The position numbers and the translations under genes were made by a program. Below, piece after piece: positions 1 through 64,000 of a stretch of DNA of 64,000 bases. The first letter of the stretch is position 1. The number at the start of each line of letters is the position of its first letter. Below the pieces are notes generated by a model. It saw only the letters and a program-made list of their open reading frames with translations. It was not told where the DNA came from and did no database searches. Source of the DNA: Octopus vulgaris (Eukaryota); contig OX597826.1 of the NCBI GenBank assembly GCA_951406725.2, positions 15,438,001-15,502,000 of the forward strand. Direction: 5' to 3'.

Positions 1-56
1 TATCAATGCTAACCCCTTCGTGAACTTTACCACCATCAACGATGACCACCACCAGC

Positions 57-87
<31 letters not shown>

Positions 88-300
88 CTACCAGTAACAA
101 TCCCTAACGACGATGACAACCAACAACACTAATTCTCTATCACCACCACCACTACATCATCTACGTCCGTACCATCGTCACTACAACCACCACCACCACC
201 AGTAACAAAATGCACCAAACTATCCCCACCATCGTCATCATAAAACAGATTTCACTTGTTGCTACTGCTGATGGTGATGATGAAGATGATGCTGATGTTT
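1..300. repeat. Degenerate (ACC)n/(ATC)n/(TGA)n trinucleotide microsatellite
   Basis: Runs of caccaccacc and gatgatgaag seen directly. Confidence 0.85.
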
Positions 301-1639
301 CTGGTATATGTGCCTAATTTCTAAGAATTGGTTAATCACTTAAAAGTCGTTACTGTTAAGTGATTAGCCAATCAGAGCATATGATGGAATAGATGTGAGA
401 GACTGATACACACACACACACACACATACACACACACATACATGTGCCTGTGTATGGGAAGACAGAAAGAGAAAGAGAGAGAGAGAGAGAGAGAGGGAGA
501 GAAAGGAAGAGAACGGATATTTTGAGAGTCAAAGAAAGTTGTTGCTTAGCCGCAGGTAAGCTCTGACCATTCTGCTTGTTTTTTTTTTCTCTTTTCTTTT
601 CATACATTGCATACTTAGGACTACATTATCCAGTGTGTCTTTCTTTTCTCTAAGATGGTAGGATGTGATCTGAGATAGATTTCCGAGCAGCCATGTAGAA
701 GTTCCATTGTAGGCCCTGTGGCGATATGATAATGCGTCTGACTCAAGTTTAAATATTGTAAAATTAGAATGAGATATAGAGAGAATCAAACTGATAAAGG
801 AGAAGAGAGAGAGAGAGAGAGTGAGAGGGGGAGGAGGAGTGAAAGGGAGTGAGAGAGATGTGGTAGGACAGACAAGTAAAGTGTATTTGTAGAAAGAGAC
901 AAAGATATGAGGAAGAATGCTCAGATATCGTAGTCATTGTGGTGAATGGGAATATATAACTGAATGTGATTCACGTAATGGCGGCTCCATAAAAATGTCA
1001 GCCATTTTACTCTTATATCAGTATTGAAATGTATAGTAGTCTCAATGTGAGCATTGCGTTTGTCATGTGAACGGCAAGAGGATCAACAGCAAGGAGAATA
1101 AAAAATTTAAGTTGGAGGAGAAGGAGGAGGAGGAGGAGAAGAAAAAGAAAAGAAGAAAAAGGATGACGTTGAGAAAAATAACGATGGCAATAACCACGAT
1201 AAAGAAAGTGAATTGATCACAACAATAGCGAGAGAAGCAGCAACAGTAGTAGCAACAACAAACAAAATATTCACTAAAAAAAAAAAAGAGAGAAAAAAAA
1301 TCAGTTGTAACCATAGAAACTCCAGCAATGACAACAAAAGTAACGATATCAACAATAATATAATTAGACAGACTAACAAAATAAATAAAAATAGCAACTT
1401 TACGAAGAGAACCAAACCGGCAGTATCAGCAGCAGTAGCAACGGCAGTAGCATTAGCAACAGACACACCATTTAGAAAAGTCAATACGAGAGTCTGGACC
1501 TGCTGGAAGTAACAATCTAATATGTCTCAAATCACGCATCATGACCTAAATATAGAAGGATATATTAGATAATGTCGACTAAAGTATATTATGTCGTAAA
1601 AAAATGGCGGAACGGAATTGGCTGGAAAATGTTTCATCA

Positions 1640-2010
1640 TTGTCGCGTGGAAGGTGTTTATAAGCCATTTAAGAAACACATAAAAACTGTTAAATTCACT
1701 TCAACATTTAAATTTAATTTGTCAAAATATTTTCGTCGCTTTGAGACCGCGACCAGTTCACTGACAAAACTCCGTACTGCATTTGTCAGTGAACAGGTCG
1801 CGGTCTCAAAGCGACGAAAATATTTTGACAAATTAAATCTAAATGTTGAAGTGAATCTAACGGCTTTTGTGTGTTTCTTAAATGGCTTATAAACACCTTC
1901 CATGCTGCAATTGTTTTCGTTCCAGTACATGATCTCAGACCAAGTCACTCGCTCTGCAAGTACATCTCCGTGATTTTTCATCATTATTCTGCGAAAAATA
2001 CAATATATAT
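1640..2010. mobile_element. Penelope-like element terminal repeat (pLTR) remnant in inverted, fold-back configuration
   Basis: Arms ~1640-1768 and ~1782-1910 are near-perfect reverse complements. The right arm runs on to ~1990 and matches a dispersed copy at 58222-58445. Each arm carries a hammerhead-like motif and the element ends near a TA run. Confidence 0.7.
1782..1832 (+). ncRNA. Minimal type-I hammerhead ribozyme-like motif, G3-C8 core variant
   Basis: tttgtca GTGAACA g gtcgc ggtctcaaa gcgac GAA AATATT T tgacaaa: 7-bp helix I, 5-bp helix II, palindromic AATATT helix III, UUU triplet, one extra G before helix II. Confidence 0.55.
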
Positions 2011-2899
2011 ATGTTGCAGTAAAACCTAGCATAAAACAACAAGAGCTGCAGTAGAGATGATGAGGCACACTCACGCACACGCACACACAAACACACACAC
2101 ACACACACACTCACACATTTTATGATTTAGTGAGTGGAGAAAGCATAGTGCCTCGAAATTTGAAATCCTTTCTTGTCTTTCATGACTGGTGAAATAATGA
2201 CAGAAAGTTACCTTCTGATGAGAGATATGGCCTGAATGCTTGTATCGGAATGGATTTCGGTAAAATACCCTCGATGGAATTAAGCGGAACTACCAATCAA
2301 AAACAGGAACGATATTTCCAACGAGATTTTGTACGGACAAGTTTACTTGCCAAGTGCCATTCACGAGGAACAAAGCACTTGCTTCAGCTGTTTTACAGTG
2401 GAATCAATTCCGGAACCACCTTGTTAACTTCTTAACTATATGTGAATATCCACTGCGATAATATGAACACAACACAGCTGTTGCAATAAAGCCAGGACGC
2501 TAGTTGTCGAGGCTTAGAAGGAAATATTCACCAATCTCTTAAAAATAGCTGCCAACAATATCTCAAATCACCACCTATTCCTAGAAAATAAAATTTAATC
2601 GAACTGGATAATGTCGTTCAGACGTGAGAATTCTCTGGGGTGAGGAAGGAGAAGAAGCTCGCAACCGGAATACTTTTGATCGTTCATCTGCTCAATTAGC
2701 ACCGGCTTTAGACTTAATAAGACCACAATTTAGAACAGAGGCACAGAGACTAGAAGTCAACAACAAAAAAAAAACAAACAGATACAATAATCCACCGTTA
2801 TCAGCAGCAACAATCAATGGACATAATAACAGCAACAAGTACAATAGGCATAACAATGCAGGAATGCCAGCAGCTACGAGAATAGATTTCACAACACTG

Positions 2900-3500
2900 C
2901 AAACATGGCGTGGAAAATAGAGATAACAACACAGCAATAATAGAAGTAACAAGAAGAAAATATATAATAGTTCAATAAACGTAAGAATTTGAATACATTT
3001 ACCAACACAAAATCTGCAGTAACAGCAACAATAGTAACAAGAACAGATTATAGCAGTTGCATCAAGGACAATAGACATAGCACAACAATAGCAACTAGAG
3101 CAACAGATATTAACAAGAGTAATAAGGAATAGCAGCACAACTTCAATACAACAGCAACAATAATGAAATCCAAACTACAATTATGTCAACCACAACGGAG
3201 TTAAGAATTTATATATAACAATGCAGTAACAAATACGAAACCATTAACAGTTGCAACGAAAAAACATGGCATTACAAGAGTAAGAATAAGATTAAAAGCT
3301 TTATAACACAAGGGTAGGGTTGGGGTTAGGGTTAGGGTTAGGGAACAATACACAAGGCATACCAATGGCAACTAAAAGAAACAACACTAACAACAAGACC
3401 AATAGACACATCACAACAATAGCAACTTGAACAGCAATAAACAGTAGAAAAAGGAAGAGGCATAACAACGCGCTAACAACAGTATCAAAAGGAAAACACT
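2900..3500. repeat. Low-complexity AAC/AGC-rich region with internal degenerate duplications
   Basis: caatagaca..cacaacaatagcaact occurs at ~3069 and ~3400. Confidence 0.6.
3311..3343 (+). repeat. Short interstitial telomere-like (TTAGGG)n
   Basis: agggtagggttggggttagggttagggttaggg. Confidence 0.75.
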
Positions 3501-3522
3501 TGTTACATCAGCATCAAACAGC

Positions 3523-3881
3523 GTGGAGGCGCAATGACCCAATGGTTAGGGCAGCGGACTCGCGGTCGGAGGATTGCGGTTTCGATTCCCAGACCGGGCG
3601 TTGTGTGTGTTTATTGAGCGAAAACGCCTAAAGCTCCATGATGCTCCGGCAGTGGGTGGTGGCGACCCCTGTTGTACTCTTTCGCTACAACTTTCTCTCA
3701 CTCTTTCTTGCTGTTTCTTGTCCCCGACTTCCTACGCAACCGCTGAGCCTGGATGCGTATTCATCCATCCGTCGGTGCTCTCGATGTCGGGGGTTGACCT
3801 GCTTCTTCTTCTGCGGGTCTTACGAATAGCTAAGGACCACGTTTCGGACTTCTCCCACTGGGCGAAGACCGCTACGCTCAA
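3523..3881 (+). mobile_element. tRNA-derived SINE, family A, tail type 1
   Basis: A-box-like tgacccaatggttagg and B-box-like gtttcgattcc; 14-bp TSD cagcatcaaacagc at 3509-3522 and 3882-3895; head shared with the copies at 13194 and 22716. Confidence 0.9.
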
Positions 3882-4299
3882 CAGCATCAAACAGCAACAA
3901 CATTAGGTATAACGCAACGTGAATAAGAATCGGAGTTAACAAAATGCAGCGTGAAGAAAAACAGTATCAATATAAACAATACAGAAGAAAACAACAACAA
4001 CAAAACCGTTAATAAAGAGAACAATCGGCAAAATAATGAATCAACAACAATGACAAGATGAACAATAAACGACAATGGTTTATTTTCTTATTATAATGAC
4101 AATAGTTACATGAGTATCAACAAAAACAATTACAATTAATATTTTAGTTTAACTTTAGTAGCCTCCTAGTCTTACTTTAATTGTTTTGGAAAACTTAAAA
4201 TAAGAAACACAATCAAGAAATAACAGTATGGACATTGTAATAGTAGAATACAAAAATAAAATATTTTGAGCGATGGTTATCAACTATCTTAGTCTATCA

Positions 4300-6800
4300 A
4301 GAACAAAAGATTCAAGAGACCAGTGTAATATATACGAGATAAACACTGTGAGAACCTTATAGTTTAACACGTTACATCACAAGAATCTCTGCACGCACTT
4401 CGTTCAGACGGCCACAGTCAGTTTTTCGATATGATAACCCTTCAACGTAATACAAAACGAACGAGCTAATTTGAGAGCCAGTGCGCAGTTGTTGGATCTG
4501 TTGAATACCAGCCAATATATTCTTACCATTTTAACAAAAGGACAATTTGATTGTGCGATGTGGGTTATATTGTATCCAAAGAAAGACGAGATGATCATGA
4601 CTGCAATGCATTTCATAACAGAGGTTTGTTGAACCACAGCTGAGTGTAACATCAAGACCTGCAGAAGCAGCAGCTATATTTCTAACGGAAAAGGTAGATT
4701 GAAACAGTAGCATTAATGGTACAAAGAACCGAATAGAATTCTACCTTCTTGGACGTCTCAATTTCTAGAAATCAGTGTGTAAAATGTAATAAAAAAACAA
4801 AGCCTAAACTTCTCGGAATTTCTCAAAGCCAAGCACCAATTTTTATCCGTGCTTTTTTTTAACCCTATTATTCAATAAGTTTTGGATACTCTGAGATGGC
4901 TCAAATCAAACATAAAAAGTCAATCCCATTACTTTTGTACAGCCTTGCAGGTTGGGGTTGGTGAAATAAACAAAAAATAAAAATATTGAGTGTTACAGAA
5001 AATAGTTCAACCAGATCGATTGCATTGCTTTAAGAAGTATATATTGCTGATCACATTCTCCCTCAAATTTGATCGCAATTTTGTAACAAAGGCTCCTACC
5101 AGGAAAAAAGATTTTTATTGCATCACTGGAAGTGCAAAGAATAGTTCTAGGAACACAGAACAGTGATTTCAAATATTTCCTGTGTCTGACACTGATATTA
5201 AGAGACCGAACAGTTTTAGAGGACTGAAGTCTTTCTTCATTGTCTTCAACAGCCTTCTAAATGGTCGCATTTAATCTCCTCTCAGAGAGTGTACTTCAAT
5301 TACAATGGGTTCGGATTTGGAAAAGTAAGACTGGAATATTTCTGACTAAATGATGATCATTCATTCATCTGCTTTCTTTGTGATATTTTGCAGAGTAGTT
5401 TTGATATAAAACTTAAAAAGAATGAAGTACTTCCAGTGTACACTAAGAGGATTATTAAACATTTCGTTAATATAATCAGATTTTTATTTCTCCTCTGTTC
5501 GATTCTTTTGTTGACTTTCTCTCATCAATAGATGCATTGGGGTATTTTGTCCGTTCAATTAATCTAGAATAAAAACAAATAAGATTTCAGCAGAGATCAA
5601 TGTTGTATCCCTTCGACTCAGTATTTCATCTCCAATGTTAATTCGCTCCACTGCTGACACAACAGCATGAACAATAGTAAACTGAGCAACTCAAATGTCA
5701 AGAGGTTAATTCATATCGATTATATTAGAACAATATAATTTTTAAGGGGGAATAACCTTTATAACATTGCAAATGAATTATTCCAATTTGTCCGAGTTGA
5801 TTGAATACAACTCATGACCACCTCTTTAACATATTTCTGAAGTATTTTATTCTATGTTGGAGGCCTACAAAATAAATTGGTAATTGTTCTCACTTTTTCA
5901 ATGACGTTGCTGATGGTTAAATCTTCACCCGCAGAAGATTCTTTCTGAACGGAAGTTACTTCACTAAGTTCAAATGATAACATTATAGCCTATAGTTTTT
6001 AATTATTACTCTCGAATATGCTTTTAAACAGTTGCTGTTGTAGCAAGAGTGAGTTCGTTTTATTTTTATTCAGTTGTCTTGTCAAGATCACAAGCAGCCA
6101 AATGATGCCGACATGTGAAATACAATTGTTACCTGCATTTAATATCCATACCAAATTTATCCATGATAGCTTGCTGCATCACCTACGACTGCCGCTACAC
6201 ATACCAACAGAGGTCGAATACATGTTTTATATCTAAAAGTTCAAAAATTCAATAAAAATAGAGATCATTCCTAAATTCCAGAATTTACGTGAATTTACTT
6301 TCAAATATTTACGATTATAGTAAGATGCATATCCACCATAAGAAATATTGAATTTTTCAGAGTTCCTCTATTAGATATTTCACTAATCGCCTTCTTTTCA
6401 AATCATATTGACTTTGAACTATCTGCGTTAAATGAGAACCATTCTTTGGTATAACCAAACCTTTAACTGTAATAGATTCCAGAATAAAAGCGTTTTTCAC
6501 TATCGCATTAATGGAAAAATCAAACAATAGCAACTAATTTGGATACAATTTCTTCTAGAGTTTCACTCAGTTTTCTATAAAGAAAGTTATTTTCTATTTG
6601 TTGATTCTTTCCGAAGGAGATTCGTCTGTTTCTGTTGTACAATTTATGAGAAAATGTCTTTGCTAAGGCTCTTTAAATAACATAAAAGACTGCTGGTTGA
6701 ACCGATCGAGTACATTAGAATGGTCATGCAATTTATAATTAGATTTTAAATAATACGGACAGAATGCACAGGAAATTGAATGCAATCATGTGAACTCCCG
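4300..6800 (-). pseudogene. Highly decayed retroelement coding region, possibly Ty3/Gypsy gag-pol
   Basis: Microsatellite-free block. Hand translation of the minus strand gives fragments resembling Gypsy motifs (SPTPTCKAVQK-MGLTFY ~4960-4910, FSKSEPIVIEV..GD.R..RRL ~5325-5240, IMDKFGMDI ~6170), with many stops and frameshifts. Confidence 0.3.
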
Positions 6801-7272
6801 TTTGCATTTGTTGCAAAATTTCCTGGGAATCCTGTGAGTGAAGACTTAATGTAATCACCCTTGTCGTAATAAGTACTTTGAAAAACATAGAACCCACATT
6901 AAAGTATTAACACCCTCATGAAAGTAACACTCACATTAAAGTACCAATCACATCAAAATAGTTTGAACGAATGCACATTAGACTAACAGTTACTTCAGGG
7001 TGTCACCTGCAGAATGAGTCATCTACAAAAGATTAACTCTTGCAATATATATACAAGCCACGGAGTATCATCCACAAGTGTAATACACACACAGAATAGT
7101 ACGGCATACATGTAGTGAGTTAACAGTAACTGCAGATTAACAATAGGGGTTCTTCAATAATTAGGAGTTGTTCAATTAAGGAACTCTCTGTTATACATTG
7201 CTACTCACAATGATATTCTGAACAACTAAACAGTATTGGTTGTTGAAGATGACATTCCACGATACAGTACTG

Positions 7273-7420
7273 TGAAAGGCGCATGGGCTAGTGGTTAGGA
7301 TGCTGCACACACAATCACGAGGTCGTAGTTTCGATTCCCAAATCGGCAATACTTTGTGTTTTGCGCAAAACACTGCATTTCACGTTGGTCCACTCCACTC
7401 AGCTGTAAATAAATAACCTT
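7273..7420 (+). mobile_element. Old tRNA-derived SINE (family D), 5' part
   Basis: gggctagtggttagg ... gtttcgattcc boxes, then ccactcagctgtaaat; related decayed copies at ~23672-23900 (+) and ~44600-44690 (-). Confidence 0.65.
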
Positions 7421-9189
7421 GGCGCACAAGGTAAGATGGTGACTCAGGAAAATCATCTGAACGGAGGTCATGTTAGCCATGTTTTGCATACAGTGATCGA
7501 AAGTGTGAACAGTCCACTTCTTATGAATCCCGACTGGTTGAGACTAGATATGCAATCACCTCAAAGGTCTTTTCCATAAGCGTTTCCATAGTAATTGGTG
7601 AACTTTCTGGATTGGTACTCTCTGGTACACCTTCACAGGTGTCATTTTTCTTCCCAGGCACATCGTTTCTCTGCTGAGTCTTTTTATTCTAATAGCATTT
7701 TCCCCCAACTGCTGATCTCTAGAACTCACTACCATTGTCTTGTCTCTCTCTGAGCTATAGTATTTATTCCTTTAAGCTCTCTGGCAATCAATATATTTTG
7801 AATTTCTGGGGCCTCTTTTCTCCTTCTTTGTAATTCCTTACGCTACAAGTGACCTCAATCCGTGCTCGAAACAAAATTGAATTAAAAATTATTACACTGC
7901 ATAATAAGTATTGATCTTTAGATCTCACTGAACGAGGTACTAACCACAGAGCAGTGTTGATCAAAAATCTAATTTCACAAGTTAAGATACTGACCAGGAT
8001 ACACTAAATTCAAAATTAGCAGGCTATCAAAGTTACAGAGGAAAGCTCAACATGGTCACTGGCATACCTAGGAATAACAGTCGCATCGCTATCAAATATC
8101 ACCCTACTGTCATCCATGTGATATATTGGATGCCTGGTTATAACCGTGCAAACATTTGTATTTTTATCAGCGATGAATGTGTATCCTACGATACAGACAA
8201 TGAAGCGACACTTTTCAATGCTGTATTGCCGTTAAAACAGCAGAAAAACTGGGTATCAATACTCTTACGAAGAGGAAAAACCCACATTCCCCAAGTCACT
8301 GGCTGAGTGCTTTACCATGAAGCTAAACTGCCCGCTGACAACATTTTGGGCGATTTTAACGCTAAATAAATAGTTTATTGAAATGTAACAACCACATCTA
8401 TTTATATATAATTGTATATACATGTATATTTATATTTACGTATGTTTACAAAGATCTACATGCATGACACTGTATCAATACAAGACAGCTGTTTACTTTC
8501 CAGTGTTATTTTCGATCGCAGGTGTACACATCTTCGTAATTAAATCTAAATTTAGAATATTAATCACAATTATATTTACATACACTTCAGCCCTATAATC
8601 ACTGTGGTTACTTCAGTTGCTAAACAGAAAACCGACTCATCTCATGCGATCATGTTTATTGTCACTGACTTTAAAAACACCGGACGTCGTTCAATACTGA
8701 CCATTGCTCATTCATTCGGGGGTTGAGGTGGGAATTAGGATTGACGGTCACCTTGAACGAGGTTTGCCTTCAAGTGACAAGTGATCAATCCTAAAGCGTG
8801 TAAAACTATACGTAAACTTGTGCTTCGCTCATGGCAGTGTTTTTGTAAACTGTTTGAAGCATGACAACTGCCCCAGCAGAAAACAGAATTTCATGGAAAC
8901 ACGCCGTTTCTTCGCTTCAGCCATCGAAGAAATCAACAAACAGGGTAGAAGCACTGCAAGACAAAAATGCATTGTGGGACATTACGACTCCACTGGAAGA
9001 CACCGGTCGGCAGACTAATGCCCCAGGGCTGCATCAAGTGACATCTAGTGGTGGAAGCCTGAACTACAACGGGCTTGTCCCATAGAAAATGCTTCCGGTC
9101 ACATTTGGGTACCTTTTCGTGTGTATGAGTATAAGTGTATATGTGTGTGTGTGTGTGTGGATATATATATATATATGCATGTATGTAGG

Positions 9190-9290
<101 letters not shown>

Positions 9291-9294
9291 TATA

Positions 9295-9499
9295 TTAAAT
9301 TAGAGATAAAACCACTATTAGGCAAATCATACAATGAAAAACTTAAGCCAATACATAATATTAATTAATTTATATTATTTTAAATATATATCAAAATTAT
9401 TAAAAAAAGATAATTAGTATAACACTACGATCGTTTCATGGCTGTTCAATTCTTAAAATTTCGATTTACAGTCATTCTTCAGGTGATTTAAATATTTAA

Positions 9500-9505
<6 letters not shown>
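9295..9505 (-). mobile_element. Penelope-type terminal remnant between (TA)n tracts
   Basis: Flanked by (TA)n on both sides and contains a canonical minimal hammerhead. Confidence 0.65.
9421..9487 (-). ncRNA. Minimal type-I hammerhead ribozyme, canonical core
   Basis: Minus strand reads atcac CTGAAGA atgactgt..acagccat GAA AC GATC GT A gtgtt; palindromic ACGATCGT helix III, GUA cleavage triplet. Confidence 0.75.
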
Positions 9506-9536
<31 letters not shown>

Positions 9537-9892
9537 GTCGTCACCAACTGTGTAAACAACATGGAGTACGAAAACAAACGAGTTAAATACGCAGACAACG
9601 AGAGAAAAACATATGGAAAACAAGACATGTAAACAACCCTTCATCTGTTGTCAGCTCTCTATCTGCTCCTCATTTCCAGCATTCAATGGCAATATAAGTG
9701 TTGAAAGACAGTTGCTCCCATAAATTCCCAAATAAAATTTGGGATGTATGGAGGGTCAAAGTTTGGAACAAAAATTGGACAATGGAGACATACAAGGAAA
9801 CCGAACGAAAACAGACATGGAAGGTAGTTAGACCTGAACGAGAGGAAAATAATGAACGCGATGTACATGTATATCTAAATATACATATGTAT

Positions 9893-9933
<41 letters not shown>

Positions 9934-10081
9934 TATGTGTGTGTGTATATGTATAGCTCTCTTATCTGTTCTTTGATATCGAACTTGCTCTTCCTTCCAA
10001 CACCCCAACTATCCAAATGCAAAATTGGCATGATTTAATTTCTCTGTCTGAAGAATATCTAAAAGGAACTTCCTTCATGTA

Positions 10082-10298
10082 CAGTAATCCCACACCATAT
10101 CGCGGTTCACTTATCGCGGGTCACATATCGCAGTTTATTAGTTAAGCTTACGTCGATTCCTCCGTGATGTTGTTTAGCATTTATAATAAAATAAACATAT
10201 ACAGATTATAAAAAATAAATAAACAGTACAGTACTGTTTCTGCTTCTCGGATTTCCACGTTTTAGGACGTAACATCCGCGATAGTCGAGAGATTACTG
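10082..10298. mobile_element. pogo/Tigger-like (Tc1/mariner) MITE
   Basis: Imperfect TIRs cagtaatccc..tatcgcgg / ccgcgata..gagattactg, flanked by TA on both sides. Confidence 0.8.
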
Positions 10299-10681
10299 TA
10301 TATCAAATGTATTAAACTTTGTAAATCCTATTAGCAAATGAAGCATGTGCCTTGGTAAAGAAGTAGAACCAGTAAATGTTTCTTCTTCCTGTTTTGTTAT
10401 ACTATAATTCTGCAAATAATATTTTCAGAATTTTCAACGTTCATTTGTACTTTTCACCTAAGCATCAGGGAAAGAATCTAAGTTTGGATTGTAATAACAG
10501 AATAAGCAGATGTGCTTCAAGATGAAACATCTAGGAGTTTGCCCTACCTATTTACATTATATGTATGTAGGTATGTATGTGAATATGTATTCAGATATAT
10601 ATGTATTTATACATACATGCATATATATATGTGTGTGTGTGTATGTATGTATGTATGTATGTATGTATGTATGTATGTATG

Positions 10682-10766
<85 letters not shown>

Positions 10767-11222
10767 CAGCTTAGAGAAGAAGAAACGAAACGAAGCGAAA
10801 CGAATCGAATCGAATCGACGCGAGGGCGCTCAGTTTTTAATTGTATTGTTTTTACGTCCTGTTTTTGTCACATTTTTTTCCTAGTTTTTACCCCTCTGCA
10901 AAGGAATTTTATTTAATTCTTTCGCAGGAAGGATTAGTTCGGCGAGAGGTTTTCTGTTCTCACCTTCGAAACACGCTGGAGTTGAACTAGGGACAGCTGA
11001 TGAAGAGGATTTTTCCTTGTGTAGTTGTCTTGTACTCTGTTTTTTCGTTGTAAAAAAATGGTCCGTTCCATGCTGTTTTTACTTTTTCGTTTCTCGTTGA
11101 GTTCTACGTCTATTTGTGGTGTCCTGTACACACGTATATATATTTATATATGCATGTATATATACATGTAGATGTAGGTACGTACATATATGTTTGTATG
11201 TATGCATATATTTTATTTATTA

Positions 11223-11283
<61 letters not shown>

Positions 11284-11284
<1 letters not shown>

Positions 11285-11465
11285 TCTTTTATTCTTTTAC
11301 CGCTTTCTGTCATTTGATTGCAGCCATGCTGAAACACCGCCTTCAGTCAAACAAATCGACCCAATTATTTATTCTATCGGACTGTTGTAGCCAAACTGCT
11401 AATTTATGGGGATGTCAACACACCAACATCGGTTGTCAAGCGATGGTGGAGGAAAACGGGCACCC
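11284..11465 (-). mobile_element. SINE family C (CORE-like octopus SINE), 3' part
   Basis: Reverse complement of the ...cagcatggccgcagtcaaatgactgaaac tail seen at 47293-47735. Confidence 0.8.
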
Positions 11466-11550
11466 ATATATTCATATATATCTATATGCATATATATGTA
11501 CACACACACACACACACACACACACATTTATATACATGCATACATACAAA

Positions 11551-11685
11551 GGCGCAGGAGTGGGTGTGTGATAAGTAGCTTGCTTAGCAACCACATGGTT
11601 CCGGGTTCAGTCCTACTGTGTAGCATCTTGGGCCGACCAAAGTGAGTGGATTCGGTAGAGAGAAACTAAAAGGAGCCCGTTGTAT
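11551..11685 (+). mobile_element. SINE family C, 5' part
   Basis: ggcgcaggagtgg...ccgggttcagtcc head. Confidence 0.85.
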
Positions 11686-11732
11686 ATATTTATATATATA
11701 TATACATACATACATACACTCACATATATTCC

Positions 11733-11787
<55 letters not shown>

Positions 11788-11829
11788 TATATATGCATAT
11801 ATATATGTATATATATATGTATATATATG

Positions 11830-11870
<41 letters not shown>

Positions 11871-11966
11871 TATCTATTTACAGATAGAAATATACGTGTG
11901 TGTACGTGTCTCTTTACCAATCCATCTATCAGTCAATCTCACTCACTCTCTCTCTTTCTTTCTCTT

Positions 11967-12012
<46 letters not shown>

Positions 12013-12449
12013 TTAAATGAGACTAATAAGGCATTTTACTTCATTTGGCTGCGAAATATTTTTAGTTTGGGTATCAAATTCTTTGATGAACAACATATTT
12101 ATGTCTTCTCCGATATCTTGCTGCTAAAAGCACACGTGTGTTCGGTCCCGTTCTTTAATGCCTGCCAATACGCATTTAAATATCTATACATAAAGAAAAT
12201 TCCAGTTTTGTGTGTTAATTTGATTTATCTTAGGGTAGTTTATACCAATATTTGAGAGTGGATACATATCTTTTTTATGATTTGTGTGTGTGTGTAAATA
12301 CTTTACATATGAAACATTTCTATGCATTCTCCCTTTTCTAATAAATTTGATAGATGCAATAATTATGGCATGAATTATACATACCTGAATACACCCATAC
12401 ATGCATATATGTGTGTGTATTTGTGTGTGTGCGTATGTATGTATGTACG

Positions 12450-12495
<46 letters not shown>

Positions 12496-12496
12496 C

Positions 12497-12533
<37 letters not shown>

Positions 12534-12647
12534 CATAAATGCTTATAGATATATAAGCATTTATGTACATAAATATATATATATGTATATATGTATGCAT
12601 TTGTGTGCATGTATGCATCTGTGTCCATGTATGTATTATGTATGTGA

Positions 12648-12691
<44 letters not shown>

Positions 12692-12697
12692 AATAAG

Positions 12698-12735
<38 letters not shown>

Positions 12736-13193
12736 TATGTATATATATATATATATATATATATCTTTAAATCCTTAAAAATGTTTTAGCCCGAAGGCCG
12801 CGGCCATATATATATATATACATATACATACATACATACATACATACATACACACACACATACACATTAACAAACCACTTATTGTATTGAGGTGAAAATT
12901 ATAAATCCAGGGAAGACGTATCACAAAGTAATAAAAAAAATCAGAGATAGACAGAAAATATCAGAGAAAAAAAAAGGTAACAGTTGCGTAGGAAGACCGA
13001 TATGGAGAATAAGAGAGAAATTGTCACACAGACTGATTTCTGCATGCGTGTATTTTGAGTGTATACGTGAGTTTGTGTTTTGTGCATTCGTTTGTATTGT
13101 GGGGAGAGAAAGGGCAGCTATTGCTTGACTGGTTGACACAGTGTGAAGGAACTCAGTGGATATTAGAACCAATGAAGCCATAGGCACCTAGAA

Positions 13194-13580
13194 GTGGAGG
13201 CGCAATGGCCCAGTGGTTAGGGCAGCGGACTCGCGGTCGTAGGATCGCGGTTTCGATTCCCAGACCGGGCGTTGTGAGTGTTTATTGAACGAAAACACCT
13301 AAAGCTCCACGAGGCTCCGGCAGGGGATGGTGGTGATCCCTGCTGTACTCTTTCACCACAACTTTCTCTCACTCTTTCTTCCTGTTTCTGTTGTACCTGT
13401 ATTTCAAAGGGCCGGCCTTGTCACTCTCTGTGTCACGCTGAATATCCCCGAGAACTACGTTAAGGGTACACGTGTCTGTGGAGTGCTCAGTCACTTACAC
13501 GTTAATTTCACGAGCAGGCTATTCCGTTGGTCGGATCAATCGGAACCCTCATCGTCGTAACCGACGGAGTGCTTCCATCC
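13194..13580 (+). mobile_element. tRNA-derived SINE, family A, tail type 2
   Basis: tggcccagtggttagg / gtttcgattcc boxes; TSD aggcacc(t/a)aga at 13182-13192 and 13581-13591. Confidence 0.9.
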
Positions 13581-13849
13581 AGGCACCAAGATAGCCATAG
13601 ACGCATAAAAAATCGTAGGTAATGAACTGAGAGATAGATGTGACACGCATTGAGAATACACACCCAAACACATATGCATGTTATATTCCTATTTTGTCTT
13701 TAGACGTATGTATAATCCTTTTTGTGCGTGCGTGTGTATGCGTATATAGACGTGTGCGGATATGCGCTTATATGGGCATGTGTGTGTGTGCGTGCATAAG
13801 GGTGTATCCGTATATGAACGAGGGTTACTCTTTATAGACTTCCTTATGC

Positions 13850-14018
13850 TTTTTTTCTGTATTGAAACTGAAGAGATGGTGGTGTGGATTTCCACCTCGG
13901 CACCCGAAACTCAGAGTTTTATCTTGGCTACCGAATAATTGTCACATATTATATTTACAGATAAGTTCCTCTATTTACATAATATTGAGGTCTTTGTGTT
14001 ATCTTACCGTTTTAACCA

Positions 14019-14022
<4 letters not shown>
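13850..14022 (+). mobile_element. Penelope-type terminal remnant with hammerhead-like core, ending at (TA)n
   Basis: CTGAAGA (13868) ... GAAAC tcaga GTT with a weak helix I; homologous pieces at 30512-30592 (-) and 37824-37984 (internally inverted). Confidence 0.6.
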
Positions 14023-14054
<32 letters not shown>

Positions 14055-14389
14055 TAGTTATACATATACATAGAGAGAGAGAGGGGGGAGAAGGAGAAAG
14101 AGAGATGAGGCGAAAAGAGTGAGAGGGAACAGATAAAAGAGTGAGGTGAAGAGTGAGATTTTTTAGACTTATTTTGCACGAAAAAGACACACACACATAC
14201 ACACACACATACAGTGGCACACTTACAAGAGCGCGCTTGCGAGCACGAATTTATTCGTATATATTGGAGTGTGTATGTGTGCTTGTGTGTGTGTGAGTAC
14301 GTGTGTGTGTGTGCCTGTGTGCGTATGTCTGAGTACACACATATACAGGCACATATACATATATATATCTGTATACATACAGATGAGTA

Positions 14390-14420
<31 letters not shown>

Positions 14421-14428
14421 ACGTGTGT

Positions 14429-14485
<57 letters not shown>

Positions 14486-15299
14486 TGTGTGTGTGCCAGT
14501 GTGTGTGCATCCTCCAAGACAAGCGGGTAAGCGTATCAGATACGAACAAAATTAACAGTATCAGCAGCCAATCAGAGATCTACTACGTGGTCGCATGAAA
14601 TGCTAGAAGTAGCAGCCAATCCACGACATCTTTCGCAGAAATACACCCTAGTGTCTAAAGAACCGAAAATAAGGACGTTCTGCGACTGAATATGCGACTA
14701 AATAAAAAATGAAAGTAAAATAACGACAGTAACAAAGAAGGGGACGAGCACACACAAATCAGTTTCTAATACAATCTCGATGGTGGGAGGGATCGAATGA
14801 GCATTTCTATTGTCCCAGAGTTCAATAAACGAAATTAGGTACGAACACACCAAACTGTGTGCTCGTATCGATCTATTAGACCAATAAACTCCTTTATTAT
14901 CATTATCGAATTATCAACAGTTAACATGTCAAACAGAGCCCCAGCTGGCTTATATAACAACAATAGCAACAACAACACTGAATCATGTGAAGATGTGTGT
15001 ATTCGTGTTATCTGTGGACACACCCACCAGAATAATCATTGTCGTCGTTACAACCACAACTGTCGTCGTATTGACTATCTGTGACATTGTTTGGGATGGC
15101 AGGAATTTGATATGCTGATTGGTTGACAGGTGCGTTTCTCAGGTAAGCGGATGTATGTAAGTAACTGGAATGAGACAGGACTGTCTCTCAGCGTGCGTTC
15201 GTTTTCTCACTGGGATCAGTGCACGGATTTCATTTTCAGGGGGCAAGCTATTATTTTGTTTCTTAAATTTACCTTAGCACACATATATGTGTGCTGATG

Positions 15300-15405
<106 letters not shown>

Positions 15406-15416
15406 TACACACACAT

Positions 15417-15447
<31 letters not shown>

Positions 15448-15515
15448 TATGTCTATATATACATGCATATATATATAAATATACATATATATATATATAT
15501 ATATATTATATATCT

Positions 15516-15560
<45 letters not shown>

Positions 15561-15585
15561 AAATTGAAAAAGGGTAGAAATTGAT

Positions 15586-15622
<37 letters not shown>

Positions 15623-15663
15623 TATATATATATAGATAGATATATAGATAGATAGATAGATAC

Positions 15664-15698
<35 letters not shown>

Positions 15699-16124
15699 TA
15701 TACATATGCATGTATACCAACACGTATATATTATATGTGGATGTATACGTAAATACAAGGATACACGTATATACACACACACATGCATGCATACAAATAT
15801 GCAGGCACACCCATATATTCACACACACACATACACACACAAAAACACGCATATATGTATACAGGTATTCACATATGTATACACGAGTGTTTGTGTGTGT
15901 GTGTGTGTGTGTGTTTGTATTTGGATGGACGGATGTGTATTGACCGCATCATTGCACCACTCTACAAACATCTATATAACCCCCACTCTTCACACATTCA
16001 TGTGTATATAATTCTACACATACATACGCACACACGTTGTTGGTCTTTTCCCCCCTATTTTCTGGTTTCTTTTCAGTTGTTGTTTTATTTCCCCCCTACC
16101 ATTCCTCTTACAGTTACTTTCTAC

Positions 16125-16235
16125 TATAACTACTATCACGCCCCACAACCTCAACCACCACCAACAGCACCACCGCCACTACCACTACGACCACTATCAC
16201 AACGACGACGACGACGACAACCACCACTACTGTTG

Positions 16236-16279
<44 letters not shown>

Positions 16280-16288
16280 GCCACCACC

Positions 16289-16319
<31 letters not shown>

Positions 16320-16423
16320 ATACTACTACCACCACCACCGCCACCAACGCCACCACCACCACCACCACTACTACTACTACTAATACTACTATTACCACCG
16401 CCACCGCCACCACCGCCGCCGCA

Positions 16424-16474
<51 letters not shown>

Positions 16475-16525
16475 GCTACTGCTGCTACTGCTGCTACTAC
16501 TGCTGCAGCTGCTGCTGCTACTACC
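16125..16525. repeat. Compound (CCA)n/(CTA)n/(CTG)n microsatellite
   Basis: Seen directly; the poly-Pro/Leu ORFs here are artefacts. Confidence 0.95.
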
Positions 16526-16743
16526 TCTCTCAAATGGCAAGCTAAATGCTTATGAGATTTTAGTTATGTTCTTTTGTGATCTGTGTTCGAATCTGGCCAA
16601 TGTCGACTTCGCGTATATATTCTTGCGGGCTCGAGGAAAAAAGGAATTATGATACCGCAATTTACTCGGATCAATCTAATCAACTTCGATCTTTGACACG
16701 TCCTCTCAAACAGAATATTTTGTAGCATTTAAAAAAATTAGAG

Positions 16744-17320
<577 letters not shown>

Positions 17321-18122
17321 GTTGGTTTTATTGCTTGCATTGCTTGGTGTGCCCTTAATTCAAGTCTCCCCGTTTCTAATCGAATCCTTCCAAACTCGAC
17401 TTTCACTTTCATTGTCAACATGGTCCACCCATTATTCGACGGGAAGCAGGTACCCGACTGGATCGAACCAACTGCACTTTACCCACACAACAAACATTTG
17501 ACCTCTGTATCTGTTAGAAATTATAATAACAATTACCATAGTTATTGTTAGTCTCGAACCAAATGACACACTGTACTATTTTAACTACCGACGTTCTGCG
17601 ATCGAGTCCTGCTGGAATCAACGTTCACTTGTTGCAGTTTATTTATTCATATCGGACGGCGATTGGGCAGACCTATACTTCTTGTATTTTAGGCATTGTT
17701 TATCTAGAAGTACATTGTTTAAATTGCTCGATTTAGAAAAAAAAAAAATATATATATATATAGTAGCTATTTCTAGCGGATTGAACCAGCACAGGGAAGC
17801 TTTCACATGTGTTAAGAAATCGCCTACTGAGGAGTCAATCCACTCGGATGTAAATTGCAACCACCCCCTCGCACATCCGCGATAAACAAATACGAAACTT
17901 TGTGAAACATAAAAGACATCGTTATTAGCAACAATTATTACATGAACATCTTTGTTTACTTACCCACATTGATGACCACTGGGCGGTTATGATCGATCTT
18001 GTTACCACTAGCTAGGGGCAACACGTAGCTCAGTGTTATGAAGGTAAACACATCACCTAACATGCTGGTCTCGGTTTCTGTTGCTGTTGTTGCTCTCGTT
18101 GGTGGCGCAGCAGCAGTATTTC

Positions 18123-18156
<34 letters not shown>

Positions 18157-19824
18157 TGCTGTTGTTGTTGATGTTGTTCTTGTTGTTGCTGGTTTATTTA
18201 GTAGCGAGAGGAAATTGTACTGGCGAATGTTATTGTTATGTTAGATGTTGGTGGCGTCGCGTGTCGACTGGTCAGTGCACGCCCTAACTGGTCACAATCC
18301 TGCTTCGGTCTGTGCCAGTGGGTACTGGTATCCCACAAAACGGCGGCATAGTTCCAGTGTGTCTGCCGAGTGGAAGCGAGAAAAACAACTTGTCATAGTG
18401 TGTAGATATGCATTAAAGTACGGCGTGTGCATGTGTATGTGTGTGTATAATTCTACAAACATGTGCGTGTTTGTATATAGTTGTATAAACTATGTAAGTG
18501 TGTAGTTATGTATAGTTGTATAAAGTATGAGTGAGTGTGATAACGCCTGGTAGATATACGTTAGTGTATGATAGTGTGTATGTGCGTGTGTATATATGTA
18601 TGTAGCAGATGCGTTCCTGTCTGTGTGTGGGTCAGTTTGCGTTTGACTATATAAGTGTGTGACATTTAGTGATCTTTGTGTGTGTGTGTGCGCGTGTACA
18701 TGTATACATGTGCTGATGTGAGGAAGTGTGTACGACAGAATAATAAGTGTTTACGAGTTAGAACTCATCCAGAGTTAGAAATAAAGAGATAGATAAAGGG
18801 AGAGTAAGAGAGAGGGAGAGAGAGGGAGAGAGAGGAGAGAGAGGAGAGAGAGAAAGGGAGAATGATAGAGAGAAATAGGAAGTAAAAAGAGTAACAGAGA
18901 AAACGCAACCGAAGAATTACTTTAGTGTGTATGTGTGTTAGCGGCCAAATGTGTGTTTGGTTGTGCGTGTTTAGGTTTGTGTGTTTGTGTGCGCGCACGA
19001 GTGTGAGCCTGTTTAATTGGGTGATATGGGTTGTGTGTGTGCGTGTGTGCGTGTGTGCGTGAGCTGATATGTGTGTGTCTGTGTGAGTTTATGTGAGTGT
19101 GTGTGTGTAATAATGTTTAATAATGTATAAGTATATATCAATTGCTAAGTGATGTTTCAGTGTTTGTGTGAGGGTATATGTGAATATGTGTGTGTATCTG
19201 TGTGTGTATGTGTGTCACAGTAAGAGAAAAAGAGAGCGAAAGAGTGAGCAAAAGAAGTGAGAGAGGCAGAGCGTGAGAGAGAGACAGAAAGAGCAAGAAA
19301 GATAAAGATAAAAAAAAAGAGAAAGAGAAAGACGGAGAGAGACAGAGGGAGATTGAATGACACCTAATTTGTGCGTGTGTGTGTCCGTGTGTGCGCGCGG
19401 ATCTGAGCGTACATGTTTGTGTGTGTATGTGTGTGTGTGTGTATGTGCTTGATACTATGTCATTTTTGGATCTCTGTGTAACGATGCTTCTTTCCAAGAG
19501 AGTGTCTGTGTCTTTGATAAAATATTTTTTGTGTTACCACAGAATGTAATTGTGTATACTGTGAATAGGTGAGGGTATATACGTGTGTAATAGTGTGCAG
19601 GACTTTCGAAATGGTTGCGGATGTGTGCGCGAACGTGTGTCCTATTATGCCCCGCGTTTACGATAGGGTTTCTTTGGAACTCTGTGTGTGTCTGTGTGTC
19701 TGCGTGTATGACAGTCTCTCACCCTTTCGCACCTTGTTTCTGCCACTCTCTGTACGCGTGTACACACACACGCAAACACATATGTACATACACACATGCA
19801 TACATACATGCATACGTATCTATC

Positions 19825-19863
<39 letters not shown>

Positions 19864-19880
19864 GTCTGTCTGTCTGTCTG

Positions 19881-19964
<84 letters not shown>

Positions 19965-19965
19965 C

Positions 19966-20360
19966 TTTTTTACTCTTTTACTCTTTTACTTGTTTCATTC
20001 ATGTGCCTGTGGCCATGCTGGAGCACCGCCTTTAGTCGAGCAAATGGATTCCAGGAGTTATTCTTTGTAAGCCTAGTACTTATTCTATCGGTTTCTTTGC
20101 CGAACCGCTAGGTTACGGGGTATGTAAATACACCAGCATCGGTTCTCAAGCGATGTTGGGAGGAAAAACACAGACACACAAACACATACACAGACATACT
20201 CATACATATATACGACGGGCTACTTTCAGTTTCCGTCTACCAAATCCACTCACAAGGCTTTGGTAGGCCCAAGGCTATAGTAGAAGACATTTTCCTAAGG
20301 TGCCACGCAGTGGGACTGAACTCGGAACCATGTGGTTTGTAAGCAAGCTACTTACCACAC
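19966..20360 (-). mobile_element. SINE family C, near full length
   Basis: Reverse-complement match to 47293-47735. Confidence 0.9.
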
Positions 20361-20394
20361 AGCCACTCCTAATATATATATATGTGTGTGTGTG

Positions 20395-20665
20395 TCTGTG
20401 TGTGTGTGCGTGTATACGTGTGAATGTCTGTATCTTTGCGTGTGTGTACGTGGGTCCTCGTGTTCGCCCTCCCCCCGCTTACGTACTGGTTTTGGTCTAT
20501 TTACGTCCTCGTAGTTTAGCCATTGGGCAGAGCAGAGAAGAACAAGTACCAGCTGAAAAAAACTTAATGAATTTGGGAATTTGGGTTCATTTATTCGATT
20601 AAACACTTCAAGACGGTGCCCCAGCTCGGCTGCGATTGAAAGACTGCAACGAGTATAAGATCAGA
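20395..20665 (+). mobile_element. SINE family C, decayed 3' half
   Basis: agaacaagtaccag...ggtgccccagc..tgaaagactgcaac. Confidence 0.65.
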
Positions 20666-20734
20666 AAGAATTTCTATATACATGCATACATACATGCATA
20701 CACACATATATACATACATACATGTATATATACA

Positions 20735-20766
<32 letters not shown>

Positions 20767-20989
20767 AATATATATATATATATATATCTTTTATTTTCTT
20801 TATCTTTTTGTTTATCTAGTTTCAGCTCACGAGCTGTGGCCATGCTGGGGCACCGCCATATATATATAAACTAGGCTTACAAAGAATAAATCCTGGGGTC
20901 AATTTGTTCGATTAAAGGCAGTGCTGAAACCAGTATAAGAATAAAAGAATATACGTATATGTGTGTGTGTTTGTGTGTATGTATGTGTG

Positions 20990-21022
<33 letters not shown>

Positions 21023-21322
21023 CTATTCATATGTATGACGTGTGTGATTCTGACTGTCGGTCACTATCTTAATTTCTCTTCCTCTCCATTCAGTCTTCCA
21101 TTCTCTGGTTGATTCCCCCCCCACTCCATCTTTTACGCATACACATAAACACACATACACAAACACATACGCACACACGCACACATACACTCACAGACGC
21201 GGCTGCACACACACACACATGCACAGAAAAAAAAAAGTCGCGCACAATTGCACTTCACTCAAGCATATCCATCTCTCGTCCCCCCTCTCTTACACACACA
21301 CATATATATATACACTCATATA

Positions 21323-21395
<73 letters not shown>

Positions 21396-21405
21396 GGATA
21401 TATAT

Positions 21406-21476
<71 letters not shown>

Positions 21477-21751
21477 AATGTATATCGTCTCACATATCTA
21501 CAAATGCATGTATGCTAGAGACACAAATATCACACACACTCACACGCATACACTCACATGTACACGATCATTACTTTAGTACTTATCAGCGCTATTGGGC
21601 GAATCGGTTGTTTGTGGCTTTGTCTGTGTGTGCGCCACAATGTATCTGGACTTGTAAATGTATTGCATTTCTTCGATATTCTCTGCGATAGTTTATGCTT
21701 TCTTAACCCTTGTGTGTCGCTGATTCAGCAAACCTCCAGATAATAGCATCG

Positions 21752-22155
21752 TCAGTGAGCTGGCAGAATCGCTAGCGCGCTGGACGTTATGCTTAGCGGT
21801 ATTTCGTCTGCCGCTACGTTCTGACTTCAAATTCCACCGAGGTCGACTTTGCCTTTCATCCTTTCGGGGTCGATTAAATAATTACCAGTTACGCACTGGA
21901 GTCGATGTAATCGACTTAATCTGTTTGTCTGTCCTTGTTTGCCCTCTCTGTGTTTAGCCCCTTGTGGGTAGTAAAGGAATAGGTATTTCGCCCGTTGCTA
22001 AATTCCGAGTTCAAATTCCGTCGAGGTCGAATATACCTTTCATTCTTTTGGGGTCGATAAAATAGGTACCAGTTGAACGCTGGGGTTGATGTCATAGACA
22101 CATCTCCTCCCACAAAATTGCTGCCCTTGCGGCAAAATCTTAAACCATTATTTTA
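21752..22155 (+). mobile_element. SINE family B (Nin-domain-like), dimeric copy
   Basis: gagctggcagaatcg head; gcctttcatcctttcggggtcgat core present twice; the two units have different tails. Confidence 0.85.
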
Positions 22156-22299
22156 AGTCAGTTATATCGCATTTTATCCTGCATTAGTAACTATGGCCCG
22201 TTTTATTTAAAGACCGTCGCACCCCGGTTGATTTCTCTTGCAAGTTGAATAACCCCCTAGAGGTCCTGTTGCGGCATGCCTCTGTGCTTTTTGTATTTC

Positions 22300-23060
22300 A
22301 TCTTTTATTTTTGCTTTCTCTTACTTGTTTCAGTTATAGCATTGCGGCTATGCTGGGGCACTGCCTTGAAAAGTTTAGTCTGAAAAACGCCTCGCAGTAC
22401 TTGACTTTTTTAAAGTTTGGTACTTGTCTTTCTGTATGTATTCATAAGGGCCGCTTTCCCGGTTTCCTTGGCGTATAGGTTCCCCACATGGACGTGACGC
22501 CGGTCCGTCGCAGGTGAGCTGCAAGATGCAGGAGGAAAGAGTGAGAGAAAGTTGTGGCGAAAGAGTCAGCAGAAGTTCGCCATTACCTTCTGCCGGAGCC
22601 GTGTGGTGCTTAGGTGTTTCGCTCATAAACACACACATCAACCCGGTCTGAGGTTCGAACCCGCGATCCCTCGACCGCGAGTCCGCTGCTCTAACCACTA
22701 GGTCATGTGCCTCCACTTGTCTTTCGGGTATCTTTTGCCATTAAATTACTGATACGTAAACAATCCGACGCTGGTTATCAAGCGGGAGGGACAAACATAA
22801 ACAGAAATACACATATACGCACACACACATTCATACGCACACATACGCGCACACACACACATATACACATTTCCATGTATGCAGATAAACATGCGTATCG
22901 ATACACATACATATTGTTTAGACAAACGTGGTGTGTGCGGGGGCATTTGTCGGCCCGCAGCTGTAACAGAATAAAGTTGCCCAAAGAACCGCACAGTGTG
23001 ACTGAATCAGAAACCATGAGCTTGCAAAATGGTTCTTAATACCGCAGTCATGCTTTCGCC
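22300..23060 (-). mobile_element. Old SINE family C copy split by a family A insertion
   Basis: Family C tail at 22300-22430; the remainder resumes after 22717. Confidence 0.7.
22433..22716 (-). mobile_element. tRNA-derived SINE, family A, tail type 3 (nested)
   Basis: Head matches the 3523 and 13194 copies; TSD ttgtctttc at 22424-22432 and 22717-22725. Confidence 0.9.
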
Positions 23061-24237
23061 TATCTATTATGTCTGTATTTTGCTATTCGATTATTTTTTT
23101 AGTGGTTGCTGGTATTGAAATTACAGCCATGCTTGAGCACCATCTGAAGATTTTATTGACTCTATTAAACTCAGTACTTTATTCTCAGCAGTTGGACATC
23201 TATAGTGTGTGCCACCAGGGGCAGATCTTGTGTTTTACCCGCACCCATTACGGCCAACCCAGCCTATACAAGCTCATAGAACAGATCCGTAAGTGCTACC
23301 TTCTTAGAAACGTTGACTGAGACGGATCGGCCCTTCGTCTCCCTGTCACCTATGCTACTGGCACTCAGGTATATCTCTTTCTTTATCTAATGGTCCAACA
23401 ATAGAATCCAATGACTGGATTCAGTAATATAGATAGTATTGTATGTCTTGGAATATGAGTGATTTTATGTCTATATTTTAAGTATTTTCTGTATCCAGAT
23501 GTGTGTGTGCGCGTATCTGTGTGTCTGTGTGTGTTTCCGTGTATCTGTTAGTGTGCACCTATATGTGTTTTTAGCATACGATTGTGTATTTATATTTGTG
23601 TATGTATAAATGTGTACACATGTTAGAACGTTATTACTTATATGGTTGTTTGTGCATAAATATATGCCAAGTGACTAAGGGACCTAGTGGTTAAGGTGAT
23701 CCGCTTACAATCATTATATCGTGGGTTGAATTCTCGGATCGGGCAGCGCGCTGTGTCCGTGAGCATGGTACTTCATTTCGTATTGTCACATCTAAAAATA
23801 AGTGTCAGCTGAGTGTTGGGACTCCTGTCCTTGTTTGCCAGCTGATGTATATTGGATATGCCACTTGGAGAGTCATAAGAGTCTTATCTGCTCGCAACTA
23901 CAAATTCATCAAAAAACGATGAGTGAATGCACAGTACATGTTAACAAGCTATACTCGTCTATGAGTGTGTGTATATTTGTGAGTGTATGTGAGTTTTTGT
24001 ATGAGTGTATCTTCTTGAATCTCTCAGAAATATCTTGGTTATTGTGTTTACGCATGTATACCTGTGTATCCGAGACATTTATGCGCCATGTTGCTTTTCT
24101 ATACGCTTTTCATTGTGTGTATATGTACTAGTGAGATAGGAAAATATATCAAATATCATTAAGTTCCGCCAATTTCAATGCGTTATGCTGTTTTCATTGA
24201 TATATATATAAGTAAATTTGTGTGTGTCTGTGTGTGT

Positions 24238-24287
<50 letters not shown>

Positions 24288-25221
24288 GTGAACTTTCATT
24301 TACATTTAGTTAATATCTCATTAGGCTGTGTATTCGACAAACGCTTTTGTTTCTGAAGCATATATATATTGAGTATCACTACATATATATTGAGGTTATA
24401 ACACACATGCTGAACTACACCAGCGGCTAATGTAGAATTGTTTTCTCAAAATCAGTATTATTTTTAAATAGACCGGATTAATAACATGATTGAGACCACT
24501 AGTAGGTACCGGGTTTATGTGTATGAAGCACTACAAAGGAAAGAAAATAAGAAATAATTGTGATTATATTTATATATCGGTACAACATGATCGAATGATC
24601 AAGAAATCTGCTTCGCATCCACGAAGTGCTATATTGGACAAACGCTGTTTTCTATAGCTTTGGTTCCACCCAAATTGGATAAATAAAAATTGTTAGCAGA
24701 TACTATTCTTAGTTAAGTCCTATAAGGGAAAGGAATTTAAAAGATCCTAGTATATTTGTATGAATTAATATTAGGAAATCGTGTTCCCAAAGACCGATTT
24801 TTCGGCTGATTGCATTCACTCTTGCCTACAAAATGTATTAGCAAACATTTTAAATCATTGATTTATGTTAAAAGATAACCATCTTACACAACAATATATT
24901 TTACACAATCTATACTTCAAATAACATCCAAATATCTCTTAATCTCTTTCTGTTATGTGTAACTATTTATTCCACATTTGCTTGTAAATCCGACAGATAA
25001 ACTTAAACATTTACAGCTCTATGTTATTATTCTTCATACTCCCCCTGTCTCTCTCTCACCCTCCCATCCTCTCTCTCATTTCTTTATTTCTCTTCCTCTC
25101 TCTTTCTCTGCCTCTCACACACACACTCACTCTCTCACATATAGTGTATGTGTGTCCTTGGGCGCGTGTGCTCGCGTGAGTAGGTTCTTTGTTTCACGCT
25201 TCAGTTCCAAACTTCATACAT

Positions 25222-25451
25222 TTTTACCTTTTTCACTTTTACTTGTTTCAAGCATTTAATTGGGGTCATGCTGGGGCACCGCCTTCAGGAATTGTTAGTT
25301 GAATGAATCGACTCCAGTAAATATTTTTAACCTGGTACTTATTCTATCGGCTTGTTTGGCCGAACCGTTAAGTTACAGGGTCGTAAATACACCAGCAGCA
25401 GTTGTCAAGCGGTGGTGGGGGACGAACACAGATACAAAAACACTCACGAAT

Positions 25452-25491
<40 letters not shown>

Positions 25492-25591
25492 GCACACACA
25501 CAAACACAGAGACAAATCCATTCATAAAGGATTGAACGCAGAACCATGTGATTGAGAAGCAAACTTTTTACCACACAGTCACGCCTGCACC
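25222..25591 (-). mobile_element. SINE family C with internal deletion
   Basis: Tail, (CA)n middle and head (cacgcctgcacc) recognisable. Confidence 0.8.
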
Positions 25592-25848
25592 TTATATCAT
25601 ATCAAATAATTGCTTCAATATTTTTTCTCTCATTTTTTTTTCTATTTTTATCATCCACCAAATAAAATAATTGCACAGCAAAACATTCTGCCTATACACT
25701 TGTGGCTGTCCTTTATCTATATGTTGTGCTATAATAATTATGATTTAATGAGATATCCCAATAATGCAGAGGAGGTGTCAGTTTATCTTTCAGTGCTTCA
25801 AAGTTTGATTGACAAAGAACTATATATATGTGTGTGTGTTTGTGTATG

Positions 25849-25895
<47 letters not shown>

Positions 25896-26039
25896 GCATC
25901 TTGAATCCATTAGTCGTCACGTCTGTTTCCATTACTCCATCTTATGTTTCGGATAAAATATTGATCTATAACAGAATACATGTAGGCAACAAAGCTAAAA
26001 ACCATAATTCTCATAAACATACCTCCTTCCCATGAAACC

Positions 26040-27060
26040 TTAATTACACTCCCCACCTGTCCGATATTTTTTAATTATATCTTGAGACCATATACATATA
26101 ATTAAGCAACTTTATAATTTTTATAAACCTCTTTCTTTTCGGTTTTAAATACTAAAGTCTTCATACCTCACAATTATTTTCAGAAAAATATAAACAACAG
26201 AAAGCATTATATACATTAGTAGCACATACGCTTTTAATACTTTTTATATCAAATCAGTTTCCTTGCATCATAACACGTGATCATGATTTGAAGTTTTTAA
26301 TATTCTCCGACTATTAGAAATCAATCTGAAGATTTTCTTTTACAGCTTAGCAGCTTACTTATTCTTAATATCAAGCCATATTCTAAAATGCATACCATCT
26401 GATTATAATTTGGTAATCTTAACAGCACATTAATCTTGTGTCTAAATCCAGTCATTCTCCTCACTCTTAATTTTTTCTGCTAAAATATGTTTTCTCTATA
26501 GCTCTCATACCACATTTCTACATTACACACACAAATCCGAAGAGATATACATCATCTGACAGCTTTCCTGCTTTAAACTTCTAAATACTCTCAATTTATC
26601 AACCATAGCCATGCTTAAACACTAGGAAAAAATTTCTTATTTATTTTCATTTAGGGGATATTGTATTTATAACTGCTACGTGCCCCCGCATTTCCCCATT
26701 AATAGTACATCATATCGTATTTTTGTATTGTTATATCTGTTCAACAATACTGCATTCTTAAAACATAGATTGAGATACCCAGAACAAATACTTTTGTCGA
26801 ATTATGTATGCTACATCTATTTTAAATATCTTAAATACAGTTATTTCAGCTATACAGACATCTTTTATTATCTCTGAAAAATACTAACAATATGTCATAA
26901 TTGATATATTTCTATTAATAATCAGAAATACAAAACCTCTTTCCATTTAACCGCTATATACTAAAATCCATTTCTCCAGCTTCAAAAAGGAAATAAAAGA
27001 AAACTTCAACAATTTCTCAAATTATCCCAATATAAATTTTTGGAGTACAGAAAATACGAG
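26040..27060 (-). pseudogene. Decayed Penelope-type reverse transcriptase relic
   Basis: Hand translation of the minus strand gives LLMGKCGG, KLSDDVYLF, LDLDTRL and SNHDHV in the order expected for the PLE RT motifs G.PMG / YVDD / FLD / S.HP; many stops. Confidence 0.35.
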
Positions 27061-27179
27061 TGAACAATACAGTGCTGATACAAATTTAGATTTAGTCTTA
27101 ATGAGACAGAGTAATCAGTTTTGTAAGTACCCAACTGTAGCTTAGTTCCTTACACAGTTAGTCTCAAGCGAGTTTCTTG

Positions 27180-27620
27180 TCATGTACACAATGTGGGACA
27201 CTGTGAAGGAACAAAGTTCCAAGGTACGGGTCGTAGAAAACGGAAGAAGACAAGCTGGAGCAGGTGTTAGAGTTTAATGGATTGCTTTTTGCTGAAGCCA
27301 GTAATTTGCAATTTTTTGGATAATGACAAACGCATTACAGTGACGGACTTATTTCAAAATATTGGTAATTCAACTTTTGCAGATGGCATCAGATAACGAA
27401 GTCTTCGGCAACATGTAACAAATGTTCTATCCATGTGGTGTTCGAATGGAGAGACTTGCCTCAGGAGAATATTCCATCATTGAGATGTTGAATATCAAGA
27501 AGAGTTCCTCAGCAATATTGGCCACTGGATATCGAACCTTATTTCTTTGATGAAATTTGCCTAGCCAAGCTTATAGTCATTTCCATATCTGAAATATATT
27601 CGTTTAATCTTTCATTTAAC
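27180..27620 (+). pseudogene. Decayed mariner-like transposase fragment
   Basis: LDNDKRITVTDL..IG.S and EFLSNI-ATG resemble the mariner motifs 'D.RIT..L' and 'FL..IVTGDE'; frameshifted. Confidence 0.35.
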
Positions 27621-28624
27621 AGAGAAAGCTGTTTTAGTAGATCTACGTGTAAACACTCGAGAGTCTCAGTTTTTGAAAACAAAACGTATAACTATGAAGA
27701 TACTCGGTTTTAAAACATTTTCAAAACATTCTCGTTGTATTCAGCTGCTAATGTTTTGTGTAATAACTATGCAGATTAACAGGGTACGATTATATGAAAC
27801 CCATCAATTTAAGCACGCTCTTAAGGACTAATAGCTTGGCTACGTGTCTGCTGCAGTAACACACGAGAACTACAGGTCTGACAGCACGGCCGAGAATACT
27901 TCCAAACTAAACTAAACTAAACTATGCTAACTTAACCAGAGTTGATCCCATGATATGTGCCAAATCAACCGTTTTGAGTAACAAATTGAATTCCGAAAGT
28001 AGATTGGTTTTTTTTTACGCTCATATCACTACACATTATGTCTTCAAGATTTCCTATTGGTTCCATCATGTATTTTAAGTTGCTGAATTGAAAATAAAGA
28101 ACGGAGACGACACGATCCGAAGAACTTATGCAAGAGTTAACATTTTATGTATTTATTTATTTATTCATTTTTGCTTAAGCCTGCTTCCTTCAACGAATCA
28201 TTTTGAATCACCGGAAGTAGAGAGAGGCTTGAGACAGTCAGCTCTCCTTGCTGCACTAGTTGCTATAATGCAGCGAAAATCACTTTCTGAACACCAGATA
28301 CGATATTTGTCTTGAGTTGGGAATCCTTTCTTTAACATTACAATTATTAGTAAACTTACAAGTGTGAAGCGCATGGATGCTCATCAAATATATCTTTCCT
28401 TTTAATATTGTACATTATATTTTCATGATTTCACGTAAAAAATAAGGTGCTCTCCATATCCATATATTTGTGTTCCTCCCATTTCTTAACTTTGGAAGAG
28501 TCATTTTTGTCCTTGCTCGGACGATTCACAAGCTGAAGAGTGGTACTTTGCATAAATAGATGGCAGCCAACGACAATACATAGATAACTAAATATATATA
28601 CACGCTTTGAAGATAAGCTTGACT

Positions 28625-28759
28625 CTGTGAAAAGAAATGTACTTCCTAAGCACATAACTGCGGGTCCAGTCCCACTGCATGGCACCTTGGGCAACTGTAT
28701 TCCAGGACCGACCAAAAATTTGTGAGTGGATTTGGTTAAGGAAACCGAAAGGAGCTATC

Positions 28760-28760
<1 letters not shown>
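28625..28760 (+). mobile_element. SINE family C, 5' part, decayed
   Basis: cagtcccactgcatggcaccttgggcaa...tgtgagtggatttgg. Confidence 0.75.
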
Positions 28761-28798
<38 letters not shown>

Positions 28799-29185
28799 GA
28801 GCGATAGAATAACGATTTATTCTAGTATTCATAAGATTGAAGTCTTATGACTGAGGAAAGGGTAAAAGATATACGTGTACATATATATTATTTATCTTTT
28901 CTTAACAACGTATAAATGTTTATATCTATCTATCTATCTAGAATGAAGGAAATGGGAGTTGTTAATTATGAAGTGAGGATAATTAGTTCCCTGAAGGTGG
29001 CTCCAATTCTAAGAACCCTATTAATCTCTAAATTTCTGTGATCTGGTTGAATGTACGTTATTTTGGCAAATTTATTCCGTCAACTGAAATGGTGGCAGAA
29101 TCAGCGATTATGTTTTGCTCCATGGATTTTAAAATATGTTAAATCATTTGAAATCGTAAAGTTCATGTATTCATCTCAGGAAAAC

Positions 29186-29263
29186 GGTGTCTTTATAATG
29201 ATATAAGCGTACTCCTTAATCAATTAAAGGAGTCGCTAGAAACGGTCGTAATGAATTGACACC
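29186..29263 (+). ncRNA. Degenerate hammerhead-like motif in a Penelope-type remnant
   Basis: ggtgtc tttat aATGATATA agcgtactcctt..aaggagtcgcta GAAAC GGTC GTA atgaa ttgacacc; helices I and II are good but the 5' core is non-canonical. Confidence 0.4.
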
Positions 29264-29372
29264 TGTCTTTCAATTGTAATTTATATTTTATTCAACTACC
29301 CCGGAATATGCTCTTCACAAATCTTGAAGTATATTATGGACTGCATATTTAATAAAATGTACATGTCTGAAT

Positions 29373-29824
29373 GTTAGCCGTATGGAAGATGGCAGAATCC
29401 CCAAGGACATACTCAATGGAGAGCTTGCTAGGAGCACTAGGTCTATGCGAAGACTGTTCTTACGATACAAGGATGTTTGCAAAAGGGACATGAAGGCCTG
29501 CAACATCAATATTAGCAACTGGGAAGCAGTTGCCAGCAACCGTGGAGATTGGCGACGTATCGTAACAGAGGGAATACAAAGGAGTGACAGAGAGAGAGAG
29601 GAGAAATGGAAATACAAGAAAAGACGTCAACAAGAAACTATGACATTACAACCAGCCAGGCGAAGTCTTCGCTACGTTTGCGGCACCTGCCAGAGGGAGT
29701 GTTTGTCCAGGATAGGACTACACAGTCACAGCAGGAGATGCATTAGGACATGAAATGTAAAAGCCGGACTAGATTATTTTATGCGCAACTCCATTGTCTC
29801 CCGAGACAAAAAGGATGCCAACAC
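29373..29824 (+). mobile_element. RTE-clade LINE, 5'-truncated 3' end
   Basis: ORF 29382-29753 RMEDGRIPKDIL.GEL...LRYKDVCKRDMK with a C-terminal C2H2 finger CGTCQRECLSRIGLHSH; 11-bp TSD catgtctgaat at 29362-29372 and 29825-29835. Confidence 0.92.
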
Positions 29825-30037
29825 CATGTCTGAATAGCTCAAGAACGGATTATATACCCAGCTGGGTCAAATTGTGTGCAGGCACTACAAGAATATCATT
29901 CTGTCAGTACTTCTTTCCCAAAGTTCATATTTACATAATACTGTTGAGTCTGTATATTATTCCAACCTAAGGAGGTGCCTCAACTTTAGTATCTAATTCA
30001 ACTAAATCTTACTTATACTATATATATATATACATAC

Positions 30038-30451
30038 TTTTTTATTCGTTTTGTTTCTGTCATTTGATTGCAGCCATGTTGGAGCGCCGCCTATGGTAGA
30101 GCCAATCGACTCTAGGATTCTTTGTGAGCCGGTCTTATTTGCCATCGGTCTTATTTGCCGAACTGCTAACTTACGGGTACGTAGACACACCATCTGTTGT
30201 CAAGTGATGGCGTGAGGAAACACACAGATACACACCAATAAATATATACACACACACATATATATACGACGGACTTCTTTCAGTTTCCTTCTATCAAACC
30301 CACTCACAAGACTGGTTGACTCGAGGCAATAGTAGAAGCCTAAGGTACCACGCAGTGGAACCGAACCCGGAACCATGTGGTTTGGAAGCAAGCTTCTTAC
30401 CACACAGCTACGCTTTCGTCTATAGCTTTTTACAACAAGCCACGCCTGCAC
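30038..30451 (-). mobile_element. SINE family C
   Basis: Reverse-complement match to the family consensus. Confidence 0.85.
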
Positions 30452-30466
30452 CGATATATATATATA

Positions 30467-30511
<45 letters not shown>

Positions 30512-30599
30512 CTATATTGATAAAAATGGTAAAACAACAAAAGAATGAAAGAGACCTCGATATTATGTAAATAGAGGAATTTCCATGCAATACCTTACC

Positions 30600-30775
30600 A
30601 TCAGAAAAAATCGATAAAATCATGCCATTTTGGGAAATCGCGTTCAAATTCAAGATGACATATTTTCGACAATATCCTTCACAAATTGGCAGGAATTTTT
30701 TTAAAATTCACAGCGAGCATCATGTCTGTTCCAGGGGCTCTTACATACTCGGGCAATGCCGGGCTATGCTGCTAG
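30600..30775 (+). mobile_element. Helitron-like 3' terminus
   Basis: cgggcaatgccggg GC-rich subterminal motif followed by CTAG|T; similar to 37598-37625. Confidence 0.55.
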
Positions 30776-30791
30776 TACTATATATATATAT

Positions 30792-31234
30792 ATGAAAGAT
30801 GGCAGAATCCCCAAGGACATACTCTACGGAGAGCTTGCTAGGGTTACTAGGTCTGTGGGTAGACCGTTCTTACGTTACAAGGATGTTTGCAAAAGGGACA
30901 TGAAGGCCTGCAACATCAATATTAGCGGTTGGGAGGCAGTTGCCGTCAACCGTGAAGAATGGCGACGTACCGTAAAAGAGGGAATACAAAGGAGTGACAG
31001 AGAGAGAGAGAGGAGAAATGGAAAGAAAGGAAGAGACGTAAACAAGAGACTATGGCACTACAACCAGCCAGGAACAGTCTTCGCTACATTTGCGTTACCT
31101 GCCAGAGGGAGTGTTTGTCCAGGATAGGACTACACAGCCACAGCAGGAAATGTATCAGGACATGAAATGTAAAAGCCGGACTAAACTACTTCATGCGCAA
31201 CTCCATTGTCTCCCGAGACAAAAAGGATGCCAAC
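30792..31234 (+). mobile_element. RTE-clade LINE 3' end, second copy (frameshifted)
   Basis: Highly similar to 29382-29824; MKDGRIPKDILYGELAR..SVGRPFLRYKD; flanked by (TA)n. Confidence 0.92.
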
Positions 31235-31647
31235 AATATATATATATATACACGCACACATATATTGTTATATTTCGGGATAGTCATTTTTTTTACCAAA
31301 TATACACACGCACTACACATATCCGTTCTTCATGCCCATTGTATCTTATGTCCATTGTGTGGAAATCTTTCTTCACCCATCTGTGACCTCTTAAGCGACT
31401 CTTCCATCCTCATATTTCCCCACCCCTGCTCTGTTTAGTCCATTATATAAACCACGCACACATACGCAGGCATTTGTATACAAGTGTATATACAGAGATA
31501 GTATGCCAACGAGCTAACTAGCTAGATAAGACTGACAGAGAGATAGATAGACAAATAACACTGATAAAAAGCGGTAGTTGAGGAAACCTATCCTAAATAG
31601 ATAAGAATTACATGCGGTCTCGTACGTATATAGAATTATCTATGTGG

Positions 31648-31689
<42 letters not shown>

Positions 31690-32279
31690 GCACACACATA
31701 TATATACATATATACACATATAGTATGAGTGCCTTGAAATCCATCTACCTATGTTGATAACCCTTCAAGCAATGACCATGCGATGAAAAGAAATATTATT
31801 AGATACCATCTTCTCTTCTAAAAGCACGAAACTTGGCTGTTATGTGTAGTAAGTCAGACGATTGCTTAGTGACACGTTCGTTGGCTGTTTTCCTTCAGTT
31901 CTCGGTCAGCCCTGATGGAGGAGATATTTAGTCAAAAATATTCTCTAAATAGCCACCACGTCTATTTTAGGTATATTTATAGCTACGTTACGTAATATTT
32001 CCCATCTTTATCTAAGACGGTAGAGTGTAATTTGAGAGAAATTTCTTTGCTATGTCTTTCGCAGGCGAGTAGCTGTTAGGTGTCTTTGTTGTGTGTGTTG
32101 TGTACATATATATATATATATATATAAATTATATAAATATATATATGTATATATAATATATATTATTTATATGTGTGTGTGCGTGTGTACATATACATGC
32201 ATATATGTATGTATATATAACACGCACATACATTCTCCTCGCACACATACGCGCACACACCTATATATATATATACAAG

Positions 32280-32560
32280 CAGCCTGTGTGTTAAAAAGTT
32301 TGCTTTACGACTTCTAAGTTCCGGGTTCATTCCTGTCATCTTGAGCAAGTCTCTTATTTACTGCCCCTGACCGACAGAAGCCTTGTGAAGCCTTGTGAAT
32401 TGATCTGAAATGTGGAAAATGAGAGAAGCCCATTGCGTGCTCTGTGTGTATGTCTGACCGTCTGTAACTCTCGTCTAACGCACGACAGCCTGTTCGATTT
32501 CACCTTTCATGGCGATGCCCCAGCATGGCCACATTCCAATGACTGAAACAAATAAAAGAT
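32280..32560 (+). mobile_element. SINE family C, decayed
   Basis: ccgggttcattcc..ttgagcaagt..gccccagcatggccac..gactgaaacaa. Confidence 0.7.
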
Positions 32561-32674
32561 TGAACATAAGACAATATGTATATTTTGTGTGTCTGTGTGA
32601 TTGTGTACTTGATATACGAGCTTAAGTCTACGTATATTTTATAGCAGAACGTGCTCGTTAAGTACGTGTCTATG

Positions 32675-32677
<3 letters not shown>

Positions 32678-32748
<71 letters not shown>

Positions 32749-33390
32749 TGTGTGTTTGTTTGTGTGTTGGTGTGTAATATATCTGAACGAAGTATCTGTG
32801 TGAGTATGGATTCACTGTTTGTGTGCGATTCCTGTGTCTGAAGCGTGTTGGTCAAAGTATGTGAACCTCTATGCGTGTATATGTTTGTGTATGTGTGTGT
32901 ATGAGTGTGTGTGTGTGTCTGTGTTTGTGTATGTGAGTGAGTCTGTTTGTGTGTATGTGTATTTGTGTGTGTGTGTATGAGTGTGTGTGCATCTGTGTAT
33001 GTGTGTGAGTGTGCTTGTGTGTATGTGTATTTGTGTGTGTGTGTGTCTGTGTTTGTGTATGTGTGTGAGTGTGTTTGTGTGTATGTGTATTTATTTGTGT
33101 GTGTATGTGTGTGACTGTGTTTGTGTGTATGTGTATTTGTGTGTGTGTGTATGCGAATTTGTGAGTGTATGTGAGTGTGTTTGTGTATATATGTATTTGT
33201 GTGTTTGTATGAGTGTGTGTGTGTCTGTGTATGTGTGTGAGTGTGTTTGTGTGTACGTGTATTTGTGTGTGTGTATGAGTGTGTGTGTATGTGTGTGTCT
33301 GTGTATGTGTATTTGTGTGTGTGTGTCTGAGCGTGTGTATGAGTGTGTGTATGTGTGTGTGTAAGTGTATGTGTTTCTGTGTGTCTGTGA
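32678..33390. repeat. Long degenerate (TG)n tract
   Basis: Seen directly. Confidence 0.9.
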
Positions 33391-33649
33391 ACGCATCTTC
33401 ATGGTGTCAGTATGTACATGTGTGGTCATGCGTATGTGATTATGGACAGTTTATGAACGATGGCTGCATGTGGTGTGTGTATATGTGTATTTGTGAGTGA
33501 AAGAGTGTAATGCCTGCTTACATATTTGGTGAGAGTATGTACATGCATGTGGCGTATGTCACTGTGTGAGTGGATTGTCAATGTGTATTACATGTATGCA
33601 CGTCTGCATGGTTCTGCGTATATGTGCGCTACGTGGTGTATGTGGTATA

Positions 33650-33879
33650 GGCGGCGAGCTGGCAGAATCGTTAGCGCGCCGGGCGAAATGCTTAGCGGTA
33701 TTTCGTCTGCGTTACGTTGTGAGTTCAAATTCCGCCGAGGTCGACTTTGCCTTTCATCCTTTCGGGGTCGATAAATTAAGTACCAGTTACGCACTGGGGT
33801 CGATGTAATCGACTTAATACCTATGTCTGTCCTTGTTTGTCCCTTCTGTGTTTAGCCCCTTGTGGGTAGTAAAGAAATA
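33650..33879 (+). mobile_element. SINE family B (Nin-domain-like), full monomer with Tx1-like tail
   Basis: ggcggcgagctggcagaatcgttag head, gagttcaaattcc B-box, Nin-like core; short flanking duplication ggtata. Confidence 0.9.
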
Positions 33880-34820
33880 GGTATATGCATGTTTGTAATG
33901 CGGCGTGTATGCGATATATATGTGTATAGATGTGTATGTGAATATGTGCATGTCTGCGTATGCGCTCGCATGTGCATGATGTGTGTGTGTGTGTGTGATG
34001 GGAAGAGTGTGCGTGTTTCTGTGCGCACATGAATGCGAGAGTTCACTATAGACGGATTGATACGGAAATAGACGAGGAGGTGGTTCGTAGAATTTGAGAC
34101 GTATCGAGGAAGGCGCAATGAAAAGAGAGGGTGAGAGGTTTCAAAAGAGACGTCAGAGGTGGAGGAGAGGATAATCGATGAGTGTAAAACAAAGAGGGAG
34201 GAGGTGGGGAGAAGAGAACTAAAGAGAGAAAAAGTTGTATAGAAGTGGAGAAGGAGGGGTAAAGAGAAAGTAGGAAAGGTGTGAGTATGTGTTTGTGTGA
34301 GTTTGTGTGTGTTAATATATGTGTGTGTATCTATGTTTATATGCATCTATGTATGCATGATGCGTATGTACGTGTATGAAAGCATGTGGATGAGGTTAAT
34401 GTATACAGTAGCATGCGCATACTTGTTTAGGATGCAAACTCGTACAGGTGCAAGAAGACAAAGACAAATGCTGAAACGCGCACAGACACATGCATATAAA
34501 GAGAGAGAGAGAAGGGAAAGAGTGAGAGAGAGAGAGGGAAGGGAGACAGAGTGAAAGAGGTGGAAGAGAGAAAATGCAGATGTGTGTATGTGTGTATATA
34601 TATACACACACACACTTATATATATATATATATATTTATATGTATATATGTATGTACACATACACGTACACACACGCACACACAAATATGTATTTAGATC
34701 TTTAGATATTTGCATAAACATCTTTATATATATATATACTATATATCTACCCTCTTTGTAATGTTGGCAAATGAAATAAATATAAAAATGTACATTGTCT
34801 ATTTAATTAAAAAAATTCTA

Positions 34821-34912
34821 TGTGTGGCTGAAGATTGCTCTACATTTAAAAACTGATGTAATACTTACATTGCTTAATAAAATGAAGTAGCATGAAACGA
34901 TTGTACTACACA
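34821..34912 (+). ncRNA. Minimal type-I hammerhead ribozyme with long helix II
   Basis: tgtgtgg CTGAAGA ttgctctacattt...aaatgaagtagcat GAA AC GATT GT A ctacaca; 7-bp helix I, GUA triplet; lies in a ~200-bp segment between TA-rich tracts. Confidence 0.75.
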
Positions 34913-34952
34913 ACCTTGGATATCCTTGTTGCTTATTTTGATTATATATATA

Positions 34953-35016
<64 letters not shown>

Positions 35017-35020
35017 CACA

Positions 35021-35408
35021 CTAGCTTAAAAGCAGCTCGATAAGGCGGCTTTTAATCTAGCATGTAGCTTTTAAGCAACTAACCCCGAATGGGAAGATCT
35101 ACAAACAGATCTCTGACTTCTTTTGGAGAATTTATTGCAATTGCATCCTCCAGAGTCATATCCCAATCATGATCATCTTCGTCGCTAAAAATCGCAAAAA
35201 AAAAAAAGAAAAAGAAATAAATATCGCTGAAAACAATCGAGTAATGAAAACATAGGAATCCAAAATTTCAGGATTGCCGGTGCGGAATGTCTTTGATTTA
35301 CTGAAGGATTGAGCCTGATTTCAAAATGGAATGTTATGTTGGACTACGGCCTCTAGGAATAGACTTGAAAACGTGCAACACATTAATACTTATATTTATT
35401 ATATCAGA
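35021..35408 (-). mobile_element. Non-autonomous Helitron
   Basis: Minus strand starts A|TCtgatataataaa and ends with hairpin aaaagccgc..gctgctttt then CTAG|T. Confidence 0.6.
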
Positions 35409-35456
35409 TATGTTTAATTATGGGAAAACTGTATTTCAACTAAAATGTATTTTATC

Positions 35457-35500
<44 letters not shown>

Positions 35501-35654
35501 CTTTATTTAAAGCAGCAGAAAATTCAACAAAACCTGTTACTCTGAGTAACAGGTTTTGTTGAATTTTCTGCTGCTTTAAATAAAGCATATTGCTCTACCA
35601 CTGGTATTTGAGTACTCTTTTTTCCACCTTGTTTCACATTCATGTGTTTACTCC

Positions 35655-35657
<3 letters not shown>
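35501..35657. mobile_element. Penelope-type remnant with perfect terminal fold-back, between (TA)n
   Basis: ctttatttaaagcagcagaaaattcaacaaaacctgttactc t gagtaacaggttttgttgaattttctgctgctttaaataaag: 42-bp perfect arms. Confidence 0.6.
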
Positions 35658-35742
<85 letters not shown>

Positions 35743-35743
35743 T

Positions 35744-35791
<48 letters not shown>

Positions 35792-35794
35792 CTA

Positions 35795-35975
35795 TTTTTA
35801 CTTGTTTCAGTCATTTGACTGCGGCCATGCTGCAGCACCGCATTTAGTCGAACAAATCGACACCAGGACTTATTTTTTGTAAGACTAGCTCTTATTCTAT
35901 CGCTTCTTTGTGCCGAACTGCTAAGTTACGGGGACGGAAAAATACACTAACATTTGTTGTCAAGCGATAGTGGGG

Positions 35976-36006
<31 letters not shown>

Positions 36007-36151
36007 TATATATGACGGGATTCTTTCAGTTTCCACTCACAACGCTTTGGTCGGCCCGAGGTTATTGGAGAAGACACTTGCCCAAGGTGCCACGCAGTGA
36101 CACCTCTGTGGTTGGGAAGCAAGTTTCTTACAACACAGCCACTCCTGCGCC
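35795..36151 (-). mobile_element. SINE family C
   Basis: Reverse-complement match; the head ends cctgcgcc. Confidence 0.88.
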
Positions 36152-36163
36152 TATATATATATA

Positions 36164-37624
36164 TCTATATATAAAACTGAGAATGTGTGTCTGTCTTTCT
36201 GTCTGTTTGTGCGTTCCCCTAAAACTTGAGAACTACACGACCATTTTTATTCAAATTTTACACATGCCTTACTTAGGGTCCATGTAGTTTCATGGGAAAA
36301 AATGTTCAACTTGTTGCCTAGGGCGAGCCCATAGCAATATCATATCTTGTCCACTATTTCAGTATTACGTGTTAAAAGTGAAACAAAAACATTTCTCTAT
36401 TTTATGTCAGATGCTTTCACTTCAACAATAAAAATTAGAGATAATAATAACAATTGAATTATATGTAGCAAGTAATAATTAAAATCAAACTAAAGTATAA
36501 TATAATCGTAACATAACAAAAGTAAAAATAGCAATTGGTATAAAATTGCATCAATGACTTGAACATGAATAATTGGTTTCACATGAATGAGAATAAATTC
36601 AAAATAAAATTAGCGTGCAGAAATGGAATAGTCCAGATGGACTATTATACATAAAGGACTATAGCTTCAACTGCGTACTGCTTTTTGATTCACCGTTAAG
36701 TTTGTTGTTATTATTATTACTGTTTAAATATTGTTATCACGTTTGTTGGTTCCTCGTAAGGGAAACGTTGTGTTGCATTTGTTAAATAATTTTAAACTGT
36801 AACCCTCCCCCTTTGGGAGAAGGAGCTTTAGTTATTGTTTAAAAATTAAATCGTGTCCCTGTTTGGGGAAATTGACAATATTTTCACCGTTTACACGGAA
36901 GCATTTTTCTTAGATTGCCTTTGATAGAAGAAAGTTCAAAAATGAATTTCGCTGCAGCCGTAGGCGGCCGCGAACTCATTAGAATTAAAATGGAAGAAAT
37001 ACAAACCTATTTCGGATTGATCACCGACAAAGACGGTGAATCTAGGATAACACCACCAAACGAAATAAAAATTTAAATTAAAGAAAAGACTATTGTCTAT
37101 AAAGTATTCAATGTAGAGAAGAAAAAAAGATTTGAACACCTGGAGGAAAGCACCATCGAAAAGTGTCTTGGTGCGACTATGAAAGATATCTAACCAGAGG
37201 CAGTAAATTCGCCACAATAGAAGCAAGGTTCGAGCCCACGGAGCGTGCAAAGGAGTACTCAACTGGAACCTTGCAAAGTGGAAATATTTTATTTTCACCT
37301 TTATATCTGGGACGTAGGACGCCCCGGATAAAAATTAAAAATGTCCCCCCAGAAGTAGAGGTAGGCTGGATTGTAGCCACACTTCTATACAAGAGGGAGG
37401 ACAAGATACAATTGATCGAAATTGCAAGAGACATGCCTACAATTCCAGTCTGTTATATATTTTGAGTATTGTTATCACTAGCGATATCAAGATATAACTT
37501 TGTATTTTGTATTTTATGTGTAGATGTATATATATAGATGTACATGTAATATGTACACATATATATACATATATATATACATGCACTAGCACTATGACCC
37601 GGCAATGACGGGTCATAATGCTAG
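36164..37624 (+). mobile_element. Non-autonomous Helitron (putative extent)
   Basis: 5' A|TCtatatataaaactgagaatgtgtgtctgtc...caaattttacac; 3' hairpin tgacccggcaatgacgggtca then CTAG|T. Confidence 0.6.
36960..37435 (+). pseudogene. Fragment resembling Tx1/L1-type ORF1 (RRM-like), inside the Helitron
   Basis: RYLTRGSKFATIEARF...PLYLGRRTPRIKIKNVPPEVEVGWIVATL; non-repetitive, protein-like composition. Confidence 0.4.
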
Positions 37625-37640
37625 TATATATATATATACG

Positions 37641-37687
<47 letters not shown>

Positions 37688-37823
37688 AGTCTCTGGATTC
37701 GGCCCGGATGATCCTCCTATCAATATATTTGGTTAAATCCAGTTGGCATCAGGATTGTTTCTAACAACCCCTTACGTGGATATTGCTTCCCCAAAATCTG
37801 AATATATATACATATATATATAT

Positions 37824-38089
<266 letters not shown>

Positions 38090-38377
38090 TATATATATGT
38101 GTGTGTGTGTGTGTGAATGCGAATGTGTATGTGTGTCAAAGAAAGCAAAAACTAAAAAAAAAATGATAGTGTTCAGTAGTTGGTCCAGTATGCTGGCCAC
38201 AGGAATTTCTGTCCAGGAAAGTTGTACATCATCTCCCTCTTTCTCTAACATAACCCCCACTCCCTCTCTTATTATTACTCCCATTGTCACAGTCAACACA
38301 CTACTACTAACACTAAAACTTAATCAACTCTCCCTAAATGTTTTGTCTCTCTTTCTCTCGCTCTCTTTTTCTTATCT

Positions 38378-38437
<60 letters not shown>

Positions 38438-38994
38438 TCTCTGTCATTGCCACCGCCCTCACCGTCTCTATGCCTACTATTATTCTAACGAGGAAGTGTC
38501 ATTTAATAGTGAAAGAGAAGGTCAAAGTGTGACACACTGACACACAGAAATTAGTTTTCGTATTTATTATATTAGATATGTGTGTGTGTGTGTATGCATG
38601 CATATGTGTACTTTTGTATGTGTGCGACACATATGCAAGTATATATGTTTGTGCGTGTGAAGAAAGGTACATAAATAGATAGATCGATTAAGAAGCAAAT
38701 AGATAGATAGATATACATATACATATGCGTATGCAATTGTGTGTGCATATGCGTGTGTATGTGTGTGTCTTTCTGTGTGACTGTGGCTGTGTGCGTGTAA
38801 AAATCCCAAATCCAAGTTCTCTACATACATTCATGCAAACATATACGCATACATTTGTGGGTATGAGTATATCTATATGTCAGACTATGTATATACGGTG
38901 CAAATCGTGATAGACTTACTGTTTAGGACAGAATTGCTTTATTTATCCAAATACCACCGAGATAATCTTTATTTTCCAAGCCACTGTTCAAGTA

Positions 38995-39147
38995 ATAGCG
39001 GGCATGACCTTCGTGTTAAGAAGCTCGCTTGCAACCAAACGGTAACGGGTTCAGTCCCACTGCATTGTGCATAAGGCAAGTGTCTTGCTCTGGTCGACCA
39101 CTGCGTTGTGAGTGAATTTGGTACAGAGAATCTGTGAAAGCCCATCG

Positions 39148-39219
<72 letters not shown>

Positions 39220-39390
39220 TGTGTGTGTGTGTGCGTTTGTCCCTTAACATTACTTGACAACCGGTGTCGATTTTCTTAGAATAGAATTATTAGCAGTGTC
39301 GGAACAATTTGTTCGCTTAAAACGTTTCAAAACGGTTCCTCAGTATGGCTGCAGCCCAATAACTGAGACACCAAAGAGATGAAAAAATAA
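38995..39390 (+). mobile_element. SINE family C, decayed, with (GA)n middle
   Basis: gggttcagtcccactgc..ggcaagtgtctt..cttgacaaccgg. Confidence 0.75.
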
Positions 39391-40139
39391 AAAGGCGTCC
39401 ATGCATTGAAGGACACACTATCGACTGGCTCTTCAATAGAAAACTGTATGGTTCTTGAACCTTTCAAGAATAGCCTTATATGCCCTATCACACGGAACAA
39501 AGATTTAAACGGTGTGTGTATTTGTTCGTGTGCAGTAAATGTATATAAATGTGTGTTGTCAATAAATGTATGTACATATTTTTATACTTGTATTGTTGAT
39601 GTTGATATTTAATATCAGGCCATGTTTAGTGGTTTAGACCTGTACCAGCACTTCTTGGAAACTACATTATCTCGTGACTACATTAATCACAAAATTCGGG
39701 TGTGATTTGATGTTTCTTTCATTGCTAGATTCTACATATCATATTGCCTCACATGTGAGTGTATATGTGTGTATGTAGTTGTGCATCTACGTGTTTTTTG
39801 CATGTGTGCTTATGTTTTTGTGTGAGAATACGTGTATGCATATATGTATGTACGTAAAATGCTTTTAGTTATATGTGCATGTATGTTTGCTCACGATTAT
39901 TCTGTGTATATTCGTGCGTTTGTGCAAGTGTGTATATATACATACATACACACACAAATGCAAACACACACGCATGCACACACACATACACACGCACACA
40001 CATAATACTTACGTATGCCAGTGTGTGTATCTATATGCATGTCTCTGTATGTCTGCCCGAGCGTTAATACATGCACAATAGTGAGATATATATGCGTATA
40101 TGTGCATGTATACATATGCACGTATGTATGTATGTATGC

Positions 40140-40174
<35 letters not shown>

Positions 40175-40192
40175 GTATATGTATATATATAC

Positions 40193-40297
<105 letters not shown>

Positions 40298-41624
40298 CAT
40301 ATATGAATGTGAGCACTTTTATGTATGTGTGAAATAAATCGTTAATCATCGCCCATTTATTTTTTATAGCCTAACATTCGAAACCCGACAAAAGACGGTA
40401 TAGCTAAAAATCAGAATATTGAAGCGAATTCAATGATACAGCAGTCAGAAAAATCTTGATAATAATGGTTTCTGATTGAGGCGTTAAAGGCGGTAATTTT
40501 GAGGGAAAGGGGTTATCTGATAGTATCGACCTCAATGCTCGGCAGATACGTTATTTCATCTACCCTGAAATACCGATGTATAGAGAGGGATATTATATAC
40601 ACAAGACTTTTCCGATGCTCTACTAATTTTTCCAGAAAGTAATATCGTTAATAATGACTTTAGATCTTGGCCCAGCGCCAGCAGATTTATGATGCGATGG
40701 CGAAGTTGATTACACCCACGCCATTCCTTGACTGATACTTATTCTATCGACTCCGCAAAGGTTGGAAGGCAAAGTGGACTTCAGCAGAATTCGAATCCAG
40801 AACGGACGGAATTTGGCTAAGACGTAAATAGATGCGGTATCTTGCGATACGAAGCTTCCAGAGTTACTTCGAACACTACTAGGTTACAATTTTAGGAAGT
40901 TGTTCAAACTTCCCTATTTTAAAGTAATCCAGAAGAGACTGTCCAAAGAGTTCTGCATTGCACTAAGTCACTCGCAGGCAATCGTCGCTCACAGAATTTT
41001 TTCCGCTTCACCGACTGTTAGAGCACTGTGGCTGTCTGGTAACATCCAAAACGCTAAACACATAATGTCCGTTTAAGACTGACGCATGGTTGTAGCTCAA
41101 TCAAAGAGAAGAGTTTACAGAAAGTATGTTGCAAAAAAAAAAAAACCTCTCTTACTAAATCAGGTTTATTTTCGTTGTTGTCAACATTGCAGCGGTCGTC
41201 AAGATACCTCTGTCGGTGCATCTGCCTATGTGAATGCCATCGAATTATCTACTGCGACATCAGACTACATCGAAATAGGCGTTGACAGTAGATGTATTGT
41301 CTGACCAGCTGAACTTGTCTTGCTGCAGGTCCACGTTGCCTTTCATCCTTTCGGGGTCGATAACGTAAGCACCAGTAAAGTCCATGTAATCAACTTCACC
41401 CAACCAGCATAAATCTGCTAGTCCTGTACCAAGATTTGAAATCATTATCAACGATATTACGCGCTGGAAGTATCAGCAGCAATAGAGCATCGGAAAATAC
41501 ATGTCCGTAGTTGTGAGACATGTCAACCCCCTCACAATCTTCTTTATTTGAAAATCCGTTCAAAGACAGAGTTGCTGCTGCTGTTGCTGTTGCTGCTACT
41601 GCTGCTGTTACTACGACTTATCAT

Positions 41625-41955
41625 AATAATAATAATAATAATAATCGTTTCTAATATAGGCACAAGGCCTGAAATTTGGGGGGAGGGGTATAGTTAATTG
41701 CATCGAGTACAGTGTTTAACTGGTACTCAATTTATCGACCTCGAAATGATGAAAGGCAAAGTCGACTTCGGCGTCAGAACGTAAAAATGGGCGAAATTCC
41801 AACCTGCTTGCTAAAAATTCTGCCAGCTCGTAGCCTTCGTCTAATAATAATCATAATGGTTTCAAATTTTGCCACAAGGGAACAAATTTGAGGGGATGGG
41901 TACTTATTTTATCGACCATGACAGGCAAAGTCGACCTCGGCGGAATTTGAAATAA
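41625..41955 (-). mobile_element. SINE family B copies (two, ATT-tailed)
   Basis: gatgaaaggcaaagtcgac core in reverse; further decayed copies at 40460-40820, 41330-41450 and 43650-43830. Confidence 0.75.
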
Positions 41956-41965
41956 TAATAATAAT

Positions 41966-42030
<65 letters not shown>

Positions 42031-42129
42031 GAAGAAGAAGAAGAAGAAGAAGAAAAAGAAGACGAATAGTAATAATAAGGATAATGATGATGAGGATGAT
42101 AATAATAATAAAAATTAAAAAAAATTATG

Positions 42130-42181
<52 letters not shown>

Positions 42182-42195
42182 ATTTATTATTATTA
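41953..42195. repeat. (TAA)n/(GAA)n microsatellite
   Basis: Seen directly. Confidence 0.95.
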
Positions 42196-42199
42196 TTAC

Positions 42200-42696
42200 A
42201 ATACAGTTTTAACATCATTAACGAGAAGCTTACAGAACTCCACTGTCTCGGCCGGAAGACAAGAAAACTACTAATATCTAAGAACTTGCACCACTCAAAA
42301 ACAGATGTCGATCGTCTATACCTATCTAGAAGTAATGAGGGAAGACGAATGATGTGGGTAGAACTGTGCTATAAGACCTCCACAATAGCAATGGACATAT
42401 ACTTGTCTAGTACAGAGGACTGGATGCTGCGGCTTGTGTGCAAACACGAACGCAGCAAAAACTCACATTCTATTCTCAAAGAAGCTTGGAAATTCGCAGA
42501 CAAGCATAATGGATCAAACAGGCTACAAAAACAGAACGGGCAGTAACAAATTGAGGTGCGGTGGAGCCAGAAGGCTCTGCATGGATAGTATATACTTCGA
42601 AACTAAAATGCTGATGCACACCAAGCAACAACCAATCAGTGGCTGAGAAGCTCAGGATTGAAAGCAGACAAATTCAAAGCATATATCAAACATATG

Positions 42697-42767
<71 letters not shown>

Positions 42768-43650
42768 GATTTTGAAATAGAAACAAATATGACTCTTCAA
42801 TGGTTAGCTGTTAAAACAGACATCTTCTTTACAGCAGCTCAGGGTCAGAGTCTTTCTATCAGAAACTACCTAGCCGACATTCTTAAAAATTATGCTGATC
42901 CTACCTGTACCAGACAAAACAAATGACCACTTCATCTGGACACTTTCTGTTCTCCTCAAATTCATTAATCGCCATGATCGACTCAGCTAGTATTTGCACT
43001 GGATCATATGCCGTAAGTTTGGATCATTTGCACTGGATTCCCATTTGAGAAAAACTGCTGAGAACATAATCCTGTCATAGCAGTAGAAAATAAAGATATC
43101 ACAGTTCCTTTGGCTTCATTATTTAAAATGATCTTGATATACTGACCAATAGAGCAGTTATTGTGGCATAAATTCCCATTAACAAAACACGCCTGCTCAT
43201 AGATATGTCAGTCCTAGCAGACTACAATACTTCGGTTAAAACATTTGGAAAGTCAAGTAATTATAAGAAACTTGAAATAGAGGTTTCAGAAATGTGGTAT
43301 ACAAGAACAGCAGTTGTACCTGTGATCATCGGAGCTTTGAGGACAATACTAAATAACAATTCCAAAATATTGGATAGCGAAATATATTAGAATTACAAAA
43401 ATTGTTTTCAGGAGTACTGACCACATACCAAGAAAAACATTATCAACTTGAAAATATTTAATTCTCAGAAAACTTTTTCAAAATTGGAATATTACAAATT
43501 CAACAAAATCTTGTTACTCAGGTCCTGGTCTCCTTTCCCTACAATATGTCATAGGATAACATACATAACAAAACTTTTAACCTGCTGTTACTTCAGGCTC
43601 TCTGTGAGACTAATAAGAGCTCGTATAAAACAAAGTAACAATAACGTAAA
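42200..43650 (+). mobile_element. R4/Dong-clade (RLE-type) LINE, decayed 3' portion
   Basis: RKTRKLL...HSKTDVDRLYLSR, QWL..GLK, TAAQGQSL..RNY, RHD..YLHWIIC and IDMSV..D.N..KY..LEIE..MW...VVPVIIGAL (RLE nuclease C-terminus); associated with (TAA)n. Confidence 0.82.
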
Positions 43651-45478
43651 TAATGGTGTCAACTATTGCTACAAGTTCGGGAGGTGGTAAAAGTCGATTA
43701 GGACGACCCCTGTACTCAACTGGTACTTATTTTATCGACCCCGAAAGGATGAAAGATAAGGTCGATTACCGCGGAATTTGAACGCAGAACGTAAAGACGG
43801 ACGAAATGCCGCTAATCAATTTTAAAACCGCGCTTTAGGTGGAAGACATAATTACCGCTAAACAAACAATTACTATAACTGCTTCAAATTTTGACACATG
43901 GCCAGCAATGATAGAGAGGATTTATAGAATTACCTCGGTTCCACTAAGTGACTAAACCCGGAAGACCATGTAAGGCCATAATATTTGTAGGAAATTTGGA
44001 TGTTATTAATCCCGGTGATGAGAAATCTGTTGTTAATTTCGGTGAGGAGCAATCTGTTGTTCAATCACCTGATACTTCTGCTCGTCAGAGTAAGGTGTGA
44101 ATAGACCTTAGACAGTTGGCTTAATATACCTTAGGCACTTACACTTATAACGCAATTCTCGGGACGTATCATCATGATGTAATGTCAAATGATGTTACTA
44201 TTTTGAATTACACGTCCCAGATACATAATATATGCATACACACATACATTCATACGCATAGCAGGTATCCAGTCACGACTGTACTGGATTAATTTGACCT
44301 TTGATTTAAAAAAACCCCACAAATTTGACCTCGCGATGATTTGGACTTAACGAGCTGTGAGTTGGAACGAATAGAGAAAATCTTTCTTCTCTACGTTCCT
44401 AACAACTCTACCTGTTCTTGTTTTTAGCCCATTATGAACTAGTAATTATGAACCCAAACAAAAGCCAGAAACAACGTTTGCTTTATGTATTATTGTAACT
44501 GAGGACTTAAAGCTATGCAAGAACAACTTAGAAGTCACTCGCCACCAAGCATAAATCAAGCCTTCGTTAATCGTTTTAAATGCCTCTTACCCACTGGATT
44601 CTCCTGTTCTTGACCCAATGGTCTAATGGAATCGAACCTACGATCTTGTGACCATGAGCCAATTATTCTAACCACAAAGTCAACTGAGTACACTACAAGT
44701 AAGTAATCCACTGATAGATATTTAAATCCATTTGATCCCTCTCTGGTTTTGTCTTTGTGTTTATATACGTTTTACTGTTGTCGAAAAGTCGAACGTCAAC
44801 CACAAGTTTTAAAGCCATGAACATCACCCCGAAATAGTGTATCTGTGACTATATAATTTCGAATGTACTTCAAGACGGCAGGGTTTGAAAAAGATTTAGC
44901 TGCAACTTCTAGCAGGTTGAAAAACCATATAATCTGTCCCTCTTCGTTAGCTAGTTGTATATACGTCGAACAACTTTCAGCGTTTGATTAGGAATAAGAT
45001 AATGTAATGTGTCTGTGTGTTCTGCATCATTTCTTCTAGCTCGCTGGATGTCTATGTGTGCATTTATTGTCTCGGATTTGTTGCTGTTGCCTTGTTTCTA
45101 TTATAATTCGATTTATATCTGAAATGAACAATATGTATATAAATTAACTAAATACCACAATGACATTTTCTTCGACGCTCTACTAATGCTGCTAAGCTAC
45201 CGCCAGTCCAGATGAATTAAATGTACTCAACATATTCCAGCCGTGACAAGACACTTCTGTTATTCAGGAATGATAAATCGAGGAGAAGATTATCCAAAGT
45301 TTCCTTCTATTTTGAAAGAGTTGAAGGAGATTCGGCTACTTTATCTAGCACGTAAAGCGAACATCTCAAGGCTTCCCTCTGTTTTTTGTTATATTTTTAG
45401 TAATATTTTGTGTGGAAATAGACTTAATGCAGATAACAAAGGGTGACTGATGTTCAAACATTCGTGGCCACACACACA

Positions 45479-45537
<59 letters not shown>

Positions 45538-47292
45538 TAACCACATTATGCCTTTTCATAAATATTGTTGTTTGGATTCGCATTAAAAATCTGATAAAGT
45601 CATATTTATCCATTGTTGCAGTTAAAACTCGTAATGATAAATGTGTATTATTTTTTTCGTAGAATATAAGGAAGATGTGAGTAAGAGGTGTTAATAGATT
45701 TAGTTAGTTGATATATGTGGCTATGTGCTTATAAAAAGAAGTTGTTTCAATTAGACACTAGGCGTAGAATTATGAATTGGAAAACTGAGAATGAAATGAT
45801 GAGACATTAATAGTTTGATTAACATGAGTAAAATGCAAATTATTTCATTGAATGTTACAAGAAAGAAGACCAATGATGTTAATGCTTGTTGCCATCCCAT
45901 ACCGGGAAAGTTGATAGGTTGAAGTTGAAGCTGGTCTTGCATGACATAGTATGTGGACAGTTAATCAAAATATAATAGTTGACCGAAAACATTGAATCAA
46001 CAATTTATCGAATTGTAGCAAATATTAAAATAATTTCTTTTCGAAAATGATTATACTGCCACACTTTATTGAAATATGTTTTTCATTCTTTTTTTTTTTA
46101 TCAAATTGTAAAAAAAAGGTTTAGTTTATCTATATGTGTATCTTGTTTATATATAAAGCTGCAAGCATTAGCTAACACACACACAGACACAGCTCCATAT
46201 ATATGCGCAGTTTCCCCTTACGTGAAATTATAACATATTTTTATAATCTGCTTTCATTTATGCAGCATAACATTAACACCATTTCCAGATATTGATGCAA
46301 TTACCACAGATTTTGAACCAGTTACGATAAATGCGTCATAGGCGCATTTACTTAAATTATTCTGATTTTTGGACATTAAAAATAAAGACAACACGCACAT
46401 AATCTATTACATTTTAATAAAGAATATTTTAAGAAAACTTATCAACATAACATTGATTTTTTTCCTTGTTCTATTTTGTGTATATAGAATAATTTTGGCA
46501 TTCGAGTATTTGTCAATTCGAGTAACTTTTATTTCAAAGAATTATCTTTTTCGATTAACCAGAGAAAATTAAAAGGAGCTTCTGTTTTGAGAGAGAAAAG
46601 ATCGGTTATGTTCTTTGGACACGTTTTTAAGGTTAACACATTCACTGGGAAAGTAATCCGCATAGCCTGATTTGAATACGATTTATATATGAAGAACTGC
46701 AAAATTGATTTTGACTATAATTTATATTTTTGAGCAACACTTCATAATTCGATAAAATTGAAAATAAAACAATAAATACACACACAAACATTGACATACA
46801 TAGACATATATGTACACTTCTATGTCTGTACATATGTGTGTGTGAGCTTGCATGCGTGTGTGTGTGCGTGTGTGTGTACGTGTGTGCGTACATGAGTGTG
46901 TTTGTGCGGGTGTCCATACGTAATATCAAATGTTGACTGTACAGGGTTGATTATAGATGTGGTAGTGGTAGTGATGGTAGAACTGTTTTCGATGGTCTTG
47001 TAGTCTTGGCAATAAACCCGGTAGAGCTGTTGGAGTTGGTGGAAGTTGGGATGGTGGTGTTCCTTGTAGTGGTGTGTCAGTAGACATGCGAGATACGTAG
47101 TATCAAATCACTTGGCCAAGGCTTACTGTCATAATGTATTTGGTTTATTTTCTCTATCGGCGAGAAATTTCATCCCATGTTACTGAAGTCTACATTGCTG
47201 AAAATGATTACTCCCTCTCTTCCTCCAGTTGTCATACCATGAATGTGCTGCTTGTTCAAAGGTTGATAGAATTGTGAGAAAAAAGATCTATA

Positions 47293-47453
47293 GGCGCAGG
47301 AGTGGCTGTGTGGTAAGTAGCTTGCTTACAAACCACATGGTTCCGGGTTCAGTCCCACTGCGTGGCACCTTGGGCAAGTGTCTTCTCCATTAGCCTCGGG
47401 CCGACCAAAACCTTGTGAGTGGATTTGGTAGACGGAAACTGAAAGAAGCCAGT

Positions 47454-47497
<44 letters not shown>

Positions 47498-47735
47498 TGT
47501 GTGTGCGTGTATGTTTGTGTGTCTGTGTTTGTCCCCCTAGCATTGCTTGACAACCGATGCTGGTGTGTTTATGTCCCCGTCACTTAGCGGTTCGGCAAAA
47601 GCGACCGATAGAATAAGTACTGAGCTTACAAAGAATAAGTCGCGGAGTCGAGTTACTCGATTAAAGGCGGTGCTCCAGCATGGCCGCAGTCAAATGACTG
47701 AAACAATTAAAAAGAGATAAAAAGAGAAAAAGAGA
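47293..47735 (+). mobile_element. SINE family C (CORE-like octopus SINE), full length
   Basis: tRNA-like head tggctgtgtggtaag / gggttcagtcc, CORE-like ccttgggcaagt, central (TA)(TG) tract, AAAGAG tail. Confidence 0.92.
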
Positions 47736-48104
47736 AAGAGAGACTGCCTCTGACTGAAAAGAACTAACGAAACCATGGTACATATCAGCAAGCCGTATTC
47801 GTTCACGGACGACATCTGGCACTTTATATTTACGTATCTGTCTCTATAGCAGATACGTCTGTAATAATCTCTCACGCCTAAAACGCAGCCGATCCACGAA
47901 CTGACGACATAAACACCTTGTCTGTGTGTATTCGATTTTGTTTATAATTCTGCAATTATTCAAAAGAAAGTAGAAAGTATATTTACTATGCCTATTAATT
48001 GGTATATCGTTATTGCTATGGTAACAGTCGTTATAACACATGTTGCAAGCATTTTTCAGACAAATATTTACTGAAGAAAAACAACAGCAATGGTAGCAAC
48101 TTAG

Positions 48105-48105
48105 A

Positions 48106-48157
<52 letters not shown>

Positions 48158-48761
48158 TGTAGTAGTAGTAGTAGTAGTAGTAGTACTAGTAGTAGTAGTA
48201 GTAGTAGTTGTAGTAGCTGCAGTACAGCAGCAGTTGCAGTACAACAGCAGTTGTAGCAGTAGTAGTAGTGGTAGTAGAGAAGCAGCAGTGGTGGTGGTAG
48301 TAGTAGCAGTTGTAGTGGTGGTGGTGATGGTTGTGGTGGTATCAGTGGTAGTTTCAAGAGTTGGCGGCTTTTGAGTAATTGTTACAATAACGGAAATTAA
48401 TATCTTGTACCTCACCAACCACTTAACAATCACTAGTGCCACTACTATAACGAACACCACCATCTCAACCACCACTACCTCCAACACCTTTGCCATGTTC
48501 ATTGCCATGACTACAACAGGCATCGTAATCAGCCCTAACATCATAACCGCTACCACATGTACAATCAATCCTGAACAACCGCCAAAGCCAGAACGAAATT
48601 ACCGTCGCCAATACACCATCACCACAAACTGCACCACTTCTACAACTACCTGTACAACTTCCATGACTACAAATACTACAACCACAGCCTTTATCATTAC
48701 AACCATCGTGGCTACTGCTTCTGTGATCAATAATACAACTACATTAACCGCCGTCACCTCT

Positions 48762-48792
<31 letters not shown>

Positions 48793-48885
48793 CCAACAAC
48801 ACCACAGCCACCACCACTACCACCACTACCACCGCCATCACATAGAGAATCCATAAAACCTATAACCACCACCACCACCACAGAT
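48105..48885. repeat. (TAG)n followed by degenerate (ACC/AAC)n low-complexity DNA
   Basis: Seen directly. Confidence 0.85.
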
Positions 48886-49223
48886 GTTGCATACTGTCAT
48901 ATATATCTCGATCATGTAATCCTGCTATCAAATCTTATCACAAATGGTAACCTCAAGGAAGTAAATGTCGAAAGTCCTACATTTTTCTAAGCGGCACGGC
49001 TCAAGGACATGTAATATTGGAGGGAATGAGAGGTAAAACATCATGTCCACCTTTGAAAGGACACCAATACGTCTCTCTCAGTTTACTTTCAATGATGATC
49101 TGCTACATGCATACATACATACATGCATACATACATACATACATGCATACATGCATGCATACATACATACATTCATACATACATACATACATACATACAT
49201 ACATACATACATACATACATACA

Positions 49224-49259
<36 letters not shown>

Positions 49260-49370
49260 TACATGGATGAAAACATTTTGACTAAAATTCCATGGTACTT
49301 TTGAGTTTGAAGCACGATACCAGTCTTCAGCCATTTTTGCTTATAATTATGTGTGTGTGTATATATATAT

Positions 49371-49752
49371 AGAGGGACAGAAATTCAAGATCAAATCTAA
49401 CTTTACTTGTGCCTCTGAAAACATAATTTATGTCATAAAATGCTCGGGCTGCCACCAAGACTACGTGGGATCCACGGGACTATCACTCAGACGTAGATGC
49501 ACACTGCATCGACAACAGATTGCATTCCCAGAATACAGAATGATACCTTTTAGTGAGCACATTGAGAAATGCGGAAAGCAACTACTACCACAATTTTTAA
49601 TCTTTCCATTTTACCAATGTGCCATCGGATCATCAACACAAATTAGACTAAACAAGGAAACATTCTTCATTGAAAAGTACAAGCCCAGACTTAACCATCC
49701 GAACATACTGATACAGAGAAATTCACACCAAGGGAAAGGAAAACATTTTTAA
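49371..49752 (+). CDS. GIY-YIG endonuclease domain of a 5'-truncated Penelope-like retroelement
   Basis: FTCASENIIYVIKCSGCHQDYVGSTGLSLRRRCTLH...FSEH...RLNKETFFIEKYKPRLN: IIY / YVG.T / R / E / LN motifs with CxxC; the frame is open and starts at a (TA)n junction. Confidence 0.9.
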
Positions 49753-49861
49753 GCGATTATCTCCCTTACACCGGAAGAAATCACTCATTACCTCCTCTTA
49801 TTTAGAACTCTCTTGAACATAAACATAACGATAACTCTATTCAGCATAAACATAACGTCGT

Positions 49862-49900
49862 AAGAAATTTGAAAAGCTAAATGCGAAACCGGTCTTTCTT
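49862..49900 (+). ncRNA. Minimal hammerhead-like motif, U3-A8 core variant
   Basis: aagaaa t TTGAAAA gc taaat gc GAA ACCGGT C tttctt; 6-bp helix I, palindromic ACCGGT, GUC triplet, 110 nt after the GIY-YIG stop. Confidence 0.6.
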
Positions 49901-50007
49901 CAAAACTATGTCATTATAAGTGGAAAAACATTTTTTTAATATTCTTCAGACATATTGACGCAAATATATATTTTTTAACATTTAAGCCTTCTGTAGTTTT
50001 TTTTTTA

Positions 50008-50126
<119 letters not shown>

Positions 50127-50387
50127 ATAGATATGCGTGTGTGTGTATGTGTGTGTAGAAGTTTAAAATGTTGCACACGAGTTTATATGTATAAGGAAAA
50201 TAGGACAAGGTACAAAATGCTAAAGTAATTTCATCATGAAGAATATTTTAGTACCGGTTTTTGCGAGTTTTTCAACTTAGAGTAAAGCAAGAAAAACAAA
50301 TAAATTGCGGGAAAATTTTGAAAATATTTCTTCAAGTTGAAAATTTTCCTTCAAGATAAAATTATTTGAACATTTTCTACTTTGTCC

Positions 50388-50459
<72 letters not shown>

Positions 50460-51605
50460 CACTACCGAAAACCAGTTGAAGTAAGACTTGTAGCAAAATT
50501 CTCGTGTGTGTGCGTACAGGAGAATTGTTCTTTTCTGATTTGAATTGAAGTCATTGGAAATGATAGTTAGTTTTCATGTATTCGGAACAAGAAGAAGAGG
50601 ACGACCACGTGGAGAGCGATGACTATAATCACCACACCACCACTATCAGTGACCACCAATAACAACTCTCACATCATTCCAACGAGAACTCAATGTGGTC
50701 ACTCAGATTTCAACATATGGTAGCCAAGTCTTTCTGAAATCATGGCATAGCTTCTACAAGAATAAACGGTACATAAAATAATGTAAAACCAGATACACTA
50801 TCTGAGACGAAGAGAGGTGGCCATTGCTGGAATGATTTCATTACAGACTTGATCAATTTCACGCCTGCACAGACTCTAAATAACAACAACAATATCCAAT
50901 TTATCAAATTAATGTGGAGATTCTCTACGTCGTTGCTCGACTTTCTCTATGTAACAACGAATTTCCTTTCAGAACAATACTAATTATACTATGAGCCGCT
51001 CACTACCATACCAAAAAAATTCAGCCCACAATAATAAACACAACAGCCACAAAAGCATGTAGCATCATTTAATCTGCAGCTTTCACAGTAGAAGCACCAG
51101 CATCAGCGTCAGCCGCATCAGCATCAACATCAGCAACAAGAACAACTGCTAGATCAATAATCAGTGTGTAATCGAAGTCGCTACTATTACAGACAATAAT
51201 TAGTTACTGTGGAGATGCTTGGGGTAGGAGTAATTTTGCTGATAATGATGATCGAGTTCGCTATTGTTCATAGAACGGCTGCCGTTTCTTTTGGTCAAGG
51301 CCAGAAAGTTTTTGAAAGTGCGTCTAGACTGGAACTAAACAAAAACGCCAAGACAAAACATCAGTTACATCAACACTAACGGGAATGACATTGACAAAAT
51401 TACTATCAGTAACTGAATGCGTTTTATTTATAGTGTAATTAACTTCTCTGCCTCTAGCGAGTTGGGACACTCCAACGAATCACAACGTTCATATTCTACT
51501 ACTACCCCAAGATACAAGAATATCAAATACTTTTATGGATAAACTTCAGAAAGGTCTCCACAATATCATTCCCACGTAAATATAGTCATTTTATACAATA
51601 TTTTT

Positions 51606-51606
<1 letters not shown>

Positions 51607-51681
<75 letters not shown>

Positions 51682-51711
51682 GTCTATCTATCTATGTCTA
51701 TCTATCTATCA

Positions 51712-51743
<32 letters not shown>
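51607..51743. repeat. (TATC)n microsatellite (further tracts at 52973-53045, 53415-53510, 54025-54195, 54518-54594)
   Basis: Seen directly. Confidence 0.95.
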
Positions 51744-52499
51744 CGATCTGCATCGTGGATCAAAAAGAGGCCGAGGAAGGGCGATTGGCACCGCGAGTGT
51801 CGCGTTGCTCTCAAGCAACTCTGCCGTCCCGGGTCGACCTTGAGTGACTCCAACACAACCAAAGCATTCTATAGGGGATTAGTGGAGGGGAGGTACGACG
51901 ACGAGCTCGGGGCGAACCTGGACGTCGACGAGGAGTACCTGACCCGCCTGTTCAGGACGACTTTCGGGCCAGGGCCCATGGATAACTTCCAGAGATCCCT
52001 GGCCTGGCAGTGCTACCGAGAAGCGCTACCCGTTCGGGATAAGCTCTACAGACACGGCTCGAGAAACACGGGGCCGACCTGCCCGAGATGCGGTCAGAGC
52101 GACGAAACCGTTCTGCACGCACTCGTGCAGTGTCCAACAATTTCCGACCTGTGGGCTTATGTCGAACAACTGCTGTCACGTGTGGGACGAGTCGGTTTAT
52201 CAGCTGAGTCTATCGTCAATATTGTCACGCCTCCTTCCTTCAAACGGGAAGGAAGAGCTATTTTCATCATCCTTGTGGCTATGGCGAAAGAATGTATCTG
52301 GTGGACGCGTCTGAAAGGATTGGAGACAAACACTTTCCTCTCTGGTCAATCTCTCATCAACTTCTTCAAGTACCACTTGAAAAGGAAAGTGAGAGTAGAG
52401 AGGCAAGTTTTGTCTAGTGAATGTTTTAAAAAAAGATGGGTGAATGTAGCAAGGATGGCACGTATGAATGACGAAGCCACCTTGAGCATAATCCTATGA
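51744..52499 (+). CDS. LINE ORF2 C-terminal fragment with zf-RVT (CCHC) domain
   Basis: [12 protein letters not shown]...[25 protein letters not shown]...AKECIWWTR; the frame is open from the 5' junction (51744) to the stop at 52499; CpG-rich. Confidence 0.88.
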
Positions 52500-52971
52500 A
52501 CCCAGAAATTGAAAACAGAGGGTTACCCACTTGCAAACAAATGTGGTAACATATAACAATATTGACCAAGGTTACCGTGGTCTTTTTCGTAGGCTTTTCT
52601 TCCCACGGATAAACCTTACTTGCTTTCCCCTTTACACCATATATCATATCACTGTGATACACGATCCCTATTGATCGTTCTTTTTTTTCCTCTTCCCCTT
52701 TTTTTTCCCCTTTTTTCTTCTTTTTCATTTCTCTTTCTTTTTGTTCCTTTTCCTTTTCTTTTTTTTCTTTTTATTCTTTTTATTTAGGTTAAATCTGTAT
52801 TTTTTTTTGTTTTTGTTCTTTTCTTCCCTTTTACGATCCCTCTTGATCGAAAACCCACGCCACCCCCTTTTTTTTTTCTTTTGTTTTTTGTTCTCTTCAT
52901 CCCCCAAAAGAAAAGCTCTACCTTGTAACTTGTCCCATCTGTGTGCAGCCCTGTGTGGCCAATAAAGAAAC

Positions 52972-52972
<1 letters not shown>
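51744..52972 (+). mobile_element. Tx1/L1-clade LINE, 5'-truncated, inserted in (TATC)n
   Basis: ORF2 C-terminus, T-rich 3' UTR, AATAAA at 52961, (TATC)n on both sides. Confidence 0.88.
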
Positions 52973-53033
<61 letters not shown>

Positions 53034-53049
53034 GTCTATCTATCTGTGA

Positions 53050-53414
53050 TATTATTGACCGATGTTACCGTGGTCTTTTCCGTATGCTTTTATTTCCACG
53101 GATAAACTTTATCTGTTTCCCCCTTTACACTTTACATGATGACATTCTGTGATACACGATCCCTATTGAAGCTTTTTTTTACAATTGTCTGCATTCTTTC
53201 AAATAAATAGATATATTTATTTAGAAGAATTCAAACAGTTTCTCTGTGCGTGCAGACGCATACACTCAAACACACTCACGCACCGGATTGCACATACATG
53301 CAAACACACATGTTCATATATGCTTTGTCATATTAGTTATAGGCCTAAATAGAAATACCTTAGTTTGTAATTTGTCCCCTCTGTGTTCAGCCCTGTGTGG
53401 CTAATAGAGAAACA
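53050..53414 (+). mobile_element. Older copy of the same Tx1-like LINE 3' UTR, also between (TATC)n tracts
   Basis: 53050-53180 matches 52560-52690 and 53365-53412 matches 52923-52970; followed by (ATCT)n. Confidence 0.82.
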
Positions 53415-53514
<100 letters not shown>

Positions 53515-53564
53515 GTTCTCTTTTTCCTTCTCTCTCTGTATACGCAAATATATTCATTCACTTT

Positions 53565-54025
53565 ATCTAATCTGTTTCATTCGTTTAGTTTCGGCTATGC
53601 AATGGCAGCTCCGTCACGACTGTCGTCCATCAAATTGAATCCAGAACCTATTTTCAGTTTCGTATTTACTGTAACGGCGTCTTTTGGCCGAATCGTTACG
53701 TTGCGGGAACGTAAATAACCTTAAGCCAAACGTCGTAAGACAAACACTAAGAAAAAGACAAGCACAAATACACGCAAGAACAAATACAGAACAAATAAAA
53801 TACACATGCGCGCCCACCGCCCTTGCACATGCACACGCACACTCGCGTGCACACGCACACAAATGGTAGGTTTACACAGTTCTGTCTGTCAAATTCATTC
53901 ACAAGAAATCAGTCGAACTGAGACTACAATGAAATAAATTCTTCCAAGGCTCAACACTGTTGTAGCAAACCCAAAGAATCCTGAACCGCATAGCGAGGAG
54001 CAAACTTCTTAATCACACAGCCACC
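53565..54025 (-). mobile_element. SINE family C, old copy
   Basis: tttggccgaatcgttacgttgcggg..gcaaacttcttaatcacacagccac. Confidence 0.6.
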
Positions 54026-54035
54026 TATCTATCTG

Positions 54036-54168
<133 letters not shown>

Positions 54169-54243
54169 TTATCTATCTATCGATCGATCTATCTCTAGCT
54201 TTCTCACTGACTCCATCTCCTTCCCTCCCTGTCTCTTTCCCTG

Positions 54244-54279
<36 letters not shown>

Positions 54280-54489
54280 TATAAGAGGGAAGATCACTAA
54301 TTAGACATCCACTTAGTGGTCATCCCTCTTATATGTATGTAATATAATTTTTCTGAATCTTCAGATTTTTCAGTCTACTAGAACAGTGGTTTTAAATTGA
54401 TATTAATCAAATTAATATTCACATTTTCAACCTTATTTTGAATTTGAATTTATGTATATATACATATATATATATATAGAGAGAGAGAG

Positions 54490-54524
<35 letters not shown>

Positions 54525-54535
54525 TAGATAGATAT

Positions 54536-54596
<61 letters not shown>

Positions 54597-54623
54597 CCTA
54601 ACGCAAGTTGAATTCTATATTCA

Positions 54624-54808
54624 AATAAGGTATTTCTATTTATGCCTATAACTAATATGACAAAGCATATATGAACATGTGTGTTTGTATGTGTGTGTAG
54701 TTGGGTGCGTGAGTGTGTTTGAGTGTATGCGCCTGCACGCACAGAGAAACTGTTTGAATTCTTCTAAATAAATATATCTATTTATTTGAAAGAATGCAGA
54801 CAAATTGT
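54624..54808 (-). repeat. Inverted duplicate of 53181-53362
   Basis: About 180 bp of high reverse-complement identity. Confidence 0.9.
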
Positions 54809-54899
54809 AATCATATTTCGTCCTGAAATAGAAGTTGTCAAAAAAATTAATGGAATCATTGTAATTGTATTTATATAGAGGCATATTGTATGCAATACT

Positions 54900-55290
54900 A
54901 AGAGGGAAAGCAAACGAAGATACAAGAAAAGAACGTTAAGAGGAAACAATGCAAGTAAGATGTATGACGATTGGATGAAATACAGTATTATTAGAGAATG
55001 GTTAGGTCTTATTTATAGATCAAAAGCAGAATGCTCGGTAGTACAGATTTTGCAAACTAAATAAGAGAACAAACTGTTTATAAGAGAGTTAATTAATGAG
55101 GGATAAACAAGGAGTGTTTTAACGATAGAAGAGGTTTAAGGTTTAATTTTTAGTTAACTGGAATTTGATCTAGATGGGTGAAACATCGAAGCAATAAACT
55201 TCGATTCTGTTTTAATAATATGGGAAGGTAAATCAAATGTTGTCATCTGAAACGTTGTGAGAAATGGTATAAAAGAATTCATAAATTATG
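54900..55290 (-). mobile_element. Possible decayed CR1/L2/Jockey-type LINE 3' end
   Basis: Minus strand NSFIPF....LPSHII resembles the 'SFIPRT..WN.LP' motif. Confidence 0.3.
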
Positions 55291-55379
55291 TTGTGTCTGG
55301 GGGGAGTCATATTGTCTCAATCCCTTATTATATAACACACTCACCGGTTCGATTTCCACTCATTATATATACACATACG

Positions 55380-55716
55380 AGTTGTCAAACATTTAAAACA
55401 AATTTTCTCAAAACAACTTGTCCGACCGTCCCATAGGCCTCCCCTTTGAGTAACACAGATTTAACCTAAATTTGAGACACCAGCAAAAGAAGAAATAAAG
55501 ATAGAATATTTTCTATTCAAAAGAGAAACGATTTTATTGCGCTTACAAATGCACGTTCCCACTGCTTTATTGATCGCATTCTCACCTGGAATCGATTTTG
55601 TAATTTTTTAAAGAGTTATACACGCCCTGATACCATCGGTATCTACATATCAAATTTGAGCGCAATCGGATGGAGGATGCCCGAGATCCTAGAAGCCACA
55701 CAGACAGACAGAACGG

Positions 55717-55725
<9 letters not shown>
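55380..55725 (-). mobile_element. Helitron/Helentron-like non-autonomous element end
   Basis: caaatttgagcgcaatcggatg...acagacagacagaacggattatata resembles the reverse of the 36164 Helitron 5' end. Confidence 0.4.
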
Positions 55726-55810
<85 letters not shown>

Positions 55811-56584
55811 CATATTCTATACTGTTCTCTAAAAATGTATGGCTAATGTCACTGAAAAAAGCATGTATGATTGCATTGGAAATATCACTTCTCATCCATA
55901 GCCGGTGTTTGTCACGCGTAGATGACAGGTTACTACCCAGAAATTCGGGTCCATGTGTATTACGTCAGACTAGAGATGGGAACGATGATTTCCCTTTGCA
56001 AATACGGATAGGGCACAGACAGTGTGTCATCAGCCAGCTGGAGGAGATGTCTTCCAGGGGCTATAATCTGTAGTAGCATCGTCTCATATGGGTCAGCCAT
56101 ATTTAGGTGGCAAATACACTTCACGGTGTATATATAATTATATACATATATATGTACATAAATAATTAATTAATAAGGGTGAGAGAATTAGATACTAATT
56201 TAATAGTATACCTATTCAACACCAAGTGGCCCAGTGCCCCGAGAAACCTGGATTATTATAATATTTTATAACATATTATAATATTTTATACAAAAATAAA
56301 TATAAGAGAGTGGTCACTATGTGGCTCACTCTAGCACTAGTAATAGATCCAATAGGTTTCAACCACAAAAATACATGTTTCCCATGAAAGTCAGTACGAT
56401 TGTTAGCTCACACGAACAGGGCAAATAAAAAATAACAAAAATACAGATTATTTTGGGACAATTGTTTCGCTATTTATGTACATAAATATATATCCATATA
56501 TATATGCACATAAATATATATCCATATATACATGTATATACATACACATATACACATATATACACACATATATTGATACATATG

Positions 56585-56627
<43 letters not shown>

Positions 56628-56651
56628 ATATACACATACACACACATATAA

Positions 56652-57040
56652 GGCGCAGGAGAGGCTGTGTGGTAAGTAGCTTGTTTACCAACCACATGGT
56701 TACGGGTACAGTCCCACTGCGTGGCACCTTGGGCAAGTGTCTTCTACTATAGCCTCGGGCCGACCAAAGCTTTCTGAGTGGATTTGGTAGACGGAAACGG
56801 AAAAGAAGCCCGTCGTATATATGTACATAGGTATGCGTGTGTGTGTTTGTGTGTCTGTGTTTGTCCCCCTAGCATTGCTAGTGTGTTTATGTCCCCGTTA
56901 CTTAGCGGTTCGGTAAAACAGACTGATAGAATAAGTACTGGGCTTACAAAAGAATAAGTCTCGGGGTCGAGTTGCTCGATTAAAGGCGGTACTCCAGCAT
57001 GGCCGCAGTCAAATGACTGAAACAAGTAAAAGAGTAAAAG
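56652..57040 (+). mobile_element. SINE family C, full length
   Basis: Matches 47293-47735. Confidence 0.92.
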
Positions 57041-57232
57041 ATATATATATATATAGATATATATATATGGGTGTGAGTGATTGTGTATAGAAGAATATAT
57101 TAATAAAAAGAATTCCAACCTTGTCTGATTTTCACGTTTTATTTACAATCTTATAATGATATATTATAAGATAATATATTATAATTGAATAAAATAAAAT
57201 GAAATAGTAGAATGTTAAATGTTCATTCTGAT

Positions 57233-57277
57233 TGAACTAGTACTTTCATGCATTGAATTCTGCAATCTTCGGGTTCA
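57233..57277 (-). ncRNA. Minimal hammerhead-like motif (U4C substitution)
   Basis: Minus strand reads tgaac CCGAAGA ttgca gaattcaa tgcat GAA AGTACT A gttca; palindromic AGTACT, CUA triplet. Confidence 0.65.
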
Positions 57278-57923
57278 TGTAGTAGTGTTGACAGTCATGC
57301 TTCACAATTTTTGACTGTAGCAAGACGATTGATTCTGTGCTATAAATACAGCTGGGTAGGCTCCAGAGTGCTAGGTTTTGCAAACTGTATTCTGACCAAT
57401 CAGTGTGTAGTATCACTCAATTACTTAAGCTGATTGGTTGGTTGAGCTGATTGGTTTAGGCATCACGCTTTGTTGGACATGTCAAGAGTCCTGTATCTTG
57501 ACCCTGGCCGAAGCAGCAATTGTTGGGTTATTTTTAGAAATGTTGTAAATATCCTTTGTCAGAGATTTTTATATTTTTATATTTCAATTGTCATCATCAT
57601 CATTGTCAGCACCTTAATTATTGTTGCTAGTGGTGATGGTGGTGGCAATAGAACTTTTAACCCTAAATAAGATAATTTTCCTGCTATCTTCATCTTGATC
57701 ACCTTTAGTATTGTTGTTGTTGTTAGTGGTCATGGTCGTAGCAGTGGAAGTAATACCTCTAAGTATTATTATTATTGCTTATTTAGCTTGGGTTCGAATT
57801 TATCAATAAAATTCTTTTCTCTGATTCTCCTCTCGATTTCACTTGGGCTGTGTAATTTGTGGAACGGAAATATTATACACATTTTCCGGCCACATGTTGC
57901 TAGGTGGTTACTCAAAGGTATCT

Positions 57924-57974
<51 letters not shown>

Positions 57975-58221
57975 GGAGAAACTATTAAAGGTGAAACAAT
58001 ATACAAGTGAAACCGTTTATTACTTAGTCCGTCGAAGGTTTCACTTCCATTCTTTGTGTTTTGAGACGTAATAAGGAACCAGTGCCAATGTTGCATTGTT
58101 TTAATCCAAAAGAATTACATGTTCACACTTACGGGGTCTCATAGTATTACCTTGTGAAATTTGATTTGATGTGGTTGAGCCAGACAGAACTACAAAGGAT
58201 TTTATATATACATATATATAT

Positions 58222-58445
58222 AGATAATGAAATAATTATTACGGAGATGTACTTGCATAGCGAGTGACTTGGTTTGAGATCGTGTGCTGGAACGGAAACA
58301 ATTGTAGCGTGAAAGGTGTTTATAAGCCATTTAAGAAACACACAAAACTGTTAGATTCACTTCAACATTTAAATTTAATTTGTCAAAATATTTTCGTCGC
58401 TTTGAGACTGCGACCCGTTCACTGACAAAACTTCGTGCTGCATCT
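58222..58445 (-). mobile_element. Non-inverted copy of the Penelope-type repeat at 1640-2010
   Basis: High identity over ~200 bp; hammerhead-like motif at 58379-58429 (GTGAACG). Confidence 0.8.
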
Positions 58446-58699
58446 CGTGCCGTTGAAGTAAATATTATTTACATATATATTAAGCTGTGAAACAATTGTC
58501 ATGAAATAAGAATTTCCAACTGTAAAATAAATTTTATCACAGTATATTTCTCTTGTTATTTATAATTTTATACATCACTTATGTTTTTCTTTTGTATTGC
58601 ATTATATATTTTATGTTTTGTAGAATGATACATTGAAGAGCTTTTTTGTTCATGAGTACCACCAAATTAGCTAATCCGTAAATCGTAGCTGAAATTTTA

Positions 58700-58943
58700 A
58701 AATCTTTTATCTTTTATTTTTTTCAGTTATTTGACTGCTGCCATCCTGGGGCCCCGTCTTGAAAGGTTTTAGTCGAACAGATCGATTCTAGGACTTTTTA
58801 TTTTTGACACCTAGTATATATTCGATCAGCGACTTTTGCCGAACCTCTAAGATATTGGGACGTAAACAGACCAACACCGGTTGTCAAGCGGTCATGGGGA
58901 GAACAAACAGAGACACAGACACAAAAACATATAAGATACCCGC

Positions 58944-58950
<7 letters not shown>
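58700..58950 (-). mobile_element. SINE family C, 3' half
   Basis: tttgactgctgccatcctggggc...caccggttgtcaagcgg. Confidence 0.75.
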
Positions 58951-59011
<61 letters not shown>

Positions 59012-59951
59012 AACACATATATAATATACATACATCTATACATATATATACATATGTATGTTTGTATTATATATCTGCTCCTTCTTTGCCTTACTATTTT
59101 TTCATCGGTCTGTAATTGTGCTATACAATATCTACAGACATACTCTCTCTTTTATATATAGACAGACGCACAGATGCAGATAAAAACACACACTCACACA
59201 TGCACGCAAGGAGCCGCACAACACATTCCCATAAACAACCCATTTGGTAGTTTCCGGCAACTTCCCTGCGAAGTGCGGATATTTAACATATCGTTGATAT
59301 ATACTGATTTAATCAAGATGATGCGTTGGTGTAGTTGCTACCAGAATATTACTACGAATGCATACCATACACGCATACATCAGAGTTTCCGCCACTTAAT
59401 TCCTGTAAAGTTTGTTGAACTGATGCTGTAATAGAGGTCACAAGACCGAATTGCTGAACCCAGAACCGCGTGGCTGTGATAAGTACTTCTAAGTTACTAA
59501 GCTCTACATTTTCATTAAAAAACAACTAAATTGAACTAGATTACACAAAAAATTTTTTTCCCTACACACATAATTTGTATAAGTTTACTGCACTTTTATG
59601 CCATGTCACATATGATCGCATGAGTTTGTATTGTAATTTCGTTTCCCATGTTGATATTTTATGTTTCATATGAATTGTAGCTTTATTAGTGCATGTTCTA
59701 GGTAATGTAAGAACATGCTGAAGAAAACTAAAAACAAATGAATGAAAAATAGTATCTATCTCATTACTTACATAAATTGTTTTAAATATGGACTTCCTAC
59801 ATTGAATAGTTCCTTTCTAAATGACTGGAATTTGGCGCAACTAAGAAGTATAAAGAAGTATAAATGTTCATAACGGCTACGTAGTAATTTTTATTTAATA
59901 TGGCGTGTATTTTGATGCACATACAACGTAAATATTGGGATTATTAATGCA

Positions 59952-60380
59952 GGTAAGGCGGCGAGCTGGCAGAAACGTTAGCACGCCGGGCGAAACGCTT
60001 AGCGGTATTTCGTCTGCCGTTATGTTCTGAGTTCAAATTCCGCCGAGGTCGACTTTGACTTTCATCCTTTCGGGGTCGAAAAATTAAGTACCAGTTACGC
60101 ACTTGGGTTGATGTAATCGACTTAATCCATTTGTCTGTCCTTGTTTGTCCCCTCTATGTTTAGCCCCTTTTGGGCAATAAAGAAATAAGAATCGTTAGCT
60201 GGCCGGGCAAAATGCTTAGCGACATTTCGTTCGTCTACTTTCTGAGTTCAAATTCTGCCGAGGTCGAGTTTGCCTTTCATCTTTTCGGGGTTGATAAATT
60301 AAGTACCAGTTGAGTACTGGGGTCGATGTAATCGACGTACCCCTTCTCCAAATTTCAGGCCTTATGCATATAGTAGAAAT
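59952..60380 (+). mobile_element. SINE family B dimer
   Basis: Two tandem units with different tails; 13-bp duplication gattattaatgca at 59939-59951 and 60381-60393. Confidence 0.9.
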
Positions 60381-60650
60381 GATTATTAATGCACCTCCTT
60401 ATTTTGTTTTATTTACTCGTTTAAGAGATCCTTTGGGCCCCGTTAATAATACGTTACTTTTGATTATGACTTGAATCTCAACCCTTCAAAGTAGTATCTA
60501 TAAAATATACGTGAAACCGGTCTAATTATTTGACATTCACAGGAATATATACTGTATACAATATGAATGCAAATACAATTTCAATGCGTGGATATATTGG
60601 ATGACTGAATAAGACTGCGATGTAGAAAAAAAGTACTAAATACGCAATTA

Positions 60651-60927
60651 GGCGCAGGAGTGGCTGTGTGGTAAGTAGCTTGTTTACCAACCACATGGTT
60701 CCGGGTTCAGTCCCACTGCGTGGCATCTTGGCAAGTGTCTTCTGCTATAGCCTCGGGCCGACCAAAGCCTTGTGAGTGGATTTGGTAGACGGAAAATGAA
60801 AGAAACCGATAGAATAAGTACTGGGCTTACAAAAGAATAAGTCTCGGAGTCGAGTTGCTCGATTAAAGACGGTGCTCCAGCATGGCCGCAGTCAAATGAC
60901 TGAAACAAGTAAAAGAGTAAAAGAGTA
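60651..60927 (+). mobile_element. SINE family C with central deletion
   Basis: Head joined directly to accgatagaataagtac, losing the microsatellite middle. Confidence 0.9.
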
Positions 60928-61935
60928 ATTATTCTGCATCAGCATGTATATTTATTTGTTACAATTCATTACAAACTTATCGTCTGCATCAAATCGACCT
61001 CTAGATATCACCGCCATTTTAATATATTGTTTTACCCTTAATTCGCTTTAGCAGTTATCTTCAACTACTTTTAATCGATCTGTTGTTAAGACCGTTTATA
61101 ATAATATTATTAATATATTTCAGTTTTTGGTGTTGGGGTAAACATACAATATAATAGTGAATTATTTGAGAAAGATTATTATCAATTTACCATAGAAAAT
61201 TATGCGTAAATGAATTTTTTTCTTTTTCTGTTTTCTTAGATAGAAACCCTTACACATACATAAACAGAAGCACACATAGCAACGTGCACACACACACACA
61301 GACGCACACACACACACACAAACACACGCACGTACACACACATACACACACGCGCACTCAACACGCACTCGTGCAAGCACACATGCGTACACATACATTT
61401 AAGCACATAAACACTGATAGGCAAAGAAGGAGAGAGAGAGAGAGAGAAAACCCCAGAGAAACACACACATAATATATATGCCCATAGTTCAATCGATAGA
61501 TATCCAGATAGAACACATTTTTATAAATTCAGACAACGAAATAGAACAACTCTAACATACATCAAACACTACGAATAGATATACACTGATATGACAAAAG
61601 TGTAATTGGGAAGGGTCACCTAAAATAGTTTTCTTTAATATTCTCGAATTTTCCATAACAATGTATTTCCCAGTTTTGATAGTTATTCCCAAAATTACGA
61701 GCCGTGTCCTTATTGAATTTCCTCAGAGACGCCGTTAGGTGTCTCTTTCGGCGGCTCCTCTAAAATATCACTTAGACAACATTTCCATTCCTGATCAAAA
61801 GCGGGATATTTAAGCTTTCATTTTAACAATCAAATTTTATCAAATCTTACTCCCATAGGACCATGAATCTTGTTAAGAAATAACGCAAAACATTTTCTAA
61901 GCTATCAGGCAAATGTACTATATAAAACATAGATA

Positions 61936-62235
61936 TGGTAAGAAGTTTGTTTCTCAACTACAGGATTTAAGGCTCCGTTCCACTGCGTGGCACCTTCGGC
62001 AAATTTCTTCTATAGCTTCAAGCTAACAAAAGCCTTGTGAGTGGATTTGGTAGACGCAAACCGAAAGAAGTCCGTCGTGTGTATGTGTCTGTTTGTATAT
62101 ATCCATGTATATGTTTATGTGTGTGTGTGTATATATATATAGATATATATATATATGTATATATGTATATGCATATATATATATATACGTATATACACAT
62201 ATGTATGTGTGTATATCGTGTATATATACATGTAC

Positions 62236-62269
<34 letters not shown>

Positions 62270-62490
62270 GTGTGTGTTTTGCGTGTGTGTTTGTGCTTGT
62301 GTTTTCCTTCTTCAACGCTTGACAACTGGCGCTGGTGTGCTTACGTTCCCATGAAAGAAAGAGGCCGATAGAATATTACCAGGCTTAAAGAAAAGAAGAA
62401 AGTGCTGAGGTCGATTCATTCGGCTAAAAATTCTTCAAGGCAGTGCCCCAGCATGGCCACACTCAAATGACTGAAAGAAGCAAAAGATAA
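61936..62490 (+). mobile_element. SINE family C
   Basis: cactgcgtggcacc..gtggatttggtagacg..gtgccccagcatggccac. Confidence 0.85.
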
Positions 62491-62888
62491 AACGGTAAAA
62501 ATTTGGAATTGATTATTTCCTAACTAGCGTCATTTATCTCACACATCCAACTGCCTATAGAGTTACTTGAAATAACTACTAAATGTCGCACAACTCACAC
62601 TGGATCAAGTTAGATATGAAGGACCTGGATAATGAAGCCTCAACTATACAGTATTCTGTAAATAAGACGAGCTGGTGATGGTGGAACATTACTGATCATA
62701 GGTGAACTTGATCAGAGTACACCTGAATTAAACAACTATAAAAATTATATTACCACAAATAACCATCAATTCCAACGTCTTAAACATGTTACACATACTG
62801 GAAATAATAACGTTGTTGTTGAATGATATGTATGATATTAATAGTTTGTACAGTATTTACTACACATAGAACAAAATGGAAAATGACT

Positions 62889-63053
<165 letters not shown>

Positions 63054-64000
63054 CGTTATCGTGAAGTTATATATTTTACCGAAAGAAACAACATTTTTGT
63101 GCACGCAATCACAAATTGATCCATTATGGATAATACCTTTTCCACTTCTGATCTTTCCAAAAACAAATTATAATGAGACATAAAAAATACTGGCTCATAA
63201 ACACAATAAAAGAAGTCAAATTTTTTGTGTAGTTTCATTAAGAACACAAACAAACTTTTTCTTTGAATAGCATTGCCTAAAGCACCATCCTAATAAAAGA
63301 CTATATCTTTCCCATTCACTCCAGAGACATCTCTCATTCCCAATAGCGATAACGTCAATGGAGTCTCTATTTTAAAAAATAAATAAAACGGCTTGGATGC
63401 TGGGATTAAATAAGTACAGATGAACAGGTATTCGATTAACTGGGTGGTGGGGGCATGATGATATATCAGTCTGTGAAACTGCATTCTATGCCATTAACGA
63501 CTGTATGTGGAGCATACTAGCATCATAGACATATGTATTGTATTCAGTTTTCAGCCCTACTGTCAAAGGAGTGTAGATTTGCTCGATCAGGAATGATTTG
63601 AGGGCTACTCAATATTATAAACATAGCGTATCTAATCCACCCAAGTTGGTGTTTCCATATTTTGGCCATAACGTAAGATTATACTGAATTATTTTCTTAT
63701 TAAACATACTTGCTAAATTTTTACTGTCTAACATAGTATGTTTATAAAATATTGTTCTCTATTAACCTTAACATTAGGGATGAAACATTTGATATTTATA
63801 TCTACTCTATATTTCGATCTGCAAAATCACGATCATTACCAAATGTTTTTTATTACTAGATTTTAGACATAGTGCCAGACTAGATTCGAGCTAGAAACCT
63901 TTATTTCTAAAGGTTTATAACATTGCTATTCAGTAGATCATTAACGACTGTTTGACTTCTGATGATGACTTGAGATCAAACTATTGAAATATAGTGTAGA

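Follow-up and report, generated by a model that had tools for sequence, protein, structure and literature searches.

The window, i.e., the whole 64-kb stretch of DNA analysed here, contains three copies of an abundant interspersed repeat of 150-210 bp. The copies are 90-94% alike and lie at 1639-1782 (-), 1782-1974 (+), and about 58238-58446 (-). The first two form the arms of a fold-back, and the third is a solo copy. Each of them carries the same hammerhead motif, which is most complete in the right arm. The features of the two loci are listed below.

1632..1641, plus strand: left copy of a 10-bp direct repeat, likely a target-site duplication of the whole fold-back
1639..1782, minus strand: left arm, an inverted copy with the 5' leader that stops at the shorter 3' end of the family
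1718-1768, minus strand: sister motif in the left arm, with U at position 9
1782..1974, plus strand: right arm, which does not have the 5' leader of about 15 nt and reaches the longer 3' end of the family
1782..1832, plus strand: minimal type I hammerhead motif with a G3-C8 core, A9, an extra G, and a palindromic helix III, as judged from the fold, a descriptor, and the family letters
1782-1788/1826-1832, plus strand: helix I, 7 Watson-Crick pairs
1789..1795, plus strand: core strand G3-U4-G5-A6-A7-C8-A9 (G3 at 1789, C8 at 1794, A9 at 1795), from the sequence and the family letters
1796, plus strand: extra G before helix II
1797-1801/1811-1815, plus strand: helix II, 5 Watson-Crick pairs, including G10.1-C11.1 (G1797-C1815)
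1816-1819, plus strand: G12-A15.1
1819..1824, plus strand: 6-nt palindrome AAUAUU, A15.1 to U16.1, which would pair two copies as helix III (PMC4209133)
1825, plus strand: U17
between 1825 and 1826, plus strand: cut site predicted from the motif layout
1882..1974, plus strand: start of the parent element's ORF, from its ATG through codon 31, with a private stop at codon 17 in the right arm
1976..1985, plus strand: right copy of the 10-bp direct repeat
58238..58446, minus strand: solo copy with the 5' leader and an open 31-codon frame from the ATG at 58330
58379-58429, minus strand: sister motif in the solo copy, with G at position 9

A sequence-only reading of this DNA had pointed to GTGAAC in all three copies, and it is indeed found at 1782-1832 (+), 1718-1768 (-), and 58379-58429 (-), with the reported A, U, and G, respectively, at position 9. 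The 7-bp helix I and 5-bp helix II that had been described as intact contain only Watson-Crick pairs in the plus-strand copy. The layout at 1782-1832 is that of a three-way junction with helices I and II beside the core. U4, G5, A6, A9, G12, A13, A14, A15.1-U16.1, and H17 are all present there and are the majority state in four of four public runs (see below). The core is complete in the plus-strand copy only, as A9 is missing in the other two window copies. In place of the consensus letters C3 and G8, the motif has G3 and C8, between which a Watson-Crick 3-8 pair is possible.

On folding, helices I and II form in each 51-mer (z -2.0 to -2.5). Among 3,633 locally shuffled windows, one satisfied a descriptor that specified G3-C8, A9, a helix II of at least 5 bp, a helix I of at least 7 bp, and a palindromic helix III, and three satisfied a looser version that accepted any Watson-Crick 3-8 pair. 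The three copies count as a single observation against chance because they all belong to one family. Rfam gave no match at gathering score across the whole window, and the 15 matches obtained for 1600-2100 at E<=10 include no hammerhead family. Those that resemble miRNAs score below the gathering threshold and arise from the fold-back hairpin. The motif almost certainly descends from a hammerhead.

Parts of the stretch were contained in 20 of 24 listed public runs, most of them from six organisms. Family letters were read from the contigs of 4 of the 24 runs, which cover three organisms and were aligned to 1770-2030 at 80% likeness. These were three probable DNA runs (organisms A, B, and F) and one probable RNA run (organism A), with 16,396, 10,630, 7,594, and 1,365 contigs per run. 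A run labelled insect metagenome (share 0.06) was left out. The RNA run X17 contains the repeat family, where "RNA" is a guess and the contigs show neither ends nor levels.

At 1782-1800 and 1816-1827, no alternative letter reached 3% in any of the four runs, with the contig alignment being less sensitive near 1782-1800 (lower depth and likelier clipping at the edge) because the query leaves the family there. G3, C8, A9, the extra G, G12-A15.1, the palindrome, and U17 are thus the majority state, and none of the 11 core positions has a listed variant. The suggestion that the G3-C8 swap is a family trait and not copy-specific decay therefore holds, G3 and C8 being the majority in all four runs. 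Position 9, the variability of which had been raised as a caveat, has A as its majority letter (four runs, three organisms). Six variants of at least 3% fall within the 51-mer; four retain pairing as G-U (1801, 1812, 1815, and 1828), another falls within loop II (1805), and the sixth, at 1813, disrupts a pair. At G12, no change reaches 3%, although changes at the C of the same CpG reach 2.7-7.8%. Variable positions number 0 of 11 in the core vs 21 of 99 in the rest of the repeat, which is not significant (P=0.09).

That two of the three window copies are without A9 is not alarming, since one site that differs in two of three copies is expected somewhere in the 51-mer in 13-31% of cases. A letter at 1907 that the 3% listing does not include occurs in both the 58-kb copy and the left arm, which may therefore represent a minor subfamily. 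If two random substitutions are placed on the 11 core positions, 0.6% of the outcomes hit both 3 and 8 and restore the pair. From this low chance, we infer that selection acted on the fold in the parent lineage. The swap would likely have been fixed in that lineage, under selection for the 3-8 pair, and most dispersed copies would be passengers that decay freely, as the U9 and G9 copies may illustrate. The compensatory nature of the swap implies that the fold was selected for, while copies that became inserted seem not to have been cut.

For comparison with known ribozymes, 56 representative minimal hammerheads (Cervera and de la Pena 2014, supplement figure S3 of PMC4209133) were counted by hand. 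The 3-8 pair in that figure is C3-G8 in 53 representatives, U3-A8 in two, and U3-G8 in one, and none has G3-C8. The extra nucleotide before helix II had been listed as a caveat; it is normal, occurring in 54 of the 56 representatives, but a G in this place is indeed rare (1 of 54). The description of UUU as a weak triplet was overstated, given that U17 is found in 24 of the 56 and that the oyster motif from a Penelope-like element (PLE) in PMC4209133 has both the UUU and the A15.2-U16.2 pair of the octopus motif. In that paper, the extra nucleotide, G10.1-C11.1, and the palindrome are recurring PLE traits, and the minimal hammerheads of PLEs have low activity, in dimers only, being weak even with C3-G8. 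The octopus motif resembles them in its type I topology, the extra nucleotide between 9 and 10.1, G10.1-C11.1, the short palindromic helix III, the common U17, the many solo copies, and the close inverted pairs. It differs in having G3-C8 and in having G as the extra nucleotide. The searchable supplement file of PMC4209133 holds no octopus example.

Natural variation at 3-8 is in print as U3-A8 (PMC3088659, Perreault et al. 2011; Schistosoma Cercyon PLEs, PMC4209133), which is likewise a 3-8 covariation missed by consensus descriptors. U3-A8 keeps a pyrimidine at 3 and a purine at 8 and would be reached by transitions via U3-G8, whereas G3-C8 would need two transversions via a mismatch. The partial rescue of activity by C3G/G8C, on which the sequence-only reading relied, is documented, a PLE hammerhead included (PMC11167929, PMC9901934). 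In a complete pairwise mutagenesis, no double mutant of the region other than the G:C swap showed rescue (PMC9901934). The swap also partly rescued the Anolis PLE hammerhead, which cleaved only with its protein (PMC11167929). These engineered mutants (PMC11167929, PMC9901934, PMC8495972) have the same pair as the octopus family but are laboratory constructs, whereas G3-C8 is the natural majority state of the family. In the literature searched, the G3-C8 hammerhead was found only in engineered form; Lunse et al. 2017 and part of the PMC4209133 supplement could contain a natural one. The family motifs were absent from the searched supplements of PMC8557442 and PMC13282606 (the latter without its repeat library).

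Family-specific patterns had no match in metagenome or viral contigs. Shorter patterns returned 120 plus 2 loci, with a best match of 22 bp, and were rejected as chance. When viral scans were combined with a helix filter, C3-G8 was retained in 46 of 123 and G3-C8 in 0 of 111 and 2 of 120 among the matches listed. The family-like G3-C8 pattern gave 0 of 28 and the mismatch control G3-G8 1 of 120, again among the matches listed. In these narrow scans, viral G3-C8 matches are therefore at noise level, and G3-C8 is rare in viral contigs. One of the two G3-C8 loci that passed the filter, on viral contig L217, has weak helices and stands at the level of the mismatch control.

The carrier of the motif can be described from its ends and copies. 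On the 5' side, loose contig ends converge fairly sharply about 17 nt before helix I. They form two 3' clusters, one near 1911-1917, often running into TA repeats, and one near 1968-1971, and the flanks are TA-rich. The left arm ends at the first 3' cluster, and the right arm and the solo copy end at the second. The copies are solo or inverted and do not form tandem arrays, and head-to-tail joints are rare. The summed depth is 2-5 million in the DNA runs vs 10-210 for single listed contigs, but overlapping contigs inflate this depth and it is no copy number. Each DNA run has 233-359 contigs with loose 5' ends. From two loci in 64 kb, the summed depth, and these contigs, we infer that thousands to tens of thousands of repeat copies exist.

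It had been suspected that the two fold-back arms are not independent copies. This is probably so, and the fold-back probably represents one insertion, because the 10-bp direct repeat flanks it; an exact flanking repeat of 10 bp was reached in 10 of 3,000 random boxes. The arms differ from each other at 9 of 130 sites and from the distant copy at 7 and 6 of 129, which fits either age or two different RNA templates. Template switching would generate such a fold-back. A DNA transposon (MITE) was rejected as the carrier, as the 58-kb copy is a single arm and the inverted joints vary in position. If transcribed, the fold-back at 1639-1911 would yield dsRNA of about 130 bp (about -200 kcal/mol), likely a substrate for editing or small-RNA enzymes. 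Upstream of the solo copy's leader, at 58447-58459 (-), there are 8 nt that are complementary to positions 1845-1852 of the family. They could belong to a distal portion of helix I or result from a very small inversion, and the loose-end consensus does not show them.

The repeat contains the start of an ORF. Its ATG lies 50 nt downstream of helix I, and 31 codons are open to the repeat end. This frame matches residues 1-31 of P0004, an Octopus sinensis gene model, at 84% identity (E 1.5e-7; one of one candidate), and the P0004 frame runs on beyond the 3' end of the repeat. A methyltransferase part begins at about residue 229 of this chimeric model, which is probably an annotation that fuses the element's ORF start to a methyltransferase fragment. 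The first part of P0004 carries, by eye, what we take to be PLE motifs, and it may be read as a PLE N-terminus. One stretch resembles the GxKF/Y motif named in PMC8557442, as judged by eye.

The first 223 residues of P0004 showed no informative Pfam family (two weak matches, E 0.12 and 0.19), and its N-terminus had no informative match among Atlas clusters, PDB chains, or viral contigs. With the 31 residues as the query, protein representatives gave three repetitive proteins, judged to be chance, and a search of proteins of near length gave none. An autonomous PLE partner had been proposed for the motif. A linked protein N-terminus was found (P0004 1-31), but an RT or GIY-YIG domain was not; Pfam detected no RT near the repeat copies among the 145 longest of 203 complex frames in the window. 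A GIY-YIG remnant does lie at 49.4-49.75 kb, but the DNA after it is unlike the repeat, and we therefore rejected it as the partner.

The insertion pattern also resembles that of PLEs. The pattern given for PLEs in PMC8557442 is a truncated copy inverted head to head, in which just one side bears a tail. The fold-back has an inverted 5'-truncated copy, a one-sided tail, and a target-site duplication, with a tail of about 55-60 nt here vs 30-40 bp there. The pseudo-LTR of Anolis PAc (Poseidon clade, PMC11167929) is a further likeness, having its hammerhead by the ORF start, two 3' end sites in the ORF start, and AT-rich targets. Reverse transcription of PAc begins internally, at two sites that coincide with genomic ends. 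The PAc ORF begins at stem II, whereas the octopus ATG lies 50 nt after helix I. Judged by these structural likenesses, the repeat is very probably a PLE pseudo-LTR, the parent of which would be a C-terminal-endonuclease PLE. Reverse transcription of the parent would likely begin inside the ORF, about 30 or 90 nt from its start, and extend back until about 17 nt before helix I, resulting in many short solo copies.

The joint explanation that we favour, with fair confidence, combines a full type I layout, a family-wide G3-C8 core, a likely PLE pseudo-LTR, and predicted slow cutting. Within this explanation, the motif is predicted to cut slowly after U17, probably only as a dimer or with the help of a protein, and we consider cleavage at a measurable level somewhat more likely than not. 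In hammerheads, it is established that residues 3 and 8 form a tertiary pair and that residue 8 acts by its 2'-OH as the general acid; G8C lowers the rate about 100,000-fold, and C3G restores it partly. With G3-C8, the tertiary pair would be kept, and with it the positioning of the 2'-OH of residue 8. Two copies would then pair through the palindrome and undergo slow cleavage after U17, and inserted templates would likely be those left uncut. As the chemistry would be that of an ordinary hammerhead, no new class is implied. In PMC3884650, a G3-C8 variant is said to be more active with G17 than with C17 (data not shown in that paper), and U17 may avoid a G3-C17 mispair.

Folding predictions place constraints on this activity. 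The most stable dimer fold is predicted at -30.6 kcal/mol, a pair of monomers at -24.8, and the nested active dimer at -25.4. The active dimer is thus about as stable as the monomers but 5 kcal/mol less stable than the best alternative, and it would likely require help. RNA transcribed across both arms is predicted to form a hairpin of about 130 bp, with helices I and II at probability 0. In the right arm alone, both helices are kept over 1782-1860 and lost over the full length. Including the 5' leader gives a fold whose stability does not exceed that of shuffles (z -0.2 and -0.3), and an extended helix I that uses the leader is predicted in some folds, no better than in shuffles. At 1820-1853 (+), a competing hairpin that is favoured in several 18 C folds includes the 3' strand of helix I together with the cut site; it could be an off state.

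The strongest alternative is a vestigial PLE hammerhead, in which the swap once kept some activity and no meaningful cutting is left. The motif would then spread only as part of the RT-copied stretch, or as a folded site for protein binding. Copies retain the leader upstream of the cut site, and neither a pile of 5' ends at 1826, among the loose ends listed, nor a depth step was seen there. According to PMC11167929, hammerhead-dead PAc mutants insert normally in vitro and no reads ended at the cut site. Naiads spread without canonical hammerheads. The partial nature of the rescue, the rarity of the extra G, and the core conservation short of significance point the same way. However, in three organisms the majority state preserves the palindrome and every one of the 11 core letters, and the helix variants mostly keep pairing. 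Moreover, a compensatory double transversion is unlikely without selection. On this evidence, we consider a vestigial motif unlikely, yet the most credible of the alternatives.

A real hammerhead could also reside on a SINE-like element or a non-LTR retrozyme, with no PLE pseudo-LTR and an accidental match to the start of P0004. P0004 is a single chimeric model, the 5' edge of the repeat is fairly sharp, and rare head-to-tail joints do occur. Non-LTR retrozymes (PMC7229834; bioRxiv 10.64898/2026.07.22.740005) share the short non-coding units, the type I hammerhead, and a proposed origin from PLE pseudo-LTRs. However, they form tandem arrays, mostly with canonical hammerheads, whereas the octopus copies are solo or inverted and keep an ORF start. 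A SINE is opposed by the solo copy, in which simple patterns detected no Pol III A or B box, and by T4 runs inside the repeat. The P0004 frame, furthermore, continues past the repeat without a methyltransferase match before about residue 229. A carrier other than a PLE is therefore improbable. Chance likeness, in which an ordinary repeat has hairpins that resemble a hammerhead by accident, is very improbable: rare accidental matches are expected when very many windows are scanned, Rfam recognised no hammerhead, and the leader-containing fold is like shuffles, but the descriptor count in shuffled windows, the Watson-Crick pairing throughout the helices, and a position just before an ORF start, as in PLE hammerheads, all argue against it.

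The joint explanation can be extended to the history of the family. An octopus PLE lineage may have crossed the two-transversion valley to a working G3-C8/U17 core and amplified it to tens of thousands of copies, a scenario that we advance tentatively and at less than even confidence. If true, the family would be among the most abundant animal ribozyme families and invisible to CUGANGA descriptors. A family-wide natural G3-C8 core would show that the pair, and not its letters, is selected in vivo. Descriptor searches would in that case have missed whole hammerhead families, and "hammerhead-free" PLE clades may need to be re-checked. The family would also offer a handle on whether PLE hammerheads contribute to transposition.

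The window contains several other elements. A weak U3-A8 descriptor match at 44881-44935 (+), with a non-palindromic helix III and a 4-bp helix I, is likely chance. At 51543-52496 (+), a zf-RVT frame (E 4e-8) represents the 3' end of a LINE. No tRNA genes were found in the 64 kb. Another repeat, with three copies that are 81-91% alike (3523-3718, 13194-13389, and 22529-22718), is probably a SINE, its 5' part being tRNA-like by eye. The 3' remnant of a Neptune-like PLE lies at 49375-49950 (+), after a TA repeat, and includes the above GIY-YIG frame (Pfam E 0.003). Its database relatives show 97% and 72-73% identity, and one of them has an RT domain and a cysteine linker. About 110 nt after the stop of the GIY-YIG frame, at 49862-49900 (+), there is a second, unrelated hammerhead-like motif. 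It has a U3-A8-like core with one surplus letter, a 2-bp helix II, a 6-nt palindrome, C17, and a 6-bp helix I, and is possibly decayed.
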